A stretch of DNA of 50,514 nucleotides from IMG/VR virus record IMGVR_UViG_3300037088_000797, positions 128,001 to 178,514 of that record, one strand, 5' to 3'. A program made the translations under genes and the position numbers. Position 1 is the first letter of the stretch. Each line of letters opens with the position of its first letter. A model generated the notes under the pieces. The model saw only the letters and a list, made by a program, of their open reading frames with translations. It searched no databases and was not told the DNA's origin. This stretch comes from a virus (Duplodnaviria > Heunggongvirae > Uroviricota > Caudoviricetes). Below are positions 1-50,514 of this stretch, one piece after another.

Positions 1-234
1 TGCTGGATTAGTATAAGTTGTAGCATCATTAAGATAGTATATGCCATTATTAACACCATCGTTGCCAACAGCAACAATAGCACCATTAAATAACCAAACA
101 CTACCGTCAACCGTCCACGTTACGGGATTAATTAAATCAGCTTTTGTGTCAACCAATTGACGTGCATCTAAAGGTAAAACTTTTAATACCTCAAGATTTG
201 CCGAATATGTAAATGTACCTTGTGTTCTTGACAT
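1..234 (-). CDS. Partial (3'-truncated by window edge) virion/tail-fibre-associated protein, MSRTQGTFTYSANLEVLKVLPLDARQ...
   Basis: ATG at 232-234, open to the window edge. N-terminal PLDAR motif resembles the PVDAK motif of the neighbouring 610 aa protein. Not in the supplied ORF track. Confidence 0.6.
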   Translation of the reverse strand, partial: MSRTQGTFTYSANLEVLKVLPLDARQLVDTKADLINPVTWTVDGSVWLFNGAIVAVGNDGVNNGIYYLNDATTYTNPA

Positions 235-246
235 ATGTTAATCTTT

Positions 247-2079
247 TTAAAAATCTAATTTTATTCTTGTTGCGCCTCTTAATGCACCATTATAACTATA
301 TAATTTATAAGTAATTGGATTCGTTTGTATTGTTTCTGATGATGGTGTTTGAGTCCAAAATGTTTTTGAAACTACAGCACCTGCACTACCCTCATATTTC
401 CATTGACTTGAATTAGTATCCCATGTTTGAACACCACTTAATGCATTCCATATTGATGGTATTTCAAATTTTTGTTTATTACCAACTGTTTCACCACATA
501 AATCAATTACAACCGATGGTGGACTTACCATTGACACCAATGGCAACTTACTTAATGTAGTAATATTTACACATGTTGCAAACAATGGATAAACACCCTC
601 AATTGAACGAGATATTGCTCCTGTTGTACCAGCACCTAACGGAGTTAAATTAGTACCTTTACTGTTTTTAGGTGCTACTCCTGTTGAATATGAAACAGAA
701 CCAGTCCAACTTTTAACACCCTGAACAATAGTATAAGCACCACTTATTATTTGTGAATTACTTAATGAAGTTGAAGGCACAGAAGGTGTAATTAAATCAC
801 CACTATAATTATATGTTGCGGGTAATCCAGCATATACAGCAGGACCGCCACAATATACAGGTGATATCGAACCCTGATTAAAAGTTGCATTTGCATTTAA
901 TGCACCAATTGGACAAGCAATTTCATATAATCCAGTTGATGTAATAGTAAATGAATTAAAAGGTGGATTACATGTAGGATTTAATGCAGGTACAAGTAAT
1001 TCTTCAAATAATTGAAAACTTGTTTTACCAGTTAATTGATCACCAGCATTAATACCACCTACTGTTATTGCAGCAGGTGTACTGAGATTATATGTACCGC
1101 CACCAGTACCGCCTGTACCGCCAGTTACACTAACAGAATGTATTACAATGGTATTACCGACCTGAGTAACCTGAGTATCACCACTACCAATAATTGTCCT
1201 AAATTGAAGCGTATTATTTGTAGTACCACTGTAAACACCAGCACCTGTACCGATATTTGCACCATGTACTGTTGCACCAGATACGTAAACAAATGCTTCA
1301 TCATAACTTACACTAATTATATTTGGTGTTTTTGTCTGAAGTGTTCTGAATTCTAAAAGTTTTCCTGCTTTTCCAGCAAAAACAGGTGCACCAACTGTCA
1401 TTGTTATACCTGTTGTTAAACTACCTGCAATAATATCAAAAGTTACATTTGAACCATTATTAGGGTTAGTACCACTTATCCAAGAAGTTTGTGTATATGA
1501 TATTGCTGGTGGATAATATATTACACCGTTTACAAATACTCCGAGATTATTTTGAACATTACTATCTATTAAAATCCAGCCAAGCATATTTGAACTACCA
1601 GTAAATTCATTCCATATCCATGATTTAACAGGTGCAACAGTTTTGATATATGCTCTTTTTGGTATACCATCACTTGGTGTACCAGCATATATTATACCAT
1701 CTGTACCTCTATAATACCAACCATATGTTGAATAATAATTACCATTACTATAATCAGTTGGATTAAGTGCGTAGTCTAATGGTAATGTTTGTACACCAGT
1801 AAAACCACTGAAAAATCCAAGATTTGTACCACCTGTTACAAAATCACCACTTGGAATTGTGCTATCATATTTCTTTTGAATTGGAGAACTTGTTACACCT
1901 GTATACCAATATTCAACACCCATTATATTAACAGTTAAACCAACGTGTCTTTCAGGTATAGTTATTGCAGCATTTACTGCAGCAACTGAAGTGTATGCGG
2001 TATTTCCACTGCTTAAATATTTTGCATCAACAGGTTTACCTGCATTTACTCTAATATTATCATTTATAATTATTGCCAT
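247..2079 (-). CDS. Virion structural / tail fibre-like protein (Gly/Thr/Ser-rich)
   Basis: 610 aa ORF with fibre-type segments (NIGTGAGVYSGTTNNTLQFRTIIG). C-terminal half is paralogous to 2091..3266. Confidence 0.6.
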   Translation of the reverse strand: MAIIINDNIRVNAGKPVDAKYLSSGNTAYTSVAAVNAAITIPERHVGLTVNIMGVEYWYTGVTSSPIQKKYDSTIPSGDFVTGGTNLGFFSGFTGVQTLPLDYALNPTDYSNGNYYSTYGWYYRGTDGIIYAGTPSDGIPKRAYIKTVAPVKSWIWNEFTGSSNMLGWILIDSNVQNNLGVFVNGVIYYPPAISYTQTSWISGTNPNNGSNVTFDIIAGSLTTGITMTVGAPVFAGKAGKLLEFRTLQTKTPNIISVSYDEAFVYVSGATVHGANIGTGAGVYSGTTNNTLQFRTIIGSGDTQVTQVGNTIVIHSVSVTGGTGGTGGGTYNLSTPAAITVGGINAGDQLTGKTSFQLFEELLVPALNPTCNPPFNSFTITSTGLYEIACPIGALNANATFNQGSISPVYCGGPAVYAGLPATYNYSGDLITPSVPSTSLSNSQIISGAYTIVQGVKSWTGSVSYSTGVAPKNSKGTNLTPLGAGTTGAISRSIEGVYPLFATCVNITTLSKLPLVSMVSPPSVVIDLCGETVGNKQKFEIPSIWNALSGVQTWDTNSSQWKYEGSAGAVVSKTFWTQTPSSETIQTNPITYKLYSYNGALRGATRIKLDF

Positions 2080-2090
2080 ATTTTAAAATT

Positions 2091-3266
2091 TTAACTATTT
2101 GTTAATGCTATTGGGTTTATTGCTTTTGTTTGATAATTACTTATATATACTTTATAAGTTTGACTACTCCAACATATTGTTGATATTGAACTTACGTTAT
2201 TAAAATCAGGAAATAAATTACCACCTGCACTTGGTGGTGAACCACCTATGTTACCATTATTAACTATAACCACAGTGTCTGCCCATTTAACTTTTGATGC
2301 GCTGGCTGTAGGAATTGCAAACCATATATAATCATCTGGTGTACTATTCCAATTAATAGTAATTGTGCCAGTACTGTCAAAAGGTATATAACCAGTAGCT
2401 TTACTTAAATCCAATGCAATAATACAACTACAAATGGTTGTGGGTGTTGGTCTATTACTGCCAGCAGGTGCGCCACCACTTGCAATTTTTCCATAAAAAT
2501 ATGGATATACACCACAAATTGCACATGCATTTGGTGGAATTGGGGTTGTACCTGCAGGTAATGGTGTTGAATAAGCACCACCTGAACTGTCTTTAGGTTG
2601 AAGACCTGCAGCATATGAAACACTACCATATGCATATCTTACTCCTGCAGCAACAGTATATGGAGGCATTGGATACGAACAATTTAAACTTGTACCTAAA
2701 CAACTACATGTAACACCATTAAAATCAACATAATTGTGTGCTGCAGGTAAACCGCTACGAACTGAAGGACCACCACAATACACTGGAGATATTAAACCTC
2801 TATTAAACATGGTACAACCAACAGCATTGACAACACAACCCACTTCATAAGAACTTGATAATGATGAAATAGTAAATATACTTGAAGGTGATGTTAAAAC
2901 TGGATTTAATGTAGGAACTAACAATTCTTCAATAATGTATGATAATTTACACCCCGATAATGGACTACCAGCACTAATACCACCTAATGTAATTGCTGCT
3001 GGTGATTTACATGTCATAGGATATATCGGGTCACCACCAGCACCTGATGGTAATAATTTAATATTGCCAACACCATCATATGTAAGTACATCACCAACAT
3101 GTGATGCTGCTTGATCAGCAGTAATTACTACTTTACCACCAGCACCATCAGACAAAGTTAAACCACTTGTTGTTAGAATTTGAGTTTGACCAGATAATGT
3201 CAATTCACTACCAACTAATTGCTTAAATTGCTCATTTGAAAGGTCAGGTCTTGCGAAAAATGCCAT
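2091..3266 (-). CDS. Virion structural protein, paralog of the C-terminal half of 247..2079
   Basis: Shared block PAAIT(V/L)GGI.AG..L.G......EELLVP.LNP and ISPVYCGGP.V..GLPA. Confidence 0.6.
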   Translation of the reverse strand: MAFFARPDLSNEQFKQLVGSELTLSGQTQILTTSGLTLSDGAGGKVVITADQAASHVGDVLTYDGVGNIKLLPSGAGGDPIYPMTCKSPAAITLGGISAGSPLSGCKLSYIIEELLVPTLNPVLTSPSSIFTISSLSSSYEVGCVVNAVGCTMFNRGLISPVYCGGPSVRSGLPAAHNYVDFNGVTCSCLGTSLNCSYPMPPYTVAAGVRYAYGSVSYAAGLQPKDSSGGAYSTPLPAGTTPIPPNACAICGVYPYFYGKIASGGAPAGSNRPTPTTICSCIIALDLSKATGYIPFDSTGTITINWNSTPDDYIWFAIPTASASKVKWADTVVIVNNGNIGGSPPSAGGNLFPDFNNVSSISTICWSSQTYKVYISNYQTKAINPIALTNS

Positions 3267-3272
3267 ATGTTT

Positions 3273-3986
3273 TTATTTAAAAATATTAATATTATTTTTC
3301 AATACTTCTGAGAGATTTTTTCTTTCAGTGTATGGAATTCGTAATAAATTTAAATTATTATTTATTGCGAATTCTGTTTTAATTTTATCGTTCATTCGTC
3401 TGTAATTAAATCCTTCTTTTCCTCCCCAATATTCAACTTCTCTATAGTGCTGTTCGCCATCACATTCAATTAAAATCTTTTCATTAGGAAGATAAAAATC
3501 ATATTTTAATAATGATACATTTTTGCAACCAGAAAATGTTTTTTGTATTTCATAATGTATATTATTTTCTGTAAGCCAATTTGAAATTATTATTTCATCT
3601 TTTGATCTAATCTTACACACAGGACAGTTGCAACCAGCTAAATGTCTGTTTGGTGTTTGCTCAAATACACCATGTTCAGGACATATTATTTTTATATTCA
3701 CCTTATTGTTAATATAGTTTACAAGACTATAATCATATTTTTTACCATGAATTTTTTTTGCTTTTTCAATAAATTCTTCTTTTAATGGTTTATGTTTTTC
3801 ACTACATTTTGAACATCCACGATTACTTAAATGACTATTAGGAATTTGCATAAAAATACCATGTTCTGGACAAACAATTTTTATTTTAGTTTGAGCAGAA
3901 ATATAATTAACTTTAGAGTAATCATATTTATTTCCATGAATTTTTATTGCTCTTTCAATAAATTCTATAGTTGTCAATTTTTTCAT
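3273..3986 (-). CDS. Putative homing endonuclease: two Zn-binding CPEHG repeats (DUF723-like) plus C-terminal Vsr/DUF559-like nuclease
   Basis: Repeats HG.KYDYS.VNY......I.CPEHG.F.Q.PN.HL...C..C. C-terminal YDFYLP..KILIECDGEQH and LLRIPY. Confidence 0.8.
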   Translation of the reverse strand: MKKLTTIEFIERAIKIHGNKYDYSKVNYISAQTKIKIVCPEHGIFMQIPNSHLSNRGCSKCSEKHKPLKEEFIEKAKKIHGKKYDYSLVNYINNKVNIKIICPEHGVFEQTPNRHLAGCNCPVCKIRSKDEIIISNWLTENNIHYEIQKTFSGCKNVSLLKYDFYLPNEKILIECDGEQHYREVEYWGGKEGFNYRRMNDKIKTEFAINNNLNLLRIPYTERKNLSEVLKNNINIFK

Positions 3987-4099
3987 AATCTCTGTAAGTA
4001 TATGACCGTACCCTTAATTACCAATTTCAAACATTTCTGTTTGAATTTATTTAATATAAATACAGAACAAACCCATTAAGTTTATGGATAACGATAAAA

Positions 4100-4136
4100 T
4101 AAAAAAACCCCGTAAGAATATTTTCCTACGGGGTTT
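4100..4136 (-). terminator. Intrinsic terminator after the ARPP gene
   Basis: AAACCCCGTA...TACGGGGTTT inverted repeat followed by a U-run on the minus strand. Confidence 0.75.
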
Positions 4137-4194
4137 GGATGTGCGTTCAATCCCAAGTGTGGGGAGAGAACCGACTGCTTGCCAAGCTATTTTC

Positions 4195-5289
4195 TTATAA
4201 GCTAAAACTTTTCTGTTTACGAGCCTTATTTCTAAGTTCGTTTACTTCCCTAAGTGCATTAGGGTTGAATCTTTCCCTTTTGATGATTGACACCAAGTGA
4301 TTAAATTCATTTTCAGTAAGAACCTGTCCGATGTAACCTTCAGCCTTAAGTAAGTAACTTTTTGGAGCACGTATTGTTGTAGACTGACCTTCTGTATCAA
4401 GAGTTGCATCAAAAGTGAGTTCAAGAACTTCTTGAATCCTGTCATATACATTTGCTGTCATTCTTTCTTTTGTCTTTTTCAAAGACTTTTCAAGCAAGTC
4501 AACAACACTTGTACGATTGCTTTTCTTAAGTTCTTCATATGTTTGAGAAAACTCATTCACTGCAGTCTTATGCTGTAATTCACTAATAATTGCAAGTGAA
4601 CCATAGCAGTCCCTGATCATCAAATCCCATACCTGTTCAGCGTATGTAAATGAAGGGAATTTGTCTATTGCAACAATTTCACCGTCAATCAACACAATGA
4701 TACCAATAAGATTCTTTGGACGTTCAAAGTGTGCAATGAACTGATCAAGTTTCTTGTCGTACTTGTCGAAGTATACGTTCAAATAGTTACCTGCACCAGA
4801 ATTGGTATCTCTACCTAATTTTTCAATTGCAGGATAAATCCTTGAATATCCGTTTGCCTTTCCAACTGAATCGAAAAGCATTTCACGCATACTTACTGGA
4901 ATCATACGAAACTCCTGTGTACCACGGAAGTATCCACCCTGACTACCCTGTACGCAACCTGCATCATGGTAAGTTACATTAGCCTTTGAAGGCACATAAC
5001 CAGCCTTGATCATACCGTGATTCTGAGCAACCTGCTTAGTAATAACAGCCATCTGAGTAGGAAGAATAACATCTTTCTTCTCATTGTTTGTAAAACTGAT
5101 CTGACCATACTGTGAGTTACTTGAGGTAAGTGAAGTCAATGGATTCGCAAAGCGATCATCCATAGAATTCTCCTTGTCAGTTGTCAAACATACGATTTGC
5201 ATGTTCATAATTGACTGTACCACGATGTTTCCATCCTTGTCTTTGACAGGACGGCAACCTTTTAACATTTCTGTAAGTTCTCTTTCCAT
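4195..5289 (-). CDS. ARPP-family (DUF6569/ARPP-1/2-like) protein
   Basis: 364 aa. Pattern N...K.V.LP....V..KQ..Q.H.......VP.......AGCV..SQGG and later IGIIVLIDGEIVAIDKFPS resemble ARPP domains. Starts 11 nt after the TROVE-like gene. Confidence 0.55.
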   Translation of the reverse strand: MERELTEMLKGCRPVKDKDGNIVVQSIMNMQIVCLTTDKENSMDDRFANPLTSLTSSNSQYGQISFTNNEKKDVILPTQMAVITKQVAQNHGMIKAGYVPSKANVTYHDAGCVQGSQGGYFRGTQEFRMIPVSMREMLFDSVGKANGYSRIYPAIEKLGRDTNSGAGNYLNVYFDKYDKKLDQFIAHFERPKNLIGIIVLIDGEIVAIDKFPSFTYAEQVWDLMIRDCYGSLAIISELQHKTAVNEFSQTYEELKKSNRTSVVDLLEKSLKKTKERMTANVYDRIQEVLELTFDATLDTEGQSTTIRAPKSYLLKAEGYIGQVLTENEFNHLVSIIKRERFNPNALREVNELRNKARKQKSFSL

Positions 5290-5300
5290 TGTATGATATA

Positions 5301-6962
5301 TTAAGCGTTAATAGTAATTTTTTTTGTTCTCTTAACAGGAGCAGCTTCAAGAGCATGAACCTGATTTTCAAGCCACCTTTTGGTGTCAATTTCAAGCAAT
5401 CTTGCATTGATCTGTGTCTGAATTGCAACAGGATTGTTAATCGCCATTGTAACCACTCCAGCACCTAATGCCCTTACATTGCCACCTATTTCAGCACCAG
5501 TGATTGGTGAAATCTGGAAGATAGGTGTTACACTACCAGATTCTGCTTTCCAGATTTGAATAACTTCGTTAGTCATACCATCGTAAGCATTTTCGTAACC
5601 ATCAGTTATGATGAAAATTGCATCATATGGTTTTGCAGGACGTTCTTCTTTTAAAAGTTCAATGAATGAACTTGCAAGATCACTTGCAAAACCTTTAGTA
5701 TCTACTCTATTAGATTCAGTTGCCGAAGCCATAAGAACCAATGAAGTAAAATCAGCAATTGCCCTTGGAGTATTCTTTGACTCTAATTTGTGACCAGTCA
5801 TCGACACACTGTCGTCAACTACAATACCAATATTCTGGTAGAAGAAGTTATTAATTTTCTTCTTTAAAGCAAGATTTACAATTGCAGACCTGATTTCGTC
5901 AGTGAAACTTGTTTCGTAACCAGTCTTGTAAAGTGCCATGAAGTCAGTTGCCTTTTCAAGTTCAACGTGTTTTTCAACGCCTAACTTTGCAGTTGATTTT
6001 GTCTGACGTACTTGCTGGTTTACAGAAGTAACAGCAACTGTTGATCTGATAAGTGCTTTTGTAGCTTCTTTCTGAAGATCAGTTGACCACATTGAATGAT
6101 ACTGTGGGTGCTTTACAGATGAAATTAAGCCAAGCAAAACTTCTTCTGGAACACTCTTAATACTTCTGATATCAACCTTTGCTTTCTGGTATTCAGCTAA
6201 AAGTGGAAATTCAGTTTCATTATAAGTAACACCGTCATCCTTTTTAAATAAAAACAATAACAATTTCAATGCTTTTAATGTTTCACCATTGAAATATCTT
6301 GTGATACATTCGTTGACAATCTTAGTTTCTTTTTCAGTTGCAACTAAGTTAGCACCTTCAAATGGTACGCCTCTCCAAAAATCAGCAGTAACTTGTTTCT
6401 GTGCAATTGAAATTAGAATAGAAGTTTTCTTCTGACCATATACGTGTTTCAAAATCTGTGCTATCTTGTTACGGTACTTCATAGCATAGAATTCAATGTT
6501 TGGCTGACCCCAAAGGAAACCAAGTATAATTTTTCTTGATCTTTCGTTATTGATTTTCTGATTCTTCATATCAACGAAAAGACGAAGAGCATATGGAAGA
6601 CCATTATCATTGACAAGGTTATTTAATGCACTAAGCACTGCCTTATCACTGATACCGTTATCATACCAGTCAATTGGGTTCACAATATTACATGCTCCGC
6701 CCTTTAATGTCTGCTTAAATTCATTAAGCAACACTTCTGAAACGAATTGACCAGTAGCACCCTTTTGAGCAGCTATGATCAATGGAAGTTCCTTTGAAAG
6801 TTTGTACAACTTGTCAATCTGACCATGTATAGCTTTCATCTGTTCGTCTCTTGAATGGTAGTAAGTTGCTGAACTTTTGCTACCTGAAGAGATAGTCAAG
6901 CCATCAATTAATGACTGCTTAACTGCTGGGAGTGTCTTCTGTGTTAATACTAAGTTTTCCAT
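5301..6962 (-). CDS. Divergent TROVE/Ro60-like protein with C-terminal VWA (MIDAS) domain
   Basis: 553 aa (Ro60-sized). N-terminal GSKSSATYY resembles the Ro60 GSEGGTYY motif, followed by a helical middle, then VWA motifs IVVDDSVSM (DxSxS) and IFIITDGYEN. Adjacent to tRNA-like ncRNAs. Confidence 0.65.
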   Translation of the reverse strand: MENLVLTQKTLPAVKQSLIDGLTISSGSKSSATYYHSRDEQMKAIHGQIDKLYKLSKELPLIIAAQKGATGQFVSEVLLNEFKQTLKGGACNIVNPIDWYDNGISDKAVLSALNNLVNDNGLPYALRLFVDMKNQKINNERSRKIILGFLWGQPNIEFYAMKYRNKIAQILKHVYGQKKTSILISIAQKQVTADFWRGVPFEGANLVATEKETKIVNECITRYFNGETLKALKLLLFLFKKDDGVTYNETEFPLLAEYQKAKVDIRSIKSVPEEVLLGLISSVKHPQYHSMWSTDLQKEATKALIRSTVAVTSVNQQVRQTKSTAKLGVEKHVELEKATDFMALYKTGYETSFTDEIRSAIVNLALKKKINNFFYQNIGIVVDDSVSMTGHKLESKNTPRAIADFTSLVLMASATESNRVDTKGFASDLASSFIELLKEERPAKPYDAIFIITDGYENAYDGMTNEVIQIWKAESGSVTPIFQISPITGAEIGGNVRALGAGVVTMAINNPVAIQTQINARLLEIDTKRWLENQVHALEAAPVKRTKKITINA

Positions 6963-6982
6963 ATTATAATTATTAATATATA

Positions 6983-7873
6983 TTAATTAAGTCTCTTCTG
7001 TTGTTTTTTTTCAATATCTATTTTAAATTCTCTCATTTGAGTCCGATAACCTTCGATTTCTGTTTGTGGCGTTTTACGATTTCCACATGCAAACATATGA
7101 TTAATAAATGCAACTAATGTTAATTCAACTCTATCCAAACGATCATTTTCAATTTTTTCTGATAAAAAAGTCCGATTATCATATTTTAACGGTACTGGAC
7201 TTACCGAATTGTTTCGATTGAACAATTGTAGTACTATTGGTAATCCTTTAGCATCTGTTACTTTTATTCGTTTTGCCGAATAATACTTAGGATTATATTG
7301 TTCAATTTGAAAAAATCCCTGATTAATCCATTTCTGGTATGGTTGATTGTTCGGTTTGAAATATCGGTATTCACGTAACTTCTGATTTATTTGATGACTA
7401 CTGATTTTTTTCTTTTCTTCATTTTTCTCATTCAATAATTTTGCAACTTCTGCAATTGTAAGTGTACCATTTGAAAGAACTAAAATTGGTTCGGCTGCTT
7501 TAAGTCTCAATTCTTTATATTCTTTTTCAACTTTAATAAAGTATTGCCTGATTTCTTTGCCCTTAACACTGTTTTGCACCATTGCAATTTCTTTCGCAGT
7601 ATCTAAGGTCAAAGCGTATTCAATTCGATACACACTGTTCGCAAACCCCCGTTCTTCCATGCCCCCTTTTTGTGGAGTTGGAATTTTCTTACTGTTTTTG
7701 TCGTAAAATAATAATGCAAAATCTTGGTTTTCGATAAATTCCCATTTTTCAATTTTATCTTTAATCCAAGTAGAAAAATCCTGACCAACCTCAAGAAATT
7801 TATATAAATCTCTTGCACTTACAACTGGATTTCCAGTTTTGGGACTTGCTGTAACTTTTATTAATTCTTCCAT
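6983..7873 (-). CDS. Phage antirepressor (AntA/AntB N-domain + KilAC/ANT-like C-domain)
   Basis: VSARDLYKFLEVGQDFSTWIK...EYALTLDTAKEIAM...GKEIRQYFI, then TIAEVAKLL...NQPYQKWINQGFF. Likely start is the ATG at 7871-7873, because the TTG at 7901-7903 lies inside a promoter -7 box. Confidence 0.85.
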   Translation of the reverse strand: MEELIKVTASPKTGNPVVSARDLYKFLEVGQDFSTWIKDKIEKWEFIENQDFALLFYDKNSKKIPTPQKGGMEERGFANSVYRIEYALTLDTAKEIAMVQNSVKGKEIRQYFIKVEKEYKELRLKAAEPILVLSNGTLTIAEVAKLLNEKNEEKKKISSHQINQKLREYRYFKPNNQPYQKWINQGFFQIEQYNPKYYSAKRIKVTDAKGLPIVLQLFNRNNSVSPVPLKYDNRTFLSEKIENDRLDRVELTLVAFINHMFACGNRKTPQTEIEGYRTQMREFKIDIEKKQQKRLN

Positions 7874-7900
7874 AATATTACTCTTAGATTTATTAGAGTT

Positions 7901-7930
7901 CAAATATACAAAACATTTTTATTAAAACAA
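7901..7930 (-). promoter_or_regulatory. Bacteroidota-type sigma70 promoter for the antirepressor (and possibly TROVE-ARPP) genes
   Basis: TTG-N19-TATATTTG on the minus strand. Confidence 0.6.
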
Positions 7931-7971
7931 TGATTATACGTATTAAAAATTAAAAAGTTACAAAAAAGAAC

Positions 7972-8020
7972 AAAAAAAATGGGTGAGTCAACACGTTTCC
8001 ATGTCAAGTCCCCACCCATT
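7972..8020 (-). terminator. Terminator closing the ncRNA operon
   Basis: AATGGGTG...CACCCATT stem followed by TTTTTTG on the minus strand. Confidence 0.65.
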
Positions 8021-8053
8021 GTCTTAAGAAAAACAAATCTTCTCTATTAAAGG

Positions 8054-8147
8054 AGAAGAAGTTTAGTTGTAATTTGGTAAGTTTGTCCCGCCTCTCAACG
8101 GACGGGATTACATGTTTCAATCTACTGTATTCACAACAAGTTCTTCT
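8054..8147 (-). ncRNA. Y-RNA-like unit A
   Basis: Closing stems AGAAGAA/TTCTTCT and GTTGT/ACAAC, motif AATACAGTAG, internal GC hairpin TCCCGTC/GGCGGGA. Confidence 0.55.
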
Positions 8148-8239
8148 TTAAATCTTTATTTTTGAAAAAACTCAGCACTTCTGCTGATAAAAACCATTCT
8201 TAACCTTGCACGTTGCAACATGCGTCAAATGTTAGGTTC

Positions 8240-8280
8240 AAGTGGGTTGGACTCAAATTATTGTATCCGTAACTCCACTT
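8240..8280 (-). ncRNA. Possible minimal Y-RNA-like unit A' (41 nt)
   Basis: AAGTGG-AGTTAC-GGA TACAATAA TTTGAG TCC-AAC-CCACTT: a bulged stem with a degenerate TACA(G>A)TAA motif. Confidence 0.35.
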
Positions 8281-8289
8281 TAAAACTTG

Positions 8290-8427
8290 GGGAATATTTT
8301 AAAGATATTTGTTGAATTTGTTTTGAAAGTTTAACCGACTTTTGACTTAACCGCTTGTCTAATCTCGCCATTGGCGAAATGATGGATTCGAACCACCGAA
8401 ATTGCTGTAAACATCTTTCGTTTTCCC
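8290..8427 (-). ncRNA. YrlA-like unit B containing a circularly permuted tRNA cloverleaf
   Basis: Closing stems GGGAA/TTCCC and AAAGATGTTT/AAATATCTTT, then TTACAGCAA. Cargo in order: T-arm GGTGG-TTCGAAT-CCATC, loop-closed acceptor ATTTCGCC-AAT-GGCGAGAT, D-arm TA-GAC-AAGCGGTTAA-GTC, anticodon-like arm AAAGT-CGGTTAA-ACTTT. Confidence 0.75.
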
Positions 8428-8433
8428 TTTGTA

Positions 8434-8446
8434 TTTTTAAAGAACG
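8434..8446 (-). promoter_or_regulatory. boxA-like antitermination element
   Basis: CGTTCTTTAAAAA, identical to the copy at 9547-9559. Confidence 0.55.
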
Positions 8447-8501
8447 TTACCCTGAAGTTTGTGTCGCCACAGGGACGACAGGGAATTAGTTTTATAAGTT
8501 T

Positions 8502-8581
8502 TGAAGAAATTCGTTGGTCTTGTTTTAGTTTTACTCTGATTTCAAGTCAAATTGTTTACTGTAAAAACCATCAGTTCTTCA
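8502..8581 (-). ncRNA. Y-RNA-like unit C carrying an anticodon stem-loop (TGA, Ser-like)
   Basis: TGAAGAA/TTCTTCA, internal loop CTGA/ACGAAT, TGGT/ACCA, TTACAGTAA. Cargo TTTGA-CTTGAAA-TCAGA. Confidence 0.6.
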
Positions 8582-8662
8582 TTATTTCTCGAAATCTATT
8601 GGCGCAGTCTTCTTGTGACTTACTTTCAACGGTGTGTGTGCCGTGACCTTTAAATTTCATTG

Positions 8663-8734
8663 TAGCGGGAGATAGATTTGAACTACCGACCTTAACGTTA
8701 TGAGCGTCACGAGCTACCACTGCTCTATCCCGCA
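8663..8734 (-). tRNA. tRNA-Met(CAT), initiator (fMet)-type body with a non-canonical anticodon stem
   Basis: TGCGGGA TA GAGC AGTGGTA GCTC G TGACG CTCATAA CGTTA AGGTC GGTAG TTCAAAT CTATC TCCCGCT A. U1:U72 mismatch and A11:U24 are initiator hallmarks. No complete encoded CCA. Confidence 0.9.
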
Positions 8735-9156
8735 ATATACCTTTCCAATAAATCCCATGCTTCTCTATACACATGTGACTTTGGTTTTCTTTGTCTGGAT
8801 ACTTCTTCGTGTAATGTTATTGCACCTTCGTATGAATTAAAAATATCAACTGGCATAACATAAAACACATTTAAATCTGAAATAAAAATTACCGCAAAGT
8901 CAAAATCTTCGTTAGTGTATTTTTCTCGTTTCATTATACGTCTATTTGTTTTAGTACGTCTAACATCAACCAGATACACTCCCATTGTTTTCTCCCATGC
9001 TGATTTAACTTGTATCTTAACAAATTTTCCGTTAAGAACTATGACTAAATCATATGGTAATCTATCACCTACGGGAATCAAAACATCCCATCCTAATTTC
9101 AGTGCTTTTAACTGCACTTCTATTTCGGCAATATCTCCTTTCATTTTTGTATCCAT
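8725..9156 (-). CDS. Free-standing PD-(D/E)XK homing endonuclease, I-Ssp6803I-like (PDDEXK_5)
   Basis: MDTKMKGDIAE...GW.VL.P.GDRLPYDLV...K.QVKS.W...RRTKTNRR...DFDFAV...FYV.PVD.F.SY...RQRKP.S..YREAW matches I-Ssp6803I along its length as I recall it. The last 10 nt, including the stop codon, overlap the 5' end of the tRNA-Met. Confidence 0.9.
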   Translation of the reverse strand: MDTKMKGDIAEIEVQLKALKLGWDVLIPVGDRLPYDLVIVLNGKFVKIQVKSAWEKTMGVYLVDVRRTKTNRRIMKREKYTNEDFDFAVIFISDLNVFYVMPVDIFNSYEGAITLHEEVSRQRKPKSHVYREAWDLLERYIAG

Positions 9157-9169
9157 AAATCAAAGAACA
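9157..9169 (-). promoter_or_regulatory. boxA-like element directly before the endonuclease start codon
   Basis: TGTTCTTTGATTT-ATG. Confidence 0.4.
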
Positions 9170-9180
9170 TTTTATAAATT

Positions 9181-9306
9181 AAAAGGATAATTCGTTTGTT
9201 ATTTTTGTTTACAATGATGGGGTTTCGACACCCCGACCTTCTGCTTTGAATGCGGACGCTCTACACTGAGCTAATTATTTACTGTAATAACACACAGTTT
9301 CCTTTT
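9181..9306 (-). ncRNA. Y-RNA-like unit D with embedded D/anticodon(TCA)/T arms in normal order
   Basis: AAAAGGA/TCCTTTT, CTG/CGAAT loop, TGTTATT/AATAACA, TTACAGTAA. Cargo TAGCTCAGTGTAGAGC-G-TCCGC-ATTCAAA-GCAGA-AGGTC-GGGGT-GTCGAA-ACCCC. Confidence 0.7.
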
Positions 9307-9310
9307 TTTG

Positions 9311-9398
9311 TGGGGAAGGGTGATTTCGAGTCACCATACAACTGTTTTACTGACAATTTGCTGTAACCATTTTTTCTGTAAACACAATCAGTTCTCCA
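9311..9398 (-). ncRNA. Y-RNA-like unit E with a tRNA 3' half (anticodon GTA, T-arm, acceptor-like 3' end)
   Basis: TGGAGAA-CTG-ATTGTG-TTTACAG..., second TTACAGCAA, then ATTGT-CAGTAAA-ACAGT, TGTAT, GGTGA-CTCGAAA-TCACC, CTTCCCCA. Confidence 0.6.
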
Positions 9399-9546
9399 GT
9401 AAGGAGTATTACGATAGTATTTTTGAATTTTTATTTTCGCATACTTCCCCGTTTTAATATTCAATTTAAGTTTAATAGAAACCATCCGTTTGGAATGTCC
9501 AAGAAAAGTCATGCATAATAACGGCTACTTCATTTCTATTTAAAAC

Positions 9547-9607
9547 TTTTTAAAGAACGTTTGTCCTAAGACGATGCAAACATAATACGCATTTTTTTAA
9601 TATGCAA
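9547..9607 (-). promoter_or_regulatory. Bacteroidota-type promoter plus boxA at the head of the ncRNA operon
   Basis: TTG(9607-9605)-N20-TATGTTTG(9584-9577), then CGTTCTTTAAAAA at 9559-9547. Confidence 0.7.
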
Positions 9608-9713
9608 GTGTTTTCCAATTTATTTTTAAAAAAAATTTATATTTGTTTCAGTCGTAGTCGGATAAATAAATACGCAGTATGTTTAAAAAAGTTTCAAAAA
9701 TTATAAAATATTT

Positions 9714-11921
9714 TTATTTTTTTACTATGTCTGGTTGATGAAGTTCATGATTTCGTAATCTCTTAAATACGTCCACTTGATCAACTGGTGGGGCATCTGG
9801 GTCAATAAGTAATTCTGTCTTTTCAATCTCTTCTCTTCGTTCTTTTGTTAAAATTTCTACTGGAAGTTTGTGTTCTGGTGGCAAATATACTCTATTATTT
9901 TTATTAATTTCGTCATATTTTTGCACAACTGTTTCCACAATTATTTCTTTTGGTGGCGAGATATCTTCCAATTTTACTTCAGTTTCATTAACATTTGTTG
10001 TAAAAGTTTCTCCACTCCAGTCCAATAAACTATCATTTTTTATCTGTTTTTCATGAAAATCAGCTTCAGGATGAATATTTACACCCTCATTTACTCCCTC
10101 ACTTGCTCCCTCATTTACTCCCTCAATCTTTACAGTTTCATCAATTTCCAGTATATCATCTTTCTTTGTAGTCTCAATTGCAGTATTTTTTACACCATCA
10201 TTTACACCCTCAGTTACACCATCATTTACACCCTCAGTTTCATTCAATGTCTTTTGTGCAAAATCTACAATCTGTTTTAATTCTTCACTGTTTAACTCAC
10301 GAGTTGTACTAATATGTATATTTTCAATTGTTGTATTTTCAGTTTTAACTAATTTATCAAATTGTGTTAAATCAACAGGGTCATCCAATTTTATATGATC
10401 ATTAATGTCTGGAGCGTTCAATCTACCCATAAGACTTCCTTCACTATGCTTACTAATTATGGCATGCATTTCCAGATCAGATGATTTTTTCAATATTTCA
10501 TTTACAGTGTCATTAACTTTATTAACGTCATCTTCAGTTTGTTTTCTTAATGTTGTCTTTAAAGGATATCTCTTATCTTCAATATTAATTTGCATTGTAT
10601 CATTATTAAAGATACAATCAGTGAATGTTTGTCCATCTTGTGCAAACCTTGCTTTAATAATACGTATACTTGCAAGATTAGCTTCTTTTTGATCTGCAGT
10701 TTTAGCGACACTCATAAAGAAATGTGCTTTTTGCACCCTCTTAATGCTACCACCAGTCTGATATGCTTCCACGTATTCTGCATTAAAACCACTGCGATTA
10801 GTTTGTATTGCAGTCCAAGCAGGTATATCAAAATCTGCAGCCAGTGCTTCAAATGATTTTATAATTACAAGTTCTGCTTCGTTTCTATCAGGAGATTTTT
10901 TATGTGATTCAAGACAGTCAAGATAGTCAAGAACTAATATGTCAAATTTAATACCAAATTTCTTCTGGTAGCCAATCATCCACCTACGAATATCCATCAT
11001 AGTAGTATTTTCCTGACTAAATCTTTTTATAATAAGGTTACCTTTGCCAGACATATCAACTGCTTTCTCATGCGCAATCCTGTTAACTCTTATATTTTCA
11101 AATTCATCATCCAGTTTACTTAATGATGATTTTGCCCAGATAGTAAAGTGTTTACGTTGAATCTGTTCTTTAGTATCTTCGAATATAATCTGACAAACAT
11201 TCTTCTGATCGTCATATGCACTGTTAGCAATTACTGTAAGCATTGTTGTTTTTCCAACACCTGAAGGAGTTAATATTACACCAATTTCTTGTTTACCCAA
11301 ACCACCACCAGTTAAAGTATCAATAGCAAATATGCCTGTTGGAATCGTCTGACGAAACTCTTTTCTTAATGCATGTTCAATGTTATCAAATACGCTTATG
11401 CCATAATCTTCATCGTCACCAATATGTTGAACTTTATTGAATTTTTCTTCTATTAAAGCAATTGTTGTTTTCTTTCTGATATCACCATTCTTGGTTGAAG
11501 TTATTATGAATTCACCAGTTTTTCTATATTCTTGTTGCTTAATAAAATTAGTTGTTTCCCTTCTTACTACATCACCCTCATACAATATTTGTTTATTTAT
11601 AACCCTTTCATTCCATAGTTCAATCTTCTTAATTACCGCAAATAAAGATTCTTCCTCAATAATATTATTGGGAGTTTTATAAGTATTAATCGCTTGCTGT
11701 ATACTTTGATTTTGAAGATTTGGGACTTTTTCGTGTGCTTTGAAATATTCAAGAATTATAATAAAAAGTCTTTTAAGATATGGGTCATCAAAATATTCAA
11801 TAGCTAAGTTTGGAATTGTTTTTTCTGCAAACTCTGGTTCGACCAGTAATTGCCACATAAGACGTTGTTGAAATTCAGGACCTAAATAAGCACTTAGGGT
11901 ATGTTCGGTATTTTCAGCCAT
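9714..11921 (-). CDS. dnaB: Replicative DnaB/T4 gp41-like helicase with long acidic C-terminal tail
   Basis: IPTGI..ID...GGG, Walker A TPSGVGKT, Walker B LVLDYLD, WTAIQTNR, IIKARF. Confidence 0.9.
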   Translation of the reverse strand: MAENTEHTLSAYLGPEFQQRLMWQLLVEPEFAEKTIPNLAIEYFDDPYLKRLFIIILEYFKAHEKVPNLQNQSIQQAINTYKTPNNIIEEESLFAVIKKIELWNERVINKQILYEGDVVRRETTNFIKQQEYRKTGEFIITSTKNGDIRKKTTIALIEEKFNKVQHIGDDEDYGISVFDNIEHALRKEFRQTIPTGIFAIDTLTGGGLGKQEIGVILTPSGVGKTTMLTVIANSAYDDQKNVCQIIFEDTKEQIQRKHFTIWAKSSLSKLDDEFENIRVNRIAHEKAVDMSGKGNLIIKRFSQENTTMMDIRRWMIGYQKKFGIKFDILVLDYLDCLESHKKSPDRNEAELVIIKSFEALAADFDIPAWTAIQTNRSGFNAEYVEAYQTGGSIKRVQKAHFFMSVAKTADQKEANLASIRIIKARFAQDGQTFTDCIFNNDTMQINIEDKRYPLKTTLRKQTEDDVNKVNDTVNEILKKSSDLEMHAIISKHSEGSLMGRLNAPDINDHIKLDDPVDLTQFDKLVKTENTTIENIHISTTRELNSEELKQIVDFAQKTLNETEGVNDGVTEGVNDGVKNTAIETTKKDDILEIDETVKIEGVNEGASEGVNEGVNIHPEADFHEKQIKNDSLLDWSGETFTTNVNETEVKLEDISPPKEIIVETVVQKYDEINKNNRVYLPPEHKLPVEILTKERREEIEKTELLIDPDAPPVDQVDVFKRLRNHELHQPDIVKK
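10078..10235. repeat. 12-bp tandem repeats encoding EGVN/DGVN units in the helicase tail
   Basis: (T/G)TTAC(A/T)CC(A/C)TCA units in two blocks: EGVNDGVTEGVNDGV and EGVNEGASEGVNEGVN. Confidence 0.75.
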
Positions 11922-12035
11922 TTATATATAAAGTGTTAAAGAAGGCGGTTGCTGGAGAAAACATAAACACTAAACTAACCAACAATGGAAACAAAAAACA
12001 AGGAATTTCCAACAACCGCCTGTATTATTTATGAC

Positions 12036-12674
12036 TTAATTACGTTTAAGTCGTCTCAGCATTTCATCCCTTTTAGCAGGAGAAAGTTCTCTGATTTGAT
12101 TGATCGACATTCCTTTAATGTTGATCAAATCGTAATCGTCCCACATGTTTTTAACATCGGTATGTAAGATTTTACTTCTTATTGAATTTGCAATATCACA
12201 TACTTCGTCAACTATTTCAGTTGACCAACGTGCTATCGGATTAAAACCATCAACATAAAAAGTTCTTTCAACAATAGGTTTATTGTTGATGTAAAAACCA
12301 ATTTTACATTCAACGCCTCTGATTGTTTTTTCTTCAATCTGTTGAACTATTGGTTGGGGATTATAATACATCCCTTCTCTCTTCTCTTTTGGATATGTAT
12401 TGACCATTTTCTGGTGATATCCATAATAATCATACTCACGATTTATTACTAATTCAGGAGCGTCTGCATAGTGCTTAAGAGCAAATGTTGTGTAATTTCT
12501 ACGGGAAAGTGTCTTCTGCAGTCTGGTAATTGCCCTTGGCAATATCTCCCTGATATCGATTGAATATCTTGTGAAGGGATTAAACTGATCAGCATCAAAT
12601 ACTTTTTCGCATAACAGAACATCCTGTTGGGTTAGTGAAAACCTAAACATGTTACTATGATCTTTTTCGTTCAT
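12036..12674 (-). CDS. Hypothetical protein in the replication cluster
   Basis: 212 aa ORF with its own TATATTTG promoter box at 12708-12715. Confidence 0.7.
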   Translation of the reverse strand: MNEKDHSNMFRFSLTQQDVLLCEKVFDADQFNPFTRYSIDIREILPRAITRLQKTLSRRNYTTFALKHYADAPELVINREYDYYGYHQKMVNTYPKEKREGMYYNPQPIVQQIEEKTIRGVECKIGFYINNKPIVERTFYVDGFNPIARWSTEIVDEVCDIANSIRSKILHTDVKNMWDDYDLINIKGMSINQIRELSPAKRDEMLRRLKRN

Positions 12675-12744
12675 TTTTGTGATTTTTAAATTGTTAATAA
12701 CTCAATACAAATATAACTTGAAACTTCCATAAGCGGAAGTCTTT

Positions 12745-13797
12745 TTATAAATTTTTCCGTTTGTTCTTTCTTTCCTCTGCAATCAACTCTTTTTCAGCAG
12801 AAACCACAGTATAAAATGGTTCAATATAATTGACGTAGGTACTGCCATATGCCATCAAAAATTGGTCTTTATTTATTAATGGTAGCAAGTTTTTACTACC
12901 TCTGTCTTTCTCAGTTAAACATGTGTCTAAACCTCTTAATGCCTGAATTGCTTCTACTGTAAGCATTGGGTCTCTTAAATTTACTATTTGATAGTTGGTT
13001 TTAAGTCTTTCTATATTATTATATATGTTTTCAAGTGCTTTAAGTGGTTTCTTTTTATTTAAAACTCTTTTTTTATTAATTTCGTCTGCTTTTTGACATA
13101 TTTCTTTTACTGTCATATACCTAAATTTCAGTTCAGGAAAATGTTCTAAAAGAGTTTTTTCTTTAATACCACCAACACCAGCAACGTTATCAGAATCATC
13201 ACCACATATTATTTTTAATGTAAGTGCATTCAGATAATGATGATTAAAATACATTATATAATTATTTTTAGTTACTGGCTGATCAATGTTTGGAAATATG
13301 ATTGTTATATTTAAATCCAATAATTGTGCAAAATCCCTGTCGTTTGAATAAACAAAAAGTTCTTCTTTGTTATTATGTTGTATACAATATGCTGCAATGA
13401 GGTCATCTGCTTCGACATCATCCATTTCGATTTGTCTGAGAAATAATTCTTCAGCATATTCTTGTATTCTCATTCTTTGTTTTAATACTGACTGTTCTTT
13501 TTCTCTTTCTCTGCGAATTTCAGCAGCAGTCATTTCAATTTTTTTATGCCATTCTTTGGTTTTACGATTTTCTTTATAGGCATTATCAATACGGTGACGA
13601 TAAATCCCACCGCCTTCTCCATCCCATGCAAGTATTACTTTATTAATCATGTGTGCTTTAATAAGCATACGGACAGTTGTAAGGAACTGATACAAACCCC
13701 CAATGTGTCCAAAATTGGGAGTATATGTATCTTTCGCTCCATGATATGAACGCTGTAAAAGATAAGACGCATCAACTACTAACGTTCTTGTTTTCAT
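12745..13797 (-). CDS. 5'-3' flap exonuclease / T4 RNase H-like (Pol I 5' nuclease family)
   Basis: LVVDAS, AWDG, YKENR, VEADDLIA, SNDRDFAQL, GDDSDNVAGVGGIKEKT. Confidence 0.9.
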   Translation of the reverse strand: MKTRTLVVDASYLLQRSYHGAKDTYTPNFGHIGGLYQFLTTVRMLIKAHMINKVILAWDGEGGGIYRHRIDNAYKENRKTKEWHKKIEMTAAEIRREREKEQSVLKQRMRIQEYAEELFLRQIEMDDVEADDLIAAYCIQHNNKEELFVYSNDRDFAQLLDLNITIIFPNIDQPVTKNNYIMYFNHHYLNALTLKIICGDDSDNVAGVGGIKEKTLLEHFPELKFRYMTVKEICQKADEINKKRVLNKKKPLKALENIYNNIERLKTNYQIVNLRDPMLTVEAIQALRGLDTCLTEKDRGSKNLLPLINKDQFLMAYGSTYVNYIEPFYTVVSAEKELIAEERKNKRKNL

Positions 13798-14960
13798 TCT
13801 TCAGTAATATTTGTTACTTCTGCTTTTTGAATAAGATCATTATCATCACTAATAACATTTCCTTCTGCATCCATTGGTTTGGCTTTGATAGTTATATCAT
13901 CAGCAGTAATAGTATCATCTTCAAAAATATTTCGGAAGTGAAGTATGTTTTTCTTTTTATATTCTGCAACACTTGCATCATCACCATATATAAATCCATG
14001 TGGTGTTGAACCTATCTTTCCTTCTAATGAAATACCACCCTTTTCACCATCAATATGATTCTTAGCAATATTAACTTTATTTCTAAACCCAAAATTAACG
14101 TCTCTACTTTTACATGCTGCAGTTAATCTTTCAGTTCCGTGTGTAATAATACCACCAAAATTATAAATAAGTCTTGCTCCAAAGAACCAAGTTTCACCGC
14201 CTTTATGTTTAACAACTTTATTCATTGAATCGTACCAAATTTTCTGAACAGCACCAATTGTATTTGTGTATAGACTATCAGTTCTTCGACTATTGGGTAT
14301 TGTATTATTCAATATGGACATAAATGCTTTCTCATAAGCACCAGCATTCCACATATTATTATCACTATCATTCTTTTCAAGTGCATTGATTGTCTTGATA
14401 CAATTTAATGTACCAATAGAATCTATTGCAAAATACAAGTCAAACGGTAAATTACCTGCTGCTTGCTGGTCAATGAAATAATAAACACCTTTCGCCATAT
14501 CTTCAATAGCTGCTTCTTTTCTCTCTTTTTTTTCTGCTTTATCAAAGTTTTCAAGAAGAAATTTATTCTTAACCAAAATATAATCACCATTCCAGTCAAA
14601 ACCCATAAGAGTTAATCTTTCATTACCTTCATCAATGTTGTTTTCAGTATCAATTATAATTGGTAATACTCCCATTTTTTGTGCATTAACTATTGAACGC
14701 ATTAATGCTGTTGATTTACCAGTATTGGAATATCCACGAAATAGTGTTACGTATCCCTTTGGCACACCGGGCATGCCAGTCGCTTCTTGGAGTGCATCAT
14801 CAATCGGAATCCAAATAAGTGGTTTAGAGGGAACTTTTTCTGCTCCAATTTTTTTCTTATAATTATCCAATGAAAATGTTTTCTTGGCTACAGGTTTCCT
14901 TGTTTTATTATTATCAGGAACACTACTTTCTTCTGATAAATGTACTAATTCTTTTGCCAT
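13794..14960 (-). CDS. uvsX: RecA/UvsX-like recombinase
   Basis: GVPKGYVTLFRGYSNTGKST, IIIDTE, AIDSIG, KGGETWFF, KNH. Confidence 0.85.
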   Translation of the reverse strand: MAKELVHLSEESSVPDNNKTRKPVAKKTFSLDNYKKKIGAEKVPSKPLIWIPIDDALQEATGMPGVPKGYVTLFRGYSNTGKSTALMRSIVNAQKMGVLPIIIDTENNIDEGNERLTLMGFDWNGDYILVKNKFLLENFDKAEKKERKEAAIEDMAKGVYYFIDQQAAGNLPFDLYFAIDSIGTLNCIKTINALEKNDSDNNMWNAGAYEKAFMSILNNTIPNSRRTDSLYTNTIGAVQKIWYDSMNKVVKHKGGETWFFGARLIYNFGGIITHGTERLTAACKSRDVNFGFRNKVNIAKNHIDGEKGGISLEGKIGSTPHGFIYGDDASVAEYKKKNILHFRNIFEDDTITADDITIKAKPMDAEGNVISDDNDLIQKAEVTNITEE

Positions 14961-14988
14961 TTTAATTAAAATTGTTAATAAGATAATA

Positions 14989-15012
14989 AAGGGGAAACTT
15001 TCATTTCCCCCT
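14989..15012. terminator. Hairpin/terminator between ssb and recA
   Basis: AAGGGGAAA-N6-TTTCCCCTT. Confidence 0.55.
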
Positions 15013-15031
15013 TATTTTGTTTTAGTAATTT

Positions 15032-16291
15032 TTAGAAAGGAAGATCATCATACTCGTGATTATCGTTTTCACTTTCATTGCTCTTGTTTGTATCAGCTAC
15101 TGGAGCACCTGAAGTCACATTAACAACTGGTGCTTGTGCTGGAGCATTTTGTAATGCTGACTGTCCAACATTCACTGCATCGTCTTTGTATTCGCCAACT
15201 TTGTCAGGTGTAATGTTACTAATCGTAACCCTTGGATATTCTTCATCGATCAAATCAGATGCCTGTTCGAATGCTGCATCTTCATCTGCATCGAGATTAC
15301 GGGTACGAGTATTGGCTGCTTCTTCCAAGTCAGGACGACCCGGGAACACCCAATGTTTGTTGTTTGAATCAGTATCATCCCAATAAGGGTTAGTACCGTT
15401 TGCCACAGATTCAAGAAACTCGTAAGGTGGCATACCCGGTGCTTGTTTTGGTTTGAATACTTCTCTCCAATTGATGCTGTCTTCAAGCCATTCTTGCATA
15501 ACAAGATTGTCACCATGAAGCAATGATTTACCACGGAAAGTAATTGCAGAAATCTGCTTGTAAACATGACCATTGAATTCACTGTCAGACATGGTGATAC
15601 TTAAGTCAGTACCGTTTTTTGGGTCTGCAAAGTCTGCCTGATTAATCTCTGTGTATTCTCTAAGAATAGGAAGGAGTTTATCAAGTGTACCCTGATTTTT
15701 GAAGTTGTGTTTAAATCTCCAAAATTTAACACCGTCTTTTTCAGCACCTTTGTCAATACCACGAACAATGTAGAATTTCTTTGCTTCCCATTTGTTGGCT
15801 TCTGTAAAGATTGCTCTGTTTTTTTCGTAGATTACTAATTCGTCTGCGTTCAGAGTTTCTTTCTTTCTACCCTTTAATGATGGGTTTTGCTGTGCAAGTA
15901 ATTTCTTTGCTTTGTCGCATAATGGGCATGGAGCAGGAATCATAAGAGGTTGACCGTTTGTGTCAAATACTGGCTTTCCGTTTGCCACTTTCTGAACTTT
16001 AACGTCATTGTGAGCAGGACAGTAGATAACTGTGCCGTGTTTCTTTTTTCCGCCAGAAGCGTTGGTAGGTGCAACATGGAAGAATGCTTCTTCAATGTAT
16101 TTCTTACCTTGTTTTGGGGGAAGGATTCTGAAAATCTCTTTGTTTTTACGGGGAACGAAAAATTTCGCTAAGATTTCCTCTGATGTTTTGCGTTTTTTTT
16201 GATTTTGTTTGTTCTTAAAATCATCAAACTCTTTTCTCAATTGTGACAAATCTCCACCTTGTGGGTTTGTCTTTTCATTTGTGTTTTCCAT
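15032..16291 (-). CDS. Single-stranded DNA-binding protein, T4 gp32-like
   Basis: FRILPP, Zn ligands FFH/YCPAH/CPLC, DPKNGTDLSIT, acidic C-terminal tail ending DDLPF. Confidence 0.85.
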   Translation of the reverse strand: MENTNEKTNPQGGDLSQLRKEFDDFKNKQNQKKRKTSEEILAKFFVPRKNKEIFRILPPKQGKKYIEEAFFHVAPTNASGGKKKHGTVIYCPAHNDVKVQKVANGKPVFDTNGQPLMIPAPCPLCDKAKKLLAQQNPSLKGRKKETLNADELVIYEKNRAIFTEANKWEAKKFYIVRGIDKGAEKDGVKFWRFKHNFKNQGTLDKLLPILREYTEINQADFADPKNGTDLSITMSDSEFNGHVYKQISAITFRGKSLLHGDNLVMQEWLEDSINWREVFKPKQAPGMPPYEFLESVANGTNPYWDDTDSNNKHWVFPGRPDLEEAANTRTRNLDADEDAAFEQASDLIDEEYPRVTISNITPDKVGEYKDDAVNVGQSALQNAPAQAPVVNVTSGAPVADTNKSNESENDNHEYDDLPF

Positions 16292-16341
16292 TTTAATTTA
16301 ATTTACAGTAAAGTTATTTTTCAATTATAAAAATTGTGCTA

Positions 16342-16372
16342 CAAATATAGCCTTCATTTCTCATAAATACAA
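16342..16372 (-). promoter_or_regulatory. Bacteroidota-type promoter for ssb
   Basis: TTG-N20-TATATTTG, overlapped by a GTATTTAT motif. Confidence 0.65.
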
Positions 16373-16429
16373 GACTTTTTTTATTTAGTCTAAATAAAAA
16401 TAAGATTTTTTATAGAAAATGATAAAATT

Positions 16430-17866
16430 TTATGGTTTTAAGAAACCATTAGATACAACTGTGAATGAAAGGGTTTGTTTGTTTTCATAATAGTTACCAT
16501 TTTTCATTCTGATCTGAAGGTAATAGTCCTGCGGAATCAACCATGACGTATCGAGATTAAACTCATATCCTGCATTTGTTCTATTCACTGGTGTAAATGG
16601 TATAATATTGATTTCATATTTTTTTCCTACTGTTGTGAATAACCTGTATTCAATGTCCAAAGGTAAGAAATTATTTTGATTTGCATAGAGTTCTCTGATA
16701 GTTAATTTAATTTTTTTTGTAACACCCGCAGTAACGTTTTCTTTTTCACCAATTCCCCAGAAATAAAAGAAATAATTTTGAAAATTAATCTGGTTTGATT
16801 GATCAAAGGTATAATATTTATCTTGAGATATCAAGTAAAATTCAGCATCATACGTAAAATTCTTACCGTTAATAGTTACATCCCATACGTCCCTAAATAA
16901 AACAGCATCTGGATATGTCTGAGAATCAACATTTAAAGTGATTTTATAAATGCCTTTACTTACATTAATAATTGAATTACCACTAAGAGTAGCCACTAAA
17001 TTATCTTGATAGTCAAATATGTCAACTTTATTTACTGTTATATTTTGTTGGAAACCACCTACATTAACATATAAATATAAATCATTATCTTTATCGAGAT
17101 AGAAATAATTTCTATCATCAGTAATAGTATCATCAATTATTGTTTCGATGAATGGTTCATAAAATGTATTTGTATGCTTTGCAAAAAATGCAACTGCTTG
17201 TCTGAATTCAGTTTCAAGTGTTTCATAACTATCTGGAAACTTAATACCAATACCAAAAGAATCACCAGAATATGCCGTTGTGCCAGTATAGCCAGTACCG
17301 AATATTCTTTGATTTATATAATCAGTAACATCAATTTCAATATTTTCATCACCCTTTTCAAATGATTGTGTGCCTAATATCTGGGTCACACCGCTAATAT
17401 AAGCACCTTGTTTTGTCCAGCCACTGGTTGTTGTTCTGGCTGACCAGTTAACTGCCTGTGGAAACAAAACGGGATTTATAACGTCAACATAAATAAAATT
17501 AGGGTCATTATATTCAAACACATAACCGCTACCTTCATCCCAGCTTTCATTAACATTAAATAATTCAAGATTAAAAGCACTTGCTCTGTCGATATTAAGA
17601 CTATATGATTTCTTTCCTATATATTCTGGTGCATATCTAATACTATTAGTCATATGCAATATATGTTTTTTTATTCTCTCTGGATTTATCGACCCGTCAG
17701 CAATCTTAGCACGTATATCATCAAAGTCAATGTCAAAAATAAATCTACTTACCTGTTTATTGAAAGTACCATAAGATATTTCAGTAACAGGGTTTTGTGA
17801 ATTATTGGTTAGGTTGTGACCTATCAATGTATCATTCTTTGAAAAATATGATCTGAAAGTTGACAT
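16430..17866 (-). CDS. Putative virion structural protein
   Basis: 478 aa, beta-rich composition, WDEGSGY motif, preceded by the GTATTTAT putative late motif. Confidence 0.5.
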   Translation of the reverse strand: MSTFRSYFSKNDTLIGHNLTNNSQNPVTEISYGTFNKQVSRFIFDIDFDDIRAKIADGSINPERIKKHILHMTNSIRYAPEYIGKKSYSLNIDRASAFNLELFNVNESWDEGSGYVFEYNDPNFIYVDVINPVLFPQAVNWSARTTTSGWTKQGAYISGVTQILGTQSFEKGDENIEIDVTDYINQRIFGTGYTGTTAYSGDSFGIGIKFPDSYETLETEFRQAVAFFAKHTNTFYEPFIETIIDDTITDDRNYFYLDKDNDLYLYVNVGGFQQNITVNKVDIFDYQDNLVATLSGNSIINVSKGIYKITLNVDSQTYPDAVLFRDVWDVTINGKNFTYDAEFYLISQDKYYTFDQSNQINFQNYFFYFWGIGEKENVTAGVTKKIKLTIRELYANQNNFLPLDIEYRLFTTVGKKYEINIIPFTPVNRTNAGYEFNLDTSWLIPQDYYLQIRMKNGNYYENKQTLSFTVVSNGFLKP

Positions 17867-17897
17867 TCTCTTTTTCTATATAAATACCTCACAAACA

Positions 17898-17924
17898 AAA
17901 AAGACTACACTTGGTAGTCTTTTT
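17898..17924. terminator. Bidirectional intrinsic terminator
   Basis: AAAAAGACTAC-ACTTG-GTAGTCTTTTT. Confidence 0.7.
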
Positions 17925-17945
17925 ATTATTGTTATTTGCCATTTA

Positions 17946-19703
17946 TTATTGAATTGGCTTAATGTTGTTTTTAATTAAAATCTGTACGGCTTCTTTTTTT
18001 GTCATTCCACCCATAACTCCAGCCATTGCATCAGGCATTCTTAATGTCTTCTTTGCAATTTGAATCTGATGCCATGTTGGTGGGTCATTTCTTTTTATGT
18101 CGTCTTCTCTTGATTCACCAAGTTCATCTTCTTTTTTCTCTGGTTCTAATTCTCCTACTGCATGAATTTCTTTAGAATTGTTAGTTTCATCACCTTCAGG
18201 TTCAACTGTTCTTGGTTTTCTGCTTGTATCTGGTACTTCATCACCTACATTATGAGGTTTGAATCCAAGTAAAACATCTTCCATGTCTTTGTCATTACCT
18301 TCACCACCAGTAGCATCTGCGCTTGCATTTGCCTGTGCTGAATCATCAGGGGTATCTTTGCTTGTATAATACTCTGGGTCTTCTGTAAGATGGTCAATAG
18401 TGATTTCTAAGGCATACATCGGGTCATCAGTGTGCTCCATTTCAACTCTCATACCCATTAATATTTGTTCAGGGTCAAATTCAAGTGCTGATTTTCCTTC
18501 ACCTTTGCCACCGGGTATCATTTCGCCAGCTTCTTCTTTATCTTTTGCAATCTGATCAATTTCATCACTTTCTGGTTCATGTCCCATTCCCATACCATCC
18601 ATTTCTTTCCAACCTTTTGGATATAGTTCAGGATTATCTTTTTCAACCTGATTAGTATCATCACCTACTTCAACATCGTTTTCAGTACCCATTTCAGTTT
18701 CTGGATTAACATCGTTTTCGCTACCTTCAAGTCCTTGACGTTCTGCGTCCATAAATTCAGTATCGGTAACATTATCATCACCTGTCATTGGTTCTTGAGA
18801 TTTTTCGTTCATATGAAAATCACTACCAACAGCAACTTTTTCATTATCACCATAAGCACCGCTAATATCACGTTTAGCTATTTTTGCTGCTGCTCCTGCT
18901 CTTTTGTCGATTGGCATTTCCAAATCTGGTATTTCTTCATAATCATCCTCACCTTCCATATTCTCAGTTAACTTAATTGTTGTTTGTGGTTTTTTCTTTT
19001 TATGTGGCATCTGATTTTTTGGTTTGAATTTCTTACCTAACTGATCGGGATAAAAACCAACTTCCTTTTTACCCTTTTCTTCCTCTTCTTTAACAAACTT
19101 ATCCAATTCAGGTGCTTTAACTCTTATTGCAGGGTTGATTGGTTTTTCATCAGCATATGCCTTACCTGTCTGCATTTTATCAAAACTATCTTTGCCAAAT
19201 GGAACTGAATCTATTTTTCTGATTGCATCTTCATAAAGACTATCAATTGGTTCTTCATCTTCGACAGTGACATATTGTTGAATTGCATCGAATAATTCTT
19301 TTCCGTATTGTGCATTAAATCTTCTTAATCCGCTTTCATCTAATTCAACCACTTCTTCATTTGGTGAATCAAATGTAAAATTTGTCAACATAACACCATT
19401 AACATTATATACACCGTCTTGATCACCAGCACTTGATTGTACTTTAAATGTAAATGTTATATCATTTCCTTGTTTATCTTTGCAAACTAATTCAACATAA
19501 CTTTGTTCTCCACTTCCTTGTGAATTACTCTGTTCTATCTTAAGTTCACCGCTTTTAAGTTGTTCGAATGCCATATTAAGTACATTCTCTGGATTTAGAC
19601 TTGCTGCATCACTCATAAATGCTTCGTTTAGTCTAACCTTAGTTACTCCCTGAAATATTTCAGCGAATCTTTCTTTACTACCAATTGGTTTATAAATTTT
19701 CAT
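17946..19703 (-). CDS. Acidic putative head/internal protein with DUF5661-like domain
   Basis: FDPEQILMGMRVEMEHTDDP..A.EI..DHL.EDPEYY motif, very D/E-rich. Confidence 0.6.
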   Translation of the reverse strand: MKIYKPIGSKERFAEIFQGVTKVRLNEAFMSDAASLNPENVLNMAFEQLKSGELKIEQSNSQGSGEQSYVELVCKDKQGNDITFTFKVQSSAGDQDGVYNVNGVMLTNFTFDSPNEEVVELDESGLRRFNAQYGKELFDAIQQYVTVEDEEPIDSLYEDAIRKIDSVPFGKDSFDKMQTGKAYADEKPINPAIRVKAPELDKFVKEEEEKGKKEVGFYPDQLGKKFKPKNQMPHKKKKPQTTIKLTENMEGEDDYEEIPDLEMPIDKRAGAAAKIAKRDISGAYGDNEKVAVGSDFHMNEKSQEPMTGDDNVTDTEFMDAERQGLEGSENDVNPETEMGTENDVEVGDDTNQVEKDNPELYPKGWKEMDGMGMGHEPESDEIDQIAKDKEEAGEMIPGGKGEGKSALEFDPEQILMGMRVEMEHTDDPMYALEITIDHLTEDPEYYTSKDTPDDSAQANASADATGGEGNDKDMEDVLLGFKPHNVGDEVPDTSRKPRTVEPEGDETNNSKEIHAVGELEPEKKEDELGESREDDIKRNDPPTWHQIQIAKKTLRMPDAMAGVMGGMTKKEAVQILIKNNIKPIQ

Positions 19704-19715
19704 TGTTTTATATTA

Positions 19716-20162
19716 TTATTCAAAAATTATTGGATTTCTTTGACCGAATTCTCTCATATATACTCCAGCAAGGGCATTTGCTTCATTCTCCATGTCGCTG
19801 CCAGTATCACTTGAGTTATTACCTAAAAGTCCTTTTAAACGTTGCATATGATGTATTAACTCATGTGCTAATGTTCTTAACACGTCAGCTAAGTTACGAT
19901 TTGATGCAACTACTCTTAATTCATTTGTTTCTGGAGTGTACTTACCAAAAGAATGCATACCTGCAGCTTCTTTTTCGTCATACGATATTACTATCTCTGG
20001 CATCTTATCTCCAAATTCAAGTTTTTCTTTCATAAACTCAATGAACTGTTTAATAACCTCATTTTTCTTCTCTATTGGAAGAATCTGTTCGTTAAGATTA
20101 TTAACTCTCTTCATCATTTCAAAGAGTCGTTCTGGAGTACCGTATGAATTAAAAAATTTCAT
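19716..20162 (-). CDS. Zincin-like metallopeptidase-domain protein
   Basis: LRTLAHELIHHMQ (HExxH) and E..ANA.AG. Confidence 0.7.
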   Translation of the reverse strand: MKFFNSYGTPERLFEMMKRVNNLNEQILPIEKKNEVIKQFIEFMKEKLEFGDKMPEIVISYDEKEAAGMHSFGKYTPETNELRVVASNRNLADVLRTLAHELIHHMQRLKGLLGNNSSDTGSDMENEANALAGVYMREFGQRNPIIFE

Positions 20163-20164
20163 TA

Positions 20165-20647
20165 TTAACTTTCTGGCTCTCTACCTCTTAAATATGGTGT
20201 TTCAGAATCATTATTTCTTTGTTGAACTGGTGTTTCTTTATTCCAAATTTCAGCAGCTTTTGTTTTAAACGTATTAAAATCAAAATATTTTTTATCTTCA
20301 ATTATCGGAAATTGACTATTAAGGTTTGAAAACATACCATTAATATTAATTAAACCAAAATTCTCAAGGTGTTGTAATTCTTCTGGACTTAACATACCAT
20401 CAGAATCAGTAAAATTATTAACAGTAGCTGCCATATCTTTTTCCGTACTTCTACTACCTACTTTAATTATTCTTGTGTTTACAAGTAATTCATCATGTAA
20501 AACTTTCCAATCAATAGCATTAAAATCACCAATGCCCTTCGGTTGTTTTGATGCTTTACCATAATCATCATCATACCATTCTTTGAGATTGACGTTATTT
20601 ACCTTTTCAAATCTTTCGAACAATATTCTTTTATTATTCTTTTCCAT
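20165..20647 (-). CDS. Hypothetical (putative head-packaged) protein
   Basis: 160 aa ORF with N-terminal LFERFEKVNNVNLKE leader. Confidence 0.55.
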   Translation of the reverse strand: MEKNNKRILFERFEKVNNVNLKEWYDDDYGKASKQPKGIGDFNAIDWKVLHDELLVNTRIIKVGSRSTEKDMAATVNNFTDSDGMLSPEELQHLENFGLININGMFSNLNSQFPIIEDKKYFDFNTFKTKAAEIWNKETPVQQRNNDSETPYLRGREPES

Positions 20648-20648
20648 G

Positions 20649-21452
20649 TTAATTTATCTCATTAAAACTATTTTGTACGTCAATTTTAGATTTTTGTGGC
20701 AGATCGTCAAAATCGGCAACGAATGAACCATCTGGCAATTCATTAATACCTCTTTCATGTTGTTTTTCTCTTTCATCTGTAAACCAATTACCTTTCCAAA
20801 AATCATTCAAGTTAAAATAAAAGGGATAACTTACGTTTTTCTTGCTCATAAGTTTCTCTGTATTACTTGGTTCACGAACTTCTTCAACGTCTGCTTTCAT
20901 TGCTTTTGATTCGGCATTCAATGCTTCAACGGTTGCGTTAAGACTTGCCAATTGATCATGAATGCTTTTCATTGCTTCGATATTACTTTTAATAATATCA
21001 TTTTGAAGATGATCTACTTCTTGTGCTGGGTCAGGAGCACCTATACCCATTTCATCACCCATTGGGTTTACTGGCATACCACCTTCTGGTGGAAGTTGCT
21101 CATTACCGCCTGTTTTATCAAATGCAGGTACTGGAGCATCGACTGGTGCACCTGCTTGTGGCACATCCGTATTTTGTGGTTGATCATTCGAAGGCGCAGG
21201 AGGTTCTTGTCCTTCTGGCTTTGGCGCATCTTCTTGATCTCCAGCTTCTCTCATACTTAATCCCTGACCCGTAGGCATTGGCTGACCATCCTGTGTCATA
21301 TAATTATTATCAGGAACTTTGTCAAATTCCTCATTGTCACCAACTAACGGACGATATTTTGGGGATTCGTTGATCTTATAACCAAAACGATATTTAATCT
21401 TCCTAAGATGCTCTTCTGAAAGATTATTTTTTTTGTCATTTTCCATTGTCAA
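20649..21452 (-). CDS. Hypothetical Pro/acidic coiled-coil protein (scaffold-like)
   Basis: 267 aa, low-complexity middle, coiled coil, SYPF motif. Confidence 0.55.
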   Translation of the reverse strand: MTMENDKKNNLSEEHLRKIKYRFGYKINESPKYRPLVGDNEEFDKVPDNNYMTQDGQPMPTGQGLSMREAGDQEDAPKPEGQEPPAPSNDQPQNTDVPQAGAPVDAPVPAFDKTGGNEQLPPEGGMPVNPMGDEMGIGAPDPAQEVDHLQNDIIKSNIEAMKSIHDQLASLNATVEALNAESKAMKADVEEVREPSNTEKLMSKKNVSYPFYFNLNDFWKGNWFTDEREKQHERGINELPDGSFVADFDDLPQKSKIDVQNSFNEIN

Positions 21453-21459
21453 ATGAATA

Positions 21460-21648
21460 TTAATATACTTCTCTTAATAATTGTTTACCGTCTTTAGTAA
21501 CAAAAATTTTGTCAACACGTTCAATCAAGCCTTCACGTTCATCAAGAATGACCTTCTTAGCATTAACATTATCTTCTGAAGGGTTTACTTCCTCTGTCTG
21601 AGGAACAGTAACAAAGTTATCAAGTGCTTTTTCTACTTTATTTTCCAT
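21460..21648 (-). CDS. Small hypothetical protein
   Basis: 62 aa ORF, preceded by the GTATTTATA motif. Confidence 0.6.
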   Translation of the reverse strand: MENKVEKALDNFVTVPQTEEVNPSEDNVNAKKVILDEREGLIERVDKIFVTKDGKQLLREVY

Positions 21649-21686
21649 AGTACTTATAATTATTTACTATAAATACTATGTTGTAT

Positions 21687-22325
21687 TCAATTTGACAAAA
21701 TAACTATTAGATATCTTTTAAGGTAGGTAAAATTAGGAAGTATTTTGTAATGTGAGAGATAAATATCACCTTGTAGGTCTTGATATGCTACTTTTTTTAT
21801 TCGTACAGAAATTCTATCAAGTATTTCCTGAATATTAAACTTAAAAAAGTCATACATTTTTAAATTTAATCCAATAATATTTTTTTCGTGAAGAAGATAT
21901 ACCATTTCATTTTTCAAATTATATATAGTATCGATTTCTTTTGGTAATGCATCCATTAGGTCATCAATGGTAACAATTTGAAAAAATACAGGGTCTAAGT
22001 TAATATATGTATACTTTGGCTGGAAATAAAACTGTGGAACTAATTTTATAAATGATTCAATGCCTTTAACATGCGATGTTTTGCTTTCTTCAAAACTACA
22101 CTCCCAATATAATTCATTGCCAATTATTTTCTTATGAAGAATGTTAGCATTCTGTACAATCTCATTGTTGGGATTACATGCTTTCATGAAAGACCAACCA
22201 ACATATAATGTCGGTAAAGTCTTATCAACTGTGTCATATTCAGTCGGTGCATTAATGTAGTTAACGTAATCAACCTGAGTGTGATTTACTAATTCTTTTT
22301 CATAAATAATGTTAGCAAGTTTCAT
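21687..22325 (-). CDS. Hypothetical protein
   Basis: 212 aa ORF overlapping the end of hldD. Confidence 0.6.
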   Translation of the reverse strand: MKLANIIYEKELVNHTQVDYVNYINAPTEYDTVDKTLPTLYVGWSFMKACNPNNEIVQNANILHKKIIGNELYWECSFEESKTSHVKGIESFIKLVPQFYFQPKYTYINLDPVFFQIVTIDDLMDALPKEIDTIYNLKNEMVYLLHEKNIIGLNLKMYDFFKFNIQEILDRISVRIKKVAYQDLQGDIYLSHYKILPNFTYLKRYLIVILSN

Positions 22326-23223
22326 TTTTCAGTTTATTTATATATTTCTGAATACCATCTTCTAATTCATGAAACATTGCAGTATATCCTGCAGTATATC
22401 TTAATTTATTTGTCTTTGCTTCAGTAAAATACTGATACTTATTTCTGATTTTAATTGGGGTGTCAATATACGTAATATTTTCTCTTTCTCCAAGACTTTT
22501 AAAAACTGCTTTACCAAGGTCATCAAATGTACGTGCTTTTCCCGTACCAACATTATATAGTCCGTTAAGTGGTTTCTCGATAGCCATGAATATGCATACG
22601 TCCACCACATCATCAACATAAATAAAATCTCTTAATTGTTCACCGTCTTTATAATCTGGACGATGTGACTTAAATAATTTAAGTCTTCGTGTTTCTTTTA
22701 TCTGATTAAAAGCATGAAAAGCAACTGAAGCCATTTTGCCTTTATGTGCTTCTCCGTAACCATAAACGTTAAAAAATTTTAATCCGTACCAATATTTGGG
22801 TTGATGTTCTTGTACTTCTGCCCATACATCGAATTGTTGTTTTGACCAACCATAAGGATTAAGTGGCTGTAATTTAATTATATCTTTTTCGTCATCAAAT
22901 CCTTGTTCGCCATCACCATATGTTGCTGCAGAACTTGCATAAACCAACGGTATGTTGAATCCGAAACATAAATTCCAAATAAATATAGTTGAATTAACAT
23001 TATATTCATCAAATTTATTTCTGTCCATTTCCATTGTATCAGTAATTGCACCTAAATGATAGATACAGTCAATTTCATGTGCATGTACTAATAACCAATT
23101 ATAAATTGAATCCAAAGATTCTGTTTTAGTATCGAGACTAACAACACCAATATTACCCCTTCTTTGCAATTCTGCAATAAGATTTTTACCAATAAATCCT
23201 TCACCACCAGTTACTACTATCAT
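22312..23223 (-). CDS. hldD: ADP-L-glycero-D-manno-heptose 6-epimerase
   Basis: MIVVTGGEGFIG, YASSAATYG, PLNPYGWSK, FFNVYG..E.HKGKMASV, GEQLRDFIYV, YQYFTEA. Confidence 0.9.
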   Translation of the reverse strand: MIVVTGGEGFIGKNLIAELQRRGNIGVVSLDTKTESLDSIYNWLLVHAHEIDCIYHLGAITDTMEMDRNKFDEYNVNSTIFIWNLCFGFNIPLVYASSAATYGDGEQGFDDEKDIIKLQPLNPYGWSKQQFDVWAEVQEHQPKYWYGLKFFNVYGYGEAHKGKMASVAFHAFNQIKETRRLKLFKSHRPDYKDGEQLRDFIYVDDVVDVCIFMAIEKPLNGLYNVGTGKARTFDDLGKAVFKSLGERENITYIDTPIKIRNKYQYFTEAKTNKLRYTAGYTAMFHELEDGIQKYINKLKNETC

Positions 23224-23765
23224 AGCATTAATTTTTTTATATTACTTACTGCAAAGTTATTCATATTTATTGAGACACTATCACTCTCATCTTTAAACTT
23301 TTCCCATATTTTTTCAAATACTTCAAGTTTTGCTTCTTTTTTAATCTTTTCAATTACATTTGTTGATGATCTGCTGTCTACTTCGTAATACACTACTCCG
23401 TATCTTGAATTTTCGTGACCGATTACCTCTCTGTTCTTATATTGATCGCCAACAATCATATAATCAATATTCAATTCTTTAACCAAGTTTCTTAATTCAT
23501 CATCCGTGTTGAATATAAATACTTTATCAACCATTCTTAAATTGCGCATTATTGTTATCCTTGTGTTAATGTCGTTTATTGGTCGCTTATCTCCCTTCAA
23601 TTGCTTAACTCTTTCATCACTGTCAAGTCCAACAAATAACGTATTGTGACAAATAACGGGTGATGAAAACAACAACAATTCTGAATTATAAAACTTTGCA
23701 TAAGTTAATAATTCAATGTGTCCTGTATGTAAGATGTCAAAACATCCGTTTGTCCAAATATTCAT
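23220..23765 (-). CDS. Heptose-1-phosphate adenylyltransferase-like (RfaE domain II / HldC)
   Basis: WTNGCFDILHTGH, VGLDSD..V..LKG..RPIN, SST. Confidence 0.85.
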   Translation of the reverse strand: MNIWTNGCFDILHTGHIELLTYAKFYNSELLLFSSPVICHNTLFVGLDSDERVKQLKGDKRPINDINTRITIMRNLRMVDKVFIFNTDDELRNLVKELNIDYMIVGDQYKNREVIGHENSRYGVVYYEVDSRSSTNVIEKIKKEAKLEVFEKIWEKFKDESDSVSINMNNFAVSNIKKLML

Positions 23766-24049
23766 ATTTCCTCAATTCTTTTACTTTTGTCATCAATTAA
23801 TAAATCCCACGCTGGCTTTTGTCTCATAACAACATCATGATATTTACAACCCCAATCTGTAAGTTGCATTGCGGTTAATTCAGTCCAGTTTCTACCAGTA
23901 TTTTGTCCTCTGGCAGACCAGTAAATGATTATATTCCCTTCATCATAAAGTTTATTGATCTTAGCAATAGCTTCATAATCTGGTTTTGAATTGTCGTAAC
24001 CACCTTCTGTATGGCAAATCGTGCCATCTATATCTACATAAATTAACAT
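23762..24049 (-). CDS. Small HAD phosphatase (BcbF/EcbF-like)
   Basis: VDIDGTIC, WSARG, KP..DLLIDDK. Confidence 0.8.
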   Translation of the reverse strand: MLIYVDIDGTICHTEGGYDNSKPDYEAIAKINKLYDEGNIIIYWSARGQNTGRNWTELTAMQLTDWGCKYHDVVMRQKPAWDLLIDDKSKRIEEI

Positions 24050-24425
24050 TATTTCTGACTATCTCCTTTTTCAATTCTATAACTATCATCATCATTATGT
24101 GGTGTACTTGCTTCAAATATTTCGCCCTCTACAAGTGCTGTAAGTTGATGTGGTGTATTTTTTTCAACATGAACAATATCGCCCTCTACAAGATTTACAT
24201 GCTGTCTTGCAGCAATTCTTGTGTCAATTGTTATTAATTCAAACATGCCTTTATTAACATACCAAGTTTCAGTTTTTTTGAATGAAAATGCATACTGAAT
24301 TTTCCACCTTTTCTGAAACACAATAATTTTCCGCAATAATCTTCTCCATTATGAATGATAATTTCTTCACCCCATGCTTTTGGCACGTGTATTTTTTTAT
24401 TGCTTACATGAGTAACGTCTATCAT
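24049..24425 (-). pseudogene. Cupin (sugar isomerase-like) gene split by a single-base frameshift in an A7 run
   Basis: 5' part MIDV...VPKAWGEE...YCGKLL...FSMHFHSKK continues in the -1 frame as KKTETWYV...PHQL...EASTPH...DSYRIEKGD. An A8 run at 24273-24279 would restore one ORF. Confidence 0.75.
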
Positions 24426-24426
24426 A

Positions 24427-25209
24427 TTATTCAATTTTATATCTATCAACAATAGCCACACCTTTTTGTGTAACTGCCCATGCAGCACACTTATTGGCAA
24501 ATATTATTGCATCATCAATATTATTCTTTTCTAAATATCCTGCAACAAGTCCAGCAAGAAATGTATCTCCTGCGCCCGTGAGATCACGTACAGGGTGCTC
24601 ATTAACATTAGGATAATGCTCTATTTTACGTTCATCATTATCAACATAATACCTTGCTGCACCATCAGCACCTAATGTTACTATTGTATCGTTTGGATGC
24701 TGAAGCATTAAATAATCCATATTCAGATTAAATTCCTTTTTATTAATCTTAATGTACTTAATATCCTTCGCCCATGAACCAATTTTTTTCTTGGTGTCCA
24801 TAAAGGTCAACGGACTATTAACTGCAATATGTATTATCATTTCTTCAGTTAAATATCCTTTACCATAATCGCTGATAACAACTGCTTGATAACTACTGTA
24901 ATCAACTGCCATTAATTTATCATACATGTTTGGTGAAAGAAAAATCATATCATTTTCATCAATTCTTAATAACATTTGATTACTGACTTCATCAATATAT
25001 CTTGTTTTTGAAATACCACTATATGTAAGAATGTCACATTCAACGCCTAATCCAACAAGATTATTGTAAACATTTACTGCCATACCACCATTATCTTTAC
25101 TGTTTGTTGGTTTAAATACTGGAACTGGTGCTTCGGGACTTAACCTTTCGCACTTTCCATATTGAAACACGTCTTTACAACCGTCACCAATTACTAATAC
25201 TTTTTTCAT
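24427..25209 (-). CDS. PfkB-family heptose-7-phosphate kinase (RfaE domain I / HldA)
   Basis: MKKVLVIGD, RLSPEAPVPV, GGMA.NV, SDYGKG, DLTGAGDTF. Likely start 25207-25209. Confidence 0.85.
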   Translation of the reverse strand: MKKVLVIGDGCKDVFQYGKCERLSPEAPVPVFKPTNSKDNGGMAVNVYNNLVGLGVECDILTYSGISKTRYIDEVSNQMLLRIDENDMIFLSPNMYDKLMAVDYSSYQAVVISDYGKGYLTEEMIIHIAVNSPLTFMDTKKKIGSWAKDIKYIKINKKEFNLNMDYLMLQHPNDTIVTLGADGAARYYVDNDERKIEHYPNVNEHPVRDLTGAGDTFLAGLVAGYLEKNNIDDAIIFANKCAAWAVTQKGVAIVDRYKIE

Positions 25210-25210
25210 T

Positions 25211-25864
25211 TTAATTCTTTTTATGCACAAAATAATGTAATATGTTTGAAAAGCTATTAATCTGTTCATAACCTAACTCTTTCATGTACGGTGAAATTAT
25301 TTTAAGGTCTGAAGCAGTATTTGCATTACACTCTAACATAATTTCTGGAAAATCTCTTTTAATTAAATTATCTGCACCTTTTAATACTTTTAATTCATGT
25401 CCTTCAACATCTATTTTTATAAAATCAATCTTGGGTAATTCATAATCATCAATTTTACTGGTAATTAATTCGCCACTTCCTTCAATAACTTTACTTCCAC
25501 CCATATTTTCACTAACATCTTGACTTTTAAAATTATAATGACCATCAGATAATGCGGTATGATATATCATCAATTTATCGTCACCAAGATCATTAATTTT
25601 TTTGTTTTCTTCTAATAATGCGAAATTCTTTTGATTTGCTTCAAATGCATATACCTTATCAAATATAAATTTTGAAAAATATACTGCGTGATTACCAATA
25701 TTTGCACCAATATCTAATACTGTGCCACCACTAAATCTGGTTTTAATATACTCTAATACAAACTGTTCGTAAAAGTTCTTTCCTTTAAGTATACTACTAA
25801 TATAATCGCTTGAATATATTGAAAACTTAACAATTTTATCATTATATTTAAATTCCGTTATCAT
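25211..25864 (-). CDS. FkbM-family methyltransferase
   Basis: LDIGANIGNH, YAFEAN, IKIDVEGHE. Confidence 0.9.
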   Translation of the reverse strand: MITEFKYNDKIVKFSIYSSDYISSILKGKNFYEQFVLEYIKTRFSGGTVLDIGANIGNHAVYFSKFIFDKVYAFEANQKNFALLEENKKINDLGDDKLMIYHTALSDGHYNFKSQDVSENMGGSKVIEGSGELITSKIDDYELPKIDFIKIDVEGHELKVLKGADNLIKRDFPEIMLECNANTASDLKIISPYMKELGYEQINSFSNILHYFVHKKN

Positions 25865-26868
25865 TTTAAGTTCTTTAATATCTTCATTATTTTTTCTGCA
25901 GCATGACCATCACCAAATGGACATTCTACATCTATTTCAGGGTCACAATGATGAAACTGAAATGTACTTACCAAATCATTTGGACTTTTTACCAAGAAGG
26001 TGCTCATTCCAATTGCTTCGGGACGCTCTGTAACAACTCTGCAAGTTAAACATTTTTTGTTGAAAAAGCAAGACTCTTCCTGAAGTCCGCCACTATCAGT
26101 AATTACAAGTTTACATTGAACCAACAATTCAAGCATTTTATCATATGGAAGTGGGTCAATAATCACCACATTTTTTAATAAATGTTTCCACATTTGCACG
26201 TTCGGATTTGGATGAAGTGGTAAAATAAATGCATACTCAGGATACATTGTTGCCAGTTTCTCCAGTTCTTCAAACCATCTGTTCATAATATAATGATTCT
26301 CACGTCTATGTAGTGTTACAAGTATTTTATTCGTATATTTACACTTGTCTTTATAAGATAATAAATTATCAATTACTGTGTTACCAACCACGTAAATATC
26401 GCCCTCAACACTTTCTTCATATTCCAAATTCTCTTTTGCATTTTCTGTCGGACATAAATGAATGTCAGCAATTTGTGAAATAATTCTTCTGTTTACTTCT
26501 TCGGGATATGGATTATTTTTATCGTATGTTCTTAGTCCTGCTTCCAGATGAATTACTTTTATGCCATGATGATATGCAGATAGTGCAACAGCCATAGCAG
26601 ATGTGGTATCACCTTGAACCAATACGTGTGTAATGTTCCATTCTTTTATTAATAATCCGAATCTATTCATACACGCAGCCACTATAGTGTCTAAACGATT
26701 TTCACCAATACCAATAATAATCTGTTTATCAAATTTAAATTCGGTACTTATAGTTTCATGTTGTCCAGTAAACAAAGTTTTATATGGAAAATTATTTAAA
26801 TCAAATTCATGAATTAATGATTTAAATTTTAAATATTCTGGTCGTGTGCCATATGCTAACAATATCAT
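25861..26868 (-). CDS. wecB: UDP-N-acetylglucosamine 2-epimerase (non-hydrolysing)
   Basis: GTRPE, TGQH, VQGDTTS, HLEAGLRT, PEEVNR, TLHRREN, TDSGGLQEE, TERPE. Confidence 0.92.
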   Translation of the reverse strand: MILLAYGTRPEYLKFKSLIHEFDLNNFPYKTLFTGQHETISTEFKFDKQIIIGIGENRLDTIVAACMNRFGLLIKEWNITHVLVQGDTTSAMAVALSAYHHGIKVIHLEAGLRTYDKNNPYPEEVNRRIISQIADIHLCPTENAKENLEYEESVEGDIYVVGNTVIDNLLSYKDKCKYTNKILVTLHRRENHYIMNRWFEELEKLATMYPEYAFILPLHPNPNVQMWKHLLKNVVIIDPLPYDKMLELLVQCKLVITDSGGLQEESCFFNKKCLTCRVVTERPEAIGMSTFLVKSPNDLVSTFQFHHCDPEIDVECPFGDGHAAEKIMKILKNLK

Positions 26869-27431
26869 TATACTATCCTTTCAAATAAATAAAATTGTGC
26901 GGATGTTTGAAGATAATTTCCAATAACATCAACCAATTTAAAATTCTTATAATTTTTATCCGCCCAATCAGTGAATTTTCTATGTAAAATATAGCCAGAA
27001 ACCGTATCATTTCCATCAAAATTGCTTGAAAAAATTAATACAAATTTTTGAGATTTACCAAATAATTGATCGAGATAAATTTTATAATCTTTTTCTTCAA
27101 CAATATGATAAAGCACATCAAGTGACAATGTGAGTTCAGCTTCTGGCATCTGGAGTATATCGTCATAAAATTTCATTGAAATGTCCTTGAATTTTTCCTT
27201 GCAAACATTAATAATATATTCAGAAATATCAAAACCACTATATTGTTCGTACCCGTTTATTAAGCTAATTTGATTACCATCACCACAACCAAAATCAGAA
27301 ATAGTTTTAATTTTATATTTTTCAACATAACTATTAATTATATCTGCTTTATGTTTAGCATATTCACCATATGAACCAGCACCTGAATTGCCACCTGCTT
27401 TATATCTACTCTCCCAAAAATTACCAGCCAT
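26868..27431 (-). CDS. Class I SAM-dependent methyltransferase
   Basis: FWESRY..GGNSGAGS, DFGCGDG, SLDVLYH. Confidence 0.8.
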   Translation of the reverse strand: MAGNFWESRYKAGGNSGAGSYGEYAKHKADIINSYVEKYKIKTISDFGCGDGNQISLINGYEQYSGFDISEYIINVCKEKFKDISMKFYDDILQMPEAELTLSLDVLYHIVEEKDYKIYLDQLFGKSQKFVLIFSSNFDGNDTVSGYILHRKFTDWADKNYKNFKLVDVIGNYLQTSAQFYLFERIV

Positions 27432-28020
27432 TCTTTTTAATTATTAAATACACTATATTTAAATTTTTATATGTTAAATTTGGATTAACTGAATTTTCTC
27501 CATTAAGAACATGATGTAAATTATGACATTCGCTCTTGACAAGTGTTTCAATCTCAGTAAGATTAACTCGTGGAAAATCAAATGTCATGATAAGATGACC
27601 ATTAGGTTTTATTTGTTTAAAAAGATTTTCAATTGCATTTAATCTATCATTTACTGTTGGTAAATGCTCAATGGTTGAAACATTTAAAACATAATCAAAT
27701 TTTTCTTCAAATTCTTTACTTTCAGTAGTAATATCGTAATAATGTGTCTCTCTAAATTTAGAACTAACAATATCTGAATGTACGCATTTACCAAGAGTAT
27801 CTAATTCGTCTCTGAATGTCACATGAATTCCTTCAAAACCCCATGATGAATTATGAATTTCTACTTTGTTTTTGTGTTGGGTCATCATATCCCACTTAAT
27901 AAAATCAATTACAAAAAAATATTCATATGGTCTTGACCATGCACCTGCTTGAATATATTTTGCATCAAAATTATCAGCAGAATCTGCAAATCTGAAACTT
28001 ATTACTTCAAAGTTTTTCAT
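27421..28020 (-). CDS. Methyltransferase-fold protein
   Basis: WSRPYEY, FDYVLNVSTIEH, KPNGHLIMTFD. The glycine-rich SAM motif is degenerate. Confidence 0.65.
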   Translation of the reverse strand: MKNFEVISFRFADSADNFDAKYIQAGAWSRPYEYFFVIDFIKWDMMTQHKNKVEIHNSSWGFEGIHVTFRDELDTLGKCVHSDIVSSKFRETHYYDITTESKEFEEKFDYVLNVSTIEHLPTVNDRLNAIENLFKQIKPNGHLIMTFDFPRVNLTEIETLVKSECHNLHHVLNGENSVNPNLTYKNLNIVYLIIKKNGW

Positions 28021-28658
28021 AAAACATTCTTAATTTTATATATAGAAAAATCACCACCAAACACCCATTTATTTTTATTACCAGCAATATTCTCAAATAT
28101 TTTTTCAGCATTAAATATTTTTAATAAATGACCAGCAAAATCGTAATGCGTTGAATCATCTATGAAAATAATAGAATCGGTTGTTAAATGTTCAATAGTA
28201 TGTAAGAACGCCATACTTCTGCCATTTCCGTGCGGTCCGTCCAAAAGCATGTAATCATATATTCCGCTTATATCATTTGGCTGTAGAATATAAAACTGAT
28301 TTCGTAGATGACTTGATGTTTTAGGTTTCATCACTAATTTATTATATTTTTTTACCACAAACATTTGTTCAAACGCACCATCATCAGTTTCTTCAAGTCC
28401 TCTTAAATTTACAACTACCTTCGGATTTGATTTATCCTTATACATATAAGTTATGTCATTATCGAAACTTGTTACATAAATATCCTTATTTAATATTTTT
28501 GATAAATCTGAAAAAAATTTAGTTGAAACACCTGAACCAAATTCAAGAACATTAATAATTTTTTTATTATCATTCTTTATTAATTCATATAGTTTTTCGA
28601 AACCTAATTTACTTAGTCCCCAGCCATCATTAATATAATTATCATAATTTATTTCCAT
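28017..28658 (-). CDS. Class I SAM-dependent methyltransferase-like protein
   Basis: VLEFGSGVST, LLDGP...GR, IFIDD. Confidence 0.75.
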   Translation of the reverse strand: MEINYDNYINDGWGLSKLGFEKLYELIKNDNKKIINVLEFGSGVSTKFFSDLSKILNKDIYVTSFDNDITYMYKDKSNPKVVVNLRGLEETDDGAFEQMFVVKKYNKLVMKPKTSSHLRNQFYILQPNDISGIYDYMLLDGPHGNGRSMAFLHTIEHLTTDSIIFIDDSTHYDFAGHLLKIFNAEKIFENIAGNKNKWVFGGDFSIYKIKNVL

Positions 28659-29377
28659 ATACAGACCTTATTTAATGTTGGAGCACCCAGATGATAACCC
28701 CTTGTTAGTTTTAATTGTAAATACGGGTCTAATATAGAACCGATATCAATATAAGTATTATTTTTACTACCCAATACCCATAATGAATATGTTAGTATGT
28801 TAGCAAGCGGTCCTGCTGCAATAAGAAATATTTCGTCTTTTACGTTGCGCATTAAAATCTGTTCAAGCATATCTCTTCCAATATCAAAATCTTCATACCA
28901 CGCATCAGTACCGACACGTAGAACTCTATGTGGAGTAAATGATAAGCCATCTGTATCTGCATGTTGATTTACAACAAGCGTAATGCTATGATTTTTAAAT
29001 TCTGGAATGAGTTCATTTACTGTTCTTCGATAGTTTGCGTTTACAAATATGTTCGCCCATGTCAGATGATCTTCATCCTGACCAGACTTAGTTCTCATAT
29101 ATTCAAATTTTTCCTGACCGACACAGCAGGGACAAGCAATTCCAATGTAATACTGGTCGTCCTTATAAACATAAGATTCAAGCAGCTTTTCTCTTGCTTG
29201 ATTATATTGTGGCATGTTGGGGTCATACCTGAATTCACCATTACCTTTTGATCTGATATCAATTGGTTTACCTTCAAGTATTGTTAATTCACCGTCACCC
29301 CAGCGAGATAAGGAAAAATGTTCACCAGATTTTATTTTATTTAAAAACTTATCAAAGTCACCACTAAATGTTTTCAT
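28649..29377 (-). CDS. GT-D fold (DUF1792-like) glycosyltransferase
   Basis: SLSRWGDGE, LIAAGP, YIDIGS..D. Confidence 0.7.
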   Translation of the reverse strand: MKTFSGDFDKFLNKIKSGEHFSLSRWGDGELTILEGKPIDIRSKGNGEFRYDPNMPQYNQAREKLLESYVYKDDQYYIGIACPCCVGQEKFEYMRTKSGQDEDHLTWANIFVNANYRRTVNELIPEFKNHSITLVVNQHADTDGLSFTPHRVLRVGTDAWYEDFDIGRDMLEQILMRNVKDEIFLIAAGPLANILTYSLWVLGSKNNTYIDIGSILDPYLQLKLTRGYHLGAPTLNKVCIWK

Positions 29378-30108
29378 TTTATTTTATTTACCGTACTCCA
29401 ACCATTATTAATACAAAATTCACAAATTTTACCACGTTCTGGATAATGTGAACCTTTTGTCCAAGAAGCATTTACATCATTTCCCACTTCATTTCCGATT
29501 TTAAAATCAGAACTCCATAAATCTTTATTATTTTCTGGATGTGGGGGTACAAATGTTTGAATATTGCCATACTTTTGTGCAAGAAATGAAAACATAATAT
29601 CTTCACCATTATTCCAGTCGAATGGTTTTTCATACCACAAATATTTTACCCATTCTTGTCTAAAAAACCAAGCATGTCCTACCAGATCAACTCTGCAAGT
29701 GGTGTCTAAATGCTGACCATTCCAACCCACTTTATCAAAAGGTACATATGCTTTGGTTTTTAATATTACGCCTGTACCGCCAAGTATGCCATTACTCTCA
29801 GGTTTTTCAATTGTTTCAAGACAATTCTTAAGCCAATCTCTGTGAGGAATTGTATCATCGTCAAATAATGCAACAAATGGTGTTTTAATTAAAAGTGGTA
29901 TTGTAAACCTTCCAAAGAATTTGGTATTCCAACTACAAGCATATGTTTTAATTTCTTTGTCTTGTGGATAATGTTGTGCAACATCACTTCTATTATACCA
30001 AATATGAATATCTTCGCTCTTAATCGATATTGATTGATCTTTTATCGATTGAATTTGTTTTTCAATCATATGTGGTCTTTTATAAACGTTTAACACTACA
30101 CTTATCAT
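29374..30108 (-). CDS. GT-A fold glycosyltransferase (GT2/GT64-like)
   Basis: ISVVLNVYKRP, ALFDDD, VDLVGHAW, GEDI. Confidence 0.75.
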   Translation of the reverse strand: MISVVLNVYKRPHMIEKQIQSIKDQSISIKSEDIHIWYNRSDVAQHYPQDKEIKTYACSWNTKFFGRFTIPLLIKTPFVALFDDDTIPHRDWLKNCLETIEKPESNGILGGTGVILKTKAYVPFDKVGWNGQHLDTTCRVDLVGHAWFFRQEWVKYLWYEKPFDWNNGEDIMFSFLAQKYGNIQTFVPPHPENNKDLWSSDFKIGNEVGNDVNASWTKGSHYPERGKICEFCINNGWSTVNKIK

Positions 30109-30116
30109 ATTTTTAA

Positions 30117-31871
30117 TTATTTAACATCGTCTCTAATTCCAAAACCGCCATCAGTACTTCTCTGTAATGAGGTTAATGTTTCATTTATATAAGATATTTT
30201 CTTAAAATGTTTATATAAATATGTCGCAACTCTATAATCCCCTAACTTATATGCTTCCCATTGTGGTTTAATTACAGAATTAAAACAAAAGCACAGTGTT
30301 GACATGTCGTTAGCAACAGGATATTTATAAAAATTTTCATCTGAAGGTACAATTCTTCCGCTTGGAAACTGTGCACGATACATTATTAAATCACTACCCT
30401 CTTTAATTTTTTTCGATATTTTTAGCAATGCATTTTTATCATTCAATTTGTCGTCATCATCAATATATAATATGTACCCGCATTTTACATATTTTTGTAA
30501 TTCATTTATATATAAATTATATACAAAAGGTCTTCCATAATTTTTATAATCTCTCTTTTTTTCAATATTTAAATCACTAAAATCATATTGTATTAAGGAA
30601 CAATTATTATGTTTCATTACATATTTGGCACTCTCTTCATCATCAACACCAACAATAATATTATAATTTTTATATGTTTGTTCACGTATTGAAGCAATAC
30701 AGCTTTTAAAATAGTTTGGTCTACCTGATGTTCTTATTATTATGTTAAATAATGGATTATCTGAATAATGTGAATGTTTAAAATTATCTTTTATCATAAC
30801 TGATCTATCTTCAAAACCATTAAAATATTGAAATTTATCACTAATATTACTATATTCTTGCCATTTATTATTTTTTAATAAAAATTTAATTTTTTCGCCA
30901 ATTTTTTCAGTATCACATTCAACAATTAAATTTTCAAAATAATTGATTTTACTATATTCGCTTAATACACAAACATTATTTATTAATAGTTCGAAAATTC
31001 GAACCTGTTCTTGAATATATCCATCATAAAAATGTAAATTTAAGACTATTTTACTTCTACCAATATAGTCATATAATTTATCTCCAAACATTGATGTTAA
31101 TACTACGACATTATAATTTTCTTTTAATTTATTTAATATTTTTTTTCTCCTATCGTTAAGTTCCCCGTAAAATAAAACATCAATATCTTTATTTACGTTA
31201 TTTTTTATTACTTTTAATGACTCGGCATATTTTAACGGCATATGTTTAATGTTTTTATTAATGCCAATTTTTCTTAAAAAAATTAAGTTATTTAAATCAT
31301 ATTCCCATATTTCATCGGCATTTCTCAACCAATCGCTTACATGCTGAGTTCTTTTTATAATATATGGCAAGTTGCTTTTAGGATTATACCAGTAACTTAA
31401 ATTATTATATACCTGTTCAAATTGATAAACAATAATTTTTTTATTTGGATTTGATTTTCTGAATTCAGCAATTGATTCACCCCTATTATATGCAAAAACC
31501 AATATAGAATTATTATAATTATCATCATTACCGTATAATTCCATCACCATTTTTATAACAATATTGAATGGACTTATATCTGCATTTTTACCAAGTATTA
31601 CACATTTTAATTTTTCGGAGTTATTGTCTGATTTAATGACAACGTTTTTAGTATTATCAGTAACAGATGTGCCAAATAATCTTAATTTATTTCTTTCATT
31701 TATAGAATTAGATATTAATGTCGTTTTTGGTTCTTCATTTATAGTTGGTTTTTTAATTACCCTTTGTATTATAGGATTACTTATAGATATACCTTTCTTT
31801 TGTCCTTGCTTTTCTTCAATTCTTTTTTTTACAACCCTTTTTAAAGTAACCCTCCAATTTTCCTTTCTCAT
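30117..31871 (-). CDS. Two-domain glycosyltransferase (CgeB/GT-B-like + GT2)
   Basis: DIDVLFYG..N.RR, SKIVLNLH...EQVRI, then NIIIRTSGRP, YIDDDD. Confidence 0.7.
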   Translation of the reverse strand: MRKENWRVTLKRVVKKRIEEKQGQKKGISISNPIIQRVIKKPTINEEPKTTLISNSINERNKLRLFGTSVTDNTKNVVIKSDNNSEKLKCVILGKNADISPFNIVIKMVMELYGNDDNYNNSILVFAYNRGESIAEFRKSNPNKKIIVYQFEQVYNNLSYWYNPKSNLPYIIKRTQHVSDWLRNADEIWEYDLNNLIFLRKIGINKNIKHMPLKYAESLKVIKNNVNKDIDVLFYGELNDRRKKILNKLKENYNVVVLTSMFGDKLYDYIGRSKIVLNLHFYDGYIQEQVRIFELLINNVCVLSEYSKINYFENLIVECDTEKIGEKIKFLLKNNKWQEYSNISDKFQYFNGFEDRSVMIKDNFKHSHYSDNPLFNIIIRTSGRPNYFKSCIASIREQTYKNYNIIVGVDDEESAKYVMKHNNCSLIQYDFSDLNIEKKRDYKNYGRPFVYNLYINELQKYVKCGYILYIDDDDKLNDKNALLKISKKIKEGSDLIMYRAQFPSGRIVPSDENFYKYPVANDMSTLCFCFNSVIKPQWEAYKLGDYRVATYLYKHFKKISYINETLTSLQRSTDGGFGIRDDVK

Positions 31872-31878
31872 GATAAAA

Positions 31879-32613
31879 TTAATTATTATAATCTACAGTA
31901 TTATAATTTATCTTATTACCACCACCATTACTTTGATCTTGTCTGTTTTTTGTATAAAGAGGATATTTTTTTATCTGGAAATTTATTTTAAGATCAGGAA
32001 ATATGTCAACATGAACAACACGTATATTCTCAATTTTTTTTAATTCATAACCACGCTTACACATTTCAACATTTAAGTTAAAATCCCAATATTGAGATTC
32101 ATCAACAATCCATGAATTAATTTCTTCAACCACTTTTCTTCTTTGCATGTTGACACAGGTAACTACATGAGCATCACCAAATATAATGCCTTCAAAATCA
32201 ACTTTATTTGTAATTGGTATCTGACCACCAACACCGTTTCTTTTAAGCATGAGTTGACCTATCTTTGGGTGACTATCCATAATCTTCACCATATTTGCCA
32301 AAAAATGCGGAGTAACTGGTGGACAATCGTTATCCCATTGCATTGTATATTCACAATCTTCGTCAAGATTATCATATCCTACCTTTGTACCACCAAAATC
32401 TCCAAGATTTTCATTTAAATAAATTGGTTTGATTTTATAATAACCTTCTTTTATTAAGGATTTTAGCCATTGACCAGTACCATCTGTTGATGCTTGGTCA
32501 ATAACAATCATTTTATAATCACTATAACCAGCCAGACGATCTATTTCACGAATAGTAAGTGAAGTATATTCCAGACGATTAAATGCTCTTATTATGATAT
32601 TTACTCTTGCCAT
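31879..32613 (-). CDS. GT2 glycosyltransferase
   Basis: IIIRAFNR, IDQASTDGT, WDND. Confidence 0.8.
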   Translation of the reverse strand: MARVNIIIRAFNRLEYTSLTIREIDRLAGYSDYKMIVIDQASTDGTGQWLKSLIKEGYYKIKPIYLNENLGDFGGTKVGYDNLDEDCEYTMQWDNDCPPVTPHFLANMVKIMDSHPKIGQLMLKRNGVGGQIPITNKVDFEGIIFGDAHVVTCVNMQRRKVVEEINSWIVDESQYWDFNLNVEMCKRGYELKKIENIRVVHVDIFPDLKINFQIKKYPLYTKNRQDQSNGGGNKINYNTVDYNN

Positions 32614-33245
32614 TAAATATTGTGTTTAACTCTGATCGCATTTATAGCGTCAATTTCACTATTTGTATTTGAAGTGATACCAGAATCAAGGTAGTATGCA
32701 TAAAAGGTCTGAGAAGGCACTAAAATACCTTTGTGACCTCTTTCTACCATTGTCAACCAAACATCCCAATCCTGAAGTCTCTTAAGATTTTCATCAAACA
32801 TTGGAAAATATGTTTTACGAACCAATGACATTGTTGAAATATAATTACCATATTTCAGTGCCTGTGGATTGAATTCAACTGCAGGTATTTCAAAATTACC
32901 ATGAATTGGATGTGTTTCTGGATGTAAAACAATACCATGATAACCAGTATATGCAAAATCACACTCTATATGCTTTTTAAGTGCATTAAGTAATGTTTGT
33001 ATATAATTAGCTGGTAATAAAATATCATCATCACAAAAGAATAAAAAATCTTGTGTTGCTTTCATGAAGCCATCATTTCTTTTCTTTGGAGCATAACCCT
33101 CATTGTCATTAATAATGATCTCAATTGGATTATTTGCCTCCAGTAACGGAAGCACCATGTTATTAAAAAATTCTCTTCTGTTTTTACTCAGGGGTATAAT
33201 TACACTTACTGGTAATCCTTCATCAACTTTATCTACTTTTATCAT
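32613..33245 (-). CDS. GT2 glycosyltransferase
   Basis: VSVIIP, KRNDG, FFCDDD, RLQDWDVWL. Confidence 0.8.
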   Translation of the reverse strand: MIKVDKVDEGLPVSVIIPLSKNRREFFNNMVLPLLEANNPIEIIINDNEGYAPKKRNDGFMKATQDFLFFCDDDILLPANYIQTLLNALKKHIECDFAYTGYHGIVLHPETHPIHGNFEIPAVEFNPQALKYGNYISTMSLVRKTYFPMFDENLKRLQDWDVWLTMVERGHKGILVPSQTFYAYYLDSGITSNTNSEIDAINAIRVKHNI

Positions 33246-33928
33246 GCTTCGTATGTTATTGGCAATTCGTCTTTGTATTTTTCTACGAATTGAAGTCTAT
33301 TATTTTCCCATTGCTGGTTTGTCATTCCTACTGACTGATGTAAAATTCTTATGTCTGTTGTAACACCAATCTCACACCCCTCTAAATAGTTAGGAACACA
33401 AAATGCAAGATCATAAAAATGAAATCCTTTAAAATCTTCATCCCAAGGACATACAATACTATTACAATCAACTGCCATAAATACACCATCGACCAAAACA
33501 ACTGGTTTAGTATAACCTTTAATTGGTACAGCGTATTCGCTTACCCAGACATTTGCACCATCTGTATGTTCGACAACACCACACATTTTTGCTCTGTCTG
33601 CCCACCATTGACCACTTTCATGAAGAAATGTTGTGCCAGCAACTCCAATAATATCAAAATTAGTGCTATTAAATTTACTTAAAAGTAATTTTCCCCAAGT
33701 ACGGGTTCTAATAGTAATGTCGTTATGACAAAATACCATAATCGATTCAGGAGTATTGTATTCTTTTATGGCTCTGTTGTAAACATCGCTAAGACTAAAC
33801 TGATTGAAGTTGGTATAGCATACAGTCTGATGTTTAACACCGATTGTGTCATCTATATGCTTAATAAATTTTTGATTTTCTTCCTCTGATAAATGTGAGG
33901 AAAAGACTACGATAATATTATTTTTCAT
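33242..33928 (-). CDS. Glycosyltransferase-like (Glyco_tranf_2_5) protein
   Basis: YNRAI, FCHND, IGVAG, DGVFMA, FHFYD. Likely start is the ATG at 33926-33928. Confidence 0.75.
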   Translation of the reverse strand: MKNNIIVVFSSHLSEEENQKFIKHIDDTIGVKHQTVCYTNFNQFSLSDVYNRAIKEYNTPESIMVFCHNDITIRTRTWGKLLLSKFNSTNFDIIGVAGTTFLHESGQWWADRAKMCGVVEHTDGANVWVSEYAVPIKGYTKPVVLVDGVFMAVDCNSIVCPWDEDFKGFHFYDLAFCVPNYLEGCEIGVTTDIRILHQSVGMTNQQWENNRLQFVEKYKDELPITYEA

Positions 33929-33949
33929 GCATGCAATTATTAATAACTG

Positions 33950-33980
33950 CAAACATAATCATTTTTAATTAAATTGTCAA
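33950..33980 (-). promoter_or_regulatory. Bacteroidota-type promoter heading the glycosylation operon
   Basis: TTG-N20-TATGTTTG. Confidence 0.65.
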
Positions 33981-33983
33981 GGG

Positions 33984-34298
33984 TTATTGTTTTTTAAATG
34001 CGGTTAAAATCGCTTCATAATCTCCTTTAACCTTTACCAATGGAAAAGGTATTCTGATTAATGTACCGTCTGGTATATCAAATTCGCTTGCAAAGCTACC
34101 GTTGGCATACATTATAAAGAAATCATAAAATGAATTACCATAGTATTTTTGACTAAGTTTATCCATCCTACTGAACTCCGAATTCCAATATTCATATTTG
34201 TCGCTCGGATTTATCGGCAAGTTAACAAATGGCATTTCATCAATTGTACCATCACCATTTTTTAATATTGCATATCTGTCGTAATCTGTATTTGGCAT
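33984..34298 (-). CDS. Baseplate wedge gp53-like / LysM-like protein
   Basis: RMDKLSQKYYG...FIMYAN...IPDG..IRIP. Confidence 0.7.
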   Translation of the reverse strand: MPNTDYDRYAILKNGDGTIDEMPFVNLPINPSDKYEYWNSEFSRMDKLSQKYYGNSFYDFFIMYANGSFASEFDIPDGTLIRIPFPLVKVKGDYEAILTAFKKQ

Positions 34299-34304
34299 AT
34301 TCTA

Positions 34305-37300
34305 TTAATGTAAAAGTAAACCATTATTTATAATTGCTGCAGTAACTGCTTTTACTGTACTTTCATCGTATGTTTTAGTTAACTGTGCCTGTTCTGCAGT
34401 CAATATATTCTTAATAAACGATTCTTGTAAATCAGCTTGTTTTGAAGGTAATTGATACATACCAGCATCTGTAAATGAAGAGTTTGCATAGTAGTTGAAT
34501 GAAACAGCATTCTGCAGTGCATCGATAGGACCTTTCAACGATTGACCACCTATTAACTTCATTTGTAAAGTAACTTTAGCAAGCATTGGTTGCATACCGA
34601 AACCTTCTGGGTTCATATCCCAAGTAGTATCAGAATAATCAATAGTATAATTCTCAATAATAATCTTAGTGTAGAAAAAGTCACCTACCCTAAGAATACA
34701 TATTGGCTGACGACCAAATACTGAGTTTCGTGCCATTGCACTATTTTCTCCGCTTACTGGACTATTCCATCTTTTTGCTGCACCTTGTCTTTGACATTGG
34801 TGTAAGAAAGTCAGTCTTTTATGAAAATCTTCTGGTGTCTGGCTGTGAAATACTGGATAAAAATAATTACCACTGATTGAATCAAAACCATGAAGAATTA
34901 CGGTATTTACTGAAGCGTCACTGCCTCTTTCTTTATAAACACAAGACTGATTATCTTTTATTTTTTGCATCTGAACTTTTGCTGCTTCAATTTCTGCCTG
35001 TAATTTAAGTATGTTTGTTGCATCGGTTGAATTTAAATCAGCTTTCTTTGGTGGTAGAGACCTATTATTTTTTCTAATTTGAATATAAGCATGTCTTTCT
35101 TGCTTTGTTACTTTATATGGAATTGCTTCTTTTGTTGCATTGTCCTGACTTGCCTGTACATCACCGACACTTTCACCAAGAACAGTGTCCCACGTAACTT
35201 CAATACCTTGGGCAATTGATTGTCCGAACATTGCTGCTAACTTCTTTTGAATTAATGTTTGTACAGCCTGTGCTCTTCTTTCACCTAATGCCTTGTTATA
35301 TTGTGCTCCACCAGCAGCTAAATATAATTTAGACGCTGCACCATAAATATAAACACTATATGATATTCTGTTATTTTCATCATTAAATACATCAAAAAGT
35401 GCCTTATTTAATTTATTATCACCAAATTCATCGGTGAGAGCAACTAAACTATATTGTGAAGGAGTATTTGGGTCTAATATATATGTTTGTTTTCCATCAA
35501 CCTTACCATTATCTATTACACCTACTTTAAAAAATGCATCACCATTTAAACCCCAGCTTGTAAGGTCTGAAGAAGGTAATCCCTCAATTATTTCATATGT
35601 ATATTTTTGATAAAGAGCATCAATAATTGTACTAAGATTATCATTTACTGTTGGTACATCATTTGGAAACACAATATCAATTTTTACGGGTTGTATATCA
35701 TTTGGTTCTGCGGGAACTGTTTTACCTTTAATTTTTTCAATATCTGTAGTTAGTTTTGCAATTTTCATTTGATAATTTTCGATTGATACAAATTTATCCA
35801 CATATGGGTCACCGCCAAATGCAAAGAACTGTGCAATATCTCTTTGCATACTTGTTTTATTTGCAAAGTTTTTTAATTGCTGTGGATAGTCAACAAGTAA
35901 TGTAAAACTAAGCGTTGCACTCCTTTCAGAGTTCATATAGTTATACATTGGCTCATTTCTACCAATAATTATTGTTGGCTCAAATTTAGCTGTACCTGTT
36001 TCATTTATTTCAAGATTATATGGTGGAAACCACATAATTCGTCCATTGAACGGACCGACCTCACACGCTGGTATTGGTGAACCAAATTCATCATCAATAA
36101 TGCCATACGTGTCTTTACTTAATACTCTAATTGCAAGATTTTCAATTGAAAACATAAGATTTCTTGGGTCTGGTTTGCCGTCCTTATCTAAAGTTGGATG
36201 AATACGGGGTAACACTGTTTTATAAATTACAGAATCTTTATTACCACCATAAACCTGATTACCCATAAACCTTATTGTTTTTGCAAATTTATCATATTGA
36301 TCTAAAGTAGTATGTTGTCTGACACCTTGTTTTCCGCTTATGCCACTATTTCCAGCATATTTACTATAATTTGCTCTCCATAATCCAGAACCATTAAAAC
36401 CAACAAGTTCATTACCATTTTTAAATGCTTTTCTTGTAATATCAACAAAATTACCTTCAGTTGCATTTAATAAATTTCTTGTATATTCAAGTAAACCGCC
36501 TTTTATATTTAAAATACTTATTGATTCAGGTGTTATTTGTCCCTTTGCTGAGTCACTATCTCCACGCAATTGAGCAAGTTTTTTGTTTGCAACAGGGTCT
36601 AAACCGTCTCTACCCCAAACTAATTTATTTCTAATATCATCATCACTAAATTCTGTGTCTGTACCTATCCAATCATTAAATGAATCTTTAACAGCATAAT
36701 TAACTTCTGTTTTATCTGTTGTACCAAAATTTTTGCGAATAAAATCAGCATCAGGTGCATATTCTTGACCATTTGCAGCCATTGCTGTATATGATGCTCT
36801 CATATTATAATCTGCATCTACTGCAGCAATACCTGATGGATGATAAGTTAAATAAGGATATTCTTTATCGCTGTTAAAATTAAAATATGTCAGGTTATCT
36901 GTTATTATATTTCTTGGTAATATCGGAGTTCCTGCCACAACACCATATTTTGTTAACGTGGTATCATCTTGTTTATAAATGTTTTGATTAAGAGAAGTAT
37001 ATAAATAATTTAACTGAGCAGTACCTGTATTTTGTATAATTTCAGCATTTGTTGGATTAAAATTAAAGGGATTTTTATAGGTTGCACTGCCACCCACTAA
37101 ATTTTGAAGAAATGCTTGAAATCCAGTCTTTGGTGTAACAGTAATTGAATAATCGATAGCCTTTTTAAATAATTTTCCACCTTTAAGAAAACCACTTAAA
37201 TCAATGGTAGGCATGTATGTCTGTTCAAGGTGTGATGCTGAGTTCATTGCAAATTGTTTACCCAGCATTACAAGACCAATTTCGCTAAGAGGACTACTGT

Positions 37301-37595
37301 TACCAATAGCACTTGCTGCCCTGCCAATTACACTATTTTTTAATTCAAAGCCACTAAATGGAGCAAGTGCAGAACCAATGCTACTAATAGCATTGACAAC
37401 TTTTTGAATTGAATTTGGATTAAGCGGATATTCTACATCAGGAGTATATAAGTTTCTTGACTCAAGGACATTTCGCATACCCTGAGAATCAATCAACAAT
37501 CTTGATGTACCACCAGCTTCATTGGGATTAACAGTTGTGTTTAAGCCTCCAGCAAAAATTGTTTGTGGTTGTCTTCTTGTACTATCGTCTGCCAT
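34305..37595 (-). CDS. Large baseplate/tail-associated protein with OmpA-like peptidoglycan-binding motif
   Basis: WFPPY.L...E...A.F....IIGRNEP.Y.Y...ER and C.LRVGDFFYTKIII (tube-initiator/hub-like halves) flank G.AS....YNKALGERRAQAV. Confidence 0.6.
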   Translation of the reverse strand: MADDSTRRQPQTIFAGGLNTTVNPNEAGGTSRLLIDSQGMRNVLESRNLYTPDVEYPLNPNSIQKVVNAISSIGSALAPFSGFELKNSVIGRAASAIGNSSPLSEIGLVMLGKQFAMNSASHLEQTYMPTIDLSGFLKGGKLFKKAIDYSITVTPKTGFQAFLQNLVGGSATYKNPFNFNPTNAEIIQNTGTAQLNYLYTSLNQNIYKQDDTTLTKYGVVAGTPILPRNIITDNLTYFNFNSDKEYPYLTYHPSGIAAVDADYNMRASYTAMAANGQEYAPDADFIRKNFGTTDKTEVNYAVKDSFNDWIGTDTEFSDDDIRNKLVWGRDGLDPVANKKLAQLRGDSDSAKGQITPESISILNIKGGLLEYTRNLLNATEGNFVDITRKAFKNGNELVGFNGSGLWRANYSKYAGNSGISGKQGVRQHTTLDQYDKFAKTIRFMGNQVYGGNKDSVIYKTVLPRIHPTLDKDGKPDPRNLMFSIENLAIRVLSKDTYGIIDDEFGSPIPACEVGPFNGRIMWFPPYNLEINETGTAKFEPTIIIGRNEPMYNYMNSERSATLSFTLLVDYPQQLKNFANKTSMQRDIAQFFAFGGDPYVDKFVSIENYQMKIAKLTTDIEKIKGKTVPAEPNDIQPVKIDIVFPNDVPTVNDNLSTIIDALYQKYTYEIIEGLPSSDLTSWGLNGDAFFKVGVIDNGKVDGKQTYILDPNTPSQYSLVALTDEFGDNKLNKALFDVFNDENNRISYSVYIYGAASKLYLAAGGAQYNKALGERRAQAVQTLIQKKLAAMFGQSIAQGIEVTWDTVLGESVGDVQASQDNATKEAIPYKVTKQERHAYIQIRKNNRSLPPKKADLNSTDATNILKLQAEIEAAKVQMQKIKDNQSCVYKERGSDASVNTVILHGFDSISGNYFYPVFHSQTPEDFHKRLTFLHQCQRQGAAKRWNSPVSGENSAMARNSVFGRQPICILRVGDFFYTKIIIENYTIDYSDTTWDMNPEGFGMQPMLAKVTLQMKLIGGQSLKGPIDALQNAVSFNYYANSSFTDAGMYQLPSKQADLQESFIKNILTAEQAQLTKTYDESTVKAVTAAIINNGLLLH

Positions 37596-37654
37596 TAAAT
37601 ACTTTTTAAATAAATACTTGTAATATAAATTTAAAAAGCATGAAAATTAAAAGG

Positions 37655-38323
37655 CTAAAAAGGCGGATTTAAAAGACTTATATTTTTTACTTTATAAAGA
37701 CTCATTGAATACTCTTCTAATGATATACTTCGATCATTATAATGACATATTCGTTCAAAAACATCCCGAACCACGTAAATATTAATTACAGAAGTGCCAA
37801 ATTTTTCAACAATATGCCTCCAGTAAACAATTTTAAAATCATTATTCGATTTTTTTATATCAACTAATTCTGGATATTTTTCTATAAAATCATATAGTGT
37901 ATCTGTCTTAATAATTGCAACATTAATTAAATTGAATATTGTTTTAGTTTCAAAATATGCCTGTAAGGTAAATTTAGGATATTCGTATCCTTCTTTTCTT
38001 GCAACACTTCGTTTTTCAAATTCAGTTTTTGTACCAGTTTCTCTTTTTTCTCTAATTGTAAATGAACTGAATGTACCATCAAATTGTGCTCTTGATGCAA
38101 TTGATTGAATTCCGTTATTATCCTTTCTAAGATAATCAACACCACTATATATATCAAGTAAAACAGAAACATCATCTTTGTCTCTATTTTTACTGTCTGG
38201 TATTTTTTCAATAACTTTAATAGTACCATTAATTATTTTTGGTAAAACAGTCGGTATTATAGTTTTAATTGCAGCAATACTACGCTTTAATGATTCTATC
38301 CAATCTTCATCATCGTTATTCAT
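37655..38323 (-). CDS. Hypothetical, possibly restriction-endonuclease-fold partner of the ParB-methylase
   Basis: LDIYSGVDY...IASRAQ...FTIR. Coupled to the methylase stop (ATG at 38321-38323). Confidence 0.45.
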   Translation of the reverse strand: MNNDDEDWIESLKRSIAAIKTIIPTVLPKIINGTIKVIEKIPDSKNRDKDDVSVLLDIYSGVDYLRKDNNGIQSIASRAQFDGTFSSFTIREKRETGTKTEFEKRSVARKEGYEYPKFTLQAYFETKTIFNLINVAIIKTDTLYDFIEKYPELVDIKKSNNDFKIVYWRHIVEKFGTSVINIYVVRDVFERICHYNDRSISLEEYSMSLYKVKNISLLNPPF

Positions 38324-39896
38324 CTTCTTCTGGTATTTCAACCTCTTTTATAATCAATTTACAACCTCTACTTATTGCTATATCAAGATTTGCTTGATCG
38401 ATGTCACAACCCTTACCGACTCTGCCTAATGTGTTGGCTGCAATTAAAAATGTACCTGTACATGTAAACGGGTCTACAACTAATTTTTCTGGTTCTGTTG
38501 TATGTCTGATTAATCTCTTTGATAAATCATCAGATTTCTGCCATTCGTGTAATCTATTACCAACACGACCATCAGGTGCATTATCTTCCTGTACTGAAAA
38601 CATTTCACTCGTAATAGATGTGTCCAACTCTGCAGAATCTTTACTATATAAATGCCAGATAAACTGATAATTAAGATTATATTTCATTTTGGGCGTAACA
38701 CCAAGAGTGTTCTTATATGTCCAAATTAAAGGATTATCAACAATAAATTTATCCTGATTAAGAAGCACGTTTAAAAATGCTTGAATTTCCATTGGGTATG
38801 AACCTGAAAATACGAGCATCCTGCCAGACTTTTTAGTTTTTTGTATAGCAAGAGTAAGCCACTTTTCTGTAAACTCACCAATATTTGGAATGTCTGTCAT
38901 GTATGGAGGGTCAGTAAAAAGTAAATCAATTGAGTCATCTTTAAAAGTATTAAGAAAATCGTTAGCATCCATTAAACTTACTTCAGGTGCATCAACCATT
39001 ACTTTTTTGGCTTGTTCAATATAAATTTCTTTCTTTTTTTCAAGTTGTTTTGATTTTTTATTCTTTTTTATTTCTCTAAGAACATCATTTATTTCCTTTT
39101 TACCAGCTTTTAGTTCTTCTTGGGTTTTGTCATTAGCCTCATTTAAAATTATTTCAATTGCAGCTTTTGCTTTTTTTAATAATTTCGGGTCAACATCTTT
39201 ATCTACTAATAAGACTGCTTGGGCAATTTTAATTGATTCAGCTTTTGCAGCTTTTATAATTAATTCATCTTTACTCTCTTGAATTTTTTTAGTGTCACTA
39301 ATTATATGATATGATACACCTGCTTTTTCTGCAAGTTTTTCACGGGAATCTTTAACAGTTGATTTAACCTCACCAGTTGTTCTGTTAGTAACTAATTTTC
39401 TTTCAAGATCATCAGTAATTGAAGGTTTTTCTTCAAGGTCCGCTCCTGTGTGCGGACCTGCTTCATATTCTTTTATTTTGAGTCTATTTTCATCCTTAAT
39501 CTCTTTTTGTTTTATTGTAAATAATTTTTGTTCAATTTTTTTAAGAATAATGGCTAATATACCACGTTCAAATGCATGAACATTTCGTCTACCAAATTGA
39601 TTAAGAATTATCCAGATTTTAGCATAATCAATATTTTCAAATTCCATTTGAATTGTATTAAATGGAATATTATGTTTAATACATATATCATATCTATTAT
39701 GACCATCAACAATTGTTTTATTCCATAAAACAAGTGAATCTCTACAACCATCATCAATAATACTTTGTTCAAGTATATTAAATTCTTCAGTTGATAGTGG
39801 ATGAATTAGTTTTTTAAATTCATCATTAATTTCAATTTGTTTTACTTCAATTACATTTTGAATTGAATCATCATTTGAATTTACATTTTCATTCAT
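38316..39896 (-). CDS. ParB-like N-terminal domain fused to a beta-class N6A/N4C DNA methyltransferase
   Basis: L..SI..DG.RD...W...IVDGHNRY...NQFGRRN, HTH region, LLFTDPPY preceding VVDPFTCTGT. Confidence 0.85.
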   Translation of the reverse strand: MNENVNSNDDSIQNVIEVKQIEINDEFKKLIHPLSTEEFNILEQSIIDDGCRDSLVLWNKTIVDGHNRYDICIKHNIPFNTIQMEFENIDYAKIWIILNQFGRRNVHAFERGILAIILKKIEQKLFTIKQKEIKDENRLKIKEYEAGPHTGADLEEKPSITDDLERKLVTNRTTGEVKSTVKDSREKLAEKAGVSYHIISDTKKIQESKDELIIKAAKAESIKIAQAVLLVDKDVDPKLLKKAKAAIEIILNEANDKTQEELKAGKKEINDVLREIKKNKKSKQLEKKKEIYIEQAKKVMVDAPEVSLMDANDFLNTFKDDSIDLLFTDPPYMTDIPNIGEFTEKWLTLAIQKTKKSGRMLVFSGSYPMEIQAFLNVLLNQDKFIVDNPLIWTYKNTLGVTPKMKYNLNYQFIWHLYSKDSAELDTSITSEMFSVQEDNAPDGRVGNRLHEWQKSDDLSKRLIRHTTEPEKLVVDPFTCTGTFLIAANTLGRVGKGCDIDQANLDIAISRGCKLIIKEVEIPEEDE

Positions 39897-40211
39897 AATT
39901 ATCTGTTTTTAATTAAAATTGTTAATTTTTGGTAAAAGTAAATATAATCTTATTGATATGCAATTATTTTTAGAAATATTTTATAAAACTCTTTGAAATG
40001 AGGATATTAAATACTATATTTGATTCATGATTCAAATTTTGAAAAAAATTGGAAATTCTTATCCTGTGTTACAAGTTTTGTTTAGATTCGAAGAAGTTAA
40101 ACACAAACAAGGTAATCTTTGTCAACAATTCGCAGAAGTGATGAAGAGTTTAGAGTGAAATATTTTCCTGTCCGACTGGACAGACCTTTTGAGTTTTAAC
40201 GAAAAACTCGT

Positions 40212-40242
40212 CAAAGTTACAAAGAAAAAAATTAGGAAACAA
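40212..40242 (-). promoter_or_regulatory. Bacteroidota-type promoter ~310 nt upstream of the ParB-methylase
   Basis: TTG-N20-TAACTTTG. Confidence 0.5.
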
Positions 40243-40262
40243 GAGATTTTCTGAAATGAGTT

Positions 40263-40297
40263 AAAAAAAGCAAGGTCCGCACCCACATGCGGACCTT
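40263..40297 (-). terminator. Hairpin/terminator after the tape measure gene (also a repeated palindrome)
   Basis: AAGGTCCGCA-N6-TGCGGACCTT followed by GCTTTTTTT on the minus strand. Confidence 0.6.
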
Positions 40298-40302
40298 CTT
40301 CA

Positions 40303-42822
40303 TTATTGATTTACGCTTTGTGTACGTAGTTCTTCCTGATGTGTTACTGCAATTTTATTTTTAAATATTTTATTCATAAACCTTTGACCATCAATATCTA
40401 AGGTTATATTACTTGCTATATTCATTTCTTTATTTGCAAATTCAACTTTCAATGGTGTTTTTAATAATGTAGTTAATTGAGCAAGTGCTGAACCACCATT
40501 TGTATTCATACTTGAAATAGAGTTGACTGCATTTTCAATAGCAACAAAATCTTCTTTACTACCATGCATAACTGTGTTAATTTGTCTAAATGCATCACCA
40601 ACTTTAGCTATTGCATCTGCATTTTTTGCTATTCTATTTAAAGTTAAACTGAATGCTATTAAACCTAAACCACCAACAGTAAATAATGCCATACCTGCTG
40701 CCATTGCTGCAACACCTACACCCATTTCCATTAAGTCTTTACCAGAACCTTTAGCTGAAACTGCTAATTTACTAAGACCTAAAGCCATTACACCAATACC
40801 AGCAGCAGCAATACCAACACCTGCACCAACAAGTGCAACTGCACCACCAAAGGCAAGAAGACCCGGAGCAGCAGCCGTAGATGCACCACCAAATATCATA
40901 ATGGCTGCAGCAGCAGCAGCACCAATGCCTACTACAAGTGCTATTGATTTAACAATACTATTTAAAGTTTTTGCTTGTTCTGGAGTTAATTTAGCCATTG
41001 CTGTAGCAAGTAAACTAATACCTGCAGCAGCAGCACCTATACCAGCACCTACACCTAATGCAGCAGCACCTATACCAGCACCTGCCCCAGCAAACATTTT
41101 TCCTTTTCCTGCAGCAGCAGCACCTGCACCAATACCTTTACGTTGTTCAGCCAATCCACTAAGACCTTTTCCTGCTTTTTCTGTAATAGTTGCTTCAGCT
41201 TTACCTGCTGCACTACCACCTATATTACCAAGTGTACTTGTTGCTGCTTTTTTTGCAGTACCAGTTATATATTTATCTGCAAATTTACCTAAACTATTAG
41301 TTATTATTTTCCATGCTGTTGCAGCAGTTAATAAAATTCCACCTGCAGCTACAGCACCACCCCAACCTTTTGTTGCAAGGTCTGCAAGTGGTTTAATTGT
41401 AACACTCATTACTTTATTAATTGTTGTTAATAAAGGTAATAATGATGCTTTAAGAATTTCTATAGTAGCTTTGAACGTTTGATCAAATGTCAATGCTTGT
41501 TCAGCACGACTTTTAAGACTTGCCTGTTCTTTTACAAATGATTTTGCCTGTTCTGCAGTTAAACTACTAATATCATGCATACTGCCAGCCATTTCAACTT
41601 GAAATTTACCTGATTTTGCATTAAAAATAGCAGCACCCTGAACAAGTTCTTTTTCACGACCACTTAAACCAGTACCAGCCAATTGTTGATTCATCTTATC
41701 AAGATCAGCACGTCTTTGTGTAATCTTAACCATTTCTTCATTTGAAATACCAAGAGATTTTGCAACACTTTCAAGTCTTTGACGGTCTGCAGGACTTATA
41801 AACTTTTCAAATACACCTTCACTATTTTTCTTGAATGTAACTAAACCTCTGGTCATTTCAGAAATTTTCTGTGTAAGTTTTTCGGGTTCATTACGAGCTA
41901 AATACATCCATTCAAATGGGTCTGTCTTTGCAAATTCACCACCCATAATCTGCAAATTTGCAGCAAGATCAATAGCTTTTTCCAATCCTTTTGCTGCATC
42001 GGCTGCACTTAAAGCATCTTTCATGTCTACCTGAAATTTCTCAGCATCTTCAGCCATTTTAGCCATGCCTTTAACACCTGCAGTAAAACTATATGTATTT
42101 AATTTTTTAAAATTATCACTAACATTTTTTAATACTTTGGTTGTATTAATACCCATTCTTTCAGAAGTATCGACAATACCCTGAACATAATCCATGCTTC
42201 TTTTAGCATCAAGACCCATAAATTCAAATTGTGCACCAAGTTTTGTTGCCTGTTCAATACCAAGACCAGTACCTTTACCAATTAAGGTAATATCTTCAAC
42301 CATACTTGCAGTCATTGCACGTGCTCTGCCAGTTTCATCTGCATATCCCTGTTGAATCGATTGTACATCAGCAAGACTACCACCTAATCTTGCAACAAAT
42401 TTTGCAGAATCTACAAATGATTTGCGCATTAAATCTGCTTTTGCACCACTCATTCCAAGACTAAGAATAGTGCCTTTTATGGTTTTGTCAGATTCTTGTA
42501 AATATTGCCACTCCTGTTTTATTAAACCAACCAAATCCTTTACTAAACTAACGTTTCGTTGTCTGGATTTTATTTGATTTTCTAACTGAGTGTTAAGACT
42601 CTTTTCATTAGTAATTTCTTGTTGCTGATCAGCAATAAGTTTAGTTAATAATTTACCTCTCTCACTATCTTTTGAAACACCTTCAGCTAACAATTCATTA
42701 ATTATCTTTTGTCTTTCAGAAATAATCAATTGATTCTTCGCCCTGTCATTATCAAGAGAATTAATATTCTTTAATAATTCAAGTGAATTTTGATATTCGT
42801 CAACTGTTCTATTTTTTGCCAT
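40303..42822 (-). CDS. Tail tape measure protein
   Basis: 839 aa, helical Ala/Gly-rich with hydrophobic segments, downstream of the chaperone pair. Confidence 0.75.
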   Translation of the reverse strand: MAKNRTVDEYQNSLELLKNINSLDNDRAKNQLIISERQKIINELLAEGVSKDSERGKLLTKLIADQQQEITNEKSLNTQLENQIKSRQRNVSLVKDLVGLIKQEWQYLQESDKTIKGTILSLGMSGAKADLMRKSFVDSAKFVARLGGSLADVQSIQQGYADETGRARAMTASMVEDITLIGKGTGLGIEQATKLGAQFEFMGLDAKRSMDYVQGIVDTSERMGINTTKVLKNVSDNFKKLNTYSFTAGVKGMAKMAEDAEKFQVDMKDALSAADAAKGLEKAIDLAANLQIMGGEFAKTDPFEWMYLARNEPEKLTQKISEMTRGLVTFKKNSEGVFEKFISPADRQRLESVAKSLGISNEEMVKITQRRADLDKMNQQLAGTGLSGREKELVQGAAIFNAKSGKFQVEMAGSMHDISSLTAEQAKSFVKEQASLKSRAEQALTFDQTFKATIEILKASLLPLLTTINKVMSVTIKPLADLATKGWGGAVAAGGILLTAATAWKIITNSLGKFADKYITGTAKKAATSTLGNIGGSAAGKAEATITEKAGKGLSGLAEQRKGIGAGAAAAGKGKMFAGAGAGIGAAALGVGAGIGAAAAGISLLATAMAKLTPEQAKTLNSIVKSIALVVGIGAAAAAAIMIFGGASTAAAPGLLAFGGAVALVGAGVGIAAAGIGVMALGLSKLAVSAKGSGKDLMEMGVGVAAMAAGMALFTVGGLGLIAFSLTLNRIAKNADAIAKVGDAFRQINTVMHGSKEDFVAIENAVNSISSMNTNGGSALAQLTTLLKTPLKVEFANKEMNIASNITLDIDGQRFMNKIFKNKIAVTHQEELRTQSVNQ

Positions 42823-42848
42823 GAATTGTTATTATAGATATAAATACA

Positions 42849-42878
42849 AAAGATCGGATTTTTTATTGTCCGATCTTT
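42849..42878. terminator. Hairpin between chaperone and tape measure genes
   Basis: AAAGATCGGA...TCCGATCTTT. Confidence 0.55.
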
Positions 42879-42882
42879 CAAA

Positions 42883-43056
42883 TTATCTTTTTCTGCTTGC
42901 TTTTCTTTGTGCTTCGTCCTGTAATCTCTCAATTTCTTCGTTTTCTTTTTCAAGTAAATGTAAAAAGTGTCGTCTACGATATATTGGTAGATTTTCGATA
43001 TAATCTGCTTGAAACTTAGCGTGTTTGGTCAGTATATATATCTCTTCATTGACCAT
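42883..43056 (-). CDS. Small gp51-like/GT-type tail assembly chaperone segment (MVNEEIYILTKHAKFQADYIENLPIYRRRHFL...)
   Basis: 57 aa ORF below the track cut-off. The frame stays open upstream to the slippery T8 run of the preceding gene. Confidence 0.7.
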   Translation of the reverse strand: MVNEEIYILTKHAKFQADYIENLPIYRRRHFLHLLEKENEEIERLQDEAQRKASRKR

Positions 43057-43073
43057 TTTTTTATACTCACCCG

Positions 43074-44012
43074 CTAAGTGCTTGGGAAAAAAAAGTCTAT
43101 GCCCACAGCTAAATTGGCTTTGAATTTATAACCATCTTTTGCCATAAATTCATATGCCATGTCAACATCAGGACTAACATTTAATATTTTTCTACGAATA
43201 GTATAAGCATCCAGTGCTGGCATTACATCAACAAATTTATCAATGTATGATCTATCAGTGTTACCACCAATTGATATAATGTGTGATTTTAATTTCATTG
43301 TACTATAATCACTCAAGTCCTGACCATATGCTTCTTTAATAGCATCTGCTTTTCTTTGAAGTATATTATCTTCACCAGAAGTAAGAAGTCTTATTACAAC
43401 ATCCTTTTTACGCATTGGTATGAATACTTTGAAATGACCAAATTCGTCAGGTTGTTCATCAGGTTCTTTATATTGAAGTTTTAGTAAATCTACTTTAGTT
43501 GTAAAAGGAATACCTGTTCTTGGGTCAGATACTTGTACTGTGTAATCTGCACCGTAACTTGAAGTACGTAAGAATAAGATAATTGCGTTTCTATCTCCAT
43601 CCAAAAGATCATCAATAACAATACCTGCGGTTTTAACTTTACGTTTTAACAACATTGTAATTACGTTTCCACTGTCAATTAATGAAGGAGTTGTTAATAG
43701 GTCTTCGTCTCTTGAAGTCATGTATTCGACATTAACTTCTGAAATACCATGAGAATAAAATTTACCTTTTGAGGGTAATTGTACTATTTCATATGACATC
43801 ATCAAGTCAGGGTCTGTTTCTTGTGACATAGTTCTTTCAAATTCTTGTTGATTAAAATTTGCTTTAGGTGGAGCACTCGGTATATTAATAGTCGTAGGTG
43901 CAACTGTTTTTTTCACACCATCATCTGTAAGACCATGTTGTTTTTTATATTTTTCCAATGATGCTGCAATACTGTCTCTTGAAGGTTGAGTTTTTTCTGA
44001 TTCGTTTCCCAT
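43074..44012 (-). CDS. T4 gp26-like baseplate hub / tail assembly chaperone
   Basis: LPSKGKFY, YMTSRDEDLL, GDRNAIILFLR..SYG..Y, ends GIDFFFP. Confidence 0.75.
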   Translation of the reverse strand: MGNESEKTQPSRDSIAASLEKYKKQHGLTDDGVKKTVAPTTINIPSAPPKANFNQQEFERTMSQETDPDLMMSYEIVQLPSKGKFYSHGISEVNVEYMTSRDEDLLTTPSLIDSGNVITMLLKRKVKTAGIVIDDLLDGDRNAIILFLRTSSYGADYTVQVSDPRTGIPFTTKVDLLKLQYKEPDEQPDEFGHFKVFIPMRKKDVVIRLLTSGEDNILQRKADAIKEAYGQDLSDYSTMKLKSHIISIGGNTDRSYIDKFVDVMPALDAYTIRRKILNVSPDVDMAYEFMAKDGYKFKANLAVGIDFFFPST

Positions 44013-44163
44013 AATTATAATTTTTTATATTTTATTATTGTTTTGAATAAATACTGCAAAAAAAATTTTGAACATAATTCAAGATTTTTAATTAAAAACC
44101 GTATATACATATGTAGCTAAAAATAATTTGAATGAATGATGTTATATAAAGTAATACATTAAT

Positions 44164-44448
44164 ATGGAAGCAAAAATTTTAGTAATATATATTGGTATTG
44201 GTGGCATCAGAAGTGAAGATATTGACACTTACATGCAAAAAGTAACTGGAAAAATCACACCAACAAATTTTGAAGGCGAAATTATTGTTTTACCAACACA
44301 ATTACTGGTAGCACCTGATACAAGAATAGAATGTATTAATCCTAAATATATTACAAAAACAGAATTAATTCGTGAACACACGGAAATGATAAATAAATTA
44401 CAAGAAGAGTTGAAAATTCAACTCGAAATATTAAAACAAAAAAAATAA
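44164..44448 (+). CDS. Hypothetical protein
   Basis: 94 aa, first gene of the plus-strand block. Confidence 0.6.
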   Translation: MEAKILVIYIGIGGIRSEDIDTYMQKVTGKITPTNFEGEIIVLPTQLLVAPDTRIECINPKYITKTELIREHTEMINKLQEELKIQLEILKQKK

Positions 44449-45185
44449 TGAATAAAATAAGAGTAGGTATTGACATTAATGAAGTATTAAGAGCAAAATG
44501 GATTCAATTTGATAAACATTTTATTGAAGAATTTGGTGAAGAAAAAACACCAAAAGGTAATCCATATGTATATGACTATTTCAATTCATATGAATTTAAA
44601 GATACCGTAGAAATCGAAAAAGAATTAAAAGAACCTGAAGATATGCCACCAGACATTAATCCGTTGGATTATCAGCACGATGAAAAGCTGGGAGAAGCAC
44701 CTGCAGATATCTTTTTATTTAAAGCACCTGTAAAAACAGAGCTAACGGCAAGAGAAGTATATAATCGCTTTGTAAATCAGGATTTTCTTTTTGAAATATT
44801 TGGTGCAGCACCTATGATGTACAGAAACATGGATGTTCAAGTTAATAAATTTCTTGAACAGTATCAGAAAAATGTTGAATTTACAGTATTGTCAGTTGAA
44901 AACAAATTTACAATACCGCCAACAATGTTTTTCTTAAGCAAAATATCAATGAGATTTAAAAATTACAAATTTGTTGATTATGCAACTGACATGTGGCAAC
45001 ATGTGGATGTGTTAATAACAACTGACCCAGCAATTCTTAACAATAAAATTCCTTGGGGAAAGAAATTAATAAAAATAACCAGACCCTATAATGAAAATAT
45101 AAAAGCAGGGTCAATTCAAGTAAAACAAGTTGCCGATTTAATTGACAATAAGAGTTTTGAAAAAATAATTAAATATAAAAAATAA
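44448..45185 (+). CDS. HAD-fold 5'(3')-deoxynucleotidase-like protein (degenerate motif I)
   Basis: VGIDINEVLR, DVLITTDP, KITRPYN. Confidence 0.6.
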   Translation: MNKIRVGIDINEVLRAKWIQFDKHFIEEFGEEKTPKGNPYVYDYFNSYEFKDTVEIEKELKEPEDMPPDINPLDYQHDEKLGEAPADIFLFKAPVKTELTAREVYNRFVNQDFLFEIFGAAPMMYRNMDVQVNKFLEQYQKNVEFTVLSVENKFTIPPTMFFLSKISMRFKNYKFVDYATDMWQHVDVLITTDPAILNNKIPWGKKLIKITRPYNENIKAGSIQVKQVADLIDNKSFEKIIKYKK

Positions 45186-45193
45186 ATTAAACA

Positions 45194-46426
45194 ATGAGCG
45201 AAGAATTATTAGTTAATGAAGCACAAAAAGCTGAATTAGAAAAAATAGAAAAGATCAAAGTATCTTTAGCTAAAATCGCAAACAAGAAATCAAAATTTTT
45301 GTTCTGCGTACCTGAATCACAGAGTCCTACTGCAAGTGTATATGAAATCTATTTTCATGCAACAGTTGTAAAAAACATGGGATATGAAGTAGTTGTCCTT
45401 GTAGAAAAAGGAGATTATGTAGTACCTGCATGGGTTGAAAAAGAACTGACCAACCATAAACACATATCAATGGCAGACCCTAAACTTACAGTCGGTCCTG
45501 AAGATGTGATGGTTATTCCTGACATATATTCAAATGTTATGGAGCAGACCAAAAACTTACCTTGTGTGAGAATTGGCTTGTTACAATCGGCTGATTATAT
45601 GACAAGTGCTTTGATACCGGGTACTGACTGGACATCCTTTAATATTCATGATGTAATCACCACATCACCAACACTAAAAGAATGGCTTGAAACATTTTAT
45701 GGTATTGGTAAATACAATATCAGAACATATAACATTGGCATACCTGATTATTTTGAAAAAACAGACGTACCTCAAAAGCCAATTATTTCTGTAATAGGAA
45801 GAAATGCAAATGAGATCAGTAAACTCGTTAAATTATTCTTTGCTAAATATCCTCAATATTCATGGGTAACTTTTGACCCTATGGTGACAAAGAGTAAACC
45901 ACCACAGCCAATGCGTAGAGTTGACTTTGCAAAAAGACTTCAGGGTAACTTTGCTGCTGTATGGATTGATAGAATTTCATCATTTGGTACTTTTCCACTT
46001 GAATGTATGAAAGCAGGTGTTATTCCGATCTGTCTCAAACCAGACATTATGCCAGAATATATGATTGAAAGAGACGAAACTGGTAAAGGTGTTAAAGTTG
46101 TCGAAGGTGCTGGCGTTTGGACTGAAAACTTTTATGATCTTCCAGTATTAGTAGGTGAAGTACTTGTTAAGTTTCTTGATGATGCAATTAAACCTGAATT
46201 ATATGAAACTATGAGTAATATTGCCAGCAAATATAGTCAGGAAGCAAGCGAAAAAAGACTGGTTGAAATTTATAACGATGTTATTAACCAGAGAGTTGCA
46301 CTTTTAAGTGGCGCAATTAATCCACCACAGCCAATAGTGCCAACAGCAGTAATTGCAATACCAACTGAAGCACCAACACAGACCGTTGATATATTATTAC
46401 CACCAGTAACTGAAGAACAAAAATAA
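45194..46426 (+). CDS. GT-B (GT4-like) glycosyltransferase
   Basis: D.MVIPDI, SFGTFPLECMKAGV. Confidence 0.7.
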   Translation: MSEELLVNEAQKAELEKIEKIKVSLAKIANKKSKFLFCVPESQSPTASVYEIYFHATVVKNMGYEVVVLVEKGDYVVPAWVEKELTNHKHISMADPKLTVGPEDVMVIPDIYSNVMEQTKNLPCVRIGLLQSADYMTSALIPGTDWTSFNIHDVITTSPTLKEWLETFYGIGKYNIRTYNIGIPDYFEKTDVPQKPIISVIGRNANEISKLVKLFFAKYPQYSWVTFDPMVTKSKPPQPMRRVDFAKRLQGNFAAVWIDRISSFGTFPLECMKAGVIPICLKPDIMPEYMIERDETGKGVKVVEGAGVWTENFYDLPVLVGEVLVKFLDDAIKPELYETMSNIASKYSQEASEKRLVEIYNDVINQRVALLSGAINPPQPIVPTAVIAIPTEAPTQTVDILLPPVTEEQK

Positions 46427-46448
46427 TTTTAAAATAAAAATTTATACA

Positions 46449-47261
46449 ATGAATATAACAACAATAATTCCAGTACACGAATATAACATACAAGTTTCAG
46501 GCATGTTAGATGGTGCAATTGCATCAGTACAGAAACAAGAAAAAATTGCAGAAAAACCACAGATTCTTGTAGTTTATGCTGCTGTAATAGAAACTGATAT
46601 GTTAGTTTATCAGCAAAGTCTTTTGACTAAATATCCAGAGGGTATTAACATCATCTTTGTTAAAAATGAAGGTATTACAGACTATCAATCACAAGTTAAT
46701 CTTGGAGTAAAATCAATAACTACCGATTATTTCTCGGTACTTGAATTTGATGATGAATATGGTTTAACATTTTTTAAGAATGCAGAGATATATGTTAAGG
46801 CATATCCAGAGATCGATGTATTTCTTACAATGATGATCGAAGTCAACGAAAAAAATGAAGGTATTAAGATTACGAATGAAACCGTTTGGGCACAACAGTT
46901 TGTTGGAGAGAACGGTGAAATGGGTTATCTGAATGCAAAAGCACTTCAGCAATACACCGACTTTAAATTAAGTGGTGCTGTAATAAAGAAATCAGAATTC
47001 TTAAACCTTGGCGGATATAAATCAAACATTAAGTTAACCTTTATGTATGAATTCTTACTCAGAGCATTAAATAATGCAAGTAAAATATTCTCAATACCAA
47101 AAATTGGTTACAAACACCTTGCAACACGTGTAGGTAGTTTATTTGACGGTTATTTAAAAACAATGCCAGTTCCAGAAAGAAAATTCTGGTTTGAAACTGC
47201 AGTAAAAGAAGCAAATATAATGACAGATAGACCTATCGACATGTCAAGGCTTCAAAAATAA
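46449..47261 (+). CDS. GT2-like glycosyltransferase
   Basis: ITTIIPVH, VNLGV, VLEFDDE, YEFLLR. Confidence 0.7.
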   Translation: MNITTIIPVHEYNIQVSGMLDGAIASVQKQEKIAEKPQILVVYAAVIETDMLVYQQSLLTKYPEGINIIFVKNEGITDYQSQVNLGVKSITTDYFSVLEFDDEYGLTFFKNAEIYVKAYPEIDVFLTMMIEVNEKNEGIKITNETVWAQQFVGENGEMGYLNAKALQQYTDFKLSGAVIKKSEFLNLGGYKSNIKLTFMYEFLLRALNNASKIFSIPKIGYKHLATRVGSLFDGYLKTMPVPERKFWFETAVKEANIMTDRPIDMSRLQK

Positions 47262-47284
47262 TCTCTATGTCAATTTATAATTAA

Positions 47285-48166
47285 ATGAAAAAGAAAGTTG
47301 ATGAAGAAGAAGTCGTTGTACCATATTTTGCGGAGAAAGAAGAACAGGCAGTTATAGATTATATCACTGGAACAACATCAGAAGGAAAAAACAGGATTTA
47401 TAATCAAATTCTGTTAGTGCCGTTTCGTAAAATGATCGAATCTATATTAAGACGTTATCCTATACATATTGGTAATTATGATATAGTGGAAGTAGAATCA
47501 AATGCTCGCAGTCACTTGATAGAACATATGATTAAGTATCGACCATTTATTATTGAATTTAATAAAAATGGCACTACAAAATGGACTAAATCAAACATTT
47601 ATAGATATTTTCTTATTGAAGAAGCGAATGAAAAACTAAAAACTTTAATTGGAGAAGATGAGTATAATTATAGAATATTTAACTCCAGAGCATATAGTTA
47701 TTGTCAGACAATAATTCGAAACTACTATAAAGATCATAGTAAAAAAAGCTACATCGAAAAGAAGACAAATCTTTCTTTTGATGATTATATTGATGAAATA
47801 AATGAAAATGTTGAATACTCTTATGAGCTTGAAACAGAAACACATCATCAATTTGAACAGTTGATTAATACAGTGGTTGCTAAAATAGAAGAAAAAATCA
47901 ATCCACCAAATGATGTAACGATGAAGAAGAATGAAGTTATTGTTGGTGATGCAATTATAAATGTGTTAAAAAACTGGCATGTACTATTCATGGAAGATAC
48001 CCCAGAAGGTAAATATAATAAAAGAGTCACAAACAAATTTGCTAAGAATAAAATTCTTTTGTTCTTGAAAGAGCAAACTGGATTATCGACTAAAGAAATA
48101 CGAATCGGTATTAAACCATTCAAGGAAATTTATTTCATCGAAAAAATGGACTATCTGGATGATTAA
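47285..48166 (+). CDS. Phage late sigma factor (T4 gp55-like)
   Basis: YF...E..A...Y......RIYN......F.KM.E.I, AYSYCQTIIRNY region-2-like motif. Confidence 0.6.
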   Translation: MKKKVDEEEVVVPYFAEKEEQAVIDYITGTTSEGKNRIYNQILLVPFRKMIESILRRYPIHIGNYDIVEVESNARSHLIEHMIKYRPFIIEFNKNGTTKWTKSNIYRYFLIEEANEKLKTLIGEDEYNYRIFNSRAYSYCQTIIRNYYKDHSKKSYIEKKTNLSFDDYIDEINENVEYSYELETETHHQFEQLINTVVAKIEEKINPPNDVTMKKNEVIVGDAIINVLKNWHVLFMEDTPEGKYNKRVTNKFAKNKILLFLKEQTGLSTKEIRIGIKPFKEIYFIEKMDYLDD

Positions 48167-48213
48167 CATAAATTGAATTAATATGTATTTATATGTACTA
48201 AAACTATAAAACG

Positions 48214-48633
48214 ATGCCAAGACCAATACGTAGAAGGCTTACATTTGACGAAGAAAGTGCAAATAAGCTATTTCAGGAAATATATGATGAAAGTCATAAT
48301 TTAAAAGCTAAGATTACCCGTTTGTTCACAAAATGGGAACTTAAGGTAAAAGAAGGCGGTGAAATTCAGGCAATAGGTGATCAGATTGTTAAACTTATTG
48401 CTGCAGAAGCCAAAAACCAAGATCAAAAGCTCATGCTTCTTAAATTTTTAAAAGAAGTTGTATTTGATAACACTGTCAAAGCAGGTAATGCTGTTGGTGG
48501 TCTTAATGGTGGTACAGCTAAATCGTCATCTGAAGAATCTGGTGATATATCTGCAGAAAGAAGAATGGAATTATTAAACATGGTTTCAGAACATTTTGAA
48601 AAGAAAGACAAAGAAAAAAATAAAGAAGAATAA
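48214..48633 (+). CDS. Hypothetical protein
   Basis: 139 aa, preceded by GTATTTATA at 48186. Confidence 0.6.
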   Translation: MPRPIRRRLTFDEESANKLFQEIYDESHNLKAKITRLFTKWELKVKEGGEIQAIGDQIVKLIAAEAKNQDQKLMLLKFLKEVVFDNTVKAGNAVGGLNGGTAKSSSEESGDISAERRMELLNMVSEHFEKKDKEKNKEE

Positions 48634-49952
48634 TGAGTTTAAGTGACAACAAAAGAGATATTTTTACGACCATAGGTTCATATACTTCGGTAATGTCGGC
48701 AACAAAAATGCCTACTCAGACCAATATATTTCCTTCAATTAATAATAAAAAAGAAATTGTACCTTTTATGCTCGATATTTTAAAAGTTGTTGCTGGAACA
48801 GATGCACTACAAGGATTAACTGGTGATTTATTTAGTAAGTTTATTGATAAAATTGAACCCCAATTAAAAGAGTCTTTAAAAAATCAGGCAGCACAATATA
48901 ATGCTGGTGGTAACATACCAACTTATTTTCAACCTGCTGGTACTGGTATTAGGGTTAAAGTAAAGGATTTGGATATAAGCGGTAAACTAAAGACTGACCC
49001 AACTTCTCAGGGCGGAAATTTATTATATGATAATTCTCCGACTAATTTTGATACTCAGGCATATAATGCAATTAAAAACGGTAATGCATCTTTTGGTGGT
49101 TTACATATGAAATATCAGGCATCTACTGATGAAATGGTACTTAATATGCAGGGTAGTAGTCCTTCAATTGGTAAATGGGCAGATGATTATATTGATAGTC
49201 TTAAAATTGTAAACAAAAAAGAATTTATTAGTAATGTAATGAATAAAATATATGGTACTGTTACAAAAAGTCAGAATAAGACAGTTAATGAAGCACATGA
49301 TGAATTAGTTGCCAGTGCATTAATTGCTCAAATGATTAATGATAACGACAGTTTTGAAATTTCACCAGAAGATAATGCAGCATTACTTAAACGTGCAGAA
49401 GAAGTAATAAACGGAGTGGTTAATTATGATATGGGTTGCGGTGTAATATCAGCAAGTCTGCCAATGAGTGGGTTAACAACTTTAATTAATAATATATCAG
49501 GTACAACTGGTCAAGCGATTGACCCAAATTATGTTGGTAATCAAATAAACAATACAATCGATCAGAGTATAAACAATAAAGACGTTGCAAATGCTAATAA
49601 ACAAACAATAAAAGATGGATTTTTCCAAAGACTAATCAAATTAATTACTCAGGCATTGGCAGAAGCAATGACGGCAACACCACAAATACGTGCATTGCTT
49701 TCAATTATAAGCGCATTTCAAAATCAGGGTATTACTAAAATTGGTAATATAAAAGATGATCTTAAGAAATTTAAAACACTTTTAAATTGTGTCATAAAGA
49801 CTGCAATGAAACTTATTAACGAATTTATATTTAATTTAATTAAAGTATTTTTGGTAAAACTTTTAGTACCATTAATACAGGCAATGATAAAAGAAAGAAT
49901 AACACAATACTCAGGAATAATTATGAGTTTTTTACACATAAAGACAACATGA
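48633..49952 (+). CDS. Hypothetical (probable structural) protein
   Basis: 439 aa ORF, coupled TAATG junction. Confidence 0.55.
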   Translation: MSLSDNKRDIFTTIGSYTSVMSATKMPTQTNIFPSINNKKEIVPFMLDILKVVAGTDALQGLTGDLFSKFIDKIEPQLKESLKNQAAQYNAGGNIPTYFQPAGTGIRVKVKDLDISGKLKTDPTSQGGNLLYDNSPTNFDTQAYNAIKNGNASFGGLHMKYQASTDEMVLNMQGSSPSIGKWADDYIDSLKIVNKKEFISNVMNKIYGTVTKSQNKTVNEAHDELVASALIAQMINDNDSFEISPEDNAALLKRAEEVINGVVNYDMGCGVISASLPMSGLTTLINNISGTTGQAIDPNYVGNQINNTIDQSINNKDVANANKQTIKDGFFQRLIKLITQALAEAMTATPQIRALLSIISAFQNQGITKIGNIKDDLKKFKTLLNCVIKTAMKLINEFIFNLIKVFLVKLLVPLIQAMIKERITQYSGIIMSFLHIKTT

Positions 49953-50179
49953 TAGTAGATCAAAAATTAAACAAACAGTTTGTAGGCGTTTATCTCGTTG
50001 ATAACGGTGATTTAGAAGGCACACAACTCGCAACAACAGTTAAACCTAATTGGTTCAGGATACTGACGACCAATTGGTTTTTAGGTTGGAAATGGATAAG
50101 CATTAAAGAATTAAAAGCAATTCAGGCAGTAAAAGCTGAAGCTGTAAAAGCAGCTAAAGCAGCAGAAATAGTAAAATAA
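49949..50179 (+). CDS. Small hypothetical protein
   Basis: 76 aa, ATGA overlap with the upstream gene. Confidence 0.5.
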   Translation: MIVDQKLNKQFVGVYLVDNGDLEGTQLATTVKPNWFRILTTNWFLGWKWISIKELKAIQAVKAEAVKAAKAAEIVK

Positions 50180-50180
50180 T

Positions 50181-50514
50181 ATGGCAACTGATTTCAACAA
50201 TCCAGAATCAATCATCGGTGCATTCACCAAGATATTGAACCTGTCGAGTATTGGCGGTCCGCCTACTGTGCCTACACCACTAATTCTTGTTGGTATAAAA
50301 ACACGCCCGGGACTGTCACCACTTAAAATGGCAAGCAATGTTATTGCTGGAAAAACCAAAGCAGGTTTACCTGTTGGTGCTTTACCCTCTGGTGGTGTTT
50401 CTCCTGATGAAATTATGGAAAGAATTAGGATGACAGAAATCGTAAGAGCATTTCAACAAGATGCTGTAATTACGGTGGCAATTCCACCCGGGATTACACT
50501 ATCGGCTTCAGGTA
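50181..50514 (+). CDS. Partial hypothetical (probable structural) protein MATDFNNPESIIG...
   Basis: ATG at 50181, open to the window end, RPGLSP motif. Not in the supplied track. Confidence 0.6.
   Translation, partial: MATDFNNPESIIGAFTKILNLSSIGGPPTVPTPLILVGIKTRPGLSPLKMASNVIAGKTKAGLPVGALPSGGVSPDEIMERIRMTEIVRAFQQDAVITVAIPPGITLSASG

Follow-up and report, generated by a model that had tools for sequence, protein, structure and literature searches.

To our knowledge, I-Ssp6803I of Synechocystis PCC 6803 represents the only well-studied family of bacterial PD-(D/E)XK homing nucleases (PF11645), tetrameric enzymes that cleave the DNA encoding the anticodon arm of tRNA-fMet. Its gene resides within a group I intron of tRNA-fMet, and both the sequence of its site, which coincides with the anticodon arm, and the catalytic role of its residue E11 have been reported, the structure deposited as PDB 2OST carrying the inactivating substitution E11Q (PMC2175346). 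Intronless homing, on the other hand, is documented for the seg and mob genes (PMC2988022), and the closest precedent for the locus described here is SegB of T4/T6, a free-standing nuclease encoded among phage tRNA genes that cuts the tRNA DNA of relatives, with co-conversion (PMC2330249, PMC13096335).

The present locus lies in a 50,514-nucleotide stretch of DNA (the window) belonging to a 178.5-kb, 54%-complete virus record whose complete relatives measure 327–365 kb. The reading that we prefer, to which we assign a probability of roughly 0.6, is that it harbors a homing endonuclease gene of I-Ssp6803I type, free-standing and propagated through intronless homing within a family of ~330–365 kb phages, probably infecting Bacteroidota.

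The nuclease gene (8725..9156, minus strand) is intact and encodes 143 amino acids, its assignment to the I-Ssp6803I-type PD-(D/E)XK endonucleases being based on the open reading frame and on its matches to PF11645 and 2OST. Indeed, the protein scores 143 bits against the PDDEXK_5 family profile (E 7e-42, cut-off 26) and its residues 2–137 align with 2OST (E 1e-43), with ~54% identity by manual count on the printed alignment. D8, E11, D36, Q49 and K51 are all retained; D8, D36, Q49 and K51 are taken to be catalytic from the motif. Furthermore, the hairpin motif RRTKTNRR is nearly invariant across the phage and intron enzymes. Unlike the gene of I-Ssp6803I, that of the window is not contained in an intron: the tRNA downstream is uninterrupted and no group I intron signal was returned by Rfam, either at the gathering threshold or at E<=5. 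Immediately before the ATG of the nuclease there is a boxA-like decamer (9160..9169, minus strand), which usually moves with the nuclease cassette, a GTTCTTT-type motif preceding 14 of 15 nuclease genes vs 3 of 36 nuclease-free tRNAs. At the other end, the last 10 nt of the ORF coincide with tRNA positions 1–10, the TAG stop being nucleotides 8–10 of the tRNA. Thus, what the sequence-only reading had claimed of the layout, namely an intronless I-Ssp6803I homolog placed between a boxA-like element and a tRNA whose 5′ end overlaps its stop codon, is borne out by these matches and coordinates. In ~24 of 31 proteins of the clade the reading frame ends within the tRNA, in some cases as far in as the anticodon loop; since 5′ processing of the tRNA would leave a stop-less mRNA, it may damp nuclease expression and act as a possible brake. 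In RNA runs, only 5–7% of the sequence words were present.

The adjacent gene (8662..8734, minus strand), identified by tRNA prediction and pairing, specifies an intronless tRNA-Met(CAU) without encoded CCA. Its acceptor and D arms are of the fMet type (U1:U72, A11:U24, A73), displaying both the 1:72 mismatch and the purine11:pyrimidine24 pair that distinguish bacterial initiators. The three G:C pairs at 29–31:39–41 are instead replaced by A:U, C:G and G:C, so that only G31:C39 is left; G30:C40 is lost, position 30 being C, and initiation in E. coli cannot do without G30 (PMC5389676). The earlier description of this molecule as initiator-type therefore holds for the 1:72 and 11:24 positions but not for two of the three G:C pairs. 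The anticodon arm (tRNA positions 27–43; 8693..8709, minus strand), corresponding in position to the I-Ssp6803I site, has the stem TGACG/CGTTA and differs from that site (sequence as in PMC2175346) at 6 of 17 nt, yet its stem is still paired, 28:42 being a G:U wobble. To this extent the alteration of the stem with respect to the I-Ssp6803I site is confirmed; the stem TCGGG/CCCGA, regarded as canonical in the sequence-only reading, is that of I-Ssp6803I but differs from the Bacteroidales fMet stem. The GG-loop-CC core present in all five intron-defined targets seen is broken in the window allele which, for this reason, is probably resistant to its own nuclease.

A search for homologs yielded 33 clusters with 74–96% identity, followed by a gap to <=67%. 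All 15 distinct close-homolog alleles with a readable tRNA have the nuclease free-standing directly before an intronless tRNA-Met, and a DnaB gene is found upstream of the nucleases of this clade wherever the contig extends far enough. Four homologs with 50–60% identity, bacterial or metagenomic, are located within group I introns in tRNA-fMet. A 57% homolog is also free-standing before tRNA-Met in an unrelated phage (L071:3001-3575), so that this layout probably arose more than once; the anticodon arm of L071 retains T28:A42 and has C39 changed to T. Another relative, lacking the window nuclease, has a distant PF11645 gene (22% identity; L286:1480-1942, G404) that overlaps the 5′ end of tRNA-Lys(CTT) in a tRNA cluster, i.e., the same layout with another tRNA. 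No close cultured relative of the phage was found, and a literature search of limited coverage returned no paper on a free-standing member of the family beside an intact tRNA-fMet.

Several lines of evidence argue for the mobility of the gene. On a DnaB tree, its distribution requires 10 changes for 13 carriers (shuffled mean 11.4), and the distances between nucleases and between DnaB proteins are uncorrelated (Mantel r 0.12, p 0.17). The intact copies are under purifying selection (median dN/dS 0.17), while others are decayed, with an in-frame stop in L009/L074, a frameshift in L010, an internal deletion in L072 and the substitution D36N in P0031. In the peat runs X2 and X4, a strain differing from the window at a single base over 309 bp downstream joins position 8692 to 9177, thereby skipping the nuclease gene; in this near-identical strain ~79 other bases replace 8693–9176, and its sequence departs from that of the window at tRNA position 43, exactly where the anticodon stem ends on its 3′ side. 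Summed over the full and empty forms, contig depth in X2 (6.1 and 7.7) matches that of the shared side (13.4), which is only a hint because contig depth is not copy number. In another run the joint connects 8735 to 9173, giving the same tRNA without the gene. The near-identical empty strain of X2 and X4 was not found in IMG/VR. A boundary is visible also in L156, whose nuclease cassette is identical to that of the window over its first 321 nt (321/321), the identity falling to 94% up to tRNA position 48 and to 87% beyond the tRNA. From the X2/X4 joint and L156, the mobile or co-converted unit would comprise a ~20-nt leader, the nuclease gene and tRNA positions 1–43 (8693..9176, minus strand). 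A break in the anticodon arm repaired from a carrier would leave the boundaries seen at tRNA position 43 and in L156. As with other free-standing homing endonucleases, the gene is thus optional, with a fixed site and empty alleles in relatives. Horizontal spread with co-conversion of the 5′ half of the tRNA and its anticodon arm is supported indirectly by these sequence comparisons, and the suggestion of intronless homing made by the first reading gains from the patchy tree, the incongruence with DnaB, purifying selection, decay and the near-identical empty strain.

The same patchiness could be attributed to repeated loss of a stranded relic, strictly dependent on TCGGG/CCCGA and deprived long ago of its site in this family. 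This would fit the lack of that stem in all 45 family alleles, the several decayed copies and the near-invariance of RRTKTNRR; the uncorrelated nuclease and DnaB distances, the dN/dS of 0.17 and the segregation of both forms in near-identical strains oppose it, and we consider it very improbable.

If homing is the preferred explanation for the gene, what is the origin of the altered stem? Relatives were retrieved by way of the conserved vWA and ARPP genes next to the locus, irrespective of whether they had the nuclease. In all, 45 family alleles, 15 nuclease-bearing and 30 nuclease-free, were compared. The closest relative (L013/L014; vWA 89%, most blocks of the locus 85–99% identical in nucleotides) shares the anticodon arm of the window but lacks the nuclease, and no PF11645 match occurs in its 100% complete genome. 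TGACG/CGTYA is the stem of at least eight more alleles devoid of the nuclease; a search with the stem pattern supplied five of these. The stem TCGGG/CCCGA is found in none of the 45 alleles (0/45), the mean distance from it being 4.3 in carriers vs 4.6 in non-carriers (p 0.74), and five stem types are common to the two groups. Neither the window-type stem (p 0.20) nor the loss of G30-G31 (p 0.09) is significantly enriched in carriers; the GG core is retained in 8 of the 15 nuclease-bearing alleles and all three G:C pairs in four of them. The claim that the target had been rewritten on account of the nuclease must accordingly be abandoned, since relatives without the gene carry the same stem, an outcome that the first reading had itself named as refuting it, and the variation is family-wide; they had been expected to display the canonical stem, which none of them has. 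Causation of the stem by the nuclease is likewise ruled out by the TGACG-type stems of nuclease-free relatives. Its borrowing from a bacterium was also rejected, the exact 23-nt arm occurring once in 185,579 GTDB genomes, in a phage contig; this 362,763-bp contig (L076), filed in GTDB within a Candidatus Paceibacterota MAG, is the jumbo phage L014, with the same locus sequence. A third candidate, the splitting of an older tRNA by nuclease plus spare tRNA, was discarded because no half-tRNA remnants exist and the upstream unit is present also in empty alleles.

The diversity of the stem is probably driven otherwise, e.g., by escape from host anticodon nucleases. Indeed, a tRNA-like unit located upstream (9211..9280, minus strand), common to nuclease-free relatives and having a loop with TCA, is equally variable, which would point to a driver acting on RNA, such as anticodon nucleases: it has no nuclease to itself and its 7-nt loop takes 19 sequences among relatives, which would favor a decoy subject to diversifying selection over an opal suppressor. 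An RNA-level driver of this kind is the basis of a further explanation, whereby a relaxed, SegB-like nuclease cleaves a wide range of alleles, that of its own genome among them, and persists as a passenger promoting recombination, with amplification or reshuffling of the ncRNA array as a possible consequence; the stem variation would be due entirely to host anticodon nucleases. Retention of the GG core by more than half of the carriers agrees with it, as do the 19 loop variants of the neighboring unit, the different stems of nuclease-free sisters at a DnaB distance of 0.03 (n=2), the ability of SegB to cut also T4 and T6 DNA and to drive tRNA amplification (PMC2330249, PMC13096335) and the proposal that nuclease-resistant phage tRNAs evade VapC-type enzymes (PMC10264068). 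It leaves unexplained, however, the boundary located exactly at the anticodon stem and the absence of one class of alleles from carriers, to which we shall return; in addition, no tandem amplification is seen in the loci fetched. We regard this explanation as rather unlikely.

The class in question is T28:A42, found in 0 of 15 carriers vs 17 of 30 non-carriers (Fisher 1.7e-4, family-wise permutation p 0.002), a post hoc signal that emerged from a position-by-position comparison of carriers and non-carriers coming largely from different databases. The phage alleles with T28:A42 include stems of the CTTGG, TTTGG and TTGGG types, those of carriers with C28 the CCGGG, TCAGG and TCTGG types. The independent pairs number 3:0 (p 0.25), too few for a test; three further carriers, inferred from C-termini reading into the tRNA, likewise do not have T28, an outcome with a chance probability of ~8%. 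A loose DNA pattern search for additional carriers produced chance matches and one known locus. Because homing brings in the arm of the donor, a class missing from carriers is a candidate for the susceptible one; cleavable alleles would thus most likely be the host-like T28:A42 alleles, a post hoc deduction from sequence. Indeed, this pair, which may mark the true target, is also that of Bacteroides and Parabacteroides: among the bacterial fMet stems (read from L157, L161, L165-L167), those of Bacteroides finegoldii, Phocaeicola massiliensis and Parabacteroides distasonis are TTGGG/CCCAA, with T28:A42, and that of Prevotella is CCAGG/CCTGG, with C28 and A29:U41. The change of residue 66 from N to V was considered as a switch for T28 and rejected, intron enzymes with V having C28 or A28 targets; no residue change accounting for the T28 preference was found. 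Nor is it evident that all carriers are self-immune: the intact enzyme of L075 is found next to a 23-bp site that matches exactly the target deduced from the exons for L011, an intron-encoded homolog.

The resemblance to Bacteroidales stems bears on the boldest suggestion of the first reading, that of a weapon and replacement pair in which the enzyme would be retained as a means of cutting host tRNA-fMet genes, with a resistant initiator provided by the phage. The three Bacteroidales stems do belong to the class never seen beside the enzyme, the host signals are Bacteroidota-like, the gene is under purifying selection and wild-type I-SspI is poorly expressed in E. coli (PMC2175346). Nevertheless, of the 31 distinct alleles retrieved by means of the flanking genes a single one carries the enzyme, and several copies are broken; the closest relative has the same tRNA with no enzyme; the Prevotella stem is not of the T28 class; and cutting a tRNA gene would not quickly deplete a stable, ready-made tRNA. 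The C30 of the window tRNA, where E. coli needs G30 (PMC5389676), renders it a doubtful replacement. Rare carriage, decaying copies and C30 make a selected weapon quite unlikely, and this part of the first reading is weak; incidental cutting of host genes is plausible in view of the link between T28 and Bacteroidales stems.

The conserved upstream flank of the locus is a DnaB-like helicase gene (9714..11921, minus strand), used as lineage marker, which in some relatives carries LAGLIDADG intein-type inserts (L004:574-3519, L073:1-2683); the conserved downstream flank consists of a TROVE/vWA-like gene and an ARPP-1 gene (4195..6962, minus strand). Upstream of the latter two, an ncRNA array (7930-9610, minus strand) built of tRNA-like and Y-RNA-like modules, in which the motif TTACAG recurs, is kept across the family; between close relatives its units come and go and change order. 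A low-threshold ARAGORN scan returned only noise. An AntA/KilAC antirepressor-like gene (6983-7903, minus strand) between the array and the vWA gene is missing in many relatives, and NUMOD4/HNH and DUF723 genes are variably present around the locus. As to the host, TAnnTTTG is enriched intergenically in the phage and SD motifs are at background level, and these promoters together with the absence of SD motifs suggest Bacteroidota.

Returning to intronless homing, the following course of events can be proposed. During a mixed infection the enzyme would cut the DNA of the anticodon arm in the tRNA-Met gene of a sibling phage; the break would be repaired from the donor by the phage's own UvsX/gp32-like recombination functions, RecA-like and gp32-like genes lying <=8 kb from the locus with an exonuclease gene adjacent too, and the nuclease would be copied together with tRNA positions 1–43. 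Survival of the donor would be due to its own stem allele, one of many that existed beforehand and cannot be cleaved. A more far-reaching version, which we hold to be rather unlikely, is that a phage lineage of such nucleases abandoned its intron and recognizes the Bacteroidales-type T28:A42 arm, replaces host-like sibling alleles by resistant ones and breaks host fMet genes too; if true, it would amount to a gene drive for tRNAs evading anticodon nucleases in sibling jumbo phages.

Whatever the outcome of this last proposal, the I-Ssp6803I family is here seen to live intron-free, with natural full and empty alleles segregating in one peat community; ~20 stem variants occurring in nature, with and without the nuclease alongside, constitute a substrate panel for the question of how self-cleavage is avoided, and this locus links homing to the question of what has altered the anticodon arms of phage tRNAs. 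Since the principle is already known from SegB, the advance is a moderate one unless host cutting or a drive for defence-evading tRNAs is demonstrated.

In comparison with I-Ssp6803I, the window nuclease shares family, about half of its residues, the catalytic ones included, and the link to the anticodon arm of tRNA-fMet, but its gene is phage-borne, intronless and upstream of an intact tRNA whose 5′ end it overlaps; protection through intron insertion is impossible. In nuclease-resistant phage tRNAs (PMC10264068), and in connection with the cleavage of tRNA-fMet by VapC (PMC8522696), the anticodon arm is likewise changed with respect to the host; those are cases of escape at the RNA level, whereas the present one concerns a selfish element superimposed at the DNA level on the same arm. 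Finally, SegB is a GIY-YIG enzyme that reads a T-loop motif of many tRNAs, cuts its own genome and acts hundreds of bases away from its gene, whereas the window encodes a PD-(D/E)XK enzyme that seems to be directed at one tRNA species and whose expected site lies ~25 bp from the gene.
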